From Candidatus Bathyarchaeia archaeon (lineage in GTDB: Archaea > Thermoproteota > Bathyarchaeia > Bathyarchaeales > Bathycorpusculaceae), in NCBI GenBank assembly GCA_038883775.1, contig JAVZLM010000002.1, forward strand, positions 133,587 to 197,586: a stretch of DNA of 64,000 bases. The letters run 5' to 3'. Both the position numbers and the translations under genes were made by a program. Shown in pieces: positions 1 to 64,000 of this stretch; position 1 is the stretch's first letter, and each line of letters starts with the position of its first letter. The notes under the pieces are model-generated. The model was given only the letters and a program-made list of their open reading frames with translations. It had not been told where the DNA came from and made no database searches.

Positions 1-612
1 GGCGCAGACATAGTCGTTGGAGAAGCTCAGCCATTGGGAAATCCCATGAATTTTGGCGGTCCCCTTCTTGGAGTATTCGCTTGTCGTGATGATATGAGTT
101 TGGTTAGGCAAATGCCTGGGCGCATAATTGGATTAACAACAACAGTAGACAATGATAGGTATGGCTTCTGCATGGCCTTACAAACCAGAGAACAACACAT
201 TAGGCGGGAAAAAGCCACATCCAACATTTGCTCCAATGAAGCCTTATGCGCTGTTGCCTCTGCAGTTTACATGGCTTTGCTTGGGCCTCAAGGCTTAAGG
301 GAACTTGGCGAAACAATTGTTTGTAAGGCTAATTATGCCATGCGCCAACTTTCAAAAATAGACGGCGTTAAAGCGCCAGTTTTCAAATCCGCCCACTTCA
401 AAGAGTTTACAGTGAATTTTGATGGGGCTGGTTTAAACGTTAAAGAGGTTCATGATGCCCTTTTGCTGCGCCAAATTCATGGAGGAAAAGACGTTTCTAA
501 AGAGTTTCCAGAGTTGGGCGAAACAGCCCTTTATTGCGTGACTGAACTCCACTCAAAAGAGGAAATTGACCGTTTAGTGGAGGCTTTAAGCGAAATTTTG
601 GCCGGAAGGTGA
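1..612 (+). CDS. gcvPA: Glycine cleavage system P protein subunit 1 (5' truncated by window edge)
   Basis: Frame open from base 1 (GADIVVGEAQPLG..FGGP); LQTREQHIRREKATSNICSNEAL signature; directly upstream of gcvPB. Confidence 0.95.
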   Translation, partial: GADIVVGEAQPLGNPMNFGGPLLGVFACRDDMSLVRQMPGRIIGLTTTVDNDRYGFCMALQTREQHIRREKATSNICSNEALCAVASAVYMALLGPQGLRELGETIVCKANYAMRQLSKIDGVKAPVFKSAHFKEFTVNFDGAGLNVKEVHDALLLRQIHGGKDVSKEFPELGETALYCVTELHSKEEIDRLVEALSEILAGR

Positions 613-616
613 AAGC

Positions 617-2158
617 ATGTTTAAACAAGCAAATTGGAACGAACCCATAATTTTCAAACTTGTAAGGGAAGGACGAAGGGGACATATTCCACCCAAATTG
701 GAGGAAGAAATTAAGAAGGTTGTAGGCGAAGCGGATGCGCTTATACCAAAGAATATGCTGCGCAAAAGTAAGCTTGGGCTTCCGGAACTTTCCGAGGTTG
801 AAGTGGTGCGTCATTTTACTCGCTTATCGGAGATGAATTTTGGGGTTGATTCTGGCTTTTACCCTCTTGGAAGCTGTACAATGAAGTATAACCCAAAAAT
901 AAACGAACAACTCGCCAATCTGCCAACCATCGCCATGCTTCATCCATACCAGGACGAAAGCACGGTGCAAGGCATCCTTGAAATCCTCTACAAACTTGAG
1001 CGCTGGCTTGCAGAGTTGACGGGCACTTATGAAGTTTGTTTGCATCCAGCCGCTGGAGCCCACGGCGAATTCTTAGGAACTTTGCTAATGCGTGCATATC
1101 ACAAAATGAATGGAGACAACGAGAAAAGAAGCGAAGTAATAGTTCCAGACTCAGCCCACGGAACAAACCCGGCAAGCGCAACCATGGCAGGCTTCAAAGT
1201 TGTTGTTGTCCCATCAGACAAGGATGGCTGCGTTAATCTGGAAGCCTTAAAGGCTGCGGTTTCCGAAAAAACAGCAGGTTTAATGCTAACAAACCCAAAC
1301 ACCCTCGGAATTTTCGAAAAGAACATTGAAGAAATAGCCAAAACCATCCACGAGGCTGGCGGACTCCTCTACTATGATGGCGCAAACCTAAATCCGCTCT
1401 TGGGCATTGTTAGACCAGGCGACATGGGCTTCGACATAGTCCACATAAACATACACAAAACCTTCAGCACACCCCACGGTGGTGGCGGTCCAGGCGCTGG
1501 ACCAGTGGGCGTTTCAGAGAAATTAGCGAAGTTTTTGCCTGTTCCCCGCATAGTTTATGATGGTGAACGTTATCGTTTAGATTACGATAAGCCCTATAGT
1601 GTTGGGAAGATTAGAAGTTTTTATGGGAATGTCGCTGTTTTGTTGAAGGCTTACGCTTACATTTTAAGTTTGGGCTTTGAGGGTTTAAGGGAAGTTGCTG
1701 AAGTTTCTGTTTTGAACGCTAATTACTTGATTAAAAAACTGAAAGGCATTAGGGGTTTAACCCTTCCGTACAATAGTGAAAAGCCAAGAAAACACGAGTG
1801 CGTATTTAGCGCTAAGCCTTTAAAAAATGAAACTGGGGTTTCAGCCCTAAACATTGCAAAACACCTTTTGGATTATGGATTGCATGCGCCAACAATCTAT
1901 TTCCCACTAATTGTTGAAGAAGCCTTAATGATCGAACCAACAGAAACCTTCGAAAAAGAGGAGCTTGACAGATTTGTTGATTCCATGCAGAAAATCTGCG
2001 AGGAAGCTTACAAGAATCCAGAAGTGGTTTTAAAAGCGCCACATAACACTGCTATTTCGCGACTGGATGAGGTTAAGGCTTCACATCCGAAAACTATGGC
2101 TTTAAGCTGGCGCATGTTCAACAAAAGAATGGACAAAAAGGTGGTTTCAGATAAATAG
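617..2158 (+). CDS. gcvPB: Glycine cleavage system P protein subunit 2
   Basis: YPLGSCTMKYNP, SAHGTNPASA and PLP-lysine motif HKTFSTPHGGGGPG. Confidence 0.95.
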   Translation: MFKQANWNEPIIFKLVREGRRGHIPPKLEEEIKKVVGEADALIPKNMLRKSKLGLPELSEVEVVRHFTRLSEMNFGVDSGFYPLGSCTMKYNPKINEQLANLPTIAMLHPYQDESTVQGILEILYKLERWLAELTGTYEVCLHPAAGAHGEFLGTLLMRAYHKMNGDNEKRSEVIVPDSAHGTNPASATMAGFKVVVVPSDKDGCVNLEALKAAVSEKTAGLMLTNPNTLGIFEKNIEEIAKTIHEAGGLLYYDGANLNPLLGIVRPGDMGFDIVHINIHKTFSTPHGGGGPGAGPVGVSEKLAKFLPVPRIVYDGERYRLDYDKPYSVGKIRSFYGNVAVLLKAYAYILSLGFEGLREVAEVSVLNANYLIKKLKGIRGLTLPYNSEKPRKHECVFSAKPLKNETGVSALNIAKHLLDYGLHAPTIYFPLIVEEALMIEPTETFEKEELDRFVDSMQKICEEAYKNPEVVLKAPHNTAISRLDEVKASHPKTMALSWRMFNKRMDKKVVSDK

Positions 2159-2213
2159 TTTATATGGCACATTAACGTTTGTTCACGAAAAGATAAATGG
2201 ATGTGTAAAAGGT

Positions 2214-2504
2214 TTGACTGAATTAGAAGATAAGGTGCGGGAAGCTGTCGGCAAAGTTGTTGACCCAGAAACTGGTTTGAGCTTCGCTGAAATGCACATG
2301 GTTAAAGATGTGAAAGAGGAAGAGCCAGGCGTTGTTAAAGTGGAGTTTATCCCTTCAAGTCCTTTCTGTCCCATAGCCTTCAAACTTGCCATGGACGTGA
2401 AAAATGCAGCAAAAACCGTTAGCGGAGTCAAAAAAGTCTCGGTTTATTGTCGTGGCCACATGATGGAGCAGCAGATTAACGAAATGGTCAACAAAGAACA
2501 ATAA
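2214..2504 (+). CDS. DUF59/SufT-like metal-sulfur cluster assembly factor
   Basis: VVDPETG and SPFCP motifs, 96 aa. Confidence 0.8.
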   Translation: MTELEDKVREAVGKVVDPETGLSFAEMHMVKDVKEEEPGVVKVEFIPSSPFCPIAFKLAMDVKNAAKTVSGVKKVSVYCRGHMMEQQINEMVNKEQ

Positions 2505-2543
2505 AAGCCTAATAGCTCTTTTTTATTTGCGAGGGTTTAGCCA

Positions 2544-3416
2544 ATGAGCGTCAAGGGAACGCATGAAATCTACTGCTGCGGCGCCCGCGTTAGAATTTCG
2601 GAAAAGGGCATAGAAGTCTTAAGCGAACCATTAATAGAATACTGCCCACTCCACGAAACCCTTTACGGAACAAAAAACATCAATGCTGAAGCTGTGCGGA
2701 AAACCGTTGAAATGAAACTGGCTGGTTTTGGCTTCTGCTGTGCAAACCGCCTTTTTAACTCGGAATCTGTCGTGGCTTATGGGGCTTCCGAAATGATGCG
2801 GGTTTGGCTTGAGAAAAAGCTTATTGACTGTGCAGTTGTTGTATGCGAAGGCGCTGGAACAGTTATAACAGCAAACGGCGAGCTTGTGCAAGCTATCGGA
2901 GCCCGTTTGACGGGCATAATCAAAACAACGCCAATAAAAGAAATTATCTCACACATCGAAAGGAACGGCGGAACAGTTTTAGATAAAGCCACAGCGCAAA
3001 TTGACCAATTTGAAGGCGTAAAAAGGGCTTCCAATTTAGGCTTTAAACGCATAGGCGTAAGCGTTACTGGCTTCCAAGCAAAAGCCATAAGCGAAATAAG
3101 AAAATTTGAAGCAAAAACGAAAGCTGAAATCCTAATCTTTTCTGTCTGCAACACATGTGTGAAAAAAGAAGACGCAAAACACATAGCTAAGGCAGATGTT
3201 GCCTGTGCAAGTGCTTCGAAAATCCTTCGAAACGAAATAGGCAGCAAAGCCCTGCTACAATTGAGCGTAACAATACCAGTCTACGCATTAACAGAAAAAG
3301 GCAAAAAACTTGTCTTAACCTATTTAGCCGAGTTTAAGGATAAACTCGTTGTTTTCAGAACAAAGAAACTCCCATACCAAACGGAAAATAGGGGTCCAAG
3401 GCTTAAGGAAAGCTGA
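2544..3416 (+). CDS. Methanogenesis marker protein 8 family (DUF2099)
   Basis: EPLIEYCPL, FGFC, YGASE, DCAVVVCEGAGTVI, LVQAIGARLTGIIKTTPI, ACASK-like pattern. Confidence 0.8.
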   Translation: MSVKGTHEIYCCGARVRISEKGIEVLSEPLIEYCPLHETLYGTKNINAEAVRKTVEMKLAGFGFCCANRLFNSESVVAYGASEMMRVWLEKKLIDCAVVVCEGAGTVITANGELVQAIGARLTGIIKTTPIKEIISHIERNGGTVLDKATAQIDQFEGVKRASNLGFKRIGVSVTGFQAKAISEIRKFEAKTKAEILIFSVCNTCVKKEDAKHIAKADVACASASKILRNEIGSKALLQLSVTIPVYALTEKGKKLVLTYLAEFKDKLVVFRTKKLPYQTENRGPRLKES

Positions 3417-3469
3417 AAAATGCGGGAGTTTGGTTGATGCTTCTGTATACGGAAGGCAAATAGCAGAAA

Positions 3470-4099
3470 TCACCAAGAGCCTGGAATGTACTCTCTTAAC
3501 CTAAATTTTACTCCTAATTTTTTGGCGATTTCCTCAACCTTTGAAATTTCAACTTCTGGTATGGCTACTGCTGTGATTTCTGTTTCAAAGTTTCCCTTTG
3601 CTTTTTCCAAAAATTCTAAAATGCTTTCAAAGGCATTTTCATAAGCTGGTTTGCAAATTTGATTGTATATTTCTTTGTTGTGAGCATTCAAGCTGACGCT
3701 TATTCTGTTCACGCCAGCCTCCTTTAATTCATTAAGCAAGTCTCGTTCTTTGTTAATTAGGAAGCCTTGCCCATTAGTGTCTATTCTAATGCTAATGGGC
3801 TTACCGTAATAACGCCTTATCCATCTACAGACTTCTAAAAGGCAAGCCAATCGCTCTAAGGGTTCGCCGAAACCGCAGAAGACAATTTCGCTCCAATTTT
3901 TTAAATTTATAATGTTCTGAAGTTCGCTTATTATTTCGCTGGTTGAAGGCTCTCTTGATAGTTTGAGGTTGAAATCACCCACACCATTCTTAAAATTTCT
4001 TATGCAGAAATAGCAGTTGTTAGAGCACTTATTAGTTATGTTTAGATAGAGTTTGTTTCCAAGCCAGTAAACGGTTCTCGGAGTTTTCTGAATAGGCAT
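3470..4099 (-). CDS. Radical SAM protein, TatD-associated family
   Basis: LYLNITNKCSNNCYFCIR (CxxxCxxC), EIVFCGFGEP, IRIDTNG. Confidence 0.85.
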   Translation of the reverse strand: MPIQKTPRTVYWLGNKLYLNITNKCSNNCYFCIRNFKNGVGDFNLKLSREPSTSEIISELQNIINLKNWSEIVFCGFGEPLERLACLLEVCRWIRRYYGKPISIRIDTNGQGFLINKERDLLNELKEAGVNRISVSLNAHNKEIYNQICKPAYENAFESILEFLEKAKGNFETEITAVAIPEVEISKVEEIAKKLGVKFRLREYIPGSW

Positions 4100-4170
4100 T
4101 TTGGCTCACTTTATGAAAGGATTTAAATGCTAATTGTGGTTTTATGGTTTTGTTATTACGAGGAGAAATC

Positions 4171-5796
4171 ATGGTTAAATACATATTTGTTACGGGCGGC
4201 GTGTTAAGCTCTGTTGGCAAGGGCATTGTAACCTCTTCTATTGGCAAGATGCTTCAAGCAAGAGGCTTAAAGGTTACTGCTGTAAAAATTGACCCTTACG
4301 TGAATGTCGACGCTGGAACAATGAACCCTTACATGCACGGCGAAGTGTACGTGACAGATGATGGCGGCGAAACAGACCTTGATTTGGGTTGGTATGAGCG
4401 TTTTCTTGACTTAAACTTAAAAAAAGATAATAACATCACCACAGGCTTGGTTTATAGGGCAGTCATCGAAAAAGAGCGCCGAGGCGACTTTCTTGGAAGA
4501 TGCGTCCAAATCGTGCCCCATGTGACAAATGAGATTAAACATCGCATCCGCGCTGTGGCAAAATCCTCAAACGTTGACGTGGTTTTGACAGAAGTCGGCG
4601 GCACAGTTGGAGACATTGAGGGCTTACCCTTCCTTGAAGCTATTCGCCAAATGCGCTTAGAAGAGGGTTTCGAAAACACATTGTACGTGCACGTAGCCTT
4701 AGTTCCCATTTTGGATGTTACCAAAGAGATGAAAACCAAGCCTTTACAGCATAGCGTCAATGAGTTGAGGCGTATAGGTATTCAGCCAGACATTATTGTG
4801 GCACGCTGTTCTGAAATGATCGACGCTGAATCTTTAAGGAAAATAGCCTTGTTTGGAACGATTCCAGAAAATGCGGTCTTCTGCTCCTACAATGTAGAAT
4901 CAATTTATCAGGTTCCGTTAATTTTGGATGAGCAGGGAATGGGCAACTTCATATGCAAAAGACTTGGCTTTTCGGAAACCAAACCAGATTTTAAAAATTG
5001 GAAAGAATTCGTAGACGCCGTAACAAAGCCAAAACATGAAGTGCGAATAGCCCTTGTTGGAAAGTATGCTGGATTAGCAGACAGTTACGTAAGCATGAAT
5101 GAAGCCCTTCGCCATGGAGGCGCAGTATGCAAAACAAAAGTTTTGATAGAATACATTGAAGCTGAAAGGTTTGAAGAACACCCAGAAAAACTTGAAACTC
5201 TTAAAAGTTTTGACGGAATTTTTGTGCCTTACGGTTTTGGTCCAAGGGGCACCGAAGGAAAAATTATGGCAATAAAATTTGCAAGAGAAAACAACATTCC
5301 ATTTCTTGGAATATGCTACGGCTTTCAGTTGGCAGTTGTGGAGTTTGCAAGAAACGTCTGCGGCTTAAAAGAGGCAAACAGCACAGAAATAAACCCCAAC
5401 TCGCCCCACCCAGTAATCGACTTAATGCCAGAACAAAGAGGAATAGAAATTAAAGGGGCTACCATGCGTTTGGGCGCCCACAAAATAATTATAAAGCCAA
5501 ACACAATGGCTTATACACTTTATAAAAGTGAAGAAATTTATGAGCGCCACCGCCACAGGTTTGAGGTAAATCTTGACTATTTGGAAAAGTTTGAAAAGAA
5601 CGGCTTAGTGTTTTCTGGAAAAAGCGTGGATGCTAGAAGAATGGAAATTTTGGAATTGCCAGACCACTACTTCTTTTTCGCTTCACAATTTCACGGAGAA
5701 TTCAAAAGCCGCCCTGGAAGACCAGACCCAGAATACTATGGCTTTATAAAAGCATGCTTAGACAAAAAGTTGGGTAAGGCTAAACCAGAATTTTAG
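4171..5796 (+). CDS. pyrG: CTP synthase
   Basis: [32 protein letters not shown] nucleophile, [15 protein letters not shown]; ATG at 4171 follows GGAG SD. Confidence 0.97.
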
Positions 5797-6224
5797 TATG
5801 CACGTTTGTGAGGTCTGACGAGTTCTTCGAGTATGGATAGTAGGGTTGGCACTTTTGTTACTATGTCTGTAAAGGTTACTATTCCAACAATTTTCTCATC
5901 ACTCATAACTGGAAGCCGTTTAACCTTCTTTTTCGCCATTAGTTTGGCTGCTTCCTCTATGGTGGCTGTTTCGTTTATTGTTGTAACTGGGCTTGTCATG
6001 ATGTGTCTTGCTGTGAGCGTTTCTGGCGCAAGGCATGGTTCCACAAGCCTTCTTAGTATGTCGCGTTCTGTTATGATGCCTACTGGTCTTTCGCCCTGCA
6101 CAACTATTATGGAGCCTATGTTAAACTTGTTCATTGTGGCAACCACTTCCTTGACGGTTGTGTCTGGGCGCACAACTTTCACTTCTTTTGACATTACGTC
6201 TCTGACGAGGATTATGCTTGCCAT
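5793..6224 (-). CDS. Tandem CBS-domain protein
   Basis: VRDVMS...VGIITERDI...HIMT...KRLPV...VGIVTFTDI. Confidence 0.9.
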
Positions 6225-6339
6225 CCAATTTTACGCTCCAAGCCTTCCCTAACCATTAAAGAAGCTTTCCTTTATTTGTTTTGGTATATAGCGGATTTTC
6301 CAAAATGCATATTAGAAAACTTGAGCTTTATAAAAAAGC

Positions 6340-7125
6340 ATGAGCCAGTGGATTAAGAAGCTTTTCGTTAAAAATTCCGACCTTTTCCTAAAGTTTTTAG
6401 ATGAGAGGTGGTCTCGAACTGAGGAAGTTGTAGATGGCATGGTTAACGTGCTAAATAGTTTTGGCATCACTACGGGCAATTTGCTTGATTTGTGTTGTGG
6501 AAATGGGCGAATTTCCATATGTATAGCTAAGAGAGGATTTAGGGCTGTGGGAGTGGACATTTCTAAGGCTTTTTTGGAAGATGCAAAAAGGAAGGCTGCG
6601 GAGAATAAAGTTTCAAACATGGTGACCTTCTTAGAGGGTGATGTAAGAAAGCTTAAAGAAGTTGTTGGAAAAATTCAACAGCCCTTTGATGTTGTTGTTA
6701 ATGCTTGGACCTCGATTGGCTATTTCTCCCCAAAAGATGAGCTTAAAATTTTTAAGCAGGCAAGGGAACTTTCGAAAGAAAATGCTGTATTGCTTATAGC
6801 TGAGACCATGCATACTGAGTTTTTAGCCGTTAAATTTGCTCCCACAAGTTACGGAGAAGTGGATAATATATTGCTGTTAGAAAGCAGAAAATACGACCAA
6901 ACTACATCACAATTGAAGACGGTCTGGACCTTTTACAAAAAATGCGGAGAAAATTTAGAGTTTATTGACAGAGTGGAATATGAAATCCATGTTTACAGCC
7001 CAAGCGAACTCTCAGCACTTCTTAGAAAAGCTGGATGGGAACCCATAGCATTTTATGGAAGCTTTACAACCCTTCAGCCAATGAGCCCGCTGACAAGTTT
7101 GAATTTGGTGGCTAAGGCAAAATGA
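6340..7125 (+). CDS. Class I SAM-dependent methyltransferase
   Basis: LLDLCCGNGR motif I, GVDIS, EGDVR, FDVVVN..TSIGY. Confidence 0.88.
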   Translation: MSQWIKKLFVKNSDLFLKFLDERWSRTEEVVDGMVNVLNSFGITTGNLLDLCCGNGRISICIAKRGFRAVGVDISKAFLEDAKRKAAENKVSNMVTFLEGDVRKLKEVVGKIQQPFDVVVNAWTSIGYFSPKDELKIFKQARELSKENAVLLIAETMHTEFLAVKFAPTSYGEVDNILLLESRKYDQTTSQLKTVWTFYKKCGENLEFIDRVEYEIHVYSPSELSALLRKAGWEPIAFYGSFTTLQPMSPLTSLNLVAKAK

Positions 7126-7631
7126 ATGAAGGCAATTCGGCAACTATTGAAAGTTTTCGCAGCCGCTTGGAAAATGCTAAAAGTTATGGGGAAGTTTGGG
7201 AAATCGTCAAAGACACGGTATACTTCTCATTGCATAGGCGGAGAGGCGGAATGATGCTTTTTCTTGATGACCTGCCAATTCAACTGGGCGCCTATCATCC
7301 CTTCGGAACAAACAATATTGTTTTAAACAGGCGCCTAATTCAGATAGTGGAAGCTGCGCTAAAGTCGAAGCGCGTTGTCAATGCCCTAATTTATAATTTA
7401 TTGTTGCACGAGTATTTGCATGCTTTGGGCGAATTTTCAGAAGTTCAAGTTAGGGAGCTGGTTTATGAAATTGCAAAGAAATGTTTCGGGGAAGATTACA
7501 TAGCCTCTCTTATTGCGAAGAAGTCTCCTTGGGCTCTGCTTAAGGGAATTCCGTTGGAGGCTGTTGATGTTCCAAGGCGAGTTATGGAAATAGTTAAAGA
7601 CTTTGAGAAAACAGACAATTATATAGTTTAG
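7122..7631 (+). CDS. Hypothetical protein with HExxH zincin-like motif
   Basis: LLHEYLHALG; start overlaps the stop of the methyltransferase. Confidence 0.65.
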   Translation: MNEGNSATIESFRSRLENAKSYGEVWEIVKDTVYFSLHRRRGGMMLFLDDLPIQLGAYHPFGTNNIVLNRRLIQIVEAALKSKRVVNALIYNLLLHEYLHALGEFSEVQVRELVYEIAKKCFGEDYIASLIAKKSPWALLKGIPLEAVDVPRRVMEIVKDFEKTDNYIV

Positions 7632-7654
7632 AATTTTAGCTGTTTTCAGTTGCT

Positions 7655-7682
7655 AAATTGATAGCCCTCTCTATAGATTTTT
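7655..7682 (+). repeat. Dispersed intergenic repeat, copy 1 (AAATTGATAGCCCTCTCTATAGATTTTT)
   Basis: Near-identical copy at 63736-63762; partial inverted copy at about 16656-16683. Confidence 0.55.
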
Positions 7683-7743
7683 GCTTTCATTTTGGTTAAA
7701 GGCTAAATCCTCGAATACGCCAGTTTTATGGCAGTGATTTATC

Positions 7744-8631
7744 ATGCGCACTGAAGGAATTGGGAAGTTTAAAGAAAATCCCTACGTGAAAGATGGTAAA
7801 ACATTAGTCAGCAAAATAAGCCACGTCAAAAATCTGAAAGAGGGCATATTAAAGGCTGTGGATTTGATTGGCGGCTTCAACAAAATTGTCAACAAGGGCG
7901 ATGAAATATGGCTAAAACCAAACTTTAACACTGCTGACCCGCCGCCTGCCTCAAGCGACCCGGAATTTGTGAAGGCTGTTATTGAACTCTTGTTTGAGCA
8001 TGGCGCTGGAAAAGTTATTCTCGGCGAATCTTCCATGCTTTCGCTTTCAACCAGAAAAGTTTTGACGGAAACGGGAATGATTGCGAAGGCAGAAGAGGCA
8101 GGCGCAGAACTTGTATTTTTTGATGAGGGAAAATGGGTGAAAGTGGCTACGGGTGGCAAATACCTTAAAGAGGTGAGTTTGCCAGAAAGCGCCTTAAAGG
8201 CTGAAAAACTTGTTTACGTTTGCTGCATGAAAACTCATAAGTGGGCTAAGTTCACCTTAAGCCTAAAACTTGCCGTTGGCTTTATGAAAACAAGCGAGAG
8301 AATGATGCTTCATGCAAGGCATTTGGAGGAGAAAATTGCAGATTTAAACTTAGTTGTGAATCCAAACTTGATAATTATGGATGGAAGAAAATGCTTTATA
8401 ACTGGCGGACCAGCCAACGGCGAAACACGAGAACCAAACGTTGTTTTGGCTTCTGGAGACCGCATAGCTATAGACGTTGAAGCCTTAAAAATCATTCAAA
8501 GCTATGAAGGCTCAAGCCTCACTCAAAACCCCTGGAGTTACACGCAGATTCGAAGGGCTGTGGAGTTGGGAATAGGCGTAAAAGATGAAAGTGAATATAC
8601 CGTGATCTCCGGTAAGGAATGGCAGTTTTAG
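7744..8631 (+). CDS. DUF362 family protein
   Basis: LKPNF..DP.FVKAV, GES, KTH, TLSLK, IMDG, ASGDRIAID pattern. Confidence 0.85.
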   Translation: MRTEGIGKFKENPYVKDGKTLVSKISHVKNLKEGILKAVDLIGGFNKIVNKGDEIWLKPNFNTADPPPASSDPEFVKAVIELLFEHGAGKVILGESSMLSLSTRKVLTETGMIAKAEEAGAELVFFDEGKWVKVATGGKYLKEVSLPESALKAEKLVYVCCMKTHKWAKFTLSLKLAVGFMKTSERMMLHARHLEEKIADLNLVVNPNLIIMDGRKCFITGGPANGETREPNVVLASGDRIAIDVEALKIIQSYEGSSLTQNPWSYTQIRRAVELGIGVKDESEYTVISGKEWQF

Positions 8632-8634
8632 TTT

Positions 8635-9198
8635 TCATAAACCTATTTCGTTGGCTATGCTCTTTAACCCGGTTAAGGCTATTTCAAAGAAAGCCTCTCT
8701 TGAAATGCCAATTTCCTCGCAGATTAGAATTCTTTCTCTTTCAGCTCCTCTTGCAAAATCTTTATCCTTAAACTTTTTTGCCACAGTTTCAACTTTAACG
8801 TCAGCCAACTTTTTAGAAGGCATAACGAGAGCGCATGCTACAAGCAAACCTGAAATGGCGTCGCTAGCGATTAGGGCTTTTTCCATACGGTTTTCTGGCA
8901 TAATGCCCGTGTATTTGAAATTGTGGGTTTTTATGGACTTTATCATTTCGTCTGGCAAAATTCCTTTAAGGATTTCTTCGGCTAGTAGGCTGTGTTTTTC
9001 CGGTGTTGCTTCTGTTTTTTCATAATCAATGTCATGTAATAAGCCAATTAAACCCCAAATTTCTTCGTTTTCTCCAAAATGTTTCGCAAGGTTTCGCATT
9101 ATGGCTTCAACAGCAAGCATGTGATAAACAATATTCCTTTTTGAAACATTCTTTTTAACCAAGTTAAGGGCTTCTTCTCTTGTTAACATTAGCTTCAC
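8635..9198 (-). CDS. HD-domain (HDIG-type) hydrolase
   Basis: HMLAVEAIM, GLLHDIDYE, KFKDKDFARGA. Confidence 0.88.
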   Translation of the reverse strand: MKLMLTREEALNLVKKNVSKRNIVYHMLAVEAIMRNLAKHFGENEEIWGLIGLLHDIDYEKTEATPEKHSLLAEEILKGILPDEMIKSIKTHNFKYTGIMPENRMEKALIASDAISGLLVACALVMPSKKLADVKVETVAKKFKDKDFARGAERERILICEEIGISREAFFEIALTGLKSIANEIGL

Positions 9199-9244
9199 CG
9201 AACCCTTAATTTAAACTGATTCTCTCTTATAATTTCTGTAGTCA

Positions 9245-10441
9245 TTAACTTATTGTTAATGCTTCTATATCTCTTGGGTAATACGTGAGTATTTCTGCGC
9301 CTTCATCAGTAATTAGAACAGTATCGGAATGCCGAAAACCTGCAAACCCTACTTCATATATGCCTGGCTCGCAACTCACAACCATGCCAGCCCTTAATGG
9401 TTCCAAATTCCCTATGTCTAACCATGGAGGCTCATGTCCTTCTAAACCCAATCCGTGGCCACTATGATGAAGCACTAAATGTGACAAACCAGCTTTCTTG
9501 AAGACATTTATTGTTGCCTTGTCAATTTCGCTACATTTAACTCCAGCCTTAAAAGTTTTGAAGGCGGCTTCTTGAGCCTTAACCATCACGTTAAAGTAGC
9601 GTTTCTGTTTTGATGTTGGCTTCCCAACAATCATTGTTCGCTCCAATTCGCAACTGTAACCGCCTATGTCTGCGCCAGCGCCTGTGACAACAACATCACC
9701 TTTTCTGATTATACGTTTTGTGGCGATGGAATGTGGTATGGCACTCATTTCGCCAACCTGTCCCCTAAAGCCGACGCTTACTGGAGTACTTTCACGCAGT
9801 GGCTCATATTCTGGTCCAAGAGCCTTCTTCATTATGGCTGATGCCTCATGGGAAGCCGCCAGCGCAATTTCAACATCCCACAAACCTTCGCTTGTATACT
9901 CTTGTAGTAAACTGTGAGCTAGATTTGCCCATTTGGCGCTTTCTCTTATTAGGGCTATTTCCTCTTCAGATTTTATGAGGCGCATGGAAGGAACCAAATC
10001 CTTCATGTCCACAAACTTAGCTTCACGGAGCTTTTTCGTTATTGGCGGACCCTTATAACCCCACATGGCGGCTGCCCCAGATTTGTTGTCTATGCCTATG
10101 CGCTTCTTCGCCAAACCCATCTCTTTTAAGAAATCAGCAAAATAGTCTATGGGGTGTTTTTCGCCTGGATAATCCAAATAAGTCTTCACTTCCTCAATAA
10201 TTCTTGTCTTTAATGGAACATGGTCCCTCTCAAGCAACGGTCCTAGGAAGGTAATTTTGCCATCTACGGGTATTACTAGGGCTGCTGGACGTTCTGTTGC
10301 CAAAAAAGAATAGCCCGTTAAGTAAAATATGCTTGTTGGATTTGTTAGATATAAGGCGTCAAGTTTTCGCCTAGCCAAAACTTTTCTAACACGTTCTAAA
10401 CGACGTTTGTATTCAGCTTCACTTAGCAAGAACTTTACCAT
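9245..10441 (-). CDS. M24 family Xaa-Pro peptidase / creatinase-like protein
   Basis: RLIKSEEEI, HHSGHGLGLEGHEPP, SCEPGIY, FRHSDTVLIT; some canonical metal-ligand positions diverge. Confidence 0.8.
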   Translation of the reverse strand: MVKFLLSEAEYKRRLERVRKVLARRKLDALYLTNPTSIFYLTGYSFLATERPAALVIPVDGKITFLGPLLERDHVPLKTRIIEEVKTYLDYPGEKHPIDYFADFLKEMGLAKKRIGIDNKSGAAAMWGYKGPPITKKLREAKFVDMKDLVPSMRLIKSEEEIALIRESAKWANLAHSLLQEYTSEGLWDVEIALAASHEASAIMKKALGPEYEPLRESTPVSVGFRGQVGEMSAIPHSIATKRIIRKGDVVVTGAGADIGGYSCELERTMIVGKPTSKQKRYFNVMVKAQEAAFKTFKAGVKCSEIDKATINVFKKAGLSHLVLHHSGHGLGLEGHEPPWLDIGNLEPLRAGMVVSCEPGIYEVGFAGFRHSDTVLITDEGAEILTYYPRDIEALTIS

Positions 10442-10528
10442 AACAACCCTCCAAATATTGTGAAATGGTTATTTAGCAAAGTGGATAAATGCTTTTCCAC
10501 AAATGAAATTGCAAAATGAGGTTATGCT

Positions 10529-11392
10529 ATGGGAGACGTTTCTATTCGGCTGTTTAATGAAGATGATGTCGAATTCGCTTATGAATCCACGCTCATGGAA
10601 AAATGGAATAACACAAGGGAAGACGTTCAGCGAATGTTTAGGTACAACCCATCCGGCTGCTTCATCGTAGAAGTAAACGGGAAAAGAGTAGGACATGTCT
10701 TTTCATTTAAATATGGAAAGCTTGGGTGGATTGGTTTACTTATAGTTCGGGCAGAACACAGAAGAAAAGGTATTGGAACACTATTAATGAAGAGGGCGAT
10801 GAAACATCTTTTTGGTCGTGGCGTAGAAACAATAAGGCTAGAAGCTGTTTCTGCCCTTGCAAATTTCTATCGAAAATTAGGCTTTGTAGACGAATATGAA
10901 TCTTTAAGATTTTCAGGACTTAACCAAAAACCAGTTTCAAAATTCCATTCAAAGGTGAAGTTAATGGAGAAGAATTTGGTGAAAGAAGTTGCAGAGTTTG
11001 ATGCAAAATATTTTGGAGCCAACAGAATCAATGTTTTAAAAAGCCTCCACGATGATTATCCACAATTCTGTTTTATTTCAGGCGTAAGCTCTGAAATCGA
11101 TGGTTATCTAATGTGTCGCAGAGCAGAAGGCGGATATAGAATAGGACCATGGGTATGTAACCCTCAAAATCCACAAACTGCAAAGGAACTATTAATAAAA
11201 TGTATGGAAACAATAAGGCAAAAGGAAAAAATCTACGTAGGCGTTCCAGCCGTAAATAAAGTAGCTGTTGAAGTTCTAGAGGAGTTCGGTTTTGAACAAT
11301 ATTCAAAGAGCATCCGCATGCGTTTAGGAAAGAAAATGGAAAATGAGCGTGTTGATGGCGTATTTGCAATTGGTAGCCCAGAGAAAGGCTAG
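10529..11392 (+). CDS. GNAT family N-acetyltransferase (two-domain)
   Basis: VRAEHRRKGIGTLLM acetyl-CoA motif; FYRKLGF; second domain with RIGPW. Confidence 0.88.
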   Translation: MGDVSIRLFNEDDVEFAYESTLMEKWNNTREDVQRMFRYNPSGCFIVEVNGKRVGHVFSFKYGKLGWIGLLIVRAEHRRKGIGTLLMKRAMKHLFGRGVETIRLEAVSALANFYRKLGFVDEYESLRFSGLNQKPVSKFHSKVKLMEKNLVKEVAEFDAKYFGANRINVLKSLHDDYPQFCFISGVSSEIDGYLMCRRAEGGYRIGPWVCNPQNPQTAKELLIKCMETIRQKEKIYVGVPAVNKVAVEVLEEFGFEQYSKSIRMRLGKKMENERVDGVFAIGSPEKG

Positions 11393-11426
11393 TTTAGAAA
11401 ATGCATCATATGCGATGCCCTAACAT

Positions 11427-12206
11427 TTAAAGTTTTATTATTTTTCGGGCGAACGTGATATAACCCGTGTGTCCAGTCATCAGCGTTTGTGGTCGCGTTT
11501 TGCCGCGTTCAACTTGCATTCCCCGCATCAAGCATTCAACTGTTTCCACATCAACAAAGCCATTTTCTTTTAGGGCTTCAACTGTTTTGATAACTTGGTC
11601 TATTGTTGGGCTGAAGGAGACTATTGTTCCGCATGGTTTTAGGGCATTATAAGTGTGGGGGATTACAAGCCATGGAGTTGCCAAATCCAATACAACTGCG
11701 TCAACATCACTTTCATCGATTCCGATGGTTATATCCTTATTTTTCAACTCTACAAAGTCAATTAATCCAGCACGTCTCAGATTTTTCTCTGCTGTTCTCT
11801 GAAACTCTTCTCTAATTTCGTAACTGTAAACCTTCCCTTCTGGCTTAACATAATGGGCTAGGGCTGTTGTTAATGCGCCAGTACCCGTTCCAGCCTCAAC
11901 AACATGGCTTCCCGGACCAATTCCGCTAAACATTATTATCAGAGCTATGTCTTTCGGATAAGTTATCTGGGTTTTCCGCAGAGATTTTATAATGAAATCC
12001 CGTAAAACTGGTTTCAAGACTTTGAATTCGTACCCTAAATTGCTTAAAACAGTAGAGCCGTATTCTTTTCCAATTAAATCATCAAATTTTATAAAACCTT
12101 TGTGAGTGTGGAAGCTTTTTCCAGATTCCGCTTTGACAAGATAGGTTTTCCTTTGGCTTAGGTATAGGAGGATGTAGTCGCCTTCCGTTATTTTTTGGTT
12201 TGACAA
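11427..12206 (-). CDS. trmI: tRNA (adenine-N1)-methyltransferase
   Basis: FHTHKG, TQITYPKD, VEAGTGTGALT, DLATPW, GHTGYI. Confidence 0.93.
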   Translation of the reverse strand: MSNQKITEGDYILLYLSQRKTYLVKAESGKSFHTHKGFIKFDDLIGKEYGSTVLSNLGYEFKVLKPVLRDFIIKSLRKTQITYPKDIALIIMFSGIGPGSHVVEAGTGTGALTTALAHYVKPEGKVYSYEIREEFQRTAEKNLRRAGLIDFVELKNKDITIGIDESDVDAVVLDLATPWLVIPHTYNALKPCGTIVSFSPTIDQVIKTVEALKENGFVDVETVECLMRGMQVERGKTRPQTLMTGHTGYITFARKIIKL

Positions 12207-12215
12207 TTACGGTCA

Positions 12216-13694
12216 CTACGGCGTGTATTTGAAAGGATGTTTTGCACGGTTTTTATTTTCTATCAACTCTTCTATGTTTGGTCTGCCCTCTATGGCTTTG
12301 CGGAGGGCGTGGCGCATAGCCTTATAATTGTTTATGTAAACCCTTTGTCTATCCACAGCTGTGGGATGAACAAAAACATTTGCAATTATAATTAAATCTT
12401 CAACAGCCTCTTTTGGGATTGTGCCGTCAGCAACGCTGTCCACGACTGCTTTGGCTACGGCTGTTTGGGCTGGTCCATAAATCATGCTGGCTTGACGCAT
12501 ACTCGTAATCGTGACTGTTGGAACTATTAGGGTTATGGGTTTAACTGTCAAGTTGGGCTCCAAAATCGCTAACAAAGGCTCGTGTCCAGGCGTTGGTGTA
12601 GCCTTAGCCTTTGCAAAAGCTTCAGCTACTGGACCATCATTTCTGCCTATAATTAAGTCTATGTGGGCGACTTCTGCGCCATATCCTGCTAGGGCTTCGC
12701 CTACACGCAATTTAAAGTCTCTTATGGTTTCTGGTGTTATGTTTATTGCCATGAACCTTTCTTCTATGGGTTTTCCTATAATTTCGAAAGTTATGGGTTT
12801 TGGTGTTATTTTACCAATTTTTTCCAAGTCTAGGCGCAGTTCTTCTCTTGCTTCGTAGGTTAATTCTCCGCCCACGCTTAGTGGCTTTCTGACCGGTCCA
12901 ACTTTGATTTTCATCATGTTTAACGCCTCTTTTGTGCCTACAGGTCCGCTTCCAGCTATTATTCTGGCTATTTTCTGCACTTTATATTGGAGCTCCCGCG
13001 CTTTTTGTAGCTCGCCATTTTTCACGTAATTATAAATTTGAACCCAAATGTCTGGTATGACATTGGCGCTTGCCAAAATAGCGCCAGAACAGCCAGCAGC
13101 TAATGCGGCAACCACAACTTCGTCATGTCCGCATAAAACATTAATTTTATCTCTTACCTTTTCCAGTACAGCTAAAATATAACGTAACTGTCCGCTGCTG
13201 TCCTTTAAGCCCACAATGTTTGGGATTTGAGCTAAGTCTTCAACCATTTGCCATGTCAATTCAACACCTGTGCACTGTGGAATATTGTATAAGATTATTG
13301 GCAAGTCCACTTTGCTTGCGATTGTGTCGTAATGCTCGTATATGCCGCGGTCCGTTGTTTTCAAATAGAAAGGCGTAACAATTAAGGCAGCATCACAACC
13401 CACATCTTTCGCATATCTTGTCATTTCCAAGGCTTGATCCGTTCCACTTGCGCCTGTTCCAGCGATTACTGGAACTTTCCCATTAACCTCATCAATAACA
13501 GTTTCTATGACCCGCTTCTTTTCTTCGGTTGTTAAATTTACAAATTCGCCTGTTGTCCCGCATGGAACAACCCCATGAACTCCCAACTCAACACAGCGCC
13601 TAACCAAAGCGCGAAGCCTTTCCTTGTCAACATCTTTTCCATCATCTGTGAAAGGAGTAACTAAAGCTGGCAAAATTCCCTCAGGCTTAAACAT
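12216..13694 (-). CDS. Fusion: DapA/NanA-family class I aldolase (N-term) + formaldehyde-activating enzyme Fae (C-term)
   Basis: N-term GTTGEF, YNIP, GLKDSSG; C-term VGEALAG..EVAHIDLIIG...GPAQTAVAKAVVDSV..GTIPK...VFVHP...HPF typical of Fae. Confidence 0.88.
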   Translation of the reverse strand: MFKPEGILPALVTPFTDDGKDVDKERLRALVRRCVELGVHGVVPCGTTGEFVNLTTEEKKRVIETVIDEVNGKVPVIAGTGASGTDQALEMTRYAKDVGCDAALIVTPFYLKTTDRGIYEHYDTIASKVDLPIILYNIPQCTGVELTWQMVEDLAQIPNIVGLKDSSGQLRYILAVLEKVRDKINVLCGHDEVVVAALAAGCSGAILASANVIPDIWVQIYNYVKNGELQKARELQYKVQKIARIIAGSGPVGTKEALNMMKIKVGPVRKPLSVGGELTYEAREELRLDLEKIGKITPKPITFEIIGKPIEERFMAINITPETIRDFKLRVGEALAGYGAEVAHIDLIIGRNDGPVAEAFAKAKATPTPGHEPLLAILEPNLTVKPITLIVPTVTITSMRQASMIYGPAQTAVAKAVVDSVADGTIPKEAVEDLIIIANVFVHPTAVDRQRVYINNYKAMRHALRKAIEGRPNIEELIENKNRAKHPFKYTP

Positions 13695-13789
13695 TTTTGC
13701 ATCTCCAATCTTTTAGTTAAGCATAGCTTTTTATATCATTTAAGCTTTGAACATCAACTCTGCACGTTAAAACATAAGAAGGCGAAACA

Positions 13790-14053
13790 ATGAACGAAAA
13801 CCTAATTGGACCATGTGGCTTATACTGTGGCTGGTGTCCCTTTTACGTTGTTGGCTCAAAAGAGTTAACTTGTAAAGGATGTTGGGCTAGGGAAAAATGT
13901 GAAATCAGGGATTGCGCAAAGAATAAGGGCTTAAAACTTTGCACCTTCTGCCAAGAGTTTCCATGCCTAAGACTTTATGGGATGTATGGGCAGATGGACA
14001 AGTTTTTTGACGACATGAAGAAAGCTTTTCCAAAAGAAGTCAAAAAAGACTGA
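13790..14053 (+). CDS. Small Cys-rich DUF3795-like protein
   Basis: GPCGLYCGWCP, CKGC, CEIRDCA, CTFCQEFPC. Confidence 0.8.
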   Translation: MNENLIGPCGLYCGWCPFYVVGSKELTCKGCWAREKCEIRDCAKNKGLKLCTFCQEFPCLRLYGMYGQMDKFFDDMKKAFPKEVKKD

Positions 14054-14205
14054 GAGCCAGGTTGTGCAAATAAGTGTTAAAGTAACCACTGCCACGTGAG
14101 TAGCCACTACGCAACGCTAAAGCGCATTCCAAAAACTTATGGAAGACGCTAAAAACTTTTAAATCGTCAAAAATAAAATAAGCTCACTATTTGGAGGACT
14201 AATTT

Positions 14206-15492
14206 TTGGACGCTCTTAGCGGAAAGCTGAAAATTAAAGAGGAGAGTCTTAAAGAAATTAATGATTTTCTTCTGGAAAAAGATAATCCCTTAGTGAATAG
14301 GCTATTGGAAATTGTCGATAAATACGGCGGCGTCGAAGAGATTAACCGCAAGGCGATGGATAATCGCAAACTGGAAAATTTGATGAAAAGGCTTGAAAAG
14401 AAAAAGTCTCCATTTTTAAAAGATATTGAGTGGCTGATTAAACAGCGAGACGCTGAAGCCTTCATTAGCATACCAGCCTACCGCAGAAAAGTTTTGGGAG
14501 AAAAGGCTGATTCCGTGAAGTTTGATGAAAGCTTCGCCGTCACATTAGAAATTAGCGCCTTCAACTTTTTCCCATGGCTTATTGAAGAGGCGAAAAGAGC
14601 CATTGAGAGGCAAGAGTTGATGCCAGCCCGTTACATTCGAGTTCGCAACATGAAGGAGCAGGTGGAGGATGATGACATTTTGGCTTTCGCTGCAGCCATG
14701 CAAGTTATAGGCGCCTCTTACGTGCAAACCCTAGACACTAAAGGAACAATGCTTGGACCTGATGGCGCACCAATAAACGTTCACTTGGGCGGTCCAGAAA
14801 CCATAACTGGCTATTTTGGTGGTGTGGGGGTTCCAAACCATTACGCCTTAAAATGGGTTGATGAGTACCTTCATTATTATACTGAATATGGCGTTAAACA
14901 AGTTTTAAACGTGAATTCTGGAACAGTGCTTTTGGGATATTGGCTTTTCAAGCTTGGAATAGACATCGAATTCAAAATTTCAGTTTTCCTTGGAAACGAT
15001 AACCCCTACTCCATCCTTTGGACCCTGATGACCGCAAAACTTTTCAGTAGAGATGATGGCAGAACACCGCTTATTGGATTTAACCTTTCAAATTCCGTGA
15101 ATAATGAGACAATTGAACTTTCTGCATATATCAGAAAAGCCTTCAACTTTGAGGATATTGTACGCATTGAACACCACATCACAGAAGCCTACAAAAGCAT
15201 TGTTAGGCAACCCTACGACCGCCTCAACGAACTTTTAGAAATTGCAGACCATGTGAAAAATATAAGCGCAAAACATGAAGGTGGAATTCCAGAAATTGAA
15301 AAGATCAGAAACAAGCCTTCAGACTTGCTTGATTATTTCATCCCGAAAAAGGACATAATAGCCAAGGGGCTTATGCCAAAACTTTTGAGTAACTATTTGG
15401 ACAAGCATGAAGCCGTAAATAGAACCGCCAGAGCCCTAACAGAAAGAGGCTTAACATTTATTGCAGCCCAAAATCTGCATAAAATGAAATAG
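14206..15492 (+). CDS. Hypothetical protein, 428 aa, unknown function
   Basis: Long ORF with TTG start after GGAGG SD; no family recognised. Confidence 0.75.
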   Translation: MDALSGKLKIKEESLKEINDFLLEKDNPLVNRLLEIVDKYGGVEEINRKAMDNRKLENLMKRLEKKKSPFLKDIEWLIKQRDAEAFISIPAYRRKVLGEKADSVKFDESFAVTLEISAFNFFPWLIEEAKRAIERQELMPARYIRVRNMKEQVEDDDILAFAAAMQVIGASYVQTLDTKGTMLGPDGAPINVHLGGPETITGYFGGVGVPNHYALKWVDEYLHYYTEYGVKQVLNVNSGTVLLGYWLFKLGIDIEFKISVFLGNDNPYSILWTLMTAKLFSRDDGRTPLIGFNLSNSVNNETIELSAYIRKAFNFEDIVRIEHHITEAYKSIVRQPYDRLNELLEIADHVKNISAKHEGGIPEIEKIRNKPSDLLDYFIPKKDIIAKGLMPKLLSNYLDKHEAVNRTARALTERGLTFIAAQNLHKMK

Positions 15493-15506
15493 AGAAAAGG
15501 AGAGAT

Positions 15507-16238
15507 TTACCAGTACTGTTTTGGTTTTCGCATAGCTAAGTATAGGGTGGTTATGACAAAGAAGAAGGCTATTATGGCTAAAACCCCAACAGCAACCCTT
15601 GTAGTGTTAAGCTCACCTAATCTTCCCTGAAGTTCTTTTAGCGTATTATTTAGCTTAGCCAAGTTTTCCAAAGTGAGGTTCATTTGGAAGTTTTCAAAGA
15701 AAGTTTCATTAAGCTCATTACAGAATTCATTTAAATTTTCATATTTTTCTTGGAGTTCTTCATAGGCGACATTTCTAACGAAGGTTATTGGAAAACTTGG
15801 GTCAATGTCTGGCATTGGCGTTTTCATAATAGAATACGTCACTCTCATTTCTGCAAGAGCGGAGCCCCAAACATTTCCAGGCACGCTTATAGTGAAATTT
15901 TCATAGCGAATTTCGTCAAGCTCCAATAGGGTATTATTTAGCACTTGAGCGCTGTACAATAGGGTTTTCTCTCTGCCCTCTGCAAAGCCGTACACCACAA
16001 GTTTTAAGTGTTCGACTTCGACGCCGCGGGCTGTACAGTTTATCCAGATTTTTAGGGTCAAACTTTCATTTGGTATTGTTTCGTTTGTGGCTTCTGCTTT
16101 TAATGATATTCCAGGATAATCCTCTGAAAAGAACTCTATCAGCTCTTCAGATGCGTAGGCTAAGGTTATTCTTGCGAAAATTGATGCGCTAATTAGGATA
16201 GCTGTTAATATCAAAACATTAACTTTTGATTTAATCAT
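15507..16238 (-). CDS. Hypothetical exported protein with coiled coil and C-terminal membrane anchor
   Basis: N-terminal signal-like hydrophobic segment, several N-x-S/T sequons, C-terminal TM helix followed by RKPK. Confidence 0.75.
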   Translation of the reverse strand: MIKSKVNVLILTAILISASIFARITLAYASEELIEFFSEDYPGISLKAEATNETIPNESLTLKIWINCTARGVEVEHLKLVVYGFAEGREKTLLYSAQVLNNTLLELDEIRYENFTISVPGNVWGSALAEMRVTYSIMKTPMPDIDPSFPITFVRNVAYEELQEKYENLNEFCNELNETFFENFQMNLTLENLAKLNNTLKELQGRLGELNTTRVAVGVLAIIAFFFVITTLYLAMRKPKQYW

Positions 16239-16322
16239 ATCATCACCATTTTAAGGAGTTAATGTCTATCTTTTAGAGAAGTTTATTTAACAATTTCTAA
16301 CAGTTTCGAATATTAAAAGGCG

Positions 16323-16550
16323 CTATTTTATTGAGCGGATTAGACGCTGGTATATGTATATGAAGTAGATGACTGCGAAGGCTGTTAAAATTATTTCGAG
16401 GGAGAGGATGGCTGGGTTGTTTTCAATCGCCATGAAATAGCCATGTTGAAGGATATCTGTGAAAACTAGGATTTGGAGGAATATGGCTCCTCCTAGACAG
16501 CTTAAGCCTAAAGTGTGGATGAGCATTAGTATTTGGCGGTTGACCTTCAT
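16323..16550 (-). CDS. Small membrane protein (2 TM)
   Basis: MKVNRQ.. start at 16550; two hydrophobic helices. Confidence 0.6.
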   Translation of the reverse strand: MKVNRQILMLIHTLGLSCLGGAIFLQILVFTDILQHGYFMAIENNPAILSLEIILTAFAVIYFIYIYQRLIRSIK

Positions 16551-16729
16551 TTTTATCGTGAATATAAAGAGTTGATACGTTAACTTATAGGTTATGAATC
16601 CAAACACACAACAAAACCTAAAGATTAATTTTTAGGATTCATGATATAACTTTCCAAAAATTCTAGAGGGGGAGGGGTAGGGAAAATAAAACAGTGCCAC
16701 AAACCATTTTCCAAAAAGGATTCAATTTG

Positions 16730-18067
16730 TTAAATTTTGTATTCCTTGCCCTTTTCGGCGATTATGGTTTTGCTTTTTAGGTCTCGCATAAATTTGGCGA
16801 ACAGTTCTGCATTTTCAGTGTGCACCGGAAAAATTTTTGATGCATTCATTTCCTTAAGCGCTTTTTTGAGTTGAAGTGGCATTATGTGTCCTGAAACATG
16901 CACATGATATTGCGGCAGTCCATAATGCCTCAGCCAATTAAGGAGTCTTTCAAAGTCTATTTCCATCTCTTCATTGAAGGGTTCAGAAGCAGAAAGAACA
17001 TAACAGCTTCCTGCTTCTGGTTGGATTTCCACAAGTTCTTCAAAATCGTAGAGGGACATGGCTAAAATGGCTTTGCACTGCTCTTTTCGAAGCATCGAAG
17101 CATCAAAAATCTTATCCCTATACTTTTCAACAATGATGTTTTCCCAATTTTCATATCTTTTCTTCGACTTTCGAAAAATCAAAATATTCTCATCACTTAA
17201 GGCTGGAAGCCTCAAGCCTTTATCCTTTTGCAGTGCTTCGATGAGGTAGGCTTGCCTAAGCGAAACAGTAAGGCATCTTCCAGTTTTCTTGGCAATTCGA
17301 TAAAAAGAATTAAGCCTATCCACATCCGTAGAAGCAAAATCAGCCAACACAACACCAGCGGCTTGCTGAACAATGTCGTTCAACTTGTTCTCCACTTCGC
17401 TTTCGGAGGAAACTGATGCGCCAGTCATGTTTGTGGCTTCAGAAACAACAGCCACAGGCTCGCTTTCCTCTGCTTTCTCAACAAAATCTTTGGTCATTTC
17501 CGGTTTTGCGCCATGCATCCGAAAATCTCCAGTATAAACAACAACGCCACTAGAAGTTTGAATAATAAAGCCATAAGCCCCAGGAACAGAATGGTCAACG
17601 TGAATTGGCAAAATTTCCAAACCACCAACACAAATTTTATGTCCAGTCCTAAAAGTCTCAAATTTTATGCCTTCAACATCAAACTCCAAATCGGCTCTGC
17701 GCATTTCACCCATAGCCTGCAAAATAATCCGCGTCGTTTCGCCGCAGTAAACTGGAATTTCACGTTTTATAAAGGATAAGTAGGCTGAATGGTCCATATG
17801 CCCATGAGAAATGAAAACCGCATCTATTTCAGGCGCTTTGTCATCAAACCTGTATATACCGTCAATTTTTGGCAAAATTCCAAGGTCTTGGAGGCTTTTT
17901 TCGCTTTTAGGCGAGAGGAAAGGCGGAGAATAAAACTGCCTCTTCATTGAGAAGGACATGCCAAAATCGAAGAAAACCCTTGTATCCCTATCCTTCAGTA
18001 GGATTTTGTTTCCGCCAACCTCATTTACTCCACCGTAAAAGGTTATGGCTGTTTCATCCTTAACCAT
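16730..18067 (-). CDS. MBL-fold beta-CASP ribonuclease (RNase J-like)
   Basis: GGVNEVGGN, SHGHMDH, VDHSVPGA, YTGDFRMHG, HVSGH, PVHTE. Confidence 0.88.
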   Translation of the reverse strand: MVKDETAITFYGGVNEVGGNKILLKDRDTRVFFDFGMSFSMKRQFYSPPFLSPKSEKSLQDLGILPKIDGIYRFDDKAPEIDAVFISHGHMDHSAYLSFIKREIPVYCGETTRIILQAMGEMRRADLEFDVEGIKFETFRTGHKICVGGLEILPIHVDHSVPGAYGFIIQTSSGVVVYTGDFRMHGAKPEMTKDFVEKAEESEPVAVVSEATNMTGASVSSESEVENKLNDIVQQAAGVVLADFASTDVDRLNSFYRIAKKTGRCLTVSLRQAYLIEALQKDKGLRLPALSDENILIFRKSKKRYENWENIIVEKYRDKIFDASMLRKEQCKAILAMSLYDFEELVEIQPEAGSCYVLSASEPFNEEMEIDFERLLNWLRHYGLPQYHVHVSGHIMPLQLKKALKEMNASKIFPVHTENAELFAKFMRDLKSKTIIAEKGKEYKI

Positions 18068-18069
18068 GC

Positions 18070-19794
18070 TTACTCCCTTTTCATTTTATCCGCTCTTCTA
18101 CAAATATTAGAAATAACAAGCATTATATGGGGAAGCGTAAAAACGCTAAAAACCTTCGTGTATTTTGGCTTCCCAACATCCTTAACAATTTTGGCATCCC
18201 CGCCAGCCGCCAAATAACCCTCAATAAAGGCTTCTGCTATAAGCTGGGGTGGGCGGATGCCGACGAGAGGCGAAGCGTAATGCCCAGCATAATAAAGGAA
18301 TTCGGCTATATCCCAAACTTTGTCACCATTCCGCGAAGCCTGCTCAAAATCTAAAAAGTAAATCGCCCCATTCTTCGCTATGAGAATGTTTTCAGGTTTT
18401 GTGTCGCCTAAAGCAATTCCCAAAGCATGAATTTTAGCGAATTCCTCTCCGACTCTCCTTACAACTTCCAAATCCTTCACTACATCGTCCACAACCTTTG
18501 AAGTTAAAATCCTCTTTACAACTTTGTTTAAGCTTTCGCCCTCCACATACTCCATGAAAATTAGGCGTTCACCATGGCTTACATGAAAAATCTTTGGAAC
18601 CGCAAAACCATTAGAATGCAAAAGTTGGCTTATGGCGCACTCCCTCTCCAGCCTTGACAATCCAGAAACTGCGAAGGTTCTCGTTCCAAAAGTCCATAAA
18701 GTTAGAGGAAACCACTTAAAACTTGACCAATCCCTAAAACTTTTAACAACAACCTTCCTTTCCGCACCATTTCCAAAAGCTTTAACCAAATAAACATCAT
18801 TCAAAACACCCCCAATCTCTTCAACATCAATCTTCGCATCCTCACCAGCACAGAGCACTTTCCTAGCAAAAGTTTCAACATCTATTTTGCTTGCCAAGGG
18901 AATAAGCCCGCTGGCAGTTGGAACATATAAATATTTGCGTGGCTCCTCAATTTCGTGAATAGTTTTTGAATTTTCCTTGGAAAACCTTTGAAACATAGAG
19001 AACATTTCTCTGTTTTGCGAAAGGAAGCCTAATGTTTTCGGAAAAATTCCAAGCAAAGAAGCGAACAAAGCCCTTTGGGCAGTCTTAAAGAGGCTTGTGA
19101 AGCGAACTTTTCGGCTTTTGGCTTTATCCACAAACTCTTTGCAAATTTTCACATAACCATCAGAAAAACTTATTACACTTTCACCTTCCAACCCTCTTAA
19201 CGCCTTTAAATACCCTTTCAAAGAATTCTCCACATTCCTCTTTTTAACATCCTTCCGCATAAAACTGAAAACATTATAAAGCATTGGAGGGAAAAGTCGA
19301 GCCCTACTCAAAATGGTTTCATAGAGAAAATATTCTGGTTTTATGTGAAGCTCGTAGGAAAGTTCTGGAAAAGCCAAAACAAGGTTCTCTAAAAGCTCAA
19401 GGATTAAACGCTTCTTCAACTTAACCTCTTGAAAGTGAAGGTAATCCTCGTTAACTAAGGTAATGTAGGGAAAAAGAAGCTCGCTTGCAAAAGCCTCGCC
19501 TAAAAAGCCCCGCTCCACATCCATTTCAAAAACTCCTTGGTCAACAACAAGAACAACAACGCCTCTTTCTCCAAAAACTTTCAGATAATTCATGAATTTC
19601 GGCTGGAAACCCCTAACTACAAGCAAAACCTCAACAAAACCTTTCGCATCAGAAAAGCCTAAAGCATAATCGCCACAAACGCAAGCAGCAACCATCTTAT
19701 CAGCATCAACAACACGACTACAAAAATCGAGAATTTCGCCAAACAGCTTTGAATTTTGAACCAAATTTCCACCTAATGAAATAAGCGTAACCAA
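18070..19794 (-). CDS. Degenerate nucleotidyltransferase-like domain fused to RIO/Bud32/Kdo-kinase-like domain
   Basis: C-term GGVLNDVY, VVVK, GDTKPENIL, LDFEQA; N-term VCGDYALG..VEVLLVV resembles a Pol-beta fold. Confidence 0.65.
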   Translation of the reverse strand: MVTLISLGGNLVQNSKLFGEILDFCSRVVDADKMVAACVCGDYALGFSDAKGFVEVLLVVRGFQPKFMNYLKVFGERGVVVLVVDQGVFEMDVERGFLGEAFASELLFPYITLVNEDYLHFQEVKLKKRLILELLENLVLAFPELSYELHIKPEYFLYETILSRARLFPPMLYNVFSFMRKDVKKRNVENSLKGYLKALRGLEGESVISFSDGYVKICKEFVDKAKSRKVRFTSLFKTAQRALFASLLGIFPKTLGFLSQNREMFSMFQRFSKENSKTIHEIEEPRKYLYVPTASGLIPLASKIDVETFARKVLCAGEDAKIDVEEIGGVLNDVYLVKAFGNGAERKVVVKSFRDWSSFKWFPLTLWTFGTRTFAVSGLSRLERECAISQLLHSNGFAVPKIFHVSHGERLIFMEYVEGESLNKVVKRILTSKVVDDVVKDLEVVRRVGEEFAKIHALGIALGDTKPENILIAKNGAIYFLDFEQASRNGDKVWDIAEFLYYAGHYASPLVGIRPPQLIAEAFIEGYLAAGGDAKIVKDVGKPKYTKVFSVFTLPHIMLVISNICRRADKMKRE

Positions 19795-19823
19795 GAATAG
19801 AATCTATAGTCTACAAAATATAG

Positions 19824-21176
19824 TTAATGCTTTTCGATTATTTTGCCATACTCCCTCAAAAATTTTAGGGCTTTAACAGCCTTTTCAGGCAAATTATACA
19901 ATGGAATATTTGAGTTGCCCAAAACCTTAAAAACTAAAGCAAAATCTTCACCGCCAGCCGGAACATCCACAACTGGTTTATTTGGATGTTTCCTTGCTAC
20001 TTTAGGGATTATTTTGGCGTCTGTTGGTTCAAAAAAGCATGACTTAAGCATATTTATTATTAAGACGCCGTCAACATTCTTGTCTGAGAGTACAAGCTCC
20101 AAAACTTTCTCGTATCTGTCGGCTCTCGCATCAGCTATCATGTCTATGGGGTTTGTCGCATCCACCCCCGGATAAGAACTTTCAATTTTCTTTTTCGTCT
20201 CTTCCGATAAAGCTGCAAGTTTAAGGTTGTTTTTTGCAATGGCATCACCAGCCAAAATTGCTGGTCCGCCAACATTACTCACTATAGCCACATTGTCCCC
20301 ACGCATTGGAGGCTGCTTAGAAAGGGCAATGGCTGCATCCATCAACTCTTCTACGTTTTCAACACGGATAATGCCCGCCTTTTTGAGAGCAGCATCAAAA
20401 ATCTCGTCTTTTCCAGCCATCGAAGCCGTGTGCGACTTGGCTCTATGCGCTGATTCCTCTGTTATTCCACCTTTTAAGGCTAGGATTGGCTTTTCTTTAA
20501 CTATTTTTCTCGCCGTTTCTATGAAGGCTTTTCCATTCTTTACACCTTCCATGTATAGGCATATTACTTTTGTTCGTTTGTCGTTGCCAAAATATTGCAG
20601 TAAATCGACATCATCCACATCTATTTTGTCTCCCATAAAAGCGAATTTGCTTATCCCAATATTGTAGAAGCAAGCCCAATCGAGAAGGCAGGCACCAACT
20701 CCGCCGCTTTGAGATATTACAGCAATAGTTCCCTTTTTAGGCATGGTGTTTCTTTCAAAAGTTGTGTTTAACCCATTGGCAGTGTTTATGACGCCCATAA
20801 TAGTGTTTGGTCCCAAAATTCTAATACCATATCTTTCCTTAATTTTGACAAGCGCTTCACGCTGAGAGTCTTTGTATCCACCAGTGATGATGACAAGGGC
20901 TTTTACGCCGATTTCTGCACATTTTTCCGCCATGAAAATTGATTGTTTCGGAGGAAGCATAATTACAGCAAGTTCAGGAACCTCTATCAATCCATTCAAA
21001 TTTTCGTGTTTCATATCCACATCAAAAATATAGGTTTTTCCACGAAAGAACTTCTTCATGTTATAAATGACACTCTTAAAAAGTTGCGGGGAAGTCATGC
21101 CAATTTTTTCCTTGATAACACTTGAACCTATTAGCACGACGTTTTTTGGTTCAAAGATAGCCTTTACTTCATCCAA
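19824..21176 (-). CDS. acdA: Acyl-CoA synthetase (ADP-forming) alpha subunit
   Basis: IFEPKNVVLIG, RILGPN, ISQSGG, SHTASMAG (catalytic His), NVGGPAIL, NPIDM. Confidence 0.88.
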   Translation of the reverse strand: MDEVKAIFEPKNVVLIGSSVIKEKIGMTSPQLFKSVIYNMKKFFRGKTYIFDVDMKHENLNGLIEVPELAVIMLPPKQSIFMAEKCAEIGVKALVIITGGYKDSQREALVKIKERYGIRILGPNTIMGVINTANGLNTTFERNTMPKKGTIAVISQSGGVGACLLDWACFYNIGISKFAFMGDKIDVDDVDLLQYFGNDKRTKVICLYMEGVKNGKAFIETARKIVKEKPILALKGGITEESAHRAKSHTASMAGKDEIFDAALKKAGIIRVENVEELMDAAIALSKQPPMRGDNVAIVSNVGGPAILAGDAIAKNNLKLAALSEETKKKIESSYPGVDATNPIDMIADARADRYEKVLELVLSDKNVDGVLIINMLKSCFFEPTDAKIIPKVARKHPNKPVVDVPAGGEDFALVFKVLGNSNIPLYNLPEKAVKALKFLREYGKIIEKH

Positions 21177-21253
21177 CAGTTTAACCTTCTAACTAAATTT
21201 TAACGAGTGGAAGAAAGAAAATACGCTGTTCATCTTCATAAATTTAACCATAG

Positions 21254-22027
21254 TCACTTTTGAATTACTTTCATGTAAGTGAATGTTGCAAGGGAAGCAA
21301 AAATTAATGCAAAAAAGGCTATGTCAATTAGCATGAGAGGCGTGAAAGGCGGGCTTCCTAAAAGAAACGCTCTTGAAAGGTCTGCGCCACAGCTTAAAGG
21401 ATTGTATTGGGCTATTAGTAGTAGCTGAGGTAGTGCAGTTTCTATGAGAGCCCTCGGGTAAAATACTGTGCTGCAGAAGAAAAGCACATAATAAACGACG
21501 CCTCTGGCTGTTATGTACTTCTCAAAACTTTTTGTTGATAAGGCAAGGGTTATACTGAGACCGGAAGTTCCAATAGAGATTAAGAATAAAGCAACAATGA
21601 GCGTTAAAAACTGTAGTGGATAAAGAAAAGTGCCAGCGTAAATGTAGGTTATTATCAAGGTTGTAGCTAAAAGGGGAGCCATATAAATGATTCCTCTAAA
21701 ACCCCCAGCTAAAACCCTTCCAATAGCTAGTTCCCACCTCTTTATTGGCAAACTTAACATGTAATGGGAAAGCTCCCGTCTAACTTCCATATTAATTTCT
21801 CTTCCAATCATAAAAGCGGCTGCGAAAAGCGCTGTTATGGTTAAGCCAGGCGCAAAAAAGACAAAGTAATTTTTTATTATTTCTTCGTTGACCATTCTTG
21901 TGTAAACTATTGCCATTATAAAAAGGTCTGCAAGGTTCATGCTAATCATTCCTACAATCCACCACTTGTATCGGAAAAAATAGTTGAAATCTCTCTGAAC
22001 AACGTATAAAATTGGTTTTATTGCCAA
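21254..22027 (-). CDS. ABC-2 type exporter permease
   Basis: Six hydrophobic segments, FFAPG, STVFYP, YNPLS. Confidence 0.85.
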   Translation of the reverse strand: MAIKPILYVVQRDFNYFFRYKWWIVGMISMNLADLFIMAIVYTRMVNEEIIKNYFVFFAPGLTITALFAAAFMIGREINMEVRRELSHYMLSLPIKRWELAIGRVLAGGFRGIIYMAPLLATTLIITYIYAGTFLYPLQFLTLIVALFLISIGTSGLSITLALSTKSFEKYITARGVVYYVLFFCSTVFYPRALIETALPQLLLIAQYNPLSCGADLSRAFLLGSPPFTPLMLIDIAFFALIFASLATFTYMKVIQK

Positions 22028-22803
22028 CCTCCGCCCTCCAATCTTCGTTCATGCAAAATTATGCCTAGAAAAGTGAATATGGAAAAGAAAGCGACTATGC
22101 CGAGAGTTGCTGTCAACGGTGGAGTAAGGAATGCGGATTCTATTCCAGCACCCCATCTGAATAGATCAGCAGCAAAGGTTAGAGGATTAATTGATGCAAT
22201 GCCCGCATAATATTGTGGCATATAGGCTACAGGATAAAGTGTTGTACTCAGCCTAACTATTAAGGCGTCAGTAACACCCATTAATATATCAAATCTATCT
22301 GAGGATTTTATGCTAACAGCTAAGGTTATACTGAAACCAGCTGCACCAAAGGTAAAGAGAAATAGGGATAACAAAGCAACAAAAAGCTGTAGAATATTTG
22401 AAACTCCAACAAGATATAAGGCGAAAAGCATCATTGGACCAACGTATAAGAAACTTCTTAAGCCTCCTCCAATAGACCTTCCAAGAACTAGTTCCTTGCG
22501 AGAAACAGGAACGCTTAAGAGATATTCTATGACGCCATGGTCAGCCTCTTCATAAATGTCATATCCTATAAACACTGTTGTTGAATACAACATTGTTATT
22601 ATTATTCCAGTCACATAATAGCTGAAATAGTCACCACCAACAGCGTTTTGAACATCTGGGCGAAACATTCTTTTAACAATTAGACCGAAAAGAGCTATTT
22701 GGGAAATAAACCAGATAGTGCGCATTATTAGAAGAAACTTATAACGTAGAAACATTCGAATGTCTCTTTCCGCTACCGTCCAAACCTTGCTTAAGTTTAT
22801 CAT
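22018..22803 (-). CDS. ABC-2 type exporter permease
   Basis: EYLLSVPVSR, STTLYP, INPLTFAAD; overlaps both neighbours. Confidence 0.85.
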   Translation of the reverse strand: MINLSKVWTVAERDIRMFLRYKFLLIMRTIWFISQIALFGLIVKRMFRPDVQNAVGGDYFSYYVTGIIITMLYSTTVFIGYDIYEEADHGVIEYLLSVPVSRKELVLGRSIGGGLRSFLYVGPMMLFALYLVGVSNILQLFVALLSLFLFTFGAAGFSITLAVSIKSSDRFDILMGVTDALIVRLSTTLYPVAYMPQYYAGIASINPLTFAADLFRWGAGIESAFLTPPLTATLGIVAFFSIFTFLGIILHERRLEGGGWQ

Positions 22804-23756
22804 TTTCTTTGAGCCTCCTCGATGGTCAAGCCTGTATAATGTGCAAAGACGTCATCGAGCGATGGTTCACTCATATGTATGGATTTAACGGGTAATTGCG
22901 CTTTAATGAAGAATTCTGTTATTTTTGGAAGAACCTCTTCCGCCTGATTTAAGTAGATTTTTAACTGATTCTGCTTTATGACTAATACGTCTACCACCCG
23001 CGGAATTTCCTTCAACTCTGCAAGCACAGCATTAGGAACATCCTTTTCTAAAGCTATTTCCACAACATCTCCGCCAGGGATGCTATCTTTCAATTTTTTG
23101 GGTTCATCGCAGACGAGAAGCTGACCTTTATGCATGATGGCAACTCTGTCCGAAAGTACATCAGCTTCATAAAGCTCATTTGTTGCAAGCAATATAGTTG
23201 AACCCTCATCTCTTAGGTCGCGGAGCATATTCCAAATCCTATGTTTTCCAACAATATCAATCTGCGCTGTCGGTTCGTCAACTATGGCTATTTTTGGTCT
23301 TTGAATGAGGATTTTGGCGATTTCAACCCTTTTGCGCATTCCACCAGAAAACGCGTGAACGCTCTTAAATCGGTCATTCCACAACTCAACCTGCTCTAAA
23401 ACCCAACGAACCCTCTTTTTACGCTCATCTGCCGATAAACCACAAACTTTAGCATGCCAATTAAGAATATCCCAAGCTGAATCAACCCACAATAGTTTAG
23501 GCTCTTGAAACGCCATGCCAATCAGCGTTCTAGCCTTGTCAGGTTCCTTGCTGACATCATATGGGCCTACAAAAGCCGTTCCTTCAGTTGGTCTTATAAC
23601 GGTTGTTAACATAAGCAGAGTTGTCGTCTTTCCAGCTCCGTTTGGACCAAGAATCCCAAGGATTTCGCCCTCTTCAACCTCGAGGTTCAGATGGTCAACT
23701 GCCGTGAACTCTCCGAACTTCTTTGTTAAGTTAACCATCCGAACTATTGATGCCAT
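22800..23756 (-). CDS. ABC exporter ATP-binding protein (DrrA-like)
   Basis: GPNGAGKTT, FSGGMRKR, VDEPT, EPSLDDVF; likely start MASIV at 23756. Confidence 0.92.
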   Translation of the reverse strand: MASIVRMVNLTKKFGEFTAVDHLNLEVEEGEILGILGPNGAGKTTTLLMLTTVIRPTEGTAFVGPYDVSKEPDKARTLIGMAFQEPKLLWVDSAWDILNWHAKVCGLSADERKKRVRWVLEQVELWNDRFKSVHAFSGGMRKRVEIAKILIQRPKIAIVDEPTAQIDIVGKHRIWNMLRDLRDEGSTILLATNELYEADVLSDRVAIMHKGQLLVCDEPKKLKDSIPGGDVVEIALEKDVPNAVLAELKEIPRVVDVLVIKQNQLKIYLNQAEEVLPKITEFFIKAQLPVKSIHMSEPSLDDVFAHYTGLTIEEAQRK

Positions 23757-23827
23757 TTTTAACCCAGACGCTGAAGCAAATAGAATGGACAAGCAAATAG
23801 ATAAAATTAACTCTTAATTTTGTATCT

Positions 23828-25123
23828 TCACCTCACAAGTAAATTAGACGCTGTGTTCTCAACTTTTTTCATTATACTTGCCTCACCCAATGTTTTAACA
23901 TGCCCTTTTTCCATTATTATTTTTCCATCAACAATAACAGTGTCCACATCACTTCCACGGGCAGAATAAACAAGACTTGCAAAAACATCATGTGATGGCT
24001 TTAAATGCGGCTTTGAAAAGTCAATTAGGATTATATCCGCTCTTTTTCCAATTTCAAGCGAACCAATTTTATCTGCTAAACCTAAGGCTTCGGCTCCATT
24101 TATTGTTGCCATCCTCAAAACTTCATAGGCAGATAAAACTGTTGGATTCGCATATGTAAGTTTTTGAAGCAATGCTGCAAATTTCATGGTTTCAAACATG
24201 TCAAGAGTATTATTGCTTGCTGGACCGTCCGTTCCCAAACACACATTAATGCCTAAACTCATCAAATCTTTTATTTTAGCCGCTCCCAAGCCAAGTTTCA
24301 TGTTAGCCACTGGAACATAAGCAACGTGAACAACATGCTCGGAAAGGACACGCATATCCTTTTCTGAGAGGTTTATACAGTGGGCAGCTAAAACGTGATT
24401 CTTAAAAAAGCCTATTTCATCCAAAAATTCCACTTCGCTAACACCGTGTAACATCTCTTTTGACTCAGCCAAATGCACATGTATGCCAACTCCAAGCTCA
24501 GAAGCTTTTTGGCTCACTTCTCTAAGCAATTCTTTGCTGCAACTGTAAGCTGCATGCGGTCCAAGTAAGGCTGTTATTTTGCCATTAGCATACCCATGAA
24601 ATTTTTTAGCGAAATCAATGCTTTCGTTGAACATTTTTCGTCCTAACTCTTTGTTTCCAGCTTCGATTATTCCTTGGGCTAATGCTGCCCTCATTCCGCT
24701 CTGCTCCACAGCCTTTGCAACCATTTCTTCATGAAAATACATGTCAGCAAAACATGTTGTTCCGCTTTTAATCATTTCCAAACAGCCCAAAAGGGCACCA
24801 ACGTAAATGTCTTCAGCCTTGAGCTTAGCTTCCAAAGGCCAAATGGCTTCTCTTAACCAAACATTTAATGGTTTGTCTTCGGCGATTCCCCGAAATAATG
24901 TCATCGGCGCATGTGTGTGAGAGTTAATCAATCCTGGCATGGCGACTTTCCCCTTTGCGTTTATCTGTTTTTCAGCCTTTATGCCAGTTGTAAGGGAAGC
25001 TTTGCCAACAAAAACTATTTCGCCACCTTTTATGGCTATGGCACCATCTTCTATGAAATATTTACCATTCATTGGCAAAACGGTGCATCCGTGAACTAAA
25101 ACATCCACCTTCTCCAAAAGCAC
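23828..25123 (-). CDS. Amidohydrolase, MTA/SAH deaminase family
   Basis: PGLINSHTH, GPHAAY, HVHLAES, AAHC, LGTDGPASNN. Confidence 0.88.
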   Translation of the reverse strand: MLLEKVDVLVHGCTVLPMNGKYFIEDGAIAIKGGEIVFVGKASLTTGIKAEKQINAKGKVAMPGLINSHTHAPMTLFRGIAEDKPLNVWLREAIWPLEAKLKAEDIYVGALLGCLEMIKSGTTCFADMYFHEEMVAKAVEQSGMRAALAQGIIEAGNKELGRKMFNESIDFAKKFHGYANGKITALLGPHAAYSCSKELLREVSQKASELGVGIHVHLAESKEMLHGVSEVEFLDEIGFFKNHVLAAHCINLSEKDMRVLSEHVVHVAYVPVANMKLGLGAAKIKDLMSLGINVCLGTDGPASNNTLDMFETMKFAALLQKLTYANPTVLSAYEVLRMATINGAEALGLADKIGSLEIGKRADIILIDFSKPHLKPSHDVFASLVYSARGSDVDTVIVDGKIIMEKGHVKTLGEASIMKKVENTASNLLVR

Positions 25124-25220
25124 ACCCTTTTCTATTTAGATAGAAAATTAACAATAAAAGAATATGCACAGTTGACCTTTTATGATTGAAAGTTTAAAAG
25201 ATTTTGGAGGTGGTCTGACG

Positions 25221-25634
25221 CTAAAACACTGGTTTTTCTTCGATTCTCTTTATTAATGGACGAAGAGCTGGTTGAGGAACGTTTTCCTCTTCTAAACCGC
25301 CTTTTGGAAGCCCAGAGGTGCCAATTTTTCTGCATATGAAGTTAAGGGAATCCTCTGTGAAGTTCAGTAGACTTTGTCCTTCAGAGGTTAACTTGTAAAC
25401 TTTTCTAGGTCTTTCGCTGTTCATGTTCCATTCGCTTTTTACATATCCCTTCTTTTCTAAGGCATTTAGGAGCGGATATATTGTGCTTGGTCCAAAATAA
25501 ACCCCAAAGGTTTTGCGTACTTTGGTGATTATTTGATAGCCGTGCATTGGCTGCGTGCTTAGAAACTGGAGCACTATTAGGTCTAGGAGGCCTTTCATCA
25601 ATTTGACCTGAACTTCTTTAGAGTTGTTAACCAT
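25221..25634 (-). CDS. PadR family transcriptional regulator
   Basis: KGLLDLIVL, PMHGYQI, GPSTIYPLLNALEKKG, RKVYKLT; ATG at 25634 follows AGGAAGGAAG. Confidence 0.92.
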   Translation of the reverse strand: MVNNSKEVQVKLMKGLLDLIVLQFLSTQPMHGYQIITKVRKTFGVYFGPSTIYPLLNALEKKGYVKSEWNMNSERPRKVYKLTSEGQSLLNFTEDSLNFICRKIGTSGLPKGGLEEENVPQPALRPLIKRIEEKPVF

Positions 25635-25652
25635 TATTCTTCCTTCCTTTTT

Positions 25653-25703
25653 CACGTGTTTTTTTGTTTTACACGTGTACAATATGTCCTTTTTTGGACA
25701 TAT
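25653..25703. promoter_or_regulatory. Two inverted repeats between the divergent padR genes: CACGTGT-N11-ACACGTG (25653-25677) and ATATGTCC-T6-GGACATAT (25682-25703); putative operators
   Basis: Perfect arms read directly from the sequence; the ATGT...ACAT core resembles PadR-family sites. Confidence 0.55.
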
Positions 25704-25863
25704 CTCAAGACTTTATAGAGCCTAAACAGAAATATAAACGTTCATGCTTACCACAAACATAAAAAAGCATACAGAAGCATACAAAAATATTCCATTTTCT
25801 ACATAACTTAAATAAACTCAAACCCGAACAAGTCCAAAACAGAACACTACAGAGCGTGAAAAA

Positions 25864-26190
25864 TTGGCACAAAACTACAAAAAAGAAATTGTTCAACGCA
25901 TAACCAGAAACCTACTAGACATCCAAATACTAAGACTCCTAAACGCTGAACCCATGTGGGGCTACAAAATAAAAAAACAGGTAGAAACAAAATACGAAGT
26001 AAAACTAAGACACGGAGCCCTATACCCACTGCTGAAGACACTAGAACAAAAAGGTTTCCTTAAAAGCCAGCAACAACGCCAAGGTAGAAGAACAAGAAAA
26101 CTATATGCAATAACAGAAAAAGGAAAGGAATACATAGAAACCTATAACAGCATACTAAAAGAACAAATACAAAAACAAGACATAAAATAA
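25864..26190 (+). CDS. PadR family transcriptional regulator
   Basis: LLDIQIL, PMWGYKI, HGALYPLLKTLEQKG, RKLYAITEKG. Confidence 0.9.
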   Translation: MAQNYKKEIVQRITRNLLDIQILRLLNAEPMWGYKIKKQVETKYEVKLRHGALYPLLKTLEQKGFLKSQQQRQGRRTRKLYAITEKGKEYIETYNSILKEQIQKQDIK

Positions 26191-26194
26191 AACG

Positions 26195-27208
26195 ATGCGC
26201 ATGAAAAAGCAAGCTAACAAAAAATTGATGGAACAAGTTCAGATATTTCTAAAAAAACGTGGCCAAAAAGCATTCGAAATTGCCAAAAAAACAATTCTAC
26301 AAGAAAAAAACATGAATACAAATGTTTACAAGGCATTACGTTATTTCATGGAGGAATGTTGGTATGACGTTCAACATCCAGCTCTAATTTCTTTAACCTG
26401 TGAAGCTGTAGGCGGAAATCCTGAAAAAACAAGCGAAATAGGTGCTGCAATTGTGCTCCTCGCGGGAGCGGCAGACATTCATGATGACATCATAGACGAA
26501 TCAAAAACCAAAAACTCCAAACCCACAGTTTTCGGAAAATTCAATAAAGATATAGCACTTCTCGCGGGCGATGCCCTTTTATTTGAAGGTTTAGTTCTTT
26601 TGCATAAAGCATGTAAAAAATTTCCTGAAAAAATAGGAACGACCATTCTGAAATTAACAAAAGAAGCCTTCTTTGATTTAGGGAGAGCTACGGCCAAAGA
26701 AAGAAATTTTAAAGGAAAATATGATTTAGAACCAAAAGAATATTGCAACATTATCAAAATAAAAGCAGCCATCGCAGAAGCATGCGCGAAGATCGGAGCA
26801 GTTATAGGAGGGGGAGAATCGGAAGCGATTGACGCATTAGGTAACTATGGTAGAACTCTTGGAATTTTAATGACTTTGAGGGATGAGTTTATAGATCTAT
26901 TTGAACCCGAGGAAATAAAGAACCGCGCTAAAAATGAAATTTTACCTCTCCCCCTACTGTATGCATTACAGAATGAAACAAAAAAGAATGAAATTCTTTC
27001 TTTAATTAAGAAAAAAAGAATCACAGAGCAAAAAGCACAAGAATTAATTGATTTAGTAACGAAGGCAGATGAAGTTCAAAAATTAAAGAAAGAGATGCAA
27101 ACACTAATAAAAACGGGAGAAAAAGAAATTTTTCGAATTATAAAAAAGACAAAAAACAAAAAACTATTCAATTTACTGCTACAATCCTCAACAGAAGATT
27201 TACCGTAA
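26195..27208 (+). CDS. Polyprenyl-synthase-fold protein with degenerate acceptor site (ComQ-like prenyltransferase candidate)
   Basis: Intact first motif IHDDIID and ALLAGDALL; GKRxRP replaced by DVQHP, RRG by KNS, KT by KA, second DDxxD by RDEFID. Confidence 0.8.
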   Translation: MRMKKQANKKLMEQVQIFLKKRGQKAFEIAKKTILQEKNMNTNVYKALRYFMEECWYDVQHPALISLTCEAVGGNPEKTSEIGAAIVLLAGAADIHDDIIDESKTKNSKPTVFGKFNKDIALLAGDALLFEGLVLLHKACKKFPEKIGTTILKLTKEAFFDLGRATAKERNFKGKYDLEPKEYCNIIKIKAAIAEACAKIGAVIGGGESEAIDALGNYGRTLGILMTLRDEFIDLFEPEEIKNRAKNEILPLPLLYALQNETKKNEILSLIKKKRITEQKAQELIDLVTKADEVQKLKKEMQTLIKTGEKEIFRIIKKTKNKKLFNLLLQSSTEDLP

Positions 27209-27216
27209 AACTAGAA

Positions 27217-27267
27217 CTACCACCAGCCCGTTGGCCTGAATGGTTTAGGTCTTTTTCTCTTTTCCAT
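27217..27267 (-). CDS. Putative 16-aa precursor peptide MEKRKRPKPFRPTGWW
   Basis: Translated by hand: ATG at 27267, TAG at 27217-27219; preceded by purine-rich AAGGGGAAGGAGA and an upstream TTTTAAG TATA-like box; below the ORF-track length cut-off. Confidence 0.6.
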   Translation of the reverse strand: MEKRKRPKPFRPTGWW

Positions 27268-27286
27268 TCTCCTTCCCCTTCTGTAT

Positions 27287-27301
27287 ATATGTTCAACATA
27301 T
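27287..27301. promoter_or_regulatory. Palindrome ATATGTT-C-AACATAT between the peptide ORF TATA box and SD; putative operator
   Basis: Perfect 7-bp arms; shares ATATGT/ACATAT half-sites with the palindrome at 25682-25703. Confidence 0.5.
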
Positions 27302-27398
27302 GAGCTTAAAAGCTTTACTATTTGTACATGAAATCTTGTTTTGAAATACTAAATGCTTATTTACGAATTTAAATGAGAAATTTAAGGTAAGATGATAA

Positions 27399-28607
27399 AT
27401 GCCTAAAATAGAACTTTTAAGAGAAACGGGTCTTGTTTCAAGATCCGCATTTGCAAATATCGTATCAATATCTAACGTTTTTGTATGGTATTCGTTTGCT
27501 TTTAGCATTTTAAAGGGATTTGTATATGAATTAGCTTCAGTGATATGGGGAGTTCATTTTTTAGGAGCTGCTTTTTCAGCCATAGCGGGAGCTGCAATAA
27601 GTGACAAAATTTCTAGAAAAACACATTTTCTCTTAGTTTGGATGATGTTTGGAATTATTTCATCGTTAATTCTAATATTTGTTGACCCTGAAAATAAATT
27701 GAATGTTGTGGCGATGGCAATCCTTTTAGGAATATCATTTGGCATAGGAATCCCTACAAGTATGGGACAGCTTGCTTACTGCGCAGCCGTTGAAGATCGA
27801 GCGAAGATTGGCGGTTTAACAATCTTTGTTTATGGATTAGGAGCATTCTTCCTTGGAATAATAGCAGTTGATGACATTACCTTACAAGCCCTAACCCTTG
27901 CAATTTGGAGAGCAATCGGTTTAATAATTTTTCTTCTAGTTAACCATTCTCAAAATGTGGAGAAACGAAAAAGTGTTTCCTTTAGGTTCATATTTAATCA
28001 GCGGTCCTTTTGTTTCTACTTCATACCATGGACGATGTTTTCATTAGTTAATTATTTAGGAGGAGTGATAGCGTTTCAAATTCTAAATGAGAGTACAGTT
28101 AATTTATTTATTATTATTGAAAATGTTCTGATCGGAACCTTTGCAATTGTTGCCGGTTTTCTTGCAGATACCTTTGGTCGCAAGCGTATAACTATTATCG
28201 GATTTGTCATGTTAGGCCTTGGTTATGCCGTCTTGGGAATTTACCCTGAGAATTTGGTCGGTTGGTATTTTTACACGATAGTTGATGGTGTTGCTTGGGG
28301 CATTTTTTGGGTAATATTTATTATCACAATATGGGGTGACCTCAGTTATGGCATGTCTGAGGATAAGTACTACGCGATTGGAGGATTGCCTTTCTATATG
28401 TCAAATTTTCTACGAATTCTAATAGGTCCTTATATTGCAAAAGTTATCTCTGTGTACGCAATGTTTTCTTTTGCCGCTTTTTTCTTATTTTTAGCCGTTA
28501 TTCCACTTATGTTCGCGCCCGAGACTTTGCCTGAGAAGAAGCTTAGGGAGAGGGAGCTTAGGCAGTATGTTGAGAAGGCCAGGAAGATTAAGGAAAAGTT
28601 TACTTAG
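27399..28607 (+). CDS. MFS transporter
   Basis: About 12 TM segments; motif A copies GAAISDKISRK and GFLADTFGRKR; C-terminal PETL. Confidence 0.9.
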   Translation: MPKIELLRETGLVSRSAFANIVSISNVFVWYSFAFSILKGFVYELASVIWGVHFLGAAFSAIAGAAISDKISRKTHFLLVWMMFGIISSLILIFVDPENKLNVVAMAILLGISFGIGIPTSMGQLAYCAAVEDRAKIGGLTIFVYGLGAFFLGIIAVDDITLQALTLAIWRAIGLIIFLLVNHSQNVEKRKSVSFRFIFNQRSFCFYFIPWTMFSLVNYLGGVIAFQILNESTVNLFIIIENVLIGTFAIVAGFLADTFGRKRITIIGFVMLGLGYAVLGIYPENLVGWYFYTIVDGVAWGIFWVIFIITIWGDLSYGMSEDKYYAIGGLPFYMSNFLRILIGPYIAKVISVYAMFSFAAFFLFLAVIPLMFAPETLPEKKLRERELRQYVEKARKIKEKFT

Positions 28608-28622
28608 CGCTAAAATCTGTTT

Positions 28623-29764
28623 GTGAGTGGAGGCGCCTTCACGTTCTTCCATCTAATATTAACAAATGAGTGTAATCTTCAATGCAAATACTGTTTTGGC
28701 GAAGCCATTGAAGATTTTGACTCTTACTTTCATAATTTTGATGTCGATTATTCGTTGCCCAAACGGATGAGTTATAATGTGAAGTTGTTGGATAGGTTTT
28801 GCAGGCGAGATGCTGATTGCGTTTTGATTTTTTATGGTGGTGAGCCTTTGCTTTGTTTGGATGAGGTTAGGGGGATTATGGATTTTGTGCGGGTTAAGCA
28901 TTTTATTGTTCAAACTAATGGTTTGCTTTTGGATAGACTTGAGTCAGAATATGTTAACCGTTTCCACACAATTCTTGTTTCATAGACGGCGATGAAGCCT
29001 TAACAGACTTTTACAGGGGTAACGGCAGTTTCGGGAAGGTTGTTGAAAATTTGAGGTTGATTAGGCGTAATGGTTTTAGGGGCGAGATTATTGCGCGGAT
29101 GACTGTTATGGAGCAAACAGACATTTATAAGCAGGTTAGATGGCTTCTGGAAAACACAGAGTTTCCATTTTCTTCTATTCATTGGCAGCTTAACGCTGGA
29201 TTTTGGTCAAACGATTTTGAACGTCGCAATTTCAAAAAATGGAGCGAAGAAAGTTATAATCCCGGAATCCGCAAACTCGTAAAGTTTTGGGTTGACTACA
29301 TGGAAAAAGGCGCTGGTGCTCTTAGGCTTTATCCCTTCCTTGGAGTTGCCCAATCGCTTCTTTTAGGCGAAGAAAAAAGTCTCCTCAGATGTGGGGCTGG
29401 GTGGATTAACTATGCAATTCAAACAGATGGGCATATTATTCCTTGCCCAAGCATGTGGGGAATGAAAGACTATTATTTGGGGCATATTAAAAATGCGGAT
29501 CCACTAAAGCTTAAGAAGGTTTTTGTTGGTGAACCGTGCACGAAATGCGACATTTTGAGCCTTTGTGGTGGAAGATGCCTCTACGCTAATTTTACTAAAC
29601 GTTGGAGTTCATCAGCCTATAGATTGGTTTGTGATACCGTGAGAAATCTAATAGAAGCTGTATGCGCAGAAATACCAAGAATACAGAAACTTATTAGAGA
29701 AAAGAAAATTCGGGTGGAAGATTTCAGATTTATGAAATACAACGGCTGCGAAATAATCCCGTAG
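28623..29764 (+). pseudogene. Radical SAM/SPASM protein (archaeal AF0577-like), split by a 1-nt frameshift near 28981
   Basis: CNLQCKYC, YGGEPL, QTNG in the first frame; ILVS|IDG junction (gtttcatagac needs one more base); the second frame continues IDGDEALTDFYRG and has SPASM cysteines CGAG..PCP..CTKC....CGGRC. Confidence 0.8.
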
Positions 29765-29782
29765 CTAAGTTGCAGAAGCAAA

Positions 29783-30658
29783 TTATAGCTTTGTAGCGGT
29801 TATTCCTAAAAATTCTCTGATGAATTTTGATATGCTGCAGAAAGTTATACCCATGCAATCATAGTCTGGATTTGCTTCCACCACATCCAAAGCCTTTATG
29901 CTTAACCCGTCCAAGTTATGGATTACGTCAATAAGGTTTCGTAAGGTTATTCCTCCACCTTCTGGATTGCCGACTCCAGGGGCGAATGCAGGATCTAAAA
30001 CATCAACGTCGAAGGAAACATAAACATTGTCAATTTTATCCAAAACTTGAGTGATAAAGGAGAATGCTTTCTCTGCATTTTTGTAAACTTCAGATGTGGT
30101 TACAGTTTTTATTTTTGCATTTTTTGCGTAGTTTTTTTGTTCAGCCGTGGATGCTCTTATGCCAATTTGAACTATGTGATGAGGATTAATAATGCCTTCC
30201 TCAATTATCCTTCTCACAGTGCAAGCGTGAGAATATGGATTCCCTTCATAACTCTCGTATAAGTCTGGGTGAGCGTCAAAGTAGATTAAACCCCAAGAAC
30301 CCTTTAAAACTTCTTTTAAAGCCTTTAAGGTGGCATATGTGATGCTGTGATCCCCTCCGAGAAAAACGTATAATTTGAAATTAGCGTTTTTGCTTACAGC
30401 TTCTTTTACCTTTTGAGAGGCTTTTAAAAGAGAAGGAGGAGATACATCGCCTAAATCGTAAATTTTCCAGTAATCCTTAAGGTTCACATTGTTTTCCGCA
30501 TAGGAGTTATAAATTTTTGAACTTGTATATTCTCTAATAGCCTTTGGAGCTTTAGCCGAACCTTTCCTAAAGGATGAGCTTTTATCCCAACATAATCCAA
30601 GGACAAGAGCATTTGCATTCTCCTTGCTTTTGGTTTCAGCTCCAAAAAATAAACTCAC
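29783..30658 (-). CDS. speB: Agmatinase / ureohydrolase
   Basis: GGDHS, DAHPDL, SHAC, GIRA, SFDVDVLDPAFAPGVGNPEGGG, VEANP. Confidence 0.85.
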   Translation of the reverse strand: MSLFFGAETKSKENANALVLGLCWDKSSSFRKGSAKAPKAIREYTSSKIYNSYAENNVNLKDYWKIYDLGDVSPPSLLKASQKVKEAVSKNANFKLYVFLGGDHSITYATLKALKEVLKGSWGLIYFDAHPDLYESYEGNPYSHACTVRRIIEEGIINPHHIVQIGIRASTAEQKNYAKNAKIKTVTTSEVYKNAEKAFSFITQVLDKIDNVYVSFDVDVLDPAFAPGVGNPEGGGITLRNLIDVIHNLDGLSIKALDVVEANPDYDCMGITFCSISKFIREFLGITATKL

Positions 30659-30685
30659 AAATGTTTCCCTCTGCTTAAAAGGAGA

Positions 30686-31939
30686 CTATTTTAAAAATTT
30701 TTTAATTGCATCAACATTGAGTGGTACATTAATTGGATTTTTAGATATCCGCATTCCGCTTTTAGGATCTTTAAGCCCGTTCCCAGTTATTAAGCATACA
30801 ACCTCATCTTTTCCATCAATAATGCCGGCTTCCACAAGTTTTGGAAGGGCAGCAATACATGCTGAGCCGGAGGGTTCTGCAAATATTCCTTCAAAGCGCG
30901 CCAACAAACTCATGGCTTTTAAAATTTCCTTGTCGGAAACGTACTCTGCATTTCCATTAGATTCCTTTAACGCCTTAAGCGCCAAAGGAGCATCATAACT
31001 CCATCTTCCAACCAAACCCTCGGCTATGGATTCCTCACAGCTTTCCAAAGGCGCAACTTCACCCTTTTTAAAACCGTCAACAATAGGTGCACCGCCAACT
31101 GGTCCTGTGGCAACCATTTTTGGCAAATCGTCTATAAAGCCTAAATCTTTTAACTCTTTGAACCCCTTCCACATACCATACAAATGAGTCCCATTACCAA
31201 CATTATCTATAACCCATTCAGGCGCCTTCCATCCTAACTGTTCGCATATTTCGTAAGCAATTGTCTTGTCGCCCTCCACCCTAAACCTGTTGTGTCCAGG
31301 GCCAGACTCGAAAATGTCCAAATCCTTGACTGCTTCCAAATAGACTTCAAAGATTTCCTCGTAAATTCCATTCGCTAGAAAAGTTTTGGCGCCATGAACT
31401 GAGCATTGAGAAATCTTTCCCCTAGAAGCGGTTGCAGGCGTAAAAACGAAACAGCCTAATCCGGCTCGAGCTGCGTAAGCCGCCAAAGAAGCAGCGGCAT
31501 TTCCAGATGAGACACATGATACGCTTTTTTTTCCAAATTGCAAGGCTTTATTTACGGCTAAAAGGCTTTCTCGGTCTTTAAAAGAGCCTGTTGGGTTTTG
31601 GGCCTCAATTTTTAGGAGCAGATTTTTAATTTTAAGTTTTTTAGCTAGTTTTTTGCTTTTTAACAGAGGGGTTCCTCCCTCGCCTAACGTTAATAATTTT
31701 TCTTTCTTTTGGAATCCCAACAATTCCTTATATCTTAAAGCGTTGAAGGGTCTTTTAGAAAACAATTTTTTACTCACTATTTTCCTAATTTCTTCGTAGT
31801 TATAAGCGACTTCGGTTATACCCTTGAAGACAGTTATTCCTCTTATTTTTTCAAAACCACATTTTGGACAAACAAAGAATTTTGGATCGGAAGGAAATAT
31901 TTCTCCACAGTTTATACATTTTAAACCTTCGACAAGCAT
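30686..31939 (-). CDS. thrC: Threonine synthase-like PLP enzyme with N-terminal zinc ribbon
   Basis: CINC..CPKC, LGEGGTPL, NPTGSFKDR, SSGNAAASLAAY, EGIFAEPS, TGNGLKD. Confidence 0.8.
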   Translation of the reverse strand: MLVEGLKCINCGEIFPSDPKFFVCPKCGFEKIRGITVFKGITEVAYNYEEIRKIVSKKLFSKRPFNALRYKELLGFQKKEKLLTLGEGGTPLLKSKKLAKKLKIKNLLLKIEAQNPTGSFKDRESLLAVNKALQFGKKSVSCVSSGNAAASLAAYAARAGLGCFVFTPATASRGKISQCSVHGAKTFLANGIYEEIFEVYLEAVKDLDIFESGPGHNRFRVEGDKTIAYEICEQLGWKAPEWVIDNVGNGTHLYGMWKGFKELKDLGFIDDLPKMVATGPVGGAPIVDGFKKGEVAPLESCEESIAEGLVGRWSYDAPLALKALKESNGNAEYVSDKEILKAMSLLARFEGIFAEPSGSACIAALPKLVEAGIIDGKDEVVCLITGNGLKDPKSGMRISKNPINVPLNVDAIKKFLK

Positions 31940-32116
31940 GGTTTCGCTCACCCTTTTTGGATTGATATAGATAGTTCACGTTGCCTTTAAATGCTTACTC
32001 GTTGGCTTTCAAATTTTCCTATGCATCATTGAAAAACTTTGTGGAGAAAGAATAAACATTATTAGGTACAAAATTTAAAGTGATTTTCTTTACTTTAAGA
32101 AAAGGGGTAAAAGCCT

Positions 32117-33541
32117 ATGCCTTCACTTAATTTACTTTCTAAAAGACAGAAGTATACAGTGCATCTGACGAGTCTGGATATTCTTCAAGAGGTTGGCGTT
32201 ATAGTTCCCTATGAAGAAGCCCTCAGAAAACTTGAGGAGGCAGGTGCTGAAGTTGATTACAAAAGCCAACGAGCGTTTATTCCACAACATCTTTCTGAGG
32301 AAGCCCTCCAAAAAACGCCCCACAGATTCAGTGTTTACCATAGAGATCTGAAAACGAGGAAAATTTTGGGCGGAGACGAAACCCATTTTGGCACTGTGGG
32401 ATTTGCAACCAACTTCTACGATGTAACATCAAGAACTTACAGAAGAGTTACGGTGCAGGATTTAGCGAATGCAACGAAAATTGCTGATGCTTCGGAAAAT
32501 GTTGCACTTTACATGTGTATGGGTTCTCCAATGGATGTGCCCCACGAGATTGTTGATAGGTATATGTGGGCAACCGCTTTTGAGAATACAAGCAAACCCA
32601 TAATAAATGAGGCTATGAGAAAAGAGGGCGCTTTAGACGCTATAGAAATGGCTTCCGTAATCGTGGACGGAGTGGAAGAGTTAAGGAGAAAGCCAATAAT
32701 GCTTCTGCTGATGTCCATAACAAGTCCGCTTACATATGATAGGGCTACCCTTGAAGCTTTTATTGAAGCTTGCAAACTTGGTATTCCAGTTTTTGTGAAT
32801 TCGGGTCCCATGGCTGGAGCCACAAGTCCCGTAACTTTGGCTGGAACTTTAACCCTAAACATGGCTGAGTTCATAAGCGCTTTGGTAATTCGTTATGTGG
32901 TTAACAAGGATGCTCCGCTCATAATTGGAAGTTGGGCTAGGGCTATGGATGTTAGGGAAGCCTCGGCGGTACTTGGAGGACCAGAATTTGCGTTACTTCA
33001 TGCATGTGTTGCTAATTTGGCGCATTATTATGGGATTCCAAGCGCTGGTGGTGGTGTTTTGTCCGACTCCAAATCTTTAGACGCTCAAATGGGATATGAA
33101 AAAGCTCTGACTGGTGTGCTTCCAGCCCTTGCTGGTCTTAACTTGATATGCGGCATGGGTTTAATTGCCTCAGAAAACACCATGAGCCTCGAAGGACTTG
33201 TCATAGATAACGAGGTTGTTAGTATGATAAAGAAAATTGTGAATGGTTTTGAGATTACGGATGAAACTTTAGCATTTGACATCATTAAAAAAGTTGGACC
33301 GAAAGGAAGCTTCATAAGAGAACGTCACACCCTTGAACACTTTAGAAAGGAAATTTGGATACCAAAAATAACCAATAGAACATTTCCAGAAATTTGGGTT
33401 AAAGCAGGCGCCAAAGATTTATGGGCTAAGGCTAAAGAAGAGGCTGAAAAAATATTAAAAGACCACCAAGTTCTTCCACTCTCAAAAGACGCGAAAGATA
33501 AAATTATGAACATTATTAAAAGGAAAAAGGAAGGTGTCTAA
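32117..33541 (+). CDS. MttB-superfamily methyltransferase 1 (non-pyrrolysine)
   Basis: PMAGATSPVTLAGTL, GGPE, SDSKSLDAQMGYE with Leu at the Pyl position, IKKVGPKG.F. Confidence 0.9.
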   Translation: MPSLNLLSKRQKYTVHLTSLDILQEVGVIVPYEEALRKLEEAGAEVDYKSQRAFIPQHLSEEALQKTPHRFSVYHRDLKTRKILGGDETHFGTVGFATNFYDVTSRTYRRVTVQDLANATKIADASENVALYMCMGSPMDVPHEIVDRYMWATAFENTSKPIINEAMRKEGALDAIEMASVIVDGVEELRRKPIMLLLMSITSPLTYDRATLEAFIEACKLGIPVFVNSGPMAGATSPVTLAGTLTLNMAEFISALVIRYVVNKDAPLIIGSWARAMDVREASAVLGGPEFALLHACVANLAHYYGIPSAGGGVLSDSKSLDAQMGYEKALTGVLPALAGLNLICGMGLIASENTMSLEGLVIDNEVVSMIKKIVNGFEITDETLAFDIIKKVGPKGSFIRERHTLEHFRKEIWIPKITNRTFPEIWVKAGAKDLWAKAKEEAEKILKDHQVLPLSKDAKDKIMNIIKRKKEGV

Positions 33542-34199
33542 AATGAGTGCAGAAAACGTTATCAAAAAATTAAGACTCGCAGTTTTAGACTATAACACTG
33601 AAGAGGCTGTGTCCGCTGCCAAAGAAGTCATAAAACTTGGAGTTGACCCCCTCAGGGCTATAGAAGAAGGCTTGGCTCAGGGAATAAGAGAAGTGGGCGA
33701 AAAATTTGCAAATGGAGAGATATTTCTTCCAGAACTAATTATGGCTGCGGAAACAATGAAAAAAGCCTTAGAAGTTTTGGAGCCTGAGCTAAAGAAGAAA
33801 AACAAAGAGCGTAAGACTCTTGGAAAAGTGCTTTTAGGCACCGTCGCAGGAGACATTCATAGCATAGGAAAAACCATAGTCGCTTCCATGCTAACCGCAA
33901 ACGGATTTGAAGTCTACGATATTGGAGAGGACATACCAGCAGAAAGGTTCGTCGAGAAAATTAAAGAGTTAAAGCCAGACATCGTTGGATTATCAGCCCT
34001 CTTAACCACAACCCTACCCGAGCAAAAAACAGTTATTGAAACCTTAAAAAGAGAAGGCTTGCGGGATAAGGTTAAAGTGATTATAGGTGGAGCCCCAGCA
34101 AGTAAGGAGTGGGCTGAGGAGATAGGCGCTGACGGCTACGGAGCTGATGCAGCTGAAGCCGTTGAGGTTGTTAAGAAACTCCTAGAACATGTCAAGTAA
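33534..34199 (+). CDS. Methyltransferase cognate corrinoid protein
   Basis: EIFLPEL cap domain, GDIHSIGK (DxHxxG), GLSALLTTT, IIGGAP, GADGY. Confidence 0.93.
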   Translation: MSKMSAENVIKKLRLAVLDYNTEEAVSAAKEVIKLGVDPLRAIEEGLAQGIREVGEKFANGEIFLPELIMAAETMKKALEVLEPELKKKNKERKTLGKVLLGTVAGDIHSIGKTIVASMLTANGFEVYDIGEDIPAERFVEKIKELKPDIVGLSALLTTTLPEQKTVIETLKREGLRDKVKVIIGGAPASKEWAEEIGADGYGADAAEAVEVVKKLLEHVK

Positions 34200-34233
34200 A
34201 ATTTTTCCCTAAATATTAGGTGTGGAGTAGCTC

Positions 34234-35421
34234 ATGAGTAAAAAATTGAAACTCTCAAAACGTTCAAAGAAAATCCCAAAATCTGGAATTAGAAAAATGT
34301 TTGATCTCGCACAAAAATACACAGACGTAGTAAATTTATCAATAGGCGAACCGGATTTTGACACTCCGCCCCACATTATTGAAGCAGCTATAAAAGCCAT
34401 GAAAGAAGGGTATACCCACTACACGGTAAATGCTGGTTTCCCAGAATTTAGAAAAGCAGTTGCAGAGAAATTGTGGAAAGAAAACCGCATAGACGCTGAT
34501 CCGGAAAAGGAGATTATGGCAACGGCTGGAGCTATGGGGGGCTTATCCTTGGCAATCTTAACCCTAATAGATTCCGGTGATGAAGTGCTTATTCCAAATC
34601 CTGGCTTCCCAAATTATGCTGCTCAAGTTGTTCTTGCATGCGGCAAACCAATTTCGTATCCTCTTAAAGAAGAAAATAATTTTCGTGTAGATGCTGCTGA
34701 CATAGCTGAACGTATAACGTCGAAAACTAAAGCGATCCTCGTTAATTCACCATCCAACCCAACAGGATCCGTGCTGAAGGAGAAAGAACTAAAAAGTATA
34801 GCGGATATAGCATTGGAAAATGACCTTTTAGTGATTTCCGATGAAGCTTACGAAGCCATCCTATATGATGGAATAAACCACATAAGTATAGCATCCTTTC
34901 CAGAAATGAAAGAAAGAACCATAAGCATATTCACTTTCTCAAAAACATACGCCATGACTGGGTGGCGCATAGGCTTCGCAGTAGCGCAAAAAGAGATAAT
35001 AGAAGAAATGCTCGAACTTCAAGAACACATACTCGTGCATCCAAGCTCCATTTCTCAGATGGCCGCCATCGCAGCCATGCAAGGCTCAAAAGAGTATGTG
35101 CAAAAGATGCTTAAGGAATATGCGGAAAGGAGAGAAATTATAGTAAAAGAGTTAAACAACATGCCCAGAGTTACTTGCCTAAAGCCTGAAGGCGCCTTCT
35201 ACGCTTTTCCAAGCATAAAGAAAACTGGCATGTCCTCAACCGAAATTGCAATGTATCTCCTCGAGAAGGCAAAAGTAATAACTGTGCCAGGAACAGCTTT
35301 TGGAGAGTACGGCGAAGGATACATAAGAATTTCCTATTCAACATCAAAAGAGCAAATAAGAGAGGCTATGGATAGAGTGAAGTTGGCGCTTGAAGAATTA
35401 AACAAAAAATGGAATAAATGA
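34234..35421 (+). CDS. Class I/II PLP aminotransferase
   Basis: IGEPDF, NSPSNPTG, SDEAY, FSKTYAMTGWRIG, PEGAFY. Confidence 0.93.
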   Translation: MSKKLKLSKRSKKIPKSGIRKMFDLAQKYTDVVNLSIGEPDFDTPPHIIEAAIKAMKEGYTHYTVNAGFPEFRKAVAEKLWKENRIDADPEKEIMATAGAMGGLSLAILTLIDSGDEVLIPNPGFPNYAAQVVLACGKPISYPLKEENNFRVDAADIAERITSKTKAILVNSPSNPTGSVLKEKELKSIADIALENDLLVISDEAYEAILYDGINHISIASFPEMKERTISIFTFSKTYAMTGWRIGFAVAQKEIIEEMLELQEHILVHPSSISQMAAIAAMQGSKEYVQKMLKEYAERREIIVKELNNMPRVTCLKPEGAFYAFPSIKKTGMSSTEIAMYLLEKAKVITVPGTAFGEYGEGYIRISYSTSKEQIREAMDRVKLALEELNKKWNK

Positions 35422-35429
35422 AAAATAAG

Positions 35430-36392
35430 TTATTGTCTAAGAAAGTTCGTTCTAAATTTTTTAATGATAAATTTTGCAACTGCGGCATCTTGTATTGCTA
35501 AACCAACAGATTTAAAAACAGTTATTTCATCATCGTCAACTCTACCGGATTTTTTACCTGTAACTATTTCGCCTAATTCAGCATAGATGTGTCTCTCTGT
35601 GATTGCTCCTTCCTTAATTGGCAGTATAATGTCACCAGCCTCCTCTAACGCTGCCTTTCGCAGATCTACAACCACCTTTGATTTCACTATAGTTTCAGTG
35701 TCCAGTTCTCTTGCGTTAGAATAATATGAACCTATAGCATTAATGTGAGTCCCCCAGCTTAACCATTCACCCTTAACCACAGGTTCAGCAGATGTGGTGG
35801 CTGTTATCACTACATCAGCATCCTTTACTACTTTTTGAGGCGAATCTACATGTAACACGTCTATCCCTAATTTTTTGGACATTTCCTCAGCGAATAGCTT
35901 CCTTACACTCGATACCTTGTCGAATGCACAAACTTTTTCTATCTCTCTTATTTCTCTAACTGCTAATAATTGGGTTTTCCCTTGCATTCCGCAACCTATT
36001 ATTCCAACATTTTTTGAATCCTTTCTTGACAGATATTTTGTTGCCACTCCACTGACAGCTCCAGTTCTCAAAGCGGTTAAATATGCAGCGTCCATTACCG
36101 TAGTTACTTTCCCAGTTTCCAGATCATAAACGAGGAGGGTGGCTACCGTTGTGGGAAGATTATATTCAACATTTTTTGGAAAAATTCCAAAAACTTTTGT
36201 CGTGGCTACATTCATCCTCTTCAAGTACGCACTCATTTGAGAAATACTTCCATTTTTTAACATGAGCGTTGTGCGTTCTGGCATAATCGCTTCTCCTTGC
36301 TGGAGTTCTTTGAAGGCTTCTTCAACAGCGTCTATAGCTTCACGCATAGTCAAAAGTCGCTGTACATCACTGTCGCTTAAAAAAAGCGTTAT
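35430..36392 (-). CDS. Ornithine cyclodeaminase / mu-crystallin / alanine dehydrogenase family; likely ATA start at 36392
   Basis: [39 protein letters not shown]; conserved-looking N-terminus [14 protein letters not shown] lies upstream of the ORF-track start, after a GGGGTG SD. Confidence 0.88.
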
Positions 36393-36401
36393 GAAACACC
36401 C

Positions 36402-37409
36402 CTAACCTAATGAAAAACCATGCTTTATCGGATCATCTTTTTCTAAAATGCACCGTTGCAAACCTATAATATACGCTCTCGCAGACAATTTTGGTATTAT
36501 TGCTTTGTATTTACCAACTTTTATTTCTCTGCAGATTTCGCCGATCATCGTTAAGTCTGGATTTACTAAACTCTCAACTACAAGACGGTTTCCAGCTTTG
36601 AATTCTCCCTTAGCCCAAAGCATAGCCAATTTGGCACTGACAGAAGTTCCAGCTGGGGAAACGCATATGGTATCAGAGTAGACATTTGCGTGCCTAAAAT
36701 GATGCCCAGATTTTAGGGGTTTGGCTGAGAAAGTTACAAGTTCAATTTTATTCAGTTCTGGATTTTCAGGATGGACAACTTTAACTTGCTTATTTGCAGC
36801 GTTTAGTATATTCATGCCAACGCGAATTAGCTCTCTTGCATTTTCTGGTTTAACTTGAACGCCAACTTCATCGGGATTGACAAATACGTAGTACAATCCT
36901 CCAAAGGCTATGTCAACGTTGATTTCGCCGATTTCAGGAACTTTGATTTTTTTTGATTCTTGATAGAAGGATGGGATGCCCTCAAAGGATATTTCTTGAA
37001 CTTCGCCATCTTTAACCTTCGCCTCTACTTTTACGAGCCCCGCAGCAGTGTCAAGAGTTACTTCGGTTATTGGTTCCTTAACCTCAACCATGCCTTGCTC
37101 AATTAAAACTTTGGTTACGCTAAAGGTGCTGTCTCCGCATGAATTGAAATAGCCTCCAGTATACGTGAATATTACTCCATAATCTGCTTTGGGATTAGTT
37201 GGTTCCGTGATTATGGCTCCCAATATGCCCGAGAAACCCCTAGGCTGCATCATGAGGGCTTTTCTCCAATCATCATAGTGTTCTTGGCAGTACTTTGTCT
37301 TCTCCCACATCGTTTTTCCCGGAATTCGAGGAAAGCCGCTTACCACAACTTTGGTTGTTTCGCCAGAAGAATGGGTTTCAAAAACCGTAATTATTCTCTC
37401 AACTTTCAT
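36402..37409 (-). CDS. Proline racemase superfamily protein with atypical active site
   Basis: ETHSSGETT, QPRG, NSCGDS (canonical MCGH), DIAFGG, VSPAGTS (canonical RSPCGTG), DPIKHGF. Confidence 0.85.
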   Translation of the reverse strand: MKVERIITVFETHSSGETTKVVVSGFPRIPGKTMWEKTKYCQEHYDDWRKALMMQPRGFSGILGAIITEPTNPKADYGVIFTYTGGYFNSCGDSTFSVTKVLIEQGMVEVKEPITEVTLDTAAGLVKVEAKVKDGEVQEISFEGIPSFYQESKKIKVPEIGEINVDIAFGGLYYVFVNPDEVGVQVKPENARELIRVGMNILNAANKQVKVVHPENPELNKIELVTFSAKPLKSGHHFRHANVYSDTICVSPAGTSVSAKLAMLWAKGEFKAGNRLVVESLVNPDLTMIGEICREIKVGKYKAIIPKLSARAYIIGLQRCILEKDDPIKHGFSLG

Positions 37410-37492
37410 GATCTCACCGATGTAGCTAAAATTTATTCTGTATATAAAATTTTATATTCAAAGAAATGGGAAAGGGATGTGTGTGATGTAAA

Positions 37493-39331
37493 ATGTATGG
37501 TTGGAATGGCAAAATATTGAGGGTTAACCTTTCAAAAATGGAAACAGCAACACAAAATTACGACTTAGATTTCGCAAGAAAGTACTTGGGCGGAAGGGGC
37601 TTTGCCATAAAAATTCTATGGGATGAACTGAAACCTGGAACTGACCCATTAGGTCCAGAAAACAAACTTGTCATAGCTGCGGGACCATTAACTGGACTCC
37701 CAGGTCCAAGTCTTGGCAAACTTGTCATAGCAGCAAAAAGCCCACTCACTGGAGGATATGGAGATGGAAATGTTGGAACTATGGCGGCAGTGAACATGCG
37801 AAAAGCTGGATTTGACGCCCTAATAATAGAAGGAAAAGCGCAAAAACCAGTTTATCTTTACGTTGAAGAAGAGAAGGGTTACATTTTAAGCGCTGACGGC
37901 ATATGGGGCAAAACAACCTTCGAAGCAGAGGAAAACATCAAGGAAATCCATGGAAAAGATATTGGAGCGCTTCTAATTGGTCCAGGTGGTGAGAACATGG
38001 TTAGATATGCAACAGTTGTCTCCCAAGAAGGAAGGGCTGGTGGAAGACCCGGAATGGGTGCTGTTATGGGTTCCAAAAAACTTAAGGCTGTTGTCTTTAA
38101 GGGAACAAAAGAAATTCCTTTGGCGGATCCAGATGGATATAAGAAACTTGTAAGCGATACTTATGCAGATATTAAAGCCAGAGACTATTATGGGTTCTGG
38201 ATTAGGCAAGGTACCATGGCAACAATAGATTGGGCTAACGAAAACAGTGTTTTACCCACATACAACTTTAAAGAGGGAGTCTTCGAATTGGGAAATCTCA
38301 TCAACGGATTTGCCATGGAAGCAGCAAAGGTTCAGCGAAGAGGATGCCCCTACTGTAATATGGCATGTGGAAACGTGGTCCTAGACAGCGAAGGCAAAGA
38401 ATCGGAACTTGACTATGAGAATGTTGCTATGCTCGGCTCCAACATTGGACTAGGGCATCTTGGAAAAGTTTCAGTGCTTAACAGAATGGCAGATGAACTA
38501 GGCATAGACACCATTTCTTTGGGCAATACAATAGCCTTTGCCATGGAAGCGGCAGAAAGAGGACTTTTGAAAGATGGAATAGAATGGGGAGATTTCGAAA
38601 AGACAAAAACGCTAATTCAAGAAATCGCATACCGCAAAGGACAGCTCGGAAACCTCCTCGCAGAAGGGGTCATGAGAGTAAGCCAAAAACTCGGAGGAGA
38701 ATCCCAAAACTGGGCAATACACATTAAAGGACTTGAAGCTTCAGCCTACGACTGCCACACAGTTCCAGGAATGGCTTTGGCGTTTGCAACTTCATCCATA
38801 GGTGCCCACCATAAGGAAGCTTGGGTTATCTCATGGGAAATAAGAACCGACAGATCCGGATATACAGAAGCCAAAGTAGACAAAGTAATAGAATTCCAGC
38901 GCATAAGGGGAGGAATGTTCGAATCTTTAGTTGCGTGCAGACTTCCATGGATAGAATTGGGCTTTGACTTAGAATGGTATCCAAGACTATTAAAGGCAGC
39001 ATCTGGAATAGAGATTCCCCTCAACGAAATGTTTTATGTGTTAGCGGATAGAATATACGCCTTCATAAGAGCCTTCTGGGTGCGCGAGTTCGGTCAAGAG
39101 TGGAACCGCCAGATGGATTATCCACCAGTGCGATGGTTTAAGGAACCAATAACTAAAGGACCATACAAAGGTACGACGCTTGACAAAACAAAATTTGACA
39201 CATTACTAGACATGTACTATGCTAAACGCGGATGGGACAATAGGGGAATACCAACCAAGAGCACATTTGAGAAACTTGGATTAAAAGATGTGGCAGAGCA
39301 GCTTTCAAGAAACGTCACACTTTCCCCATAA
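37493..39331 (+). CDS. Tungsten-dependent aldehyde:ferredoxin oxidoreductase family
   Basis: [65 protein letters not shown]. Confidence 0.93.
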
Positions 39332-39340
39332 CACAATTTT

Positions 39341-40246
39341 TTATTTGAATATTCTAAATAATGGATGATCCTTTATTAGTGGCCTTGTCCTAAACTCTTG
39401 GGATGCGGAGTAAGCAACATAAGCGTCAGCTAAGCCACAGTAAAAGTATGCGTATGGTGCGTTTTCAACAGGTCCATAAAGGATAAAGTTGGCTCCAGCA
39501 ATTATGGGAAAAACGTTGGCTACGCTGCTTGCAAGCAAATACTCTGTTGCATCAAGTTTGCGTCTACTATTCCACCTCTCAACCGCATTATGTGTTCCAG
39601 CTCCAGCTGGCAACCCATACTTTTCCTTAACTAAATAAATGGTTCTACTAACTGGTCCCGGGTCTGGCAAGTCAAGAACTGTGGTGTCTACTAATATGTT
39701 TTCTATGCCCGCTTTTTGGGCTGTGGCTAATAATTCATCAAGCACTTGTAATCTTCCAGAAATTGTTGGGTTTTTGGTGTTCAAAGTCAAGAGTATGGCA
39801 GACTTAATTTTAGCCTCCTTAATCGCTGAGATTTCTTCCTCTTTAACATGGGGCGTTATGGAATTGTAAACAACTCTGTCCGACAAGCCTACATTCTTCA
39901 CATATTTTGCTCCAGCAATTCTCACGTCGGCTGTGGCGCCATCAATCGCGAAGGGTCCATCAATATGATTTGCTGCAAAGTCTAAGAATTTTTCGAAGGC
40001 TTCGGGCCATGAACAGCAAACATCCACAATCCTCGGGTTTCCAGTTTTATCAGATATCTCCTCTTCTTTTTTCAGCACTTCTTCGGCTTTCTCTTTATCA
40101 AATTCGCCTTTTCGCTCGTCTTTCACAATCTTATGTTTATGATAGAATATGCTTCCAATCAACACTGTTGGAAGTTGCCCCGGCTGTCCTCCAACTTTCA
40201 CGTTTGCAATATCAAAAATTTTCTGTTCCTTCTCAAATTTGAACAT
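39341..40246 (-). CDS. MtrH-like (MtgA-type) methyl-corrinoid:tetrahydropterin methyltransferase
   Basis: MFKFEKEQKIFDI..VKVGGQPGQLPTVLIGSIFY, YNSI, GAGTHN, YGPVEN; no other mtr subunits nearby. Confidence 0.88.
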   Translation of the reverse strand: MFKFEKEQKIFDIANVKVGGQPGQLPTVLIGSIFYHKHKIVKDERKGEFDKEKAEEVLKKEEEISDKTGNPRIVDVCCSWPEAFEKFLDFAANHIDGPFAIDGATADVRIAGAKYVKNVGLSDRVVYNSITPHVKEEEISAIKEAKIKSAILLTLNTKNPTISGRLQVLDELLATAQKAGIENILVDTTVLDLPDPGPVSRTIYLVKEKYGLPAGAGTHNAVERWNSRRKLDATEYLLASSVANVFPIIAGANFILYGPVENAPYAYFYCGLADAYVAYSASQEFRTRPLIKDHPLFRIFK

Positions 40247-40248
40247 TT

Positions 40249-42141
40249 TTAAGCGCTCCTTAGGATGTCTCTTACTGATGGGAATTTATTTAAATTTTCA
40301 TGCGGGATTAAAGTAGCTTTTAAAAATTCTTTTTTGAAACTGGGATCTGCAGCCAACTCTAAATAACGCACCTTTTTTGATATCGCATCTGCTTTTTTCC
40401 TAGCCTCCTCCGAGATAAGGACCATTTTAGCGCCTACTATGGCGGTGTTGCCGACAAATTCCACGTCCTCTGTGGGGATGTCGGGTATTAAGCCGATAAT
40501 CTTTGCATTTTCTGGATTTATGTAATTTCCAAAGGCTCCAGCAATGAAGAGTTTGGCGATGTCCTTCTCTTTCAGTTTTTTCCTTTTCATTAATATTGAG
40601 CATCCAGTGTATATGGCTGCTTTGGCAAGTTGTATTTCACGAATGTCCCTTTGCGTTACTGTAATTTCCTTCTTTGTTTTAGTTTCGTTTCCCCAAGCAA
40701 TAACAAATTCCCATTCGCCATGGCTTTTTCTTAATCTCGGAGTCTTAATGTCCCGATTTATTTTTCCACTCTGATCTATTAGTTTATGCTTAAACATTTC
40801 CGCAACCACATCAACTATGGCTGACCCGCACAATCCAACAGGTTTTTCATGCCCTATTGTTTCATATTCAACCTCAAAACTTGAGTCCATTCGAGCTTTC
40901 TCGATAGCACCAGTTACAGCCTTCATTCCATGCTTAACATGAAATCCTTCAAAGGCTGGACCAGAAGCACACGAACACGAAAGCATATCTTCACCGTTGC
41001 CTATGAAAATTTCTGTGTTTGTCCCTATGTCAATTAGGAGAGAAATATCGCTTGAATCACATATTCCGGTGGCTAAAACATCCGCCACAGCATCGGCTCC
41101 AACAAATCCCGCTATAACTGGTAAGACGGTTATGAGTCCAGAAGGGTTTATGCCTATTTTTAATTTGTTAGCCTTAACATTCAATTGCTTTTTTATTGCT
41201 GGTGTGAAAGGCGAAAGCGCCATGTATTTTGGTTGAAGTCCTAGAAACAAGTGGTGCATTGCAGTGTTACCGACAACCACAACTTCGTATATTTTGTTCG
41301 GGTCTATTTTGTTTCTTTTACATGTTTCATTTATGATTCTGTTTATAGCCTCTACGACGAGCGTTTGAAGAGTTTTTAAATTTTTAGGGTCAGCCATTGC
41401 GAAAGTTATTCTTGTTATTATATCTTCACCATGAGCAAGTTGAGGATTTTCCAAAGATTCCAAATCTAAAGTTTTGCCACTTATCAAATCTACAAGATAG
41501 CCCACAATTTTTGAAGTGCCTATATCCACGGCAAAGCCGAACAGCTCCTTTGAAGTATTTCCGGATTCAACAGAAATTATTCTGCGCTTGTCCCAAAGGG
41601 TTATGGTTGCCTTAAAATTTGATTGTCGAAGAACGTCTGGAAGCTCTTTGAGAACATCATAATCGATTTCTACATGTCCAAATTTTTCAACCTTCAATAA
41701 CGCGTCAAAAAGCCTTTCATAATCTGGTCTTATGTCTGATAATGTGGGCTTTGGAAGCCTAACAAAAAATTTTTTCACTACGGGTTTTGGCTCTAGAAAT
41801 CTTTCTTTTCCAGTTATCTGAATTCTTCTAAATTCAAAACTACTCTCGGGCGGAATTACAATCACTGTGTCTTTTAACACTTTAGCTTGACATGCTAACC
41901 TGTAACCTTCATCAATTTCAAATATGGTTAAATGCTTCCTTTCTGATTCTGTCAGTGTGCTTAAGTCTCTTGGTTTTTTGACCAGGATTCTGCATTTTCC
42001 ACACAAGCCCTTTCCGCCGCACTCTGACCTAATTTCTATACCCGCATCTTTAGCCGCTTGAAAAACTGTGGTTTCTTTTGACGTTTGAACCCTTTTGGCT
42101 TGAGGTTCGAATAGAATTTTTACATTTTCGGGTAAACCCAT
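40249..42141 (-). CDS. ASKHA-type ATP-dependent corrinoid reductive activator (RACo/RamA-like, DUF4445) with N-terminal 2Fe-2S domain
   Basis: CGGKGLCGKC...RLACQ, DIGTSKI, GNTAMHHL, DIGTNTE, CASGPAFEG, QLAKAAI, AGAFG. Confidence 0.92.
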   Translation of the reverse strand: MGLPENVKILFEPQAKRVQTSKETTVFQAAKDAGIEIRSECGGKGLCGKCRILVKKPRDLSTLTESERKHLTIFEIDEGYRLACQAKVLKDTVIVIPPESSFEFRRIQITGKERFLEPKPVVKKFFVRLPKPTLSDIRPDYERLFDALLKVEKFGHVEIDYDVLKELPDVLRQSNFKATITLWDKRRIISVESGNTSKELFGFAVDIGTSKIVGYLVDLISGKTLDLESLENPQLAHGEDIITRITFAMADPKNLKTLQTLVVEAINRIINETCKRNKIDPNKIYEVVVVGNTAMHHLFLGLQPKYMALSPFTPAIKKQLNVKANKLKIGINPSGLITVLPVIAGFVGADAVADVLATGICDSSDISLLIDIGTNTEIFIGNGEDMLSCSCASGPAFEGFHVKHGMKAVTGAIEKARMDSSFEVEYETIGHEKPVGLCGSAIVDVVAEMFKHKLIDQSGKINRDIKTPRLRKSHGEWEFVIAWGNETKTKKEITVTQRDIREIQLAKAAIYTGCSILMKRKKLKEKDIAKLFIAGAFGNYINPENAKIIGLIPDIPTEDVEFVGNTAIVGAKMVLISEEARKKADAISKKVRYLELAADPSFKKEFLKATLIPHENLNKFPSVRDILRSA

Positions 42142-42183
42142 TTTATTGTTCTATCCTGAAATGGTGTTATGCCTATAGAAATT

Positions 42184-43626
42184 TTAGTGTTTTTTAACGA
42201 TGTCTTTCATGAGATTATCAAGGTTTTCTTGAACATCTTTTGGCAAGGGTTCTGGTTCATGCTCTTTCAGTTTTTTCTCAACGATTTCATGTGCTCGTTT
42301 CACAATATCTTTTTTCCCAGCGTCTCTCCAAACCTTCCATTCTTTACGATCGATAATTTCTGATGGTATAAACTGTTCTTTTCTAATCCATTCTAAAGTG
42401 TGCCTTTCTGCCAAGTATACTCCGCCTGGACCCACCTTTCTTATCAAGTCAAAGGCTAGAGTTTCATCTTCAACATTTACGCCTTTTGCAAGCCTTAATG
42501 CCATGCCGCAGATTTCATTGTCTATGACAAGTTTTTCTAAACTTTGGCAATTCTCAAAGTCTAACATTCCAGGTCCAGATATCACGTTTATTCCTGCCAA
42601 TGCTCCTAACACTATGCCGAGTCCAGACTCAAAACCACATTGTGCATCTATCACTTTTGCATCGCTAAGTCCAATATACATATGCGTTGGCAGTCGGTAG
42701 CTTTTTGCAATTTGAGTGTAAGAGCAACCCAGAAGCATAGCTTCTACAGCTCCAAGACATGCTGTGGCGTATCTCTGATCTAAAACTGTTGGCGAACCCC
42801 CATAAATCACAGGCGCGCCAGGATTTGTTAATTGAGCAATCACTAAACCGCTCAAAAATTCGGCATTATGTTGAACAAGGGAGCCAGCTATTGTTACAGG
42901 ACCAGTAGCACCCAATTGTGGCACTGGAATAATTTCGGCGGGTAAGCGGAATTTGGCGCAGTCAATTAGATTTTGAGCGTCGAGTTCGCTCCATTTTAGT
43001 GGAGCAGAAGGACAAATATCAAATATTGCCATTGGTTTTTTGGCTAATTCTTTCTCGCCGCCTACTACAATTTCAAGCATTCGTTTCATGTCATAAAGTC
43101 CATCAATGCTAAAGGCTCCTGTTATTATTGGTTTTGTGGAATTTTTCAGGACTATGTAAAGGCGGTAGCGGTCAACGATGGCTTGTGGAATATCTGAAAC
43201 AACCATAGCTGTGCTTTGGGCATGTATATGTTCGAGAGCGTCGACTAATCTGACAAGGTCGGCTAAATCCTTCGAAACTGGCTTTTTAATCTCGTTTTCC
43301 TCATAATCTAAAATGTATAGTGCAGAGGAGCCCGGATTGAATGTTACCTTGTTTCCCTCTAAAATTCTGTCATGTTTTCTGTTTCGACCGTAAAGCTTAA
43401 TGGTGGATGGTGCCTTAGATAATGCTTCTTTAACCAAATGTTGTGGGATAAAGGCAAGTTTCTTATTGGAATCCACCTCAACGCCGGCATCGCTGAGCAA
43501 TTTTAACGCAGTTTCACTGTATATTTTCACGCCAACCTCTTCTAAAAGTCTAAGAGAAGCAAGGTGGATGGATTCGATTTCATGCTTGGATAATGGCTTA
43601 AATTTTGGAAGAGATGATTTAGACAT
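42184..43626 (-). CDS. MttB-superfamily methyltransferase 2 (non-pyrrolysine)
   Basis: GATGPVTIAGSLVQHNAE, GAPVIYGG, GLSDAKVIDAQCGFE with Leu at the Pyl position. Confidence 0.9.
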   Translation of the reverse strand: MSKSSLPKFKPLSKHEIESIHLASLRLLEEVGVKIYSETALKLLSDAGVEVDSNKKLAFIPQHLVKEALSKAPSTIKLYGRNRKHDRILEGNKVTFNPGSSALYILDYEENEIKKPVSKDLADLVRLVDALEHIHAQSTAMVVSDIPQAIVDRYRLYIVLKNSTKPIITGAFSIDGLYDMKRMLEIVVGGEKELAKKPMAIFDICPSAPLKWSELDAQNLIDCAKFRLPAEIIPVPQLGATGPVTIAGSLVQHNAEFLSGLVIAQLTNPGAPVIYGGSPTVLDQRYATACLGAVEAMLLGCSYTQIAKSYRLPTHMYIGLSDAKVIDAQCGFESGLGIVLGALAGINVISGPGMLDFENCQSLEKLVIDNEICGMALRLAKGVNVEDETLAFDLIRKVGPGGVYLAERHTLEWIRKEQFIPSEIIDRKEWKVWRDAGKKDIVKRAHEIVEKKLKEHEPEPLPKDVQENLDNLMKDIVKKH

Positions 43627-43676
43627 AAATTTTCCCTTTTTGAAACTTGTAACAAACAAAGCATTTAATAAGCTTT

Positions 43677-45137
43677 TTAGTGCGCAATCAAATCTTTTTC
43701 CGCTTTTTTAATGATATTCCCAATTTCTTTTTGAACATCCTTCTCTAAAGGTTGGATTTGGTGCTTCTGAAGGATCACTTTAGCCTTTTCTCTAGCTATT
43801 TTCACCAAGTCTTTTGCGCCCTCTTTAAGCCAAGTTTCAAAAGAACGCCTATCAGTCAATTCAGGGATAAAATGTTCCCTTCGTAAGTTTTCAAGTGTAT
43901 GCCTCTCCGCTAGAAAATGGCCGCTTGGACCAACCTTGCGAATAATATCAAGCGCTAGTGTATTATCGTTAACTTCTATTCCTTGAGCAATTCGAAAAAC
44001 TATTTTCACAATTTCAGCGTCAATTAGAATTTCTTCAAAAGCAAGAGTTGTGCAGTCGTCAAGCAATCCTATTCCAGCAATCATACCGCAACCAGAGAAA
44101 ACTGGAGGAAATCCGCTTGCAAACTTTTCATAACATGCTTGAGCCCCAGGCGTTTTTGCCGTTGAAACAAAACCTCCAACAATAGAAGGCATACCATAAT
44201 ACCTTGCCAACTCAGCGGCAGCAGCACCAGTCAACCCATGTTCTGGACCTCCTCCAGCACGTTTTAAGGTTCGCATATCGAAAGCCGCAATACCAGCGCC
44301 ATAAATCACTGGTGCACCGGGACAAACAAGTTGAGTGATTACGAGACAGCCCAACACCTCAGCATTATTTACAACTAAAGAGCCAGCAAGCGTTACAGGC
44401 CCTGTGGCTCCTGGTTGAGGCATCCCAAAAAACATCACTGGAATGCCGGCTTTGGAAAATTCTAAGGCGGCTTCCATGCTGTTTCCATCCATCTGGAGGG
44501 GCGCACTTGTGCAGTGTAAGGAAGAGATTATGGGCTTTTTTCTGAGTTTCTTTTCGTCTCCAACGATTATAGAAGCCATTTCTATTTGGTATCTAGCCTC
44601 TTTAGGTAACATGGTTGTCTCGAAGGTTACGTGCTTTTCTGTGTTAGACAAAGAGGCTTCAAGTTCGTGAAGATGCTGAACATGGGCTGGATAATCATGT
44701 GCGCTTACCATGGGCCAATAAATGTCCACTGCGTCAATGGCATCTGAAATTATGGCTGATTTGGCTATATCCTCCTTTGTCGATGCCCTTCTTTTTCCTG
44801 TTTCCATGTCGAAGGTTTGGGTTCCAGTTCCGTCAGTCGTTATATAGACATGCTCTTGATCTAAAACTGCATCGTATTTTGGGTTTCTGGCGCAGAGGGT
44901 TATGGTATTCTGATTTTTTCTCAAAGCCTCTTTAACCAAATAAGGAGGGATAAAGGCTATTTGGTTTTTATAATCGACTTCGCAGCCTCCCTCTTCTAAT
45001 ATTTTGAGACATTTTTGGCTGGTGATTTTGAGTCCCGTTGCCTCTAAAACTTCAAGGGTGGCTTTGTGGATTTTTTCCAAATCTCCTTTGGAGAGTATGA
45101 AGAAGTTTATTCTCTGATTTTCTCTAGAGAAAACCAT
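43677..45137 (-). CDS. MttB-superfamily methyltransferase 3 (non-pyrrolysine)
   Basis: GATGPVTLAGSLVVNNAE, GGPE, FVSTAKTPGAQACYE with Val at the Pyl position, VGPSGHFL. Confidence 0.9.
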   Translation of the reverse strand: MVFSRENQRINFFILSKGDLEKIHKATLEVLEATGLKITSQKCLKILEEGGCEVDYKNQIAFIPPYLVKEALRKNQNTITLCARNPKYDAVLDQEHVYITTDGTGTQTFDMETGKRRASTKEDIAKSAIISDAIDAVDIYWPMVSAHDYPAHVQHLHELEASLSNTEKHVTFETTMLPKEARYQIEMASIIVGDEKKLRKKPIISSLHCTSAPLQMDGNSMEAALEFSKAGIPVMFFGMPQPGATGPVTLAGSLVVNNAEVLGCLVITQLVCPGAPVIYGAGIAAFDMRTLKRAGGGPEHGLTGAAAAELARYYGMPSIVGGFVSTAKTPGAQACYEKFASGFPPVFSGCGMIAGIGLLDDCTTLAFEEILIDAEIVKIVFRIAQGIEVNDNTLALDIIRKVGPSGHFLAERHTLENLRREHFIPELTDRRSFETWLKEGAKDLVKIAREKAKVILQKHQIQPLEKDVQKEIGNIIKKAEKDLIAH

Positions 45138-45177
45138 TTCAGACTTACTCCCTAACCTTAATAGGTAGCCTTTCAAA

Positions 45178-45828
45178 TTAGGAGGCTTTCACTAGTTTCT
45201 TTGCAATTTCAACAGCTTCCATAGCGTCTCCGCCGTGTCCGTCTGCCCCTATCTCTTCAGCCCATTTCTTGGATGTTGGCGCTCCACCAATCATTATTTT
45301 AACTTTTTCCCGTAATCCTTCCCGTTTTAGAGCTTCTACGACATCTGCCATCTTAGCCATTGTAGTAGTCATTAGTGCAGACATTCCAACTATTTCTGGT
45401 TTGACTTCCTTAACTTTCTCTACGAATTTTTGGGCTGGAACATCAACACCTATGTCTATTACTTCAAAACCCGCCACCATAAGAAGGGTACTCACAATGT
45501 TCTTTCCAATGTCATGAATGTCTCCTTCCACAGTGCCGATGAGAACTTTGCCCGATGTTTTCTTTTCTCTAGCGCCTTTAAGAATTGCTGGTTCAAGCAC
45601 TTTCAAAGCTTGTTTCATGGCTTCAGCTGCTATTACAAGCTCCGTTAAAAAGGCTTCTCCAGCGCCAAAACGCTCCCCGACAATTTTTACTCCCTTAGCC
45701 AAACCTTCTTCAATAGCTTCTATGGGATCAATACCTTTTTGGAGGGCTTCTTCAGCAGCTTTAACCGCTGCCTCGGGATCGTAAGTTAATACGGCGTTCA
45801 TTAACTTGTTTAAAACTTCTTCTTTCAT
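45178..45828 (-). CDS. Methyltransferase cognate corrinoid protein
   Basis: GDIHDIGKNIV, GMSALMTTT, MIGGAP. Confidence 0.93.
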   Translation of the reverse strand: MKEEVLNKLMNAVLTYDPEAAVKAAEEALQKGIDPIEAIEEGLAKGVKIVGERFGAGEAFLTELVIAAEAMKQALKVLEPAILKGAREKKTSGKVLIGTVEGDIHDIGKNIVSTLLMVAGFEVIDIGVDVPAQKFVEKVKEVKPEIVGMSALMTTTMAKMADVVEALKREGLREKVKIMIGGAPTSKKWAEEIGADGHGGDAMEAVEIAKKLVKAS

Positions 45829-45949
45829 GAATTCACCAGCATTTCCAAACAGTATGAATCGTATATAAATTTATTGAGGGCAAAGAAGCGCTGTTTTTCA
45901 TAAAAAAATAAATATAATAAGGTGTAGTAATTTTCTGAAGTGCTTGCTA

Positions 45950-46909
45950 ATGGTTAACAAAGTTAGACTGTTTCATGCAGTAGATGTGCATGGAAGCGAA
46001 ATGGTTTGGCGGAAGTGGCTCTCCATTCCCAAAGTGCATAAGGCAGACATCTTATTGTTATGTGGCGATTTAACGGGGAAGCTTATAATTCCAATAATTG
46101 AGGAAAGCCCTGGACGATATAAAACGATGGTTTATGGAAGGTGGATTAACGCCAGCGGCGAAGATGAGCTAAAAAAGTTAATGGACAAAATCACTTTCAG
46201 TGGATTTTACACTCATGTCTGCAACCAAGAAGAGTACGATGAACTAATGAAGAATCCTAAAAGAGTTGACGAATTATTCCGCAATTACATGAGGGAAAGG
46301 CTTCAAAGATGGCTTAGCATGGTAGACGAAAAACTGTCTAAGGAGGTCACTGTGGTAATGATGCCTGGAAACGACGATTCCTTTGAAATTGATGAACTAA
46401 TAAAAGCTCATGAGGACCGCGTCATATACCCATTAGAAAAAGTTGTGGACCTTTGTTTTGACTATAAAATGCTAAGTTTTGAATGGGTTAACCCCACGCC
46501 TTGGGACACACCACGCGAAGCTCCAGAAGACGAGTTGTGGAAAAAATTAGAAAAGATAAAAGATATGTTTTCAGGCGACTGGAGAAAGGTTATCCTAAAT
46601 TTTCACTGCCCACCATACGCTACGAAACTGGATTTGGCTCCAAAATTGGATAAGAATTTAAAGCCTGTTGTTTTCTTAGGAAGAATCATTTATGATAATG
46701 TGGGCAGCAAAGCCATAAAGCGATTTATTGAGGAAAATCAGCCTCTTTTAAGTTTGCACGGTCACATTCACGAATCCTACGCTTCTGATTATATAGGAAA
46801 AACCTTAGCCATAAACCCCGGATCAGAATACAGCGAAGGAGTGCTTAGAGGCTTTATTATTGACCTCACAAAAGATGGTGTGGAGAAGTGGTGGAAAGTG
46901 GAGGGATAA
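45950..46909 (+). CDS. Calcineurin-like (Icc-related) metallophosphoesterase
   Basis: DVHGS, GDLTG, PGNDD, HCPP, HGHIHES, NPGS. Confidence 0.88.
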   Translation: MVNKVRLFHAVDVHGSEMVWRKWLSIPKVHKADILLLCGDLTGKLIIPIIEESPGRYKTMVYGRWINASGEDELKKLMDKITFSGFYTHVCNQEEYDELMKNPKRVDELFRNYMRERLQRWLSMVDEKLSKEVTVVMMPGNDDSFEIDELIKAHEDRVIYPLEKVVDLCFDYKMLSFEWVNPTPWDTPREAPEDELWKKLEKIKDMFSGDWRKVILNFHCPPYATKLDLAPKLDKNLKPVVFLGRIIYDNVGSKAIKRFIEENQPLLSLHGHIHESYASDYIGKTLAINPGSEYSEGVLRGFIIDLTKDGVEKWWKVEG

Positions 46910-46912
46910 CGA

Positions 46913-47704
46913 ATGGAAGAAAAGGAAAAGAAGCAAGTATCATCTGAAGAAATTGTGAAAATTGCTTTAGACCTTATAGAAGAATCTAAGAAGGAGGGGC
47001 TCACGTTAAGGCTGATAGGCGGTCCAGCCGTTAGAATCCATTCTTCTCCTATGGCAATTGACCTTCACAAGAGACTTAAGAGGATTGAAGGGCAGGAATT
47101 TCCAGACATAGATTTTGTGGCTCCAGATAAAGAGAGGGCGAAAATTAGAAAATTCTTTGAGGTGAGGGGTTGGAAGTTTGATTCTTACATCTTTTTCTTC
47201 ACAAGCGGAGTGGGAACAAGAAATCGCCAAGTTTACAGGGGAAAGGTAGATTTGGACATTTTTTATGATGAGTTGGATCTATGCCATAAAATAGATTTTA
47301 GAAACAGATTCCACTTAGATTACCCAACGGCATCATTAGTTGACTTATTGTTAACCAAGTTGGAAATTGTTGAATTCACAGAGAAGGATGCCAAAGATGT
47401 CATAGTCATTATCAGAGACCACAAAATCGGAGACAGCGACGCACCAGAAACGATTAATGCTAAATACATGGCCAAACTGTTTGCCAATGACTGGGGATTC
47501 TGGTATACGGCTACAACCAACCTGAAAAAGGTTAGGGCTGCATGTCCCATGTATAAGCAACTTTCCCAAGAGGATATTGCCGATGTAACTTCAAAAATTG
47601 ATCAGATATTAAAGTATATAGACGATGAGCCTAAAACTAAGGATTGGTTGAAGAGAGCAGAGGTTGGAACAAAAAAGAAGTGGTATAAGGAAGTTAGGCT
47701 GTAA
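46913..47704 (+). CDS. Nucleotidyltransferase-fold hypothetical protein
   Basis: LIGGPAVRIH...PDIDF...DLDIF (GG/DxD/D), DLLLTKL...KDAKD. Confidence 0.7.
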   Translation: MEEKEKKQVSSEEIVKIALDLIEESKKEGLTLRLIGGPAVRIHSSPMAIDLHKRLKRIEGQEFPDIDFVAPDKERAKIRKFFEVRGWKFDSYIFFFTSGVGTRNRQVYRGKVDLDIFYDELDLCHKIDFRNRFHLDYPTASLVDLLLTKLEIVEFTEKDAKDVIVIIRDHKIGDSDAPETINAKYMAKLFANDWGFWYTATTNLKKVRAACPMYKQLSQEDIADVTSKIDQILKYIDDEPKTKDWLKRAEVGTKKKWYKEVRL

Positions 47705-47788
47705 ATTCTAACTTAAGTCTTATAATTGTATATCCATATATTATGTGCATTGGGAGTCTTAAACGGTAAAGTTTAGAGTTGGTAAACT

Positions 47789-48472
47789 GTGAAATGGACG
47801 AAGGAAGATTTGAAAAAGGCTGAGAAAGTATCGAATGAGTTGGTTTCTGTAATTAACTACTTTGATGGTTTAAGAAGCGTTTCAATACGTGATCCAAAGG
47901 AGTTGGTTATGAAAACTAAAACTATGGGTTTAGACTCGGCATATCTGAAATATTTTAGTAAAGAAACCCAGAAAGTTTTAAAGAAAATAGGACGGTCTGA
48001 TAAGGTTAGAAAAATGATAAGGGTGAATAAGGTTCTAAATTTTGTTACGCTAGTTTATTTCATGATTGTGGTTGCCTTAGCCATTTTATGGCAGAGAGGC
48101 GTAACACCTCCTTCAAATTTTGGGTGGTTGTTGTGGCTCCTGTCATGGCCAAGCATAATTTTGCTTTTCATTTTAGCAGACGTAACTTTGCTCATGCTAA
48201 GCTTAACTAAGTATGAGCTTAGAAAAATTGCTGAAGAAGGCGGCGTCAAAGAGGAAGAAGCTACAAAAGGAAGGTTGAAGGAGGCCGTTCAACATCACAT
48301 TAACAAGTTGAAGGCAAATGTTGAGAAGTATGGGTTAAAACCAGAAGATTACAAGATTAAGTTGCAAAGGACAGATTATGAGGGAATAAAGGTAATTAAG
48401 AAGCCGGGCATTTTGCGTGGATATTACCTTGCGATAGTAAATGCAAAAATTAAAGAAAAAATGGGTAGTTAA
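47789..48472 (+). CDS. Hypothetical membrane protein (2 TM)
   Basis: 227-aa ORF with two central hydrophobic helices. Confidence 0.65.
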   Translation: MKWTKEDLKKAEKVSNELVSVINYFDGLRSVSIRDPKELVMKTKTMGLDSAYLKYFSKETQKVLKKIGRSDKVRKMIRVNKVLNFVTLVYFMIVVALAILWQRGVTPPSNFGWLLWLLSWPSIILLFILADVTLLMLSLTKYELRKIAEEGGVKEEEATKGRLKEAVQHHINKLKANVEKYGLKPEDYKIKLQRTDYEGIKVIKKPGILRGYYLAIVNAKIKEKMGS

Positions 48473-48539
48473 CGTATATGCCATAGGCATAAGACTATTA
48501 AATTTGTGCATCTATATTTCTAACTGGGAGGAAGGAGAA

Positions 48540-50009
48540 ATGACGAAAAGAGTGTTAGCCATTTTGATTGCTGCTCTTCTATTGCTAAGTTTCGTTAATA
48601 TTTCTTTGGAAACACTCGCAAATAAAACGCCGAAAAATGACAACACGTTCGAATCGAGAAAACGTTGTACAACCATTATTATTGGAAAGGAAGCGAGTGC
48701 AGACGGTTCAGTATTACTTGGTCATAACGAAGAACTAGGAGATAGAACATGCATGCATATACAGGTTGCTCCAAGCATGTCATATTCGCCGAACGATGTA
48801 ATTGAGACGTTCTTTGGCGCCAAAATAAGAGTTGGTGACATACCCTATTGGACGCCTACATCTTGCATCTACATTAGACTCGCCGCTTTTGATGAGAAAT
48901 ATGTCCCGGGCGACTTAGCGGCGGGTATAAACGAGTATCAGGTGTCAATAGCGAACAACCTTGCCTACTCGAAGGAAACATGGTTAAGAGATACTAAGGG
49001 GTGGCATGTTGCAAAAACAGGCGACATTCTTTGGAGCGAATTTATGGAAATCGCTTTAAAGTGGGCAAAAACATCCAGAGAGGCTGTTGAGATTATCGCT
49101 TGGCTTGCTGAAACATATGGCCTTGGATGCGATCCGGGAACAATGTTTGGAATAACCGATCCAAATGAAGGTTGGTGGATAGAGATAGGGTTTAAGCATT
49201 GGGTTGCAAAAAAGGTTCCAGACAACGCCATGGAAATGCGTGCAAACTATTTCAGAATAGGGACAGAATGGGATATGAGCTCCAGTGATCTGGTTGAGTT
49301 TGCAATAGAACAAGGATGGTACGACCCGAGCAGTGGACCATTCAATTGGACAGAAGTGTACGGTGATCCAAGCGGGTGGGGTTCATGGCAATACCTTCGT
49401 CACTGGCGTGTTGAATCCCTTTTAGAGGAATATGCTGATGGCGGTGTCTCCCTCAGCGAAATAACGAGCATTTTGAGGGATCATTATGAAGGAACATCAT
49501 ATGATACAACCAACATGTACGAGTACGGTTCGCCCCACAACACGCCTTACAGAACTATTTGTCGCGATTATACTGTTGAGAGTTTTGTTGCCCAGTCGAG
49601 AAACTGGATGCCTTCAGCAATTGGTGGTGTGATGTGGATTGCTCTGACTTCACCATGTTCAAGCGTCTATATACCATGGTATATGGGCATATTAAGCGTC
49701 CCCCAAGCATATCAGGTTGGCACTAACGGATATGATAAAAGCTCTGCTTGGTGGATATTCGAAAAATTATCCGATACTGTGGACAAGAATTATGACTCCA
49801 GAATATGGGCTGTTCGAAATGCGTGGCAATTATTTGAGGAGAAAGAATTTGACGATGTGCAATATCTTGAAGCCGAAGCAATGAAGCTTTGGATGAGCGG
49901 AAGTTATGATGAGGCACGAATGTGCTTGACATCTTACACATGGTACAGGGTGATGTCTGCAATGCAACTAGCCCTCAAACTTACAACAGAAATCAAACAT
50001 CTAAAATAA
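48540..50009 (+). CDS. Secreted C69 family dipeptidase (Ntn hydrolase)
   Basis: Signal peptide MTKRVLAILIAALLLL; CTTIIIGKEASADGSVLLGHNE, GINEYQV, DPNEGW, LRDHYEG; ATG at 48540 after GGAGG. Confidence 0.88.
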   Translation: MTKRVLAILIAALLLLSFVNISLETLANKTPKNDNTFESRKRCTTIIIGKEASADGSVLLGHNEELGDRTCMHIQVAPSMSYSPNDVIETFFGAKIRVGDIPYWTPTSCIYIRLAAFDEKYVPGDLAAGINEYQVSIANNLAYSKETWLRDTKGWHVAKTGDILWSEFMEIALKWAKTSREAVEIIAWLAETYGLGCDPGTMFGITDPNEGWWIEIGFKHWVAKKVPDNAMEMRANYFRIGTEWDMSSSDLVEFAIEQGWYDPSSGPFNWTEVYGDPSGWGSWQYLRHWRVESLLEEYADGGVSLSEITSILRDHYEGTSYDTTNMYEYGSPHNTPYRTICRDYTVESFVAQSRNWMPSAIGGVMWIALTSPCSSVYIPWYMGILSVPQAYQVGTNGYDKSSAWWIFEKLSDTVDKNYDSRIWAVRNAWQLFEEKEFDDVQYLEAEAMKLWMSGSYDEARMCLTSYTWYRVMSAMQLALKLTTEIKHLK

Positions 50010-50137
50010 AAACCCCACTTTATTTTTTACTCATAAGAATTTAGCCTTTAACTTATAGGTAAGAAACCAAGTATTTTGCATTGATATTGTCTTGCAATAT
50101 TAAATGCAAAAGTTATAAAAAAATGGGTGATTAACGT

Positions 50138-51730
50138 TTATGCTGGTGGTATTTCGCCGTAAATGTCCTGTAACGCGATGCCAATTCTTCTGTTTCGTTC
50201 TGCAAAAGCAAACCATATTAGGGAACCAACGAAAACCCATAAAGCCAAATACGCCATGCCCCAAGCGCTGAGCCAAGATGCGGCTACTGCTAATCCCCAA
50301 ACCCAGAAGAAAATTGCCAACGCACCGCATATACTTATGACGGGTATGCCAGCAAAGACTGCCTTAAACCCTCTTTCCCAAATGTCTGGACGTCTATAAG
50401 GCAGTATTACCCCTGCAAAGGCTATGAGTAGTTGGCTAAGGATGAAAATAAAGGTGGCATCTACAGTTGCGGCGAAAACATTACCAAGACTTAACGGTAT
50501 AAAGATGTAGGCAATCACCGCTGTTAAAATAACTGACCAGTGAGGTGAGTGGAAGCGTTCATTTACGCGGTTAAAGGCTTCTGGGAAGAATCTGTCGAAA
50601 GCCCATGCAAATGGTTGTCTTGGACCCACAAGCAAGGTTGCACCGGAACAATTAGAAATCCATAGGGCTGGAATAAAAGCAAATATTGCTTGAAGCCACA
50701 CTTGTCCATGTGCTAAGGGTACTGTGAATAGAGGCAGGCTTGGATCCATCATTGTCATCGTAGTTACTTGGTCAGTGTATCCTTCTCCATAGACGTAACA
50801 GTATTGGCTGACGAAATCTCCATAAGCGGTGTATACACCAATAACTGTTGCGACATACCAGAACATTACGAATAGTGTTGCAGCAAAAACGCCAACTATA
50901 AAGCCTGATTTTGGAGATTTCATTTCTCCACCAAAATAGCATGCTGCCGTGGTTCCCCAGTAAGCCCAGAAAGTGTCTACGAAATTAAGTATTGTTGCAC
51001 CTCCAGCACCGCCAGCTTCTTCAGTGGCGCCTGCCACATAGTCAGCCCAACCATTATCGATAGCTACTTGTTGCACTTGTTCCCATGAGCCTGTGCCGTA
51101 GGTTAGATTCCAAGCTTCTTTTACATAGGCTGGGTTCATAATTCCGTAGAAGGTGGCACCCACCCCGAGAAAGCTTCCCACGATGCCTATGGCAACCAAT
51201 CCAGCCACATACCACCTAAACACTCGTATACCTAGCAATGACAACAGTGTGTAAAGCGTAACTATTACCACAGCGATCATGCCTAACCCTGTATTATCAA
51301 GTGCAAACTCAATCCAAGCAGTATTGCCAGTGGCATTACCCAGCAGGTTAATCACTTTAACCCAGAATCCGGCCCCAATTACAGCTAACACTCCGGTGGC
51401 AAAATTATTAGCCACAAAATACAACCAGTCTCCGAGAAAGCCCACGTGTGGGTCCAACACTCGTGACACGTAAATGTAGCTTCCTCCAGATCTCGGCATC
51501 ATTATTCCCATTTCAGTAATTACGTAAGCCAAGAAAATCGCTGGCAAAGCACCAATAATATACGCAATGGGAATTATTGATCCAGGATGCCAATAAGAGG
51601 CTTGCACAGACCAATAGTTTATTCCGCTGCCAATGGTGTAGCTAAGCGAAACAGAGAACGCTGACCACCAGCCTAGCTCCCTAACCAATCCGGTTGCCTT
51701 TCTTGGAAAAGCAAATTTAACTTCGGCCAA
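50138..51730 (-). CDS. APC-family amino acid/amine permease
   Basis: RKATGLVREL, MPRSGGSYIYVSR, GGEMKSP, FAWAFDRFFP; about 12 TM. Confidence 0.9.
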   Translation of the reverse strand: MAEVKFAFPRKATGLVRELGWWSAFSVSLSYTIGSGINYWSVQASYWHPGSIIPIAYIIGALPAIFLAYVITEMGIMMPRSGGSYIYVSRVLDPHVGFLGDWLYFVANNFATGVLAVIGAGFWVKVINLLGNATGNTAWIEFALDNTGLGMIAVVIVTLYTLLSLLGIRVFRWYVAGLVAIGIVGSFLGVGATFYGIMNPAYVKEAWNLTYGTGSWEQVQQVAIDNGWADYVAGATEEAGGAGGATILNFVDTFWAYWGTTAACYFGGEMKSPKSGFIVGVFAATLFVMFWYVATVIGVYTAYGDFVSQYCYVYGEGYTDQVTTMTMMDPSLPLFTVPLAHGQVWLQAIFAFIPALWISNCSGATLLVGPRQPFAWAFDRFFPEAFNRVNERFHSPHWSVILTAVIAYIFIPLSLGNVFAATVDATFIFILSQLLIAFAGVILPYRRPDIWERGFKAVFAGIPVISICGALAIFFWVWGLAVAASWLSAWGMAYLALWVFVGSLIWFAFAERNRRIGIALQDIYGEIPPA

Positions 51731-51888
51731 AGCCTTCCCTTCTTCGTTCTTTAGATACGTATAGATTTCTTTTTAAGCTTTGTTATTTAGCCAAAAACCC
51801 GAAGCCCTATCTTTAAAATGGTTAATAAGGCGCAAATTTTAGAAATAAAAGACAAAATTTATGACATCTAATAGATACAGAATAAACA

Positions 51889-52725
51889 GTGAAAAATATG
51901 ATAATAATTACTGTAGCTCCAACAGGTTCAGGTCCAATGTGGAAAGAAACGTCCCATCTTCCAATAACCCCAGAGCAAATAGCTGAAGAAGCAGTAAAAT
52001 CCTATGAGGCTGGAGCCGCCGTCGCTCACATTCATGTCAGAAATCCAAAAACTAAGGAGCCGTATCCAGACGTTAAACTATATGGTGAAGTTATGGAACG
52101 AATCAGAGACAAATGCGACATGATTATTCAGCTCACAACAGGCGGCGGCGGTCCCTATGGCATCTCCTTGGAACAAAGAATGTGTGCTCTCGAACTGAAC
52201 CCAGAGTTTGCATCACTGAACGTGGCTACCATGACCTTTGGTAACGGCGTATTCCTAAACCCTCCAGAGGCTGTAGAGAAAATTGCCAAGGTAATGCTTG
52301 AGCGAAACATAAAACCAGAGGTTGAATGCTACGATGTTGGACACATAAACTTGGCACTTCAATTATTTGAGAAAGGATTACTGAGAGAACCATTAAGGTT
52401 TGGACTAGTTTTAGGAGTGAGAGGCGGAATCCCCGCAACCCCAGAAAACCTTATGCACATGGTGAAATCTTTACCAAAAAACTGCAGGTGGAATGTCATA
52501 GCCGTCGGAGGCAGAGTTCAATTTCAACTCCTAACCATCGGGATGCTTCTAGGCGGAGACGTTCGAGTGGGAATGGAAGACAACATCTATATCGCCAAAG
52601 GAGTCTTAGCCAAAAGTAACGCTGAATTAGTTACCAAAGTTGCTAGAATAGCTAAGGAACTTGGCATAGAAATAGCCACTCCCAGCGAAGCCAGAAAACT
52701 TCTTGGATTAACTAAAAAATCTTGA
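51889..52725 (+). CDS. Beta-keto acid cleavage enzyme (BKACE/Kce, DUF849)
   Basis: IITVAPTG, LPITPEQIA, AGAAVAHIHVR, TTGG, KPEVECYD, VRVGMEDN. Confidence 0.92.
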   Translation: MKNMIIITVAPTGSGPMWKETSHLPITPEQIAEEAVKSYEAGAAVAHIHVRNPKTKEPYPDVKLYGEVMERIRDKCDMIIQLTTGGGGPYGISLEQRMCALELNPEFASLNVATMTFGNGVFLNPPEAVEKIAKVMLERNIKPEVECYDVGHINLALQLFEKGLLREPLRFGLVLGVRGGIPATPENLMHMVKSLPKNCRWNVIAVGGRVQFQLLTIGMLLGGDVRVGMEDNIYIAKGVLAKSNAELVTKVARIAKELGIEIATPSEARKLLGLTKKS

Positions 52726-54039
52726 GTGATGAATATGAAAGAAATGGAAAAATCAAAGGAACTTTTTGAAGAAGCAAAAAAACTCACGCCCGGAGGAGTC
52801 CACAGCTCATTACGATTTTTCGACCCTTACCCTATCTTCATATCAAAAGCAAGTGGTTCAAGAATTTATGATGTGGATGGCAATCAATACATTGATTATC
52901 ACTTGGCTTTTGGACCTGTAATTTTGGGACATGCCCACCCAAGCATTACCGCTGCTGTTAAAGAACAATTGGATAATGGCGTAATTTATGGTCTTTGTAA
53001 CGAATTGGAGGTTAAAGTTGCCAAAAAAATTGTGGCTTACGTTCCCTCAGCCCAAATGGTTAGATTTTGCAATAGCGGCACAGAAGCCACTTATCATGCC
53101 ATCCGTTTAGCAAGGGCTTACACTGGCAGGAGCAAAATTGTAAAGTTTGAGGGCGCATATCACGGATGGCACGACATAGTATCCTTCAGTTCAAGCCCAA
53201 CATTAAAGGAAGCTGGATCAAAAAAGAGCCCAAAACCAGTTCCAGACACCGCAGGACTCACCGCTGATGCAGCGAAACAAGTAATTATCGTTCCCTTTAA
53301 TGACCAAGAGGCAGTGGAAAAAGCAGTAAAAAAGCATCATAATGAGATTGCAGCGTTAATCACAGAACCCGTCCTCCATGGTAGCGCCACATGCATCACG
53401 CCAAAAGAGGGTTTCCTAAAATTTTTGAGGGAAATCACCGAAGAATATGGCATTGTACTGATTTTTGACGAAGTAGTCTCGGGCTTTCGTCACCATTTAG
53501 GCGGAGCCCAAAAGATCTTCAACGTGACGCCAGACTTGACAACATTTGCAAAGGCTATGGCAAACGGTTTCCCAGTAGCGGCAGTTTGTGGGAAAAAAGA
53601 ACTTATGGAATATTTTAGGCCCACGGGCAATGTTGATTATGGCGGCACATTTAACGGAAATCCCATATCCATGGCTGCCACGCTAGCAACAATAGAGGAA
53701 TTAGAGTACAACAAGGTTCATAAGCGTCTCTTTAAGCTCGGAGAGGAAGTTAGAAATCAGTTTAATGAAATTATTGCCAAATTGAAACTTGAAGCTCAAA
53801 TAGTTGGTTTTGGGTCGGTTTTTCAAATACTATTTACAAAAAAGCAAGTCACCAATTACAGAGACACCTTATTCTCAAAAAATGATTTGTTCATGAAGTT
53901 TCAAAAGGAAATGATGAAAAGAGGAGTCTTCATTCTCCCCAAACCCAATAAAAGATGTCACATCTCAGTTGCTCATACAGAAGATGATATAAACTACACA
54001 ATTGAAAATGCTAAAGAGGCATTGAAGAAAGTGAAATAA
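52726..54039 (+). CDS. Class III PLP aminotransferase (glutamate-1-semialdehyde aminomutase-like)
   Basis: PGGVHS, DVDGNQYIDY, NSGTEAT, FEGAYHG, IFDEVVSGFR, TFAKAMANG, GGTFNGNP. Confidence 0.88.
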   Translation: MMNMKEMEKSKELFEEAKKLTPGGVHSSLRFFDPYPIFISKASGSRIYDVDGNQYIDYHLAFGPVILGHAHPSITAAVKEQLDNGVIYGLCNELEVKVAKKIVAYVPSAQMVRFCNSGTEATYHAIRLARAYTGRSKIVKFEGAYHGWHDIVSFSSSPTLKEAGSKKSPKPVPDTAGLTADAAKQVIIVPFNDQEAVEKAVKKHHNEIAALITEPVLHGSATCITPKEGFLKFLREITEEYGIVLIFDEVVSGFRHHLGGAQKIFNVTPDLTTFAKAMANGFPVAAVCGKKELMEYFRPTGNVDYGGTFNGNPISMAATLATIEELEYNKVHKRLFKLGEEVRNQFNEIIAKLKLEAQIVGFGSVFQILFTKKQVTNYRDTLFSKNDLFMKFQKEMMKRGVFILPKPNKRCHISVAHTEDDINYTIENAKEALKKVK

Positions 54040-54115
54040 ACTATCATGAAAATGTGAAAGGAGCATAGTAATTTATAAAAATAGTTAAATCATAACTTAT
54101 GAGCCAAATGGAGGT

Positions 54116-55711
54116 TTGTTGATGAGCTATGATATCATAATTAAGGGTGGAGTAATTGTAGACGGAACGGGTGCTCCCTCTTTTAAAGGCGACATTGGAA
54201 TAAAAGATGAAAACATTGCTAAGATAGGCGATTTAAGTGGAGTTAAGGCTGAAAAAATCTTGAATTGTGAAGGTTTGATTGTCACACCAGGCTTTATTGA
54301 CATTCACAATCACAGCGACATTGATATATTGGCAATTCCAACAGCAGATAATTATATAATGCAAGGGGTTACAACCATTGTTGTAGGAAATTGTGGATCA
54401 ACTTGTGCTCCACTCTCAGAGAAAAATAAGGACTTACTTATCAAATCATTGCCATCCTACGCTAAAGAACTTCAAGTTGACTGGAAAACCTTTAAAGAAT
54501 ACCTTGAAAGAGTTGAAAAAGTTTCTCCATCAATTAATTTTGTTGCATTGGTAGGTCATGGAACTGTGAGAAGCGCGGTTTTAGGCTTAGAAAGGAGAGA
54601 ACCTAACAAACAAGAGTTGGAGGAAATGAAGTTTTATGTTCGAGAAGCAATGGAAGCCGGATGTTTTGGGTTAAGCACGGGTCTAATATATGATCCGGGA
54701 GTTTTCTCTAAAACGGATGAGATAATTTCACTTGCAAAAGTGGCTGCACAACATGGCGGAATCTATACTTCCCACATCCGAAACGAATCTGATCTGCTTT
54801 TAGACGCTATTAATGAAGCCATAACAATTGGAGAAACAGCAAAATTGCCAGTTGAAATTTCACATCTCAAGGCTTCCGCCCAAAGAAACTGGGGACTTGT
54901 AAAAACAGCCTTGGAACTTATAGCGCATGGCAGACATAAGGATGTTGAGGTAACATGCGACGTCTACCCATATAATGCTTGGATGACTGATCTTTTGGCG
55001 CTTCTGCCACCGTGGACACGGGAAGGAGGCTTAGAAAGTACTATTTCAAAAATAAGAGATGAAAATGATCGAAAGAAAATAATTGAAGATTTAAAAAAGC
55101 CCAGTTTAGAGTGGGAGAACACGCTATATGATGTTGGAATGGAGTTCATCAGGTTAGCTTACTCTGAAAAATACAAAAAGTTCGAAGGGAAACCGCTCTC
55201 TCAAATAGCAAGGGAACTTGGAAAGGATCCTTTTGAGGCGATTCTCGAAATGGTTGAAGAAGACGGCTATTCAGCTAAAATTGTCGGCGGAGGAATGAGT
55301 GAAGAAGATGTTGAATATGCTATAAAACATCCACTTTCAATGGTTTCAAGCGATGGAAGCATCACAAAGTTTGGAGAGGGAAAACCGCATCCGCGTCTTT
55401 ACGGAACTTTTCCCAGAGTTATTTCGCGGTATGTTAAAGAGAAACGCATACTAAGCCTTGAAGAAGCAGTAAAGAAGATGACATGTATGCCTGCTTGGAA
55501 ACTTAGAATCTGGAATAGAGGCATAATAAGACCTGGAATGAAAGCGGATTTAACAGTTTTTGATTATTGGCAAATTAGAGATACAGCTACCTTCGAAAAT
55601 CCGCATAGTTATCCAGAAGGAATAAAATATGTGCTTGTAAATGGAAAACTAGTAGTTGAAGACGGAGCCCACACGGGAATGAAAAATGGACGTGTTTTGA
55701 GGAAAACCTAA
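54116..55711 (+). CDS. N-acyl-D-amino-acid deacylase (D-aminoacylase family)
   Basis: PGFIDIHNHSD, QGVTT.VVGNCG, STGLIY, SHIRNE, SHLK, DVYPY, SSDG, PHPRLYGTFPR. Confidence 0.92.
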   Translation: MLMSYDIIIKGGVIVDGTGAPSFKGDIGIKDENIAKIGDLSGVKAEKILNCEGLIVTPGFIDIHNHSDIDILAIPTADNYIMQGVTTIVVGNCGSTCAPLSEKNKDLLIKSLPSYAKELQVDWKTFKEYLERVEKVSPSINFVALVGHGTVRSAVLGLERREPNKQELEEMKFYVREAMEAGCFGLSTGLIYDPGVFSKTDEIISLAKVAAQHGGIYTSHIRNESDLLLDAINEAITIGETAKLPVEISHLKASAQRNWGLVKTALELIAHGRHKDVEVTCDVYPYNAWMTDLLALLPPWTREGGLESTISKIRDENDRKKIIEDLKKPSLEWENTLYDVGMEFIRLAYSEKYKKFEGKPLSQIARELGKDPFEAILEMVEEDGYSAKIVGGGMSEEDVEYAIKHPLSMVSSDGSITKFGEGKPHPRLYGTFPRVISRYVKEKRILSLEEAVKKMTCMPAWKLRIWNRGIIRPGMKADLTVFDYWQIRDTATFENPHSYPEGIKYVLVNGKLVVEDGAHTGMKNGRVLRKT

Positions 55712-55717
55712 CCTTCC

Positions 55718-57439
55718 CTATTCTTTTTGAACAATGTAAGCTGGGTTTTTCAAAATTGGTAACTCGATGTAAGATGGATATTGGTGGTTATGATAAATTT
55801 TCTGCTCTGCCACAACGCTTTCCATGTCTGTTCCAATGTCCTTGCCAGTGTTCTGATTCTTAAGAAAGTAGGGAAAAGCGCTGCTTGATACTTCAAGTCT
55901 TATTTTGTGTCCTTTCTTAAACTGATTTGCAGTATTACTCATGTTAATATCGTACTCATAGACAACTCTTGGCTCTATTAATGTAGGCTTATTAAAAGAT
56001 GTTCTATACCTCGCCCTAACGATTCCTATGGTGAGGTATATGGCCATGTCATTTGGATAAATGTCTACAAGTTTTGCCACAAAGTCTGTGTCCACTGCTG
56101 ATGATGAGGCAAATATTTTGGCCTTAATTGGTCCAACAACGTTAATGTCTTCTTTCAAAGGAGGAGTTGTGTATACTAGAACGTCATCTCTGCGTTCAAC
56201 GGTCCTCTGATCCAATATTACATTTTCAGAATCGCCTAATGGGAAGGGTGCTGGATTTTCAGGATCGTAAGTGTACTGGTCAAATTTTTCATTCCTTGGA
56301 GGTTCAGTGTTTAGAACCCCATCTCCGTATAGGCTATTTGCCTTTCCACCGCTATGTAAATAGTAGCGCACGAAAGAAACTCCTTCGGGAGGCCAATTCT
56401 GTGCTTTGCACCATTTATTTGCACCCATCAAAAAATATTTGACTGGTGGTTCTTTCATGATCCCCGTGTCTTTTCCTTTAAGCCAATAGTCGAACCACTG
56501 AAGCATAATCTCTTTTAAGTTAATGTTAGCTTCTTCTCCAAATTTTATCTCGCCGAAAGATGTTACTATTCTACAATGGGGCCATGGACCTATCAGAAGT
56601 TTATGATGGGTTCCAGCTGGAAGTTTCTTTCCTTTTTCCTTAACTCCGAGAAAGTTGTTTATTGTTCCGTCAATATCAGAGCTGGAATACCAACCGCCAA
56701 TGTTCAGTGATGCTACTGCAACTCTCTCATGTTTATTTTCGTAGCTGAATTTTTCCCAGTATTCATCGTAGCATGGATGTTTGAAGTAATCTTTCCACCA
56801 TGGAAAGTTAAATCCGAGATGCTCATCTAAGTTGATTAAAGGAAGCTTTTTGTAAGCCTTTCTCCAGTCAATTTCCTTTTCAAGCTTATTCCTTGATGTG
56901 CGGCCTGCTGTATGCACGCACCAAGATAGCCATCCTTGCACTACTCCTCCACGCATGAAGCCTCCGTTAAAATATGAGTCTGAAGTTGCGTCCCGCGGAG
57001 CAATACATTTTAGATGTTTGTTTCCAGAAATCGCAGCGGACCAACATAGACAACCAGGATAAGAGCAGCCGAACATTCCAACATTTCCATTTGACCATTC
57101 TTGTGTTCCACACCATTCAATAGTGTCATATCCGTCTTCAAAATCATAAATTTCAATGTAAAACTCGCCTTCAGAATCATACCTTCCCCGGCAATCTTGA
57201 ATTACCATAACGTATCCTCTTTCAACGAAAAACTGGATAAATTCCCTCGTTTCATCGTTGCTTAAGTCAAAGTTGCATTTTCCATAGTAGGTACGCATGA
57301 GCAGAACAGGATATTTTCCTTCCTTATCTGGGAGATAAATGTCTGCAGAAAGTCGTACACCATCTCTCATAGGTACCCAAACATTGTAGTTTACCTTTAC
57401 TCTATAAGTTGGCTTTGACAAATTCTTTCGCCATTCCAT
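55718..57439 (-). CDS. CocE/NonD family serine hydrolase (Xaa-Pro dipeptidyl-peptidase-like)
   Basis: VPMRDGVRLSADIY, QDCRGRYDSEG, GCSYPG nucleophile, GPWPH, FKKGHKIRLEVSSS; ATG at 57439 after GAGG. Confidence 0.92.
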   Translation of the reverse strand: MEWRKNLSKPTYRVKVNYNVWVPMRDGVRLSADIYLPDKEGKYPVLLMRTYYGKCNFDLSNDETREFIQFFVERGYVMVIQDCRGRYDSEGEFYIEIYDFEDGYDTIEWCGTQEWSNGNVGMFGCSYPGCLCWSAAISGNKHLKCIAPRDATSDSYFNGGFMRGGVVQGWLSWCVHTAGRTSRNKLEKEIDWRKAYKKLPLINLDEHLGFNFPWWKDYFKHPCYDEYWEKFSYENKHERVAVASLNIGGWYSSSDIDGTINNFLGVKEKGKKLPAGTHHKLLIGPWPHCRIVTSFGEIKFGEEANINLKEIMLQWFDYWLKGKDTGIMKEPPVKYFLMGANKWCKAQNWPPEGVSFVRYYLHSGGKANSLYGDGVLNTEPPRNEKFDQYTYDPENPAPFPLGDSENVILDQRTVERRDDVLVYTTPPLKEDINVVGPIKAKIFASSSAVDTDFVAKLVDIYPNDMAIYLTIGIVRARYRTSFNKPTLIEPRVVYEYDINMSNTANQFKKGHKIRLEVSSSAFPYFLKNQNTGKDIGTDMESVVAEQKIYHNHQYPSYIELPILKNPAYIVQKE

Positions 57440-57468
57440 TTTATCAACCTCAATGTTTTTAACATTAA

Positions 57469-58494
57469 TTAAGTCTTCGCCATAAGTATTTCCCAAAGTT
57501 TTCTTGCGTAGCTTGAAATGTCAATTTCCTTTGCTCTATGGCATGCTACTGTGTGGTTTTTTCCAACATCTATTAGTTGGGGTTCTTCCTTTAGGCATTT
57601 CTCCGTTGCATATCTACATCTTGGATGAAACCTACAACCAGTTGGAGGATTAATGGGACTTGGGGGTTCGCCACTGACAACAAAACGTTCTACATTTTTG
57701 GCTTCAGGCTTTGGTATGGGTGCTGCAGACAATAGTGCAGCGGTGTATGGATGCATTGTGTTACTAAATAATTCATCTGTTTCGGCAACTTCAACAATCT
57801 TCCCTAAATACATGACTGCAATTCTATCACTGACATGTCTAACCGTTACAAGATCATGAGTTATGAATAAATATGTTAGGTTAAGTTCTCTCTGAAGTTT
57901 AAGTAGAAGATTTAAAATCTGAGCTTGAACTGAAACGTCTAGAGAAGATGTTGGTTCGTCCAGAACCACCAGGTCGGGATTAAGAATTATTGCTCGCGCT
58001 ACAGCCACCCTTTGCTGTTGCCCTCCGCTAAGCTCATGAGGATACCTTCCCAAATGTTCTTCTCCGAGCCCAACCATTTTGAGGATTTCTATTATTCTAG
58101 CTGTGCGCTCTTCATCAATTTTTATACCATGAGTGATTAGGGGTCTTTTCAAAGTTTCCTTGACGGTCATCCGAGGATTAAGCGATGATAATGGATCTTG
58201 AAAGACTATACTCATACGTTTTCTAAATTTCATCAACTCCTTTTGAGATTTCTCCGCGATGTTCACGCCATCAAAGAATATTTTTCCGGAAGTAGGATCG
58301 ATTAATCTCAAAACTAGTAGCCCCACTGTTGTCTTTCCAGACCCGGATTCTCCGACTAACCCTAATGTTTCGCTCTTGTTAACATAAAAGCTGATGCCGT
58401 CAACTGCCTTAATATAACTTGGCTTTGCAAGAATGCCTCTCTTGATTAAAAAGTACTTCTTTAAATCTTCAACGTTAAGCAGAGAATTTTGCGT
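57469..58494 (-). CDS. Oligopeptide/dipeptide ABC ATPase (OppF/DppF-like), probable ACG start
   Basis: Frame open to 58497 and includes KAVDGISF and Walker [10 protein letters not shown] upstream of the ORF-track start; [20 protein letters not shown]. Confidence 0.88.
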
Positions 58495-58497
58495 GTT

Positions 58498-59475
58498 CTA
58501 GCCTCCATAAAGGTGACATGCCACTGTATGATTTTTTCCAACTTCACTTAATTGAGGCTCTTCTTTTACGCATTTTTCAGTTGTGTATTTGCATCTCGGA
58601 TGGAACCTGCAACCAATTGGAGGATTAATAGGATTTGGTAAAGTTCCTGGAATATAATCTATTTCTGTTTTACGTTCAAAGCCGACAGGTATACATCTTA
58701 GCAATCCTTGCGTGTAGGGATGCAATGGTTCATTAAAAACATCCCTTACTGAGCCTCCTTCAACAACTTTTCCAGAATACATAACTGCAACTTCATCTCC
58801 TCTTTCGGCAACCAAACCAAAATTATGGGTTATAAGCATTATTGACATGCTGCTCCTCTTTTTGATTTCTAATAGCAGATCCATTATCTGAGCCTGCACC
58901 GTAACGTCAAGCGCAGTTGTGGGTTCATCTGCTATTAGCAGCTTAGGTTCGCATGATATCATCATGGCTATCATAGATCTCTGCCTCATGCCACCACTTA
59001 AAACGTGCGGATAACTTTTAGCTCGCATCTCTGGATCCGGTATCTTAACCTTTCCTATAAGTTCAATTGCTTTTTTCCAAGCATCCTCTTGGGACGTGTT
59101 AAAATGGACTATTGGGGCTTCAGAAATTTGATAGCCGATGTTGAAAACCGGGTTAAGCGATTTCATAGGACTTTGAAAGATCATTGCAATCTCTTTCCCA
59201 CGAATCTTCCTCATCTCACTTTCTGGAAGCTTGAGCAAATCGGTTCCGTCATAGATTATGTTTCCATCCACTATTTTTCCTGGATAAAAGATCAAACGCA
59301 TTATGGAGAGAGCTGTTACGCTTTTTCCACAGCCAGTTTCTCCGACAAGGCAGAAAACCTCGTTTTTGTTTATCGTTAGGCTAACTCCATCCACAGCCTT
59401 TAAAACGCCCTTGCTCAGATAAAAATGCGTTCTTAAATTTTTAACTGTCAAAAGTGGAGCATCCAAGCAAATCAC
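58498..59475 (-). CDS. Oligopeptide/dipeptide ABC ATPase (OppD/DppD-like)
   Basis: GETGCGKS, LSGGMRQR, ADEPTTALD, CRFHPRC. Confidence 0.93.
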   Translation of the reverse strand: MICLDAPLLTVKNLRTHFYLSKGVLKAVDGVSLTINKNEVFCLVGETGCGKSVTALSIMRLIFYPGKIVDGNIIYDGTDLLKLPESEMRKIRGKEIAMIFQSPMKSLNPVFNIGYQISEAPIVHFNTSQEDAWKKAIELIGKVKIPDPEMRAKSYPHVLSGGMRQRSMIAMMISCEPKLLIADEPTTALDVTVQAQIMDLLLEIKKRSSMSIMLITHNFGLVAERGDEVAVMYSGKVVEGGSVRDVFNEPLHPYTQGLLRCIPVGFERKTEIDYIPGTLPNPINPPIGCRFHPRCKYTTEKCVKEEPQLSEVGKNHTVACHLYGG

Positions 59476-60372
59476 CTACACTTTGAGTTTTGGATCAAGT
59501 AAATCTCTTAAGCCATCCCCTAACAAATTAAAACCCAACGCTGTAATTACGATAAATATTCCAGGAAAAGTGGCAACCCATGGTGCTACCACAAGCTGAC
59601 TTGCACCCTCAGAAAGCATAGCTCCCCAATCCGGCGTCGGCGGTTGGGCACCAAACCCTAAAAAGCTCAAGGCCGTAGTGGATATTATAGCTGAAGGCAA
59701 CGTTAGTGTTGCTAAAACCAAAATAGTAGACATGATGTTAGGCAAAAGATACCTTAGCATTATGTTCAAGTCTGATTCACCGATTGATCTGGCTGCTAAG
59801 ACGAATTCCCGATTAACCATAGACTGCACCTTGGCTCTAGTTATCCTAGTAAATCCGGGCCAACTTGTAACGGCGATGGCTACAACCACTTGAGTTATTC
59901 CTGGACCTAAAACCATTACAACTCCAAGGGCCAACACTACTGTTGGGAAGGACCACACTATGTCTGTGATTGCTGAGATTAGTTTATCTATTTTGCCGTT
60001 AAAATAGCCTGCTATTATGCCCAAACTTACACCTATCAAGGCTTCAACTAAAACCACAACAAATCCTACCCATAGGGCTATTTGAGCTCCATATACAACT
60101 CGGCTGAAAATGTCTCTTCCAAGCGCATCGGTTCCGAAGGGATGAGCAAGTGATGGAGGTTGAAGCTTGTTGGGCACGTCAGTTTCAGCATAATGTTTTG
60201 GAGCAATTATGGGAGCGAATATGGCGAGAAAAATTATGCTTATAACTATAAACAAGCCGATGCATGAAACTTTATAATGTAGCAGGAGGAAAAGAAATTC
60301 CTTAAGTCTACTTAATCTGAGCACGCTTTTTGTCTCAAATTTTTTAAAAAGAATACTTTTAATGCCTTCCGT
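59476..60372 (-). CDS. Oligopeptide ABC permease (OppC/DppC-like); start uncertain (ACG at 60372 or a downstream GTG)
   Basis: HPFGTDALGRDIFSR, EFVLAARSIG, LSFLGFG..PPTPDWG, NLLGDGLRD. Confidence 0.88.
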   Translation of the reverse strand, partial: TEGIKSILFKKFETKSVLRLSRLKEFLFLLLHYKVSCIGLFIVISIIFLAIFAPIIAPKHYAETDVPNKLQPPSLAHPFGTDALGRDIFSRVVYGAQIALWVGFVVVLVEALIGVSLGIIAGYFNGKIDKLISAITDIVWSFPTVVLALGVVMVLGPGITQVVVAIAVTSWPGFTRITRAKVQSMVNREFVLAARSIGESDLNIMLRYLLPNIMSTILVLATLTLPSAIISTTALSFLGFGAQPPTPDWGAMLSEGASQLVVAPWVATFPGIFIVITALGFNLLGDGLRDLLDPKLKV

Positions 60373-60374
60373 TT

Positions 60375-61313
60375 TTATGCCTCCTTCTCCACTCGAATTC
60401 TCGGATCCAAAAATGCTGCAACAATGTCTCCTAAAATATTGCATAATACTGTTAGGATGGTAATAATAAACACTAAAGCTTGCACAACGGGATAGTCTTG
60501 TCTTATAATAGATTTGTAGAGGAGATTACCCATGCCTGGCCAAGCAAAAACAGTTTCCACTATTACGGCTCCGCCAATGATCCACGGGAGATCTAGGAAA
60601 AACATGACAGTGAGAGGGATTAAAGCGTTCCTGAGGGCGTGCCGCAATATTACTCTCCTTGGTGGAAGCCCCTTAGCCCATGCAGTTCTAACATAATCTT
60701 CTGTCAAAACTTCCAACATCTCCGTTCTTACAATTCTAGCGGACATAGCAACATAAGGTAGAGTAAGCGTAATTAAAGGAAGAACCATTGATTCAAAACC
60801 TGTTGACCCAGATATTGGAAACCATTGGAGGCGCAGTCCAAAAGTGAGCATGAGAATTAATCCAAGCCAATAAGTAGGCATAGAATAGAAAAAGGTTGCA
60901 ACCCCTACTGTTATGTTGTCTACTACAGTGCCTCTTTTTAGAGCCGCAACTACTCCGATTGGGATGCCGAAAAAATAGGATAACACTAATGATGTGAATG
61001 TCAACTGTATGGTGTATGGTACCCTAGACCAGATGAGAAGGGAAACCGGTAATCTTGTTACATAGGAATAGCCAAAATCGCCCATCATTACATGAGATAG
61101 CCAATAAAAATACTGAATGTAAACGGGTTGATCAAGACCCCAACTTCTCCTAAGTTCTTCTATTCTCTCGGGAGTTACTCTTTCACCTGCAATCAGTTTG
61201 ATAGGGTCGCCGGGTAACATTTGCATAAGCAAAAAAATAAAAAGGGATACGAAAAGTATTACTGGTATTCCTATAAGCACTCTTTTTACTGAATAGCGCA
61301 GCAAAGCTGACAA
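60375..61313 (-). CDS. Oligopeptide ABC permease (OppB/DppB-like)
   Basis: PGDP, GLDQP, GDFGYS, DYVRTAWAKG, HALRNAL, ETVFAWPGMG, LDPR. Confidence 0.93.
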   Translation of the reverse strand: MSALLRYSVKRVLIGIPVILFVSLFIFLLMQMLPGDPIKLIAGERVTPERIEELRRSWGLDQPVYIQYFYWLSHVMMGDFGYSYVTRLPVSLLIWSRVPYTIQLTFTSLVLSYFFGIPIGVVAALKRGTVVDNITVGVATFFYSMPTYWLGLILMLTFGLRLQWFPISGSTGFESMVLPLITLTLPYVAMSARIVRTEMLEVLTEDYVRTAWAKGLPPRRVILRHALRNALIPLTVMFFLDLPWIIGGAVIVETVFAWPGMGNLLYKSIIRQDYPVVQALVFIITILTVLCNILGDIVAAFLDPRIRVEKEA

Positions 61314-61319
61314 TTTTGT

Positions 61320-62978
61320 TTATCCGCCCTTCACAACTTTAATCTTAACATCTTGTATGAACAGTGATCCGAATGGCGGCATAACTTTGAGTCCTTCCAC
61401 ACTCTTTCGTACAGCTGTATAGTTAATGTCCACATATAGGGGAAGCCAAGGTGTATCTTCTAACAGTATATTCTGTATTTCCGTGTATAACGCTGTTCTT
61501 TCAGTAGGGCTTAGCGCCGTGGACCTGTCTTCTTCAAAAAGGCTGTCAACTTCTGGATTGCTATATGTGTAATTTCCCATAGTGCTATGCAGAAGGTATG
61601 GCAAAATTCCAGCAGGATCGTGCCAAGAATAGGCTCTTCCTGCAAGGTCAAAATCCCATTCTCTGACTTTAGTTCTGATATAGCTGTAAGCATACTCTTT
61701 ATAGTCAACATCTATGCCCACACCAGCTAATTGAGCTTGAAGTAAAGGTCCAATCCTCTTAAATTTAGGATCATCGTTTGGAATTAGTAATTCAAGTCTT
61801 AATGGTTGTCCATCTTTGTCAACTATTCCATCACCATTGGTGTCTGTCCAACCTGCTTGCGCTAACAGATTTTTAGCTGTTTCATTGTTGTATGCATATG
61901 TTGTACTTGCGTATTCTTCCACTGAGGCATTATAAGTAAGCATAGATGGAGACATATAGCTGTAACATGGCAAAACTGTATCTTCTAAAGTTTCTTTTAT
62001 TTCGTTTCTGTTTATTGCGTACATCAAAGCTTTGCGCACCCTTACATCGTCTAATGGTGGCTTTCTAACGTTGATCGCTAGGTAATCAATGCCGGGAACT
62101 ATGGCCTCGTAAAGTGTTACATCAGGATTAGTTTTTAGGTCTGCCACTGCATCTGAGGGGACTCCCCTTACTATATCTACTGTTCCTGCTAAAAGTTCGC
62201 TTATCCGTGTCAAATCCTCTGGAATAAATCTAATCATTACGGTATCTATGTAGGGGTTTGGTCCTTTGTTTTGGACGAAGGGTAAGTTAGTCTTGTAAAG
62301 ATCATTTCTCTCTAAGAGAACATAGGAACCGTGGACCCATTCTTTAACCTTATAAGGACCAGACCCGACTGGGTTCTGATTGAACGCTGCGTCACCAACT
62401 TGTTCTGCAGCGCTTGCATCTACCACAGCTCCGTAGACAACTGGTATATCGTTAAACCATATATAAACGGGTGGGACATTGCAGACTATCTTTAGAGTAC
62501 GGGAATCTATAACTTCGTATCCTATAACAGCTTCATAATCGCTGCTGTACGGACTTATTTGTCGATATCGTTCTATGCTATCTCTCACAATTTCAGCAGT
62601 AATCGGATTTCCATTAGAAAATTTTGCATCGGCGGGTAAGTATATAGTTATGTTATTTCCTTCCATAACTACATTTGTGGCAAGGTCTGGAACCATTCCC
62701 ATGGTTAAATTGTAGTTCATAAAAGATTGAAAGATCAAGTCATGAACCTCGTTCTCCCCATACATTTGTTGAATGTCCAAGCCATCGGGCTCTTCAGGTA
62801 TTGCTATCACTAAAGTTCTCTTATACTCAACGGGTGGCGGTAAAACGAAATAGTAGACGATTATGCCTATGCCAGCTGCAACTATTATTATTAAAGCAAT
62901 GATTATTGCTTGAATTTTAGTTATAGCCTCTTTAGATTTCAATTTCGCAAGATTTTTTTTAATTGTTGACACCCACAT
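61320..62978 (-). CDS. ABC substrate-binding protein, family 5 (OppA/DppA-like), N-terminally membrane anchored
   Basis: PDLA, KFSNG.PITAE, PVGSGPY, PPLDDVRVRKALMYAINR, AKNLLAQAGW. Confidence 0.92.
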   Translation of the reverse strand: MWVSTIKKNLAKLKSKEAITKIQAIIIALIIIVAAGIGIIVYYFVLPPPVEYKRTLVIAIPEEPDGLDIQQMYGENEVHDLIFQSFMNYNLTMGMVPDLATNVVMEGNNITIYLPADAKFSNGNPITAEIVRDSIERYRQISPYSSDYEAVIGYEVIDSRTLKIVCNVPPVYIWFNDIPVVYGAVVDASAAEQVGDAAFNQNPVGSGPYKVKEWVHGSYVLLERNDLYKTNLPFVQNKGPNPYIDTVMIRFIPEDLTRISELLAGTVDIVRGVPSDAVADLKTNPDVTLYEAIVPGIDYLAINVRKPPLDDVRVRKALMYAINRNEIKETLEDTVLPCYSYMSPSMLTYNASVEEYASTTYAYNNETAKNLLAQAGWTDTNGDGIVDKDGQPLRLELLIPNDDPKFKRIGPLLQAQLAGVGIDVDYKEYAYSYIRTKVREWDFDLAGRAYSWHDPAGILPYLLHSTMGNYTYSNPEVDSLFEEDRSTALSPTERTALYTEIQNILLEDTPWLPLYVDINYTAVRKSVEGLKVMPPFGSLFIQDVKIKVVKGG

Positions 62979-63145
62979 AGTTATTCTTCCTTTTTACCCT
63001 CGCTATATCATGAAAATAGCGGTTACGGTTTAAATGTTTCGCATAGTTATTTAAATTTTAATCAAATTAACACATCTTCTAACAGAAATTTAAACGCTCA
63101 TGAGAACCCCTTCGGATGCAAAATTTAGTTCAAATTTCTCTATTT

Positions 63146-63714
63146 GCTAAAGTTGTTTTGAAAAAGACACAGCGTAAAGGTAGGAAAACCGCCTATGACT
63201 TGATAGGTATATACCATCATGAAGAGAAGATTTCTGTGGATTCTCGGGTTCCGAACAAGTTAATTTTTAAAGCTTTGAAGAAAAAGCCTTAAAGGAATTT
63301 GCTCAATACTCCAAGGTAAGTCTGAACCATTTTATGGGCACATGCGTTTCGATTTTCTTTTAAGCAATTATGGAGAAGCTTTTCTTTTGGAGGTTAAGTC
63401 TTGCACCCTTGTTAAGGAGGGAATAGCCATGTTTCCAAATGCAAAAACGGAAAGGGGAGCTAGGCATGTTATGGAATTGCTTAAAGCCAAAAAGGAGGTT
63501 ATAGAGCTTGTCTGCTCTTCATTATTTAACGAATAGATGCTTATGCCTTTTCGCCCGTTGATGATGTAGACAAAAATTTGGAGAGGCGTTACGAACAGCT
63601 TCTAAAGAGGGCGTGGAAGTATACGTTTACTCTTCTGAGTTTTTGGGAGACAAGATAATGCTCAGAGGAAGAGTCAGGGTGAAAGCGTTAGTTATAGGCG
63701 TTTATTTCCAATAA
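63146..63714 (+). pseudogene. sfsA: Decayed sfsA (sugar fermentation stimulation / nuclease) pseudogene
   Basis: Fragments RKTAYDL..VDSRVPN, RFDFLL..LEVKSCTL...FP.A.TERGARH..EL, GYRACLLF, FGEALR..GVEV; about four frameshifts, one in-frame TAA and no N-terminus. Confidence 0.85.
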
Positions 63715-63735
63715 TTTATGGCTTAGCAGAGAGCA

Positions 63736-63762
63736 AAATTGATAGCCCCTCTCTAGAATTTT
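63736..63762 (+). repeat. Dispersed intergenic repeat, copy 2 (AAATTGATAGCCCCTCTCTAGAATTTT)
   Basis: Matches 7655-7682. Confidence 0.55.
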
Positions 63763-64000
63763 AGGGTGTTTCGTTGTTTTGTTCAATTTTTGCATCATCT
63801 TTGTCAAAGATTAGGTATGTTGTCACGTTTGTTTTGTCTATGCCGTGCCAGTTGTAAGTGTTTCCTATGGAAATCAGTTTTTGTGCTGGCGCCACTATAT
63901 TATAGTTATTATATTGTGGGTTATGTTCAAATAATGCGCCAATTAAGACTATTGTTTCTGCACATGGGTTTAAGCTGCTATAAATGTTTGGACTGGTATC
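63761..64000 (-). CDS. C-terminal 79 aa of a hypothetical protein running off the window
   Basis: Uninterrupted frame from 64000 (DTSPNIYSSLNPC...EQNNETP) to TAA at 63761-63763. Confidence 0.55.
   Translation of the reverse strand, partial: DTSPNIYSSLNPCAETIVLIGALFEHNPQYNNYNIVAPAQKLISIGNTYNWHGIDKTNVTTYLIFDKDDAKIEQNNETP

Follow-up and report, generated by a model that had tools for sequence, protein, structure and literature searches.

The region analysed here lies in a 64,000-nucleotide stretch of Candidatus Bathyarchaeia archaeon DNA (GCA_038883775.1, JAVZLM010000002.1:133587-197586; hereafter, the window) and comprises two PadR genes, a polyprenyl-synthase-like (PS-like) gene, a 16-codon micro-peptide gene and an MFS transporter gene. 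All five features were found where a preliminary description of this DNA had placed them, and its account of an AT-richer block also holds, with a GC content of 0.358 against 0.403 ± 0.014 in same-length sliding windows (lowest 1.2%). The products of padR1 (25221..25682, minus strand) and padR2 (25864..26190, plus strand; 108 aa, TTG start) belong to the PadR family, scoring 69.1 and 71.3 bits, respectively, against PF03551 (gathering score 27). As listed, the padR1 ORF encodes 153 aa, but its true start is probably the ATG at 25634, giving 137 aa, since its orthologues start at MVNNSKEVQ. The padR2 gene ends 4 nt before the PS-like gene (26195..27208, plus strand; 337 aa), a directly upstream position that is conserved, and the shortness of this gap suggests that both genes are probably co-transcribed. 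The micro-peptide gene (27217..27267 including the stop, minus strand; 16 codons plus TAG) encodes MEKRKRPKPFRPTGWW and, falling under the 20-aa minimum of the ORF listing, was taken from direct translation. Its stop codon lies 8 nt from that of the PS-like gene, so that the two genes are convergent, and it is oriented divergently to the MFS gene (27399..28607, plus strand; 402 aa, 54.9 bits against PF07690).

The trio formed by the PS-like, micro-peptide and MFS genes is recurrent across many uncultured Bathyarchaeia, and the same assembly contains a second copy of the module, located on contig C18 and encoding the peptide MKKKRIKPFRWVGWL. The MFS gene lies 3' of the PS-like gene and on the same strand in 93 fetched loci, including those of the window and contig C18, and in related loci the peptide gene always occupies the interval between the two. 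The preliminary description had assigned both an MFS transporter and PadR regulators to the system; the presence of the PadR genes is variable, with a divergent pair found upstream in about half of the loci with enough flanking sequence (44 of 78). At the loci, the gene types recovered with seven queries were limited to PadR, MFS, radical SAM, amidohydrolase and agmatinase. In L005 and L064, the PS-like gene occurs in tandem copies alongside a single peptide gene. A pattern search detected no such peptide in five variant loci with a divergently placed MFS gene, nor was one seen near the enzyme in two loci lacking an adjacent MFS gene; a secreted protease-like ORF is confined to variant loci without the peptide. 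We found no published description of such a system, and the trio may represent a hitherto undescribed pathway through which archaea produce a lipid-modified peptide.

A frequent neighbor overlooked in the preliminary description is a radical SAM/SPASM gene, which lies directly 3' of the MFS gene in about two thirds of the loci (41/59) and is not adjacent to it in the remaining 18. It is also present in relatives without the PS-like gene, and its nearest NCBIfam relatives are peptide maturases. In the window this gene (28623..29764, plus strand) is frameshifted by a one-base deletion near position 28982, resulting in two pieces (28623-28985 and 29051-29764) that score 81.2 and 184.1 bits against TIGR04084 (cut-off 225 bits), whereas the intact copy on contig C18 scores 317.6 bits. 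A tblastn comparison with the intact copy revealed a single frame change. The source-run contig has the same deletion, and the contigs of relatives have one additional base there.

A single 16-codon ORF is uninformative on its own. We compared antisense, sense and shuffled sequences using a fixed search pattern that comprised a basic stretch, a P/V-x-R core, an aromatic tail and a stop. In the intergenic regions between the PS-like and MFS genes, this pattern was identified in antisense orientation in 78 of 93 loci, in sense orientation in 4 of 93 and in 77 of 1860 shuffled sequences, and inspection of the 15 loci missed by the pattern revealed a recognizable variant ORF in 14 of them. Of the 93 related loci, 92 (87/88 non-redundant) contain a homologous ORF in antisense orientation, with the start codon, a Shine-Dalgarno-like motif and the open frame all maintained in those 92. 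The encoded peptides range from 12 to 23 aa, follow the enzyme tree and are rich in Lys and Arg (4 to 9 per peptide), with a tail rich in Trp, Phe and Tyr; that of the window starts with a polybasic segment, followed by a P-x-R core, and ends in Trp-Trp. Among 78 distinct DNA versions, the conserved Arg is encoded by six different codons and the conserved Pro by four, and pN/pS is 0.23 over 16 independent pairs. The locus was not found in any RNA run. The conservation across 92 of 93 loci, the synonymous variation at Pro and Arg positions, the low pN/pS and the conserved Shine-Dalgarno-like, TATA-like and promoter elements establish, at the level of sequence, that the micro-peptide ORF is a real gene. 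The preliminary description had made its reading dependent on short Trp-containing ORFs occurring beside homologous enzymes, and they do occur, as a conserved gene linked to both the enzyme and the MFS transporter. The Trp tail on which it relied is present in 75 of 87 peptides, but it is not invariant: among the 12 peptides without Trp, 9 have only Phe or Tyr in the tail and 3 are aromatic-free, the invariant features being a stretch of basic residues and the P-x-R core.

The sequence between the peptide and MFS genes contains several conserved elements. The 5' leader of the peptide gene (27268..27280, minus strand) carries the purine-rich Shine-Dalgarno-like sequence GGGGAAGGAGA, and a GGAG-type motif precedes the peptide start in most loci. 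Upstream of it lies the element ATGTTGAACATATATACAG (27281..27299, minus-strand letters), with family consensus TGT[TA][GC]AACA-N3-5-ATACAG, which is the sole match in the window at up to three mismatches (0 expected) and which holds the same position across loci, including those without an adjacent PadR gene. Its location between a TATA-like box and the probable transcript start makes it a candidate repressor site. The box in question, AAAGCTTTTAAG (27305..27316, minus-strand letters), is conserved in the same register in almost every upstream region aligned. On the basis of archaeal promoter layout, this BRE/TATA-like box can be considered the putative promoter of the peptide gene. The AT-rich element GAAATACTAAATGCTTATTTAC (27343..27364, plus strand), located 5' of the MFS gene, probably corresponds to the promoter region of the MFS gene, which diverges from that of the peptide; a similar ATACTAAAT-N-TTATCT string was noticed by eye, and not counted, in the intergenic regions of several other loci.

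The PS-like enzyme scores 94.8 bits against PF00348 (gathering score 27), which places it in the polyprenyl synthetase fold, and its AlphaFold2 model (pLDDT 92.4) is all-alpha, with 1wy0 as best Foldseek match (TM 0.82). Of the NCBIfam families, IdsA (IdsA_Meth) yields the best score (126.6 bits against a cut-off of 468), and all 16 families listed fall below their cut-offs. A residue census over 88 family members revealed that the first Asp-rich motif (FARM; DDIID, residues 97-101) retains D97, D98 and D101 in every member. The second acidic motif (DEFID, residues 230-234) is not degenerate in the manner that the preliminary description gives for ComQ, but follows a [DE][DE]xxD pattern with an acidic residue in the first (79/88) and second (88/88) positions and a final Asp in 85/88. 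K106 and R244 are present in all 88 sequences, K190 in 86, and R229, immediately before the second acidic motif, in 84. The residues that we take, from the FPP synthase literature, to bind IPP comprise a basic motif in region I (G-K-R-x-R), the FQ pair preceding the second Asp-rich motif (SARM) and the GQ glutamine. In this family the IPP-site motif is replaced by W56-x-D58-x-x-H61-P62 (family pattern W-x-[DN]-x-x-[HR]-P), neither the Phe nor the Gln of the FQ pair occurs in any of the 88 enzymes, which present [M/I/L]-[T/I/S] before [DE][DE]xxD, and the GQ glutamine and the second Arg of RRG are kept in only 1 and 3 members, respectively. A canonical GGPP synthase, 27% identical to the PS-like enzyme, is encoded elsewhere in the genome. 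As judged from these motifs, the enzyme is a divergent member of the trans-prenyl-synthase fold in which both acidic motifs are retained, and the loss of the presumed IPP-binding residues suggests that it is more transferase-like than an elongating synthase and acts on a non-IPP acceptor. The joint loss of the FQ and GQ glutamines and of basic residues argues against any IPP condensation; elongation of IPP, which the preliminary description had named as an outcome contrary to its reading, would fit less well than a transferase.

Starting from what is directly observed at these loci (the gene with its conservation and the constraint on its coding sequence, together with synteny and motif pattern), we infer the biochemical steps of the reading that explains them best, namely a cationic, leaderless peptide of RiPP-like type that is prenylated and leaves the cell through the MFS transporter, to which we assign somewhat less than an even chance. 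The peptide would be transcribed from its own promoter, and the enzyme would bind and ionize a prenyl diphosphate through both acidic motifs, K106, K190 and R244. The remodeled IPP site would then direct prenyl transfer not to IPP, but to the aromatic tail or another nucleophile of the peptide, and the resulting cationic lipopeptide would be exported by the MFS transporter. Where present and intact, the radical SAM/SPASM enzyme may add a second modification, and expression may be controlled by the PadR proteins or by a regulator binding the conserved promoter element. A precursor gene, a tailoring enzyme and an exporter that are co-located and co-conserved correspond to the general definition of a RiPP cluster. 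Linkage between the enzyme and peptide genes, however, is not in itself evidence that the enzyme acts on the peptide, and several results weigh against this reading. Twelve of the 87 peptides lack Trp, while characterized trans-IDS-like peptide prenyltransferases are all Trp-specific according to the available portion of PMC13290415. Within the trans-IDS-like Trp prenyltransferases, a group comprising ComQ, PalQ, the P domain of ChrPC and Ord1, a Gln by the SARM or pseudo-SARM contacts the indole NH in Ord1 and PalQ, as described in the accessible parts of PMC12510300, PMC10853753 and PMC13290415, but no Gln immediately precedes the SARM in any of the 88 family enzymes, where Thr, Ile, Ser, Asn and other residues occupy the aligned position. 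Furthermore, archaeal GGPP synthase is closer to the enzyme by sequence and fold than Ord1 is, no leader is recognizable in the 12-23 aa peptides, no protease or RRE-type gene was seen in the core module, and the pattern search found no such peptide in the five variant loci or near the enzyme in the two further ones. The ComQ/ComX reading of the preliminary description is thus partly supported: the conserved Trp-tailed gene and the transferase-like motifs speak for it, and it is weakened by the variable Trp, the conserved second acidic motif, the missing Gln and the inconstant PadR pair.

Among the alternatives, an unlikely but by no means negligible one is that the peptide is unmodified, or modified by the radical SAM/SPASM enzyme only, and acts as a cationic, aromatic-rich membrane-active or antimicrobial agent with the MFS protein providing export or immunity, while the PS-like enzyme makes a separate isoprenoid (for example, a terpenoid or a self-protective membrane lipid) and never touches the peptide. 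The Lys/Arg-rich sequence and its aromatic tail are in line with this alternative, and we take their composition to resemble that of Trp/Arg-rich cationic peptides; likewise, the replacement of Trp by Tyr or Phe, or its loss, is more readily explained by a physico-chemical requirement than by an enzyme site specific for Trp. Also in its favor, the radical SAM/SPASM gene, with peptide maturases as its nearest NCBIfam relatives, lies directly after the MFS gene at 41 of the 59 loci, but it is not adjacent in 18 loci, occurs also in relatives without the PS-like gene and is frameshifted in the window. The peptide gene is far more constantly linked to the PS-like gene than to the radical SAM gene, and an enzyme without an IPP site would still require an acceptor. 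Rather less probable is that the micro-peptide is not a substrate but a partner or regulator of the enzyme or the transporter, for instance providing basic residues in trans or gating transport. Several basic residues of the second substrate site have been lost from the enzyme and the peptide supplies 4 to 9 Lys/Arg, its basic stretch and P-x-R core are invariant where its Trp is not, and tandem PS-like genes in L005 and L064 share one peptide gene. To our knowledge, nonetheless, the trans-prenyl-synthase fold offers no such precedent, the FQ and GQ glutamines have been lost besides the basic residues, which argues against any IPP condensation, and a separate, opposite gene with its own promoter would be unusual for a stoichiometric subunit.

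Two further explanations appear very improbable. One is that the ORF is untranslated and the DNA conserved solely as a bidirectional terminator and promoter region. Its A-rich Lys/Arg codons do correspond to plus-strand oligo-T runs after the enzyme stop, where an archaeal terminator might be expected, but this does not account for purifying selection at the amino acid level, for the use of six Arg and four Pro codons at conserved positions, or for the retention of start, Shine-Dalgarno-like motif and frame in all but one locus. We likewise give very little credence to a true ComQXPA-type quorum-sensing member, with a ComQ orthologue and a ComX-like pheromone precursor. The common fold, the adjoining short Trp ORF and the intact first acidic motif agree with it. 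Against it are the absence of the Gln tied to indole recognition in 88/88 members and the closer relationship to archaeal GGPP synthases. Moreover, no histidine kinase or response regulator was identified with Pfam and NCBIfam among the 8 main ORFs between 23828 and 30658, the 12-23 aa peptide is leaderless and convergent instead of co-directional, and a comQXPA census, in the part available, presents the system as a set of four genes in the same direction, characteristic of Gram-positive bacteria.

The preferred reading, that of a prenylated and exported cationic peptide, shares features with several known systems. In ComQ/ComX and PalQ/PalX, trans-IDS-like enzymes prenylate a peptide Trp, according to the available sections of PMC13290415 and PMC10853753. 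The latter describes PalQ of Paenibacillus alvei as acting on the C-terminal Trp of the core DNVRRFFW; here too, the gene for an all-alpha isoprenoid-synthase-fold enzyme lies beside a peptide gene, the tail proceeds from basic to aromatic residues to a terminal Trp (...KPFRPTGWW), and the enzyme has magnesium-dependent acidic motifs, with IPP condensation not being expected. In the same excerpts (PMC10853753), however, PalX is a long, cleaved precursor of the NHLP type, PalQ has a conserved Gln (Q197) by the SARM for the indole NH and the locus partner is a histidine kinase, whereas here the entire gene spans 12 to 23 codons, that Gln is absent from all 88 enzymes and the partner is an MFS gene, which PadR and radical SAM genes may accompany; PalQ/PalX is bacterial, while this system is archaeal and its Trp is not invariant. 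Bacillus ComQ/ComX similarly shares the trans-IDS-like fold, the conserved FARM and an adjoining short gene with a Trp near the C-terminus. As portrayed in the accessible parts of PMC13290415 and PMC13731918, ComX is leader-bearing and encoded co-directionally in comQXPA, together with kinase and regulator genes, the modified Trp is internal and the SARM region of ComQ is variable, in contrast to the tail Trp and the conserved [DE][DE]xxD seen here, ComQ having been compared by description. Ord1/XiaM (PDB 9V4G-J) presents the same fold (TM 0.67-0.69 and ranks 21-26 in Foldseek; E about 2e-13 in phmmer) and, like the enzyme studied here, an intact FARM, IPP condensation not having been observed for it in the available text of PMC12510300. 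According to the same text, Ord1 acts on free indole and bears a Y-Q pair before a DDxxA pseudo-SARM, whereas the acceptor proposed here is a peptide and [M/I/L]-[T/I/S] precedes [DE][DE]xxD. The best match is archaeal GGPP synthase (Pyrococcus horikoshii 1wy0; IdsA), at E 1.7e-23, TM 0.82 and 25% identity. Overall length, the FARM and the KT-motif Lys are common to both, but the PS-like enzyme has lost the GQ/FQ glutamines, the basic motif of region I and the second Arg of RRG, and it scores far below every NCBIfam equivalog cut-off. Finally, the bacterial microcin C operon combines a very short leaderless precursor gene with a tailoring enzyme and an efflux protein of the MFS type; its chemistry is adenylation as opposed to prenylation and the enzymes are unrelated, with no homology, but its architecture is one that we take to be like that of this module.

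All five features that the preliminary description had assigned to this locus were found at their places: a divergent pair of PadR-type regulator genes, padR1 (25221-25682, minus strand) and padR2 (25864-26190, plus strand), both supported by ORF listing and profile match; a gene of polyprenyl-synthase fold (PF00348; 26195-27208, plus strand), hereafter PS-like; a 16-codon antisense ORF, MEKRKRPKPFRPTGWW, read directly from sequence and translation (27217-27267, minus strand); and an MFS transporter gene identified by profile match (27399-28607, plus strand). The block is also AT-richer than its surroundings, as claimed, with a GC content of 0.358 vs 0.403 ± 0.014 in same-length windows, which ranks it among the lowest 1.2%. 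That gene list had overlooked a radical SAM/SPASM gene of family TIGR04084 (28623-29764, plus strand) directly 3' of the MFS gene. It is read here as two ORFs and carries a one-base deletion near 28982, between ...HTILVS and IDGDEA..., and tblastn against an intact 377-aa homolog from C18, another contig of the same assembly, located the frame change exactly at the deletion point. Contigs of relatives from four hot-spring runs have one extra base at 28980-28982, and the contig from what is probably the source run aligns with the window across the deletion with no gaps; being identical at this point, it therefore provides no independent check of the frameshift.

The assembly comprises 1.69 Mb in 28 contigs (91% complete, 5% contamination), and the window is part of contig C2. 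Homologs with names derive from Candidatus Bathyarchaeia or Bathyarchaeota MAGs, and DNA near-identical to the locus was detected in hot-spring metagenome runs; the contigs came from DNA runs and from one run that bears a metatranscriptomic label but is probably DNA, and no RNA run was listed for the locus. The module occurs a second time at positions 1573-5105 of the 9.2-kb contig C18, with a PS-like gene (61% identity), a peptide ORF (MKKKRIKPFRWVGWL), an MFS gene and the intact radical SAM/SPASM gene; an agmatinase gene comes next, as it does in the window, and no PadR pair lies upstream. This copy could be a true paralog or, given the 5% contamination estimate, belong to a contig of a co-binned related strain.

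For comparative analysis we used 20 loci taken from related genomes, together with 80 from species-representative genomes, the latter being the best 80 among the 240 of 420 candidate stretches that encoded a relative. In 93 loci, counting the window and the C18 copy, an MFS gene lies 3' of the PS-like gene on the same strand. A fixed peptide pattern (at least three Lys/Arg, a P/V-x-R core and one to nine further residues including Trp, Phe or Tyr before the stop) was matched antisense in the PS-like-MFS intergenic region of 78 of these 93 loci, in sense orientation in four, and in 77 of 1860 shuffles. Inspection of the 15 misses identified 14 obvious variants, in which basic residues are fewer, an aromatic residue is lacking or the start codon is GTG, TTG or ACG, and the sole locus devoid of a peptide ORF is the second, long-branched PS-like copy in locus L050. 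The anticipated short ORF beside homologous enzymes is hence present in 92 of 93 loci; with five exact duplicates removed, the count is 87 of 88. The encoded peptides span 12-23 aa, as illustrated by those of loci L004 (MQNRKRPKPIRSRGWL), L014 (MKVRNRPKPIRPFPFTWW), L098 (MRKKLPVRFWWR), L062 (MAKKKKKPMRLYHI) and L015 (MKAKKAKKKDVPVRVML), and the two peptides of 20-23 aa searched against Pfam matched no family.

Synonymous variation at conserved positions is extensive. Across 78 distinct DNA versions, with identical versions counted once, L050 yielding no pick, and L016, L023, L060, L061, L089, L090 and L095 left out because the automatic core pick was wrong or shifted, the conserved Arg is encoded by AGA (36), AGG (14), CGA (18), CGT (4), CGG (3) and CGC (3), the conserved Pro by CCA (40), CCT (19), CCC (11) and CCG (4), and the stop codon is TAA (45), TAG (31) or TGA (2). 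In 16 independent pairs, hand-picked as close neighbors of equal length (one of 17 was dropped for unequal length), pS was 0.54 and pN 0.12 (pN/pS 0.23). The ORF is very probably a translated micro-gene. The Trp-tailed precursor initially envisaged applies to most peptides but not to all: Trp occurs in 75 of 87 and is not invariant, with Phe or Tyr as the only aromatic residue in nine and no aromatic residue in three. The 12 peptides devoid of Trp group in a single clade of 17 members in the enzyme tree, which was built by a quick method.

Some peptide genes depart from the usual form. Six loci of a single clade (L035, L044, L047, L048, the first copy of L050, and L054) have ACG at the start-codon position, with a GGAGG-type Shine-Dalgarno stretch 5', no in-frame ATG, GTG or TTG, and a conserved ORF downstream (e.g. 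T-N-K-P-I-R-P-I-R-S-W-W-M), which suggests either near-cognate initiation at ACG or decay of the gene. In the second module copy of L044 (7716-7800), the peptide ORF is broken after MKKP and resumes in another frame as ...KLIRSAGWPGI; a one-base homopolymer difference, whether it is a genuine frameshift or arose in assembly, would explain the break.

The constant core of the module is the PS-like gene, the convergent peptide gene and the MFS gene, with the PadR pair and the radical SAM gene as optional neighbors. The proposed co-occurrence with PadR and MFS stands for the transporter and only in part for the regulators: of the 78 loci with 1300 nt or more of flanking sequence, 44 have a divergent PadR pair upstream. 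The radical SAM/SPASM gene comes immediately after the MFS gene in 41 of the 59 loci whose flank extends to 700 nt or more. Where both flanks are long enough (53 loci), the radical SAM gene occurs by itself in 24, the PadR pair by itself in 14, both in 12 and neither in three. TIGR04084 scores above cut-off in 29 of 41 relatives, some of which have no PS-like gene, and three genomes harbor the PS-like gene with no TIGR04084 match above cut-off. Because each occurs without the other, and given its incomplete adjacency, we rejected the radical SAM gene as a core member and regard it as accessory; our literature search returned no description of TIGR04084 function. Close PS-like homologs (E ≤ 1e-50) are present in 23 of 41 near relatives, and at E ≤ 1e-40 homologs are found in 36 of the 201 genomes sampled from the whole class, chiefly in a few families, labelled f1 (20/27), f7 (7/7) and f34 (3/3).

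Seven loci deviate from this arrangement. In L025, L072, L081, L084 and L088 the MFS gene is upstream on the opposite strand, and in L027 and L058 no MFS gene adjoins the PS-like gene. None of the seven has a peptide of this pattern beside the enzyme, the only match lying ~1 kb upstream of the PS-like gene in L027. The gene order in the first five is MFS (minus strand), a secreted, trypsin-like-looking ORF (minus strand) and PS-like (plus strand). The stretch 3' of the PS-like gene appears near-identical by eye in L072, L081, L084 and L088, where it has no Rfam match and no tRNA, and differs in L025. In the window and in many other loci, padR1 is adjoined by an amidohydrolase gene (23828-25123, minus strand) resembling MTA/SAH or 5'-deoxyadenosine deaminases (PRK06038, 516.7 bits; PRK07228, 403.4 bits; both below cut-offs). 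Deaminases of these types clear 5'-deoxyadenosine, a by-product of radical SAM enzymes; plain synteny could equally account for the adjacency.

The AlphaFold2 model of the 337-aa PS-like enzyme, computed from 20 sequences, adopts a full-length trans-isoprenyl-diphosphate-synthase (trans-IDS) fold (pLDDT 92.4, pTM 0.91). The top Foldseek matches are archaeal GGPP synthases (1wy0 from Pyrococcus horikoshii, TM 0.82; 5jfq, 0.80), with the indole prenyltransferase Ord1 (9V4G-J) at ranks 21-26 (TM 0.67-0.69), and sequence searches gave E-values of 1.7e-23 for 1wy0 and ~2e-13 for Ord1. The protein scores far below every NCBIfam equivalog cut-off (e.g. IdsA, 126.6 vs 468 bits), its own genome encodes a separate canonical GGPP synthase of 27% identity to it, and a protein atlas search retrieved nothing beyond "polyprenyl synthetase" clusters of the family itself. 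Longer forms exist, with the extension at the N-terminus, in a 557-aa ORF of locus L036 (2832-4505) and in the ~500-aa database proteins P0044, P0076 and P0096.

A residue census of 88 family members revealed that the first acidic motif (FARM; DDIID at residues 97-101 of the window enzyme) is invariant (88/88), as are K106 (canonically Arg) and R244 (canonically Lys), while K190 is found in 86. The second acidic motif (SARM), [DE][DE]xxD, is also retained (Asp/Glu at position 1 in 79 and at position 2 in 88; final Asp in 85). The canonical FQ pair is missing altogether (F 0/88, Q 0/88), the Gln of GQxxD occurs once, the second Arg of RRG three times, and the basic motif of region I is replaced by W56 (79/88), D/N58 (81/88), H61 (67/88, with Arg in 15) and P62 (84/88). 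A new Arg, R229, directly precedes the second acidic motif in 84 members. According to FPP synthase mutagenesis work, region I and the FQ pair bind IPP. Loss of these features together with retention of the acidic motifs suggests that the enzyme still binds and ionizes an allylic diphosphate and no longer uses IPP as acceptor. The residues at positions -5 and -4 before FARM are small (Ala or Gly at -5 in 86/88), which would allow room for a long prenyl chain.

On the peptide strand, the loci share upstream signals in register: a BRE/TATA-like sequence (AAAGCTTTTAAG), the element TGT[TA][GC]AACA-N3-5-ATACAG and a GGAG-type Shine-Dalgarno-like stretch before the peptide start. The promoter element of the window (27281-27299, minus strand) is unique within the 64 kb. 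It is only a possible PadR operator: it does not recur in the padR-padR spacer with up to three mismatches, and its conservation is just as strong where the module has no PadR gene next to it; of five genomes with a PadR-less module, three carry a close padR pair at another place. CACGTGT occurs twice upstream of the presumed padR1 start at 25634 (25653-25659 and 25672-25678, 18 nt apart), as does a perfect inverted repeat, ATATGTCC-TTTTTT-GGACATAT (25682-25703); these are candidate autoregulatory sites and are distinct from the peptide-promoter element. At 27140-27265, the Lys/Arg codons of the peptide form plus-strand oligo-T runs right after the PS-like stop, and the Lys-rich C-terminus of PS-like forms three T6 runs on the minus strand, ~60 nt past the peptide stop. 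Each gene may thus carry the archaeal-type terminator of the other.

That the ORF goes untranslated and simply overlies this terminator and promoter DNA is nonetheless highly improbable, as the coding constraint on the peptide speaks against it. We tentatively favor a leaderless RiPP-like pathway, in which PS-like would prenylate the tail of the peptide, or another nucleophile in it, and the MFS transporter would export the resulting cationic lipopeptide, which may serve in signaling, as an antimicrobial or in another role. The only other candidate prenylation site conserved throughout is the invariant Arg of the P-x-R core. A rather less probable explanation is that the peptide acts unmodified, or modified by the radical SAM enzyme only, as a cationic aromatic peptide, with PS-like making a separate isoprenoid; that it serves as a micro-protein partner of PS-like or of the transporter is unlikely, and functions beyond those considered account for the remaining probability. 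We likewise deem it unlikely that the module represents the first peptide-pheromone or lipopeptide system of the Archaea, in which a trans-prenyl synthase without an IPP site would prenylate the aromatic tail of a leaderless precursor of 12-23 aa, among the shortest genes known, with an acceptor range beyond Trp, and in which the product would be exported by the MFS transporter and sensed back by the PadR pair at the promoter element. If true, this would be a cell-cell signaling circuit in the Bathyarchaeia of a kind so far known only in Firmicutes.

Bathyarchaeia are among the most abundant uncultured archaea of sediments, peat and hot springs, and to our knowledge almost nothing is known of their secondary metabolism and cell-cell interactions. 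The comparative data confirm the original observation and greatly strengthen it, and the module supplies a synthesizable candidate substrate of 12-23 residues for an enzyme family annotated as "GGPP synthase". If PS-like prenylates the peptide, trans-IDS-like peptide prenylation would reach the Archaea, leaderless micro-precursors and probably non-Trp acceptors, and hot-spring archaea would offer new lipidation biocatalysts; if it does not, a strongly conserved micro-protein, an isoprenoid-fold enzyme and a transporter would constitute a new small-protein partnership. Gene callers miss genes this small, so a key component of a conserved cluster can stay unseen.

In the literature outside supplementary files, our searches found nothing that describes this cluster, ComQ-like systems in archaea or trans-IDS-like peptide prenylation by archaeal enzymes. 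As outlined in a 2026 review (PMC13290415), ComQ, PalQ, the P domain of ChrPC and Ord1 form one group of trans-IDS-like prenyltransferases, all characterized members are Trp-specific, and indole recognition is ascribed to a Gln just before SARM and to the first SARM Asp. PalQ is described as prenylating the C-terminal Trp of the core DNVRRFFW and as losing activity when residues are added after this Trp or when it is replaced (PMC10853753), and the account of Ord1 gives a Y215-Q216 pair, a DDxxA pseudo-SARM and no IPP condensation (PMC12510300). The module resembles this group in the fold of PS-like, in the basic-then-aromatic, often Trp-terminal peptide encoded next to it and in the loss of IPP-site residues. 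These likenesses uphold part of the initial ComQ/ComX-with-PadR interpretation, whereas the indole-recognition Gln is absent from all 88 PS-like enzymes and the presumed acceptor Trp is variable. Furthermore, unlike in PalQ/PalX and ComQ/ComX, the precursor is leaderless and encoded convergently under a promoter of its own, an MFS transporter takes the place of the kinase as partner, and the host is archaeal. Together, these differences make true membership in ComQXPA exceedingly improbable and place the module outside both that system and the PalQ/PalX family, even though it may work like PalQ/PalX.

Follow-up and report, generated by a model that had tools for sequence, protein, structure and literature searches.

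Whether a reading frame of only 16 codons can be a gene, and what would be made from it, is the question raised by a locus in a hot-spring Bathyarchaeia MAG. Bathyarchaeia are archaea, mainly uncultured, that abound in sediments and hot springs. The window analyzed here, a stretch of 64,000 nucleotides, contains such a frame between the gene of an isoprenyl-diphosphate-synthase paralog and that of an MFS transporter, and a sequence-only reading of this DNA had proposed that it encodes the precursor of a RiPP or a pheromone.

Position and upstream signals of the micro-ORF

Re-reading and translation of the DNA confirmed the 16-residue frame on the minus strand, running from 27267 to 27217 (Table 1). 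The PF00348 synthase-like gene is convergent with it, and the gap between the two stop codons is 8 nt. Contigs from two other hot-spring studies contained the same DNA, one matching positions 27216-27815 with 1 difference and the other positions 26957-27371 with 0 differences, so the sequence is reproducible. The frame is richer in GC than its flanks, as had been noted before, with 0.471 against 0.267 in the other intergenic DNA and 0.28 over the final 150 nt of the synthase gene (0.404 for the whole window).

Table 1. Features of the micro-ORF locus (positions in the window)
Feature	Position	Strand	Remarks
Two divergent PadR-family regulator genes	25221..26190		upstream of the synthase paralog
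Divergent trans-isoprenyl-diphosphate-synthase (trans-IDS) paralog, 337 aa	26195..27208	plus	PF00348, 94.8 bits; putative peptide prenyltransferase
Micro-peptide gene	27217..27267	minus	16 codons and TAG stop; translates to MEKRKRPKPFRPTGWW
Shine-Dalgarno-like purine stretch AAGGGGAAGGAGA	27268..27280	minus	abuts the ATG
ATATACAG element	27281..27288	minus	likely transcription start region
Palindrome ATATGTT-N-AACATAT	27287..27301		7-nt arms, one central base; likely operator
BRE/TATA-like promoter box AAAGCTTTTAAG	27305..27316	minus	read directly
Weaker second TGTACA box	27321..27330		5' of the TATA-like box
MFS transporter gene, 402 aa	27399..28607	plus	PF07690; divergent from the peptide gene; putative exporter
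Radical SAM/SPASM gene, TIGR04084 subclade	28623..29764	plus	1-nt deletion near 28981 splits the gene

The BRE/TATA-like box, the palindrome and the Shine-Dalgarno-like leader that the sequence-only reading had placed ahead of the ATG were all read in the DNA and were conserved in relatives. TATA-like words, searched with a loose pattern, clustered 42-48 nt 5' of the start codon in related loci, and all 62 aligned upstream regions had a Shine-Dalgarno-like word at -18 to -5; within the window, such a word preceded 27 of 51 long ORFs, compared with a background of 0.12 at random positions. The residues K-K-E-G-R-I-M, translated before the likely padR1 start, are compatible with the leader string previously given for padR1. 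TACA[GC] occurred in 45 of the 62 upstream regions, 15-28 nt ahead of the start codon, and a start-site role for ATATACAG is suggested by its distance to the TATA-like box.

The core of the palindrome is a TGT-N3-ACA box, located between the TATA-like box and the putative start region. The boxes TGTTCAACA, TGTAGAACA, TGTTCTACA and others alike were seen at the equivalent position in related upstream regions, and many related loci carried a second TGTTCAACA box 5' of the TATA-like box. The window contained 4 occurrences of the TGT-N3-ACA motif where 0.66 would be expected, and of the two remaining sites (42867 and 2115), 42867 falls inside a coding region. The TGT-N3-ACA boxes flanking the TATA-like box may form a repressor site.

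Database searches gave no family for the frame. An Rfam scan of 26000-29000 (E<=10) returned nothing on it and two sub-threshold matches elsewhere. The 16-mer of the window was too short for profile searches, and four related peptides of 20-21 residues had no match in NCBIfam and, in Pfam, matched GAS2 alone at the chance level (E 0.1). None of five family members of 20-21 residues was present among 15 billion predicted proteins. Taken as a single sequence, the frame is weakly beyond chance, since 6.3% of 5000 mononucleotide shuffles of the 190-nt spacer yielded an ORF that starts with ATG, spans 16 codons or more and has a Shine-Dalgarno-like word. A chance origin was nevertheless refuted for practical purposes by the comparison of loci, by the profiles and by dN/dS.

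Conservation and architecture of the peptide family

All 72 syntenic genome loci had a homologous ORF of 12-21 codons at the same place and with the same orientation, 66 of these ORFs being placed by script and 6 by eye (L028, L034, L038, L046, L080, and L090). Start and stop, on whose conservation in syntenic loci the earlier reading had staked the gene, were kept in all of them. The 66 script-placed ORFs began with ATG (58), GTG (6) or TTG (2), and in 63 of the 66 loci the distance of the peptide stop to that of the synthase gene was -27 to +50 nt. With a 6-sequence profile, the top match was at the expected spot in 37 of 66 independent loci, each offering about 600 six-frame segments. With a 70-sequence profile trained on the genome set, it fell on that spot in 69 of the 76 loci of an independent metagenome set anchored on the synthase, where chance would give 5.2; these loci came from the best 80 of 482 confirmed synthase relatives, and some may come from organisms of the genome set, as with L155 and L156, which have the peptide of L019. 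Locus L130 of genome G210 gave an ambiguous candidate only, and five remoter synthase relatives (27-38% identity) had other gene orders and no clear peptide. The candidate of the distant locus L116 was rejected because it lay out of frame in a 431-residue ORF and was not preceded by a Shine-Dalgarno-like stretch.

The dN/dS of aligned copies, which had been suggested as a check, was computed on 17 independent pairs of equal length and was 0.26 in frame, with 1.11 and 0.74 for the other frames; the differences in these pairs were distributed over the codon positions as 65/64/101. The restriction of low dN/dS to one frame indicates that selection acts on the amino-acid sequence. From these comparisons, the micro-ORF is a real, conserved and unannotated Bathyarchaeia gene under purifying selection.

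The same data bear on the possibility that the ORF acts in cis, as a regulatory mini-ORF, as antisense control of the synthase gene or as a by-product of terminator or promoter DNA. Such an action could be read from the plus strand, where a T-rich run within the ORF comes after a terminator-like hairpin (27233-27251), from the 3' ends of the peptide and synthase genes, which are 0-50 nt apart or overlap, and from the intergenic DNA, which is conserved across genera. The T-rich run, which lies opposite the Lys-rich head, could be the terminator of the synthase gene and may partly shape the composition of the head. However, in addition to the frame-specific dN/dS, the P-x-R motif of the peptides was retained through differing codons and in-frame length changes, the peptide ORF had its own promoter boxes and Shine-Dalgarno-like stretch in related loci, and no gene open to attenuation control lies downstream of it on the minus strand. 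An action in cis is therefore very improbable.

The family layout consists of a Lys/Arg-rich head, a P-[V/I]-R motif and a variable tail of 3-9 residues, hydrophobic or aromatic in character, which agrees with the basic, Pro-containing head and aromatic tail described earlier for the window peptide. Among 70 distinct peptides, Pro was present at -2 in 58, Val or Ile at -1 in 56, and Arg at 0 in 69; none of the 70 contained Cys. The expected conservation of the Trp codons held in part: Trp was present in 47 of the 70 peptides but absent in 23, and so is not universal. Where present, it mostly stood one to three residues ahead of the tail end. It was among the last four residues in 45 of the 70 genome peptides and in 38 of 48 metagenome readings, and was C-terminal in 10 of the 70. 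The window peptide ends in GWW, and GW was found in 18 of the 47 Trp-containing peptides. In a derived clade of 22 synthase rows, defined on a quick tree, tails contained Pro in 16 and Trp in 4.

The conserved module and a putative route to a lipopeptide

The invariant module consists of the synthase paralog, the peptide and the MFS transporter, with the radical SAM (rSAM) gene as an optional member. Among the best 80 of the 482 synthase relatives, 62 metagenome loci extended 700 nt or more beyond the paralog, and all 62 had the MFS gene downstream of it; the MFS gene was also present in 68 of 80 rSAM-anchored loci. Of 68 related loci, 28 had a PadR gene no more than 2.6 kb upstream, which makes it a frequent but non-constant neighbor. 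An amidohydrolase and an ABC transporter were among the other neighbors; a search of the module for a protease, a receptor kinase or an RRE domain found none.

The genome of the window contains a canonical PF00348 synthase at 217 bits, and the window paralog is a third, divergent PF00348 copy, which was under every NCBIfam equivalog cut-off (best 126.6 bits against a cut-off of 468). Its first Asp-rich motif (FARM), HDDIID, was kept, with HDDI[IL]D among the motif variants tallied in 69 cassette copies. The second Asp-rich motif (SARM) was [DE]ExxD, the position reading R[DE]E[FL][IV]D, and was directly preceded by an invariant Arg (R229, alignment A2) where ComQ-type enzymes carry Gln. The basic residues that bind isopentenyl diphosphate are those of GKRxR (region I), of the RRG that follows the first motif and of the Lys motif at the C-terminus. 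Compared with the canonical copy, 1WY0 and 3LMD, GKRWRP was changed to YDVQHP, RRG to KNS and DD to DE, and the C-terminal Lys motif was deleted, so that the chain-elongating signature of a DDxxD second motif together with isopentenyl-diphosphate-binding residues was absent. By its sequence, the paralog keeps the prenyl-donor motif and has lost the isopentenyl-diphosphate-binding residues, which argues against ordinary chain elongation, while some residual chain-elongating or terpene-synthase activity may persist. The AF2 model (pLDDT 90.1) had a trans-IDS fold and its top matches were trans-IDS structures, with the archaeal GGPP synthase 1WY0 as the nearest (E 1.7e-23, TM 0.81) and Ord1 fifth by fold (TM 0.70, sequence E about 2e-13); this fold search does not tell a peptide prenyltransferase from a synthase.

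The strict linkage of the three genes would also be expected if the micro-protein were a partner or regulator of the paralog or of the transporter, with the paralog making a terpenoid exported by the MFS protein. The acidic residues retained at both motifs, with which the paralog may still act on small isoprenoids, and the peptides without Trp are in keeping with such a role. Against it stand the lost isopentenyl-diphosphate-binding residues and the tails, which vary widely and, together with a tandem duplicate of the peptide gene at one locus, agree more closely with a diversifying product than with an unchanging binding partner. In addition, the peptide is strongly basic and lacks the membrane-spanning stretch expected of known transporter-modulating small proteins. 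We consider this role unlikely.

The radical SAM/SPASM gene of the window is in two pieces in different frames, with one C missing compared with an intact paralog at the paralogous locus; the only contigs spanning 28980 were from relatives with 14-16 differences, and the split may be an assembly error or a real frameshift. The intact paralog scored 318 bits against a TIGR04084 cut-off of 225 and contained the CxxxCxxC motif and the SPASM region. TIGR04084 was above its cut-off in 130 of 301 Thermoproteota genomes, including Sulfolobus acidocaldarius; in the literature searched, the accession was unmentioned, and papers naming AF0577 looked unrelated by their titles and abstracts.

A classical rSAM RiPP, in which the peptide is the first substrate of this enzyme and the synthase and MFS proteins serve elsewhere or later, was weighed on the same genes. 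In the window and at the paralogous locus the rSAM gene was adjacent, as it was in 14 of the 22 metagenome modules that could be assessed among the best 80 of the 482 relatives. After TIGR04084, it matched peptide maturases best, with PapB at 104 bits ahead of the nif11, YhhB, QhpD and DynA maturases; its nearest solved relatives were CteB, which forms thioethers, and the anaerobic sulfatase maturase. The substrate motif of the latter, (C/S)-x-P-x-R, also holds P-x-R. The residue four before Arg in the family, however, was K (23), E (9), N (6), P (5), D (4), R (4) or others, and C/S was outside the top six at this position. Radical SAM enzymes cross-linking Trp to Arg or Lys are reported in PMC11851443. 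On the other side, the 8 of 22 modules lacking rSAM retained the peptide, and the peptide was still between synthase and MFS in G040 and G248, where rSAM is elsewhere in the genome, and in G030, where no rSAM was found at E<=1e-40. Conversely, at the 7 loci where an rSAM gene of the same subclade stands alone, the peptide was absent, and 20 distant TIGR04084 loci had no such peptide, synthase or MFS nearby. No RRE domain was found in the rSAM protein, whose alignment to CteB begins at CteB residue 103, the 70 peptides have no Cys, and the window copy is frameshifted. A first substrate of the rSAM enzyme is thus a quite unlikely identity for the peptide.

To the remaining reading we give even chances: the peptide would be a precursor that is prenylated by the neighboring enzyme and exported by the transporter as a lipopeptide. 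A RiPP or pheromone function is suggested by the gene linkage and by the motif changes of the neighbor, and from these sequences we infer the transfer of a prenyl group, the residue that accepts it, the cleavage and export of the peptide, its biological role and its regulation. The paralog would be derived from a geranylgeranyl diphosphate synthase and would bind an allylic prenyl diphosphate, but not isopentenyl diphosphate, via the FARM. The prenyl group would then be moved onto the peptide tail, most likely onto Trp where present; Trp cannot be the universal acceptor, since 23 of the 70 peptides lack it. An adjacent radical SAM/SPASM enzyme would add a further modification in about two thirds of the modules, the head may be cut off after the near-invariant Arg, and the MFS protein would export the lipopeptide, whose extracellular role could be that of a signal or of a cationic, membrane-active peptide. 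The nearness of the paralog to archaeal GGPP synthase in sequence and modeled fold counts against its being a prenyltransferase.

If these predictions are true, a widespread module missed by annotation would offer a handle on the interaction of Bathyarchaeia with their neighbors, a chain-elongating synthase would have become a peptide-modifying enzyme by a second, independent path, and a thermostable enzyme with a minimal substrate of 12-21 residues would be at hand for peptide lipidation. Whatever the function is, synteny finds micro-ORFs well under the usual limits of gene calling.

Comparison with known peptide systems

Indolicidin and tritrpticin are short cationic Trp/Arg-rich antimicrobials, and the Bathyarchaeia peptides are alike in length (12-21 residues), charge and Trp-rich end; the former two come from eukaryotes, where they serve host defence and are released from larger precursors. 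Among radical SAM/SPASM maturases, the optional neighbor belongs to the uncharacterized TIGR04084 (AF0577) family, and the module lacked the constant maturase linkage, the RRE domain and the target Cys of sacti- and ranthi-peptides.

The trans-IDS-like peptide prenyltransferases that have been characterized are described as all targeting Trp (PMC13290415), and the known ones as bacterial (PMC13290415; PMC4008528), with com loci reported in Firmicutes only by a 2014 census (PMC4008528). The indole prenyltransferase Ord1 (PDB 9V4G-9V4J) shares the trans-IDS fold with the paralog, but it acts on free tryptophan (PMC13290415) and its Gln-centered network is not conserved in the paralog. PalQ of Paenibacillus alvei is an isoprenoid-synthase-superfamily enzyme that prenylates Trp at the very end of the ribosomal peptide PalX (PMC10853753), and Gly before Trp is said to favor its reaction (PMC13290415; PMC10853753). 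PalX, however, has a long NHLP leader and a histidine kinase in its cluster, and PalQ is only remotely related to trans-IDS, whereas the Bathyarchaeia paralog is clearly a PF00348 member.

The ComQ/ComX system of Bacillus and the homologous StheQ/StheX of Sphaerobacter resemble the module in having a trans-IDS-like enzyme beside a peptide whose tail is polymorphic and, in many though not all of the Bathyarchaeia peptides, holds Trp close to the C-terminus. As in the ComQ family, a PF00348 trans-IDS-type enzyme adjoined the peptide in all loci and the DDxxD of the FARM was kept. ComQ is reported to need Trp 2-4 residues from the C-terminus and to accept a basic 11-residue peptide (PMC5331326). 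The differences lie first in the second motif. ComQ has a pseudo-second motif NDxxx (preprint 10.64898/2026.08.29.745113; PMC5331326) and an upstream Gln, described as common to ComQ, ChrPC, PalQ and Ord1 (PMC13290415), whereas the Bathyarchaeia paralog has [DE]ExxD and Arg. Since DDxx(D) at this position is considered unsuited to Trp prenylation in the ComX review (PMC5331326), the Trp-prenylation reading is probably weakened by a SARM nearer to the canonical DDxxD than to NDxxx. The ComX precursor has 53-73 residues compared with 12-21 here, the com genes are co-directional and the peptide and synthase genes of Bathyarchaeia convergent, and in place of a ComP/ComA-type (or PalP) kinase or regulator the module has MFS, optional rSAM and PadR. 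Moreover, the host of ComQ/ComX is bacterial and the host here archaeal, with Trp missing in 23 of the 70 peptides.

No ribosomal prenylated peptide from archaea was found in the literature searched, and a lipid-tagged secreted peptide would be new to archaea. At somewhat less than even chances, and by analogy with the bacterial systems, we tentatively propose that Bathyarchaeia secrete prenylated micro-peptides from genes of 12-21 codons as an independently evolved archaeal counterpart of ComQ/ComX and PalQ/PalX. The enzyme would have been recruited from their own GGPP synthase by losing the isopentenyl-diphosphate site, the product would be a signal between cells or a cationic lipopeptide weapon, and the diversifying tails and the two differing cassettes found in one genome would represent the archaeal counterpart of pherotypes.

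The micro-ORF and its genomic setting

The gene order in the window was two divergent PadR genes, a synthase-like gene (the synthase paralog), a micro-ORF on the opposite strand, an MFS transporter gene and a radical SAM/SPASM gene of the TIGR04084 subclade (rSAM). The 16-amino-acid ORF described in the sequence-only reading was present and encoded MEKRKRPKPFRPTGWW, followed by TAG, with its stop 8 nt away from the end of the convergent PF00348 gene. The upstream signals it had listed were also found on the minus strand, with AAAGCTTTTAAG first, then a palindrome with arms of 7 nt, then ATATACAG, and with the leader AAGGGGAAGGAGA abutting the ATG. The ORF was richer in GC than its surroundings, as claimed (0.471 versus 0.267 in the remainder of the spacer). 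The caution that so short an ORF can arise by chance was justified: 6.3% of 5000 spacer shuffles yielded a comparable ORF (16 or more codons, beginning with ATG and preceded by a Shine-Dalgarno-like word), and the single-sequence evidence was therefore weak. The runs holding the window stretch were hot-spring metagenomes, and the ORF DNA was recovered in contigs of two other hot-spring studies with 0-1 differences.

Locations of the features discussed
Feature	Location	Strand
Palindrome ATGTCC-N6-GGACAT upstream of padR1	window, about 25684-25701	
Synthase paralog (PF00348, polyprenyl-synthetase family)	window, 26195-27208	+
Hairpin and T-rich run	window, 27233-27262	+
Micro-ORF	window, 27267..27217	-
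MFS	window, 27399-28607	+
rSAM (TIGR04084)	window, 28623-29764	+
1-nt deletion in rSAM	window, near 28981	
Second cassette of the window's genome	contig C18, locus L010, 1558-5105	
Duplicated peptide genes	locus L068, 4092-4139 and 4459-4506	
Locus with two synthase paralogs	genome G030, locus L127, 5064-7047	

The genome of the window (G000) also contained a second, paralogous and complete cassette, composed of a synthase paralog, the peptide MKKKRIKPFRWVGWL, an MFS gene and an intact rSAM; the tail of this peptide, i.e. the residues after the conserved Arg that closes the basic head, was unlike that of the window peptide. Compared with the intact paralog, the window rSAM was split in two by the loss of one C, which brings TAG into frame, and this break may be a genuine pseudogene or an assembly error. 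Just past the synthase stop, a hairpin with a T-rich run coincided with the Lys/Arg codons of the peptide head, and this head-coding DNA may also terminate transcription of the convergent synthase gene. ATGT/ACAT half-sites have been reported for PadR operators, and the palindrome upstream of padR1 is similar to them; it may be an autoregulatory site of padR1.

Conservation of the peptide in related loci

Among the best 80 of 369 rSAM relatives, 79 were from Bathyarchaeia or Bathyarchaeota and one was labelled Baldrarchaeota. The synthase and MFS genes lay upstream of rSAM, in unchanged order, in 68 of the 80; in 11 of the remaining 12 the contigs ended too early, and L050 was the sole genuine absence. 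With the window, L010, L012 and L014 added, the set comprised 72 loci, and all of them kept a minus-strand micro-ORF by the synthase stop, so that the loss of start or stop named in the sequence-only reading as a refutation was not observed. The script placed 66 of these ORFs, and six were placed by eye after a wrong pick (L028, L034, L038, L046, L080, L090). A profile of the first six peptides, searched against all six-frame segments, gave its top match at the expected place in 37/66 loci, L024 and L089 being omitted since two of the seeds came from these very contigs. The spacer DNA itself was kept across genera, with 72-80% identity over about 45-130 nt in a DNA search of 40 relatives, and each matching locus retained a short ORF on the minus strand (e.g., MQNRKRPKPIRSRGWL, MKKPIRPIRGVWW, MKKKKRPTRNLSWWG, MAKKPVRIAGWR). 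In one related MAG (L068) the peptide gene and its promoter were tandemly duplicated, the two peptide copies being identical and about 370 nt apart.

The suggested dN/dS comparison, performed on 17 phylogenetically independent equal-length pairs (34 sequences, L034 excluded), gave 0.26 in the reading frame versus 1.11 and 0.74 in the other two frames, and the differences per codon position were 65/64/101. The amino-acid sequence of the peptide is therefore under purifying selection, and the micro-ORF is almost certainly a real gene.

The 70 distinct peptides were 12-21 residues long (median 16) and lacked Cys. Their heads contained 46% Lys and 13% Arg, and the basic, Pro-containing head seen in the window largely held for the family: 58 peptides had Pro at -2, 56 had Val/Ile at -1 and 69 had Arg at position 0. 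The aromatic Trp core was upheld in part: Trp was present in 47/70 and missing from the rest; it fell within the final four positions in 45 peptides and was terminal in 10. Tails spanned 3-9 residues in 69/70, L034 being given no tail by the anchoring script. On a quick tree of the synthase paralogs, Trp tails were basal and occurred in 26/27 members of the window's clade, and a derived clade of 22 had mostly Pro-containing tails after V-P-V-R. The 66 script-placed ORFs included ATG (58), GTG (6) and TTG (2) starts, and 63 of them stopped between -27 and +50 nt relative to the synthase stop. A Shine-Dalgarno-like word was found in 62/62 aligned upstream regions; this alignment left out ten loci, namely the six placed by eye, L024 and L089 as duplicates of two seed loci, and L066 and L079 for their near-identity. 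The recurrent promoter layout was a BRE/TATA-like box, a TGT-N3-ACA box and ATAC(A/T).

Four members of 20-21 residues had no NCBIfam match and a Pfam match at chance level only, and none of five members looked up was present in a collection of 15 billion proteins. Our search of the literature on archaeal or Bathyarchaeia RiPPs, prenylated peptides and ComQ homologues found nothing on such a module.

Partners of the peptide

TIGR04084 was above cut-off in 130/301 Thermoproteota genomes, once per genome, including Sulfolobus acidocaldarius as a control, and was found in none of three large families, represented by 43, 13 and 17 genomes. Twenty distant TIGR04084 loci (33-52% identity) had no synthase paralog, MFS or credible peptide within 5 kb; one peptide look-alike among them was rejected. 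Within Bathyarchaeia, a family-type peptide was found in 0/7 stand-alone rSAM loci, and the outcome for G210 in the same comparison was ambiguous. In genome G040 the rSAM was 200 kb away from the synthase and MFS, in G248 it was on a different contig, and G030, where the peptide and MFS come after a tandem pair of synthase paralogs, had no TIGR04084 match at E<=1e-40; each of the three retained a family-type peptide between synthase and MFS (e.g., MQKKLPVRLYWR).

The search in related loci that had been proposed was extended to metagenome contigs, anchored on the best 80 of 482 synthase relatives. Among the 76 of these loci with at least 100 nt past the synthase stop, the 70-peptide profile had its top whole-locus match at the expected place in 69 (5.2 by chance); this profile had been built from the genome set, and the same organisms may have supplied some of the contigs. 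In the same best 80, MFS followed the synthase in 62/62 loci with at least 700 nt there, and rSAM in 14/22 with at least 3000 nt. The invariant module therefore consists of synthase paralog, peptide and MFS, to which rSAM is an accessory, and the peptide gene is very probably tied functionally to the synthase paralog and MFS. In two metagenome loci (L162, L164) rSAM began about 2.5 kb past the MFS start, not directly behind MFS, and an extra gene may lie between them.

The synthase paralog and known peptide prenyltransferases

In G000 the canonical PF00348 gene scored 217 bits and the two cassette copies 106 and 95 bits. Aligned against the canonical copy and two synthases of solved structure, 1WY0 and 3LMD, the cassette copies retained the first Asp-rich motif (HDDIID), which holds the allylic donor. 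The GKRxRP position was YDVQHP, the RRG after the first Asp-rich motif was KNS, the second motif was [DE]ExxD, and the C-terminal Lys motif was absent; the basic residues lost are those that bind the diphosphate group of isopentenyl diphosphate. The AF2 model (pLDDT 90.1) had a trans-IDS fold, with 1WY0 as the best structural match (TM 0.81) and Ord1 fifth (TM 0.70). The best-supported mechanism, to which we give about an even chance, is that the peptide tail would be prenylated, the peptide optionally tailored by rSAM, and the modified product then exported.

According to PMC13290415 (section 2.4), Trp is the target of the trans-IDS-like prenyltransferases (ComQ, the P domain of ChrPC, and PalQ) and likewise of Ord1, and all of these have in common a Gln immediately ahead of the second motif, which in ComQ-type enzymes is given as NDxxx in excerpts of a preprint (10.64898/2026.08.29.745113) and of PMC5331326. 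PMC5331326 further describes that ComQ requires Trp at position 2-4, counted from the C-terminus, and that a basic peptide of 11 residues is accepted as substrate, and PMC10853753 (sections 2.1 and 2.7) and PMC13290415 that PalQ uses a C-terminal Trp, helped by a preceding Gly. The Bathyarchaeia peptides resemble these substrates in carrying Trp near the end, with GW in 18 of the 47 that contain Trp. The Bathyarchaeia paralog, however, has an invariant Arg where ComQ, PalQ and Ord1 have Gln, and [DE]E in place of the ComQ-type ND. Since the peptide side fits and the diagnostic enzyme residues do not, the system would work like these but outside their families, and the paralog appears to have branched off archaeal GGPP synthase independently.
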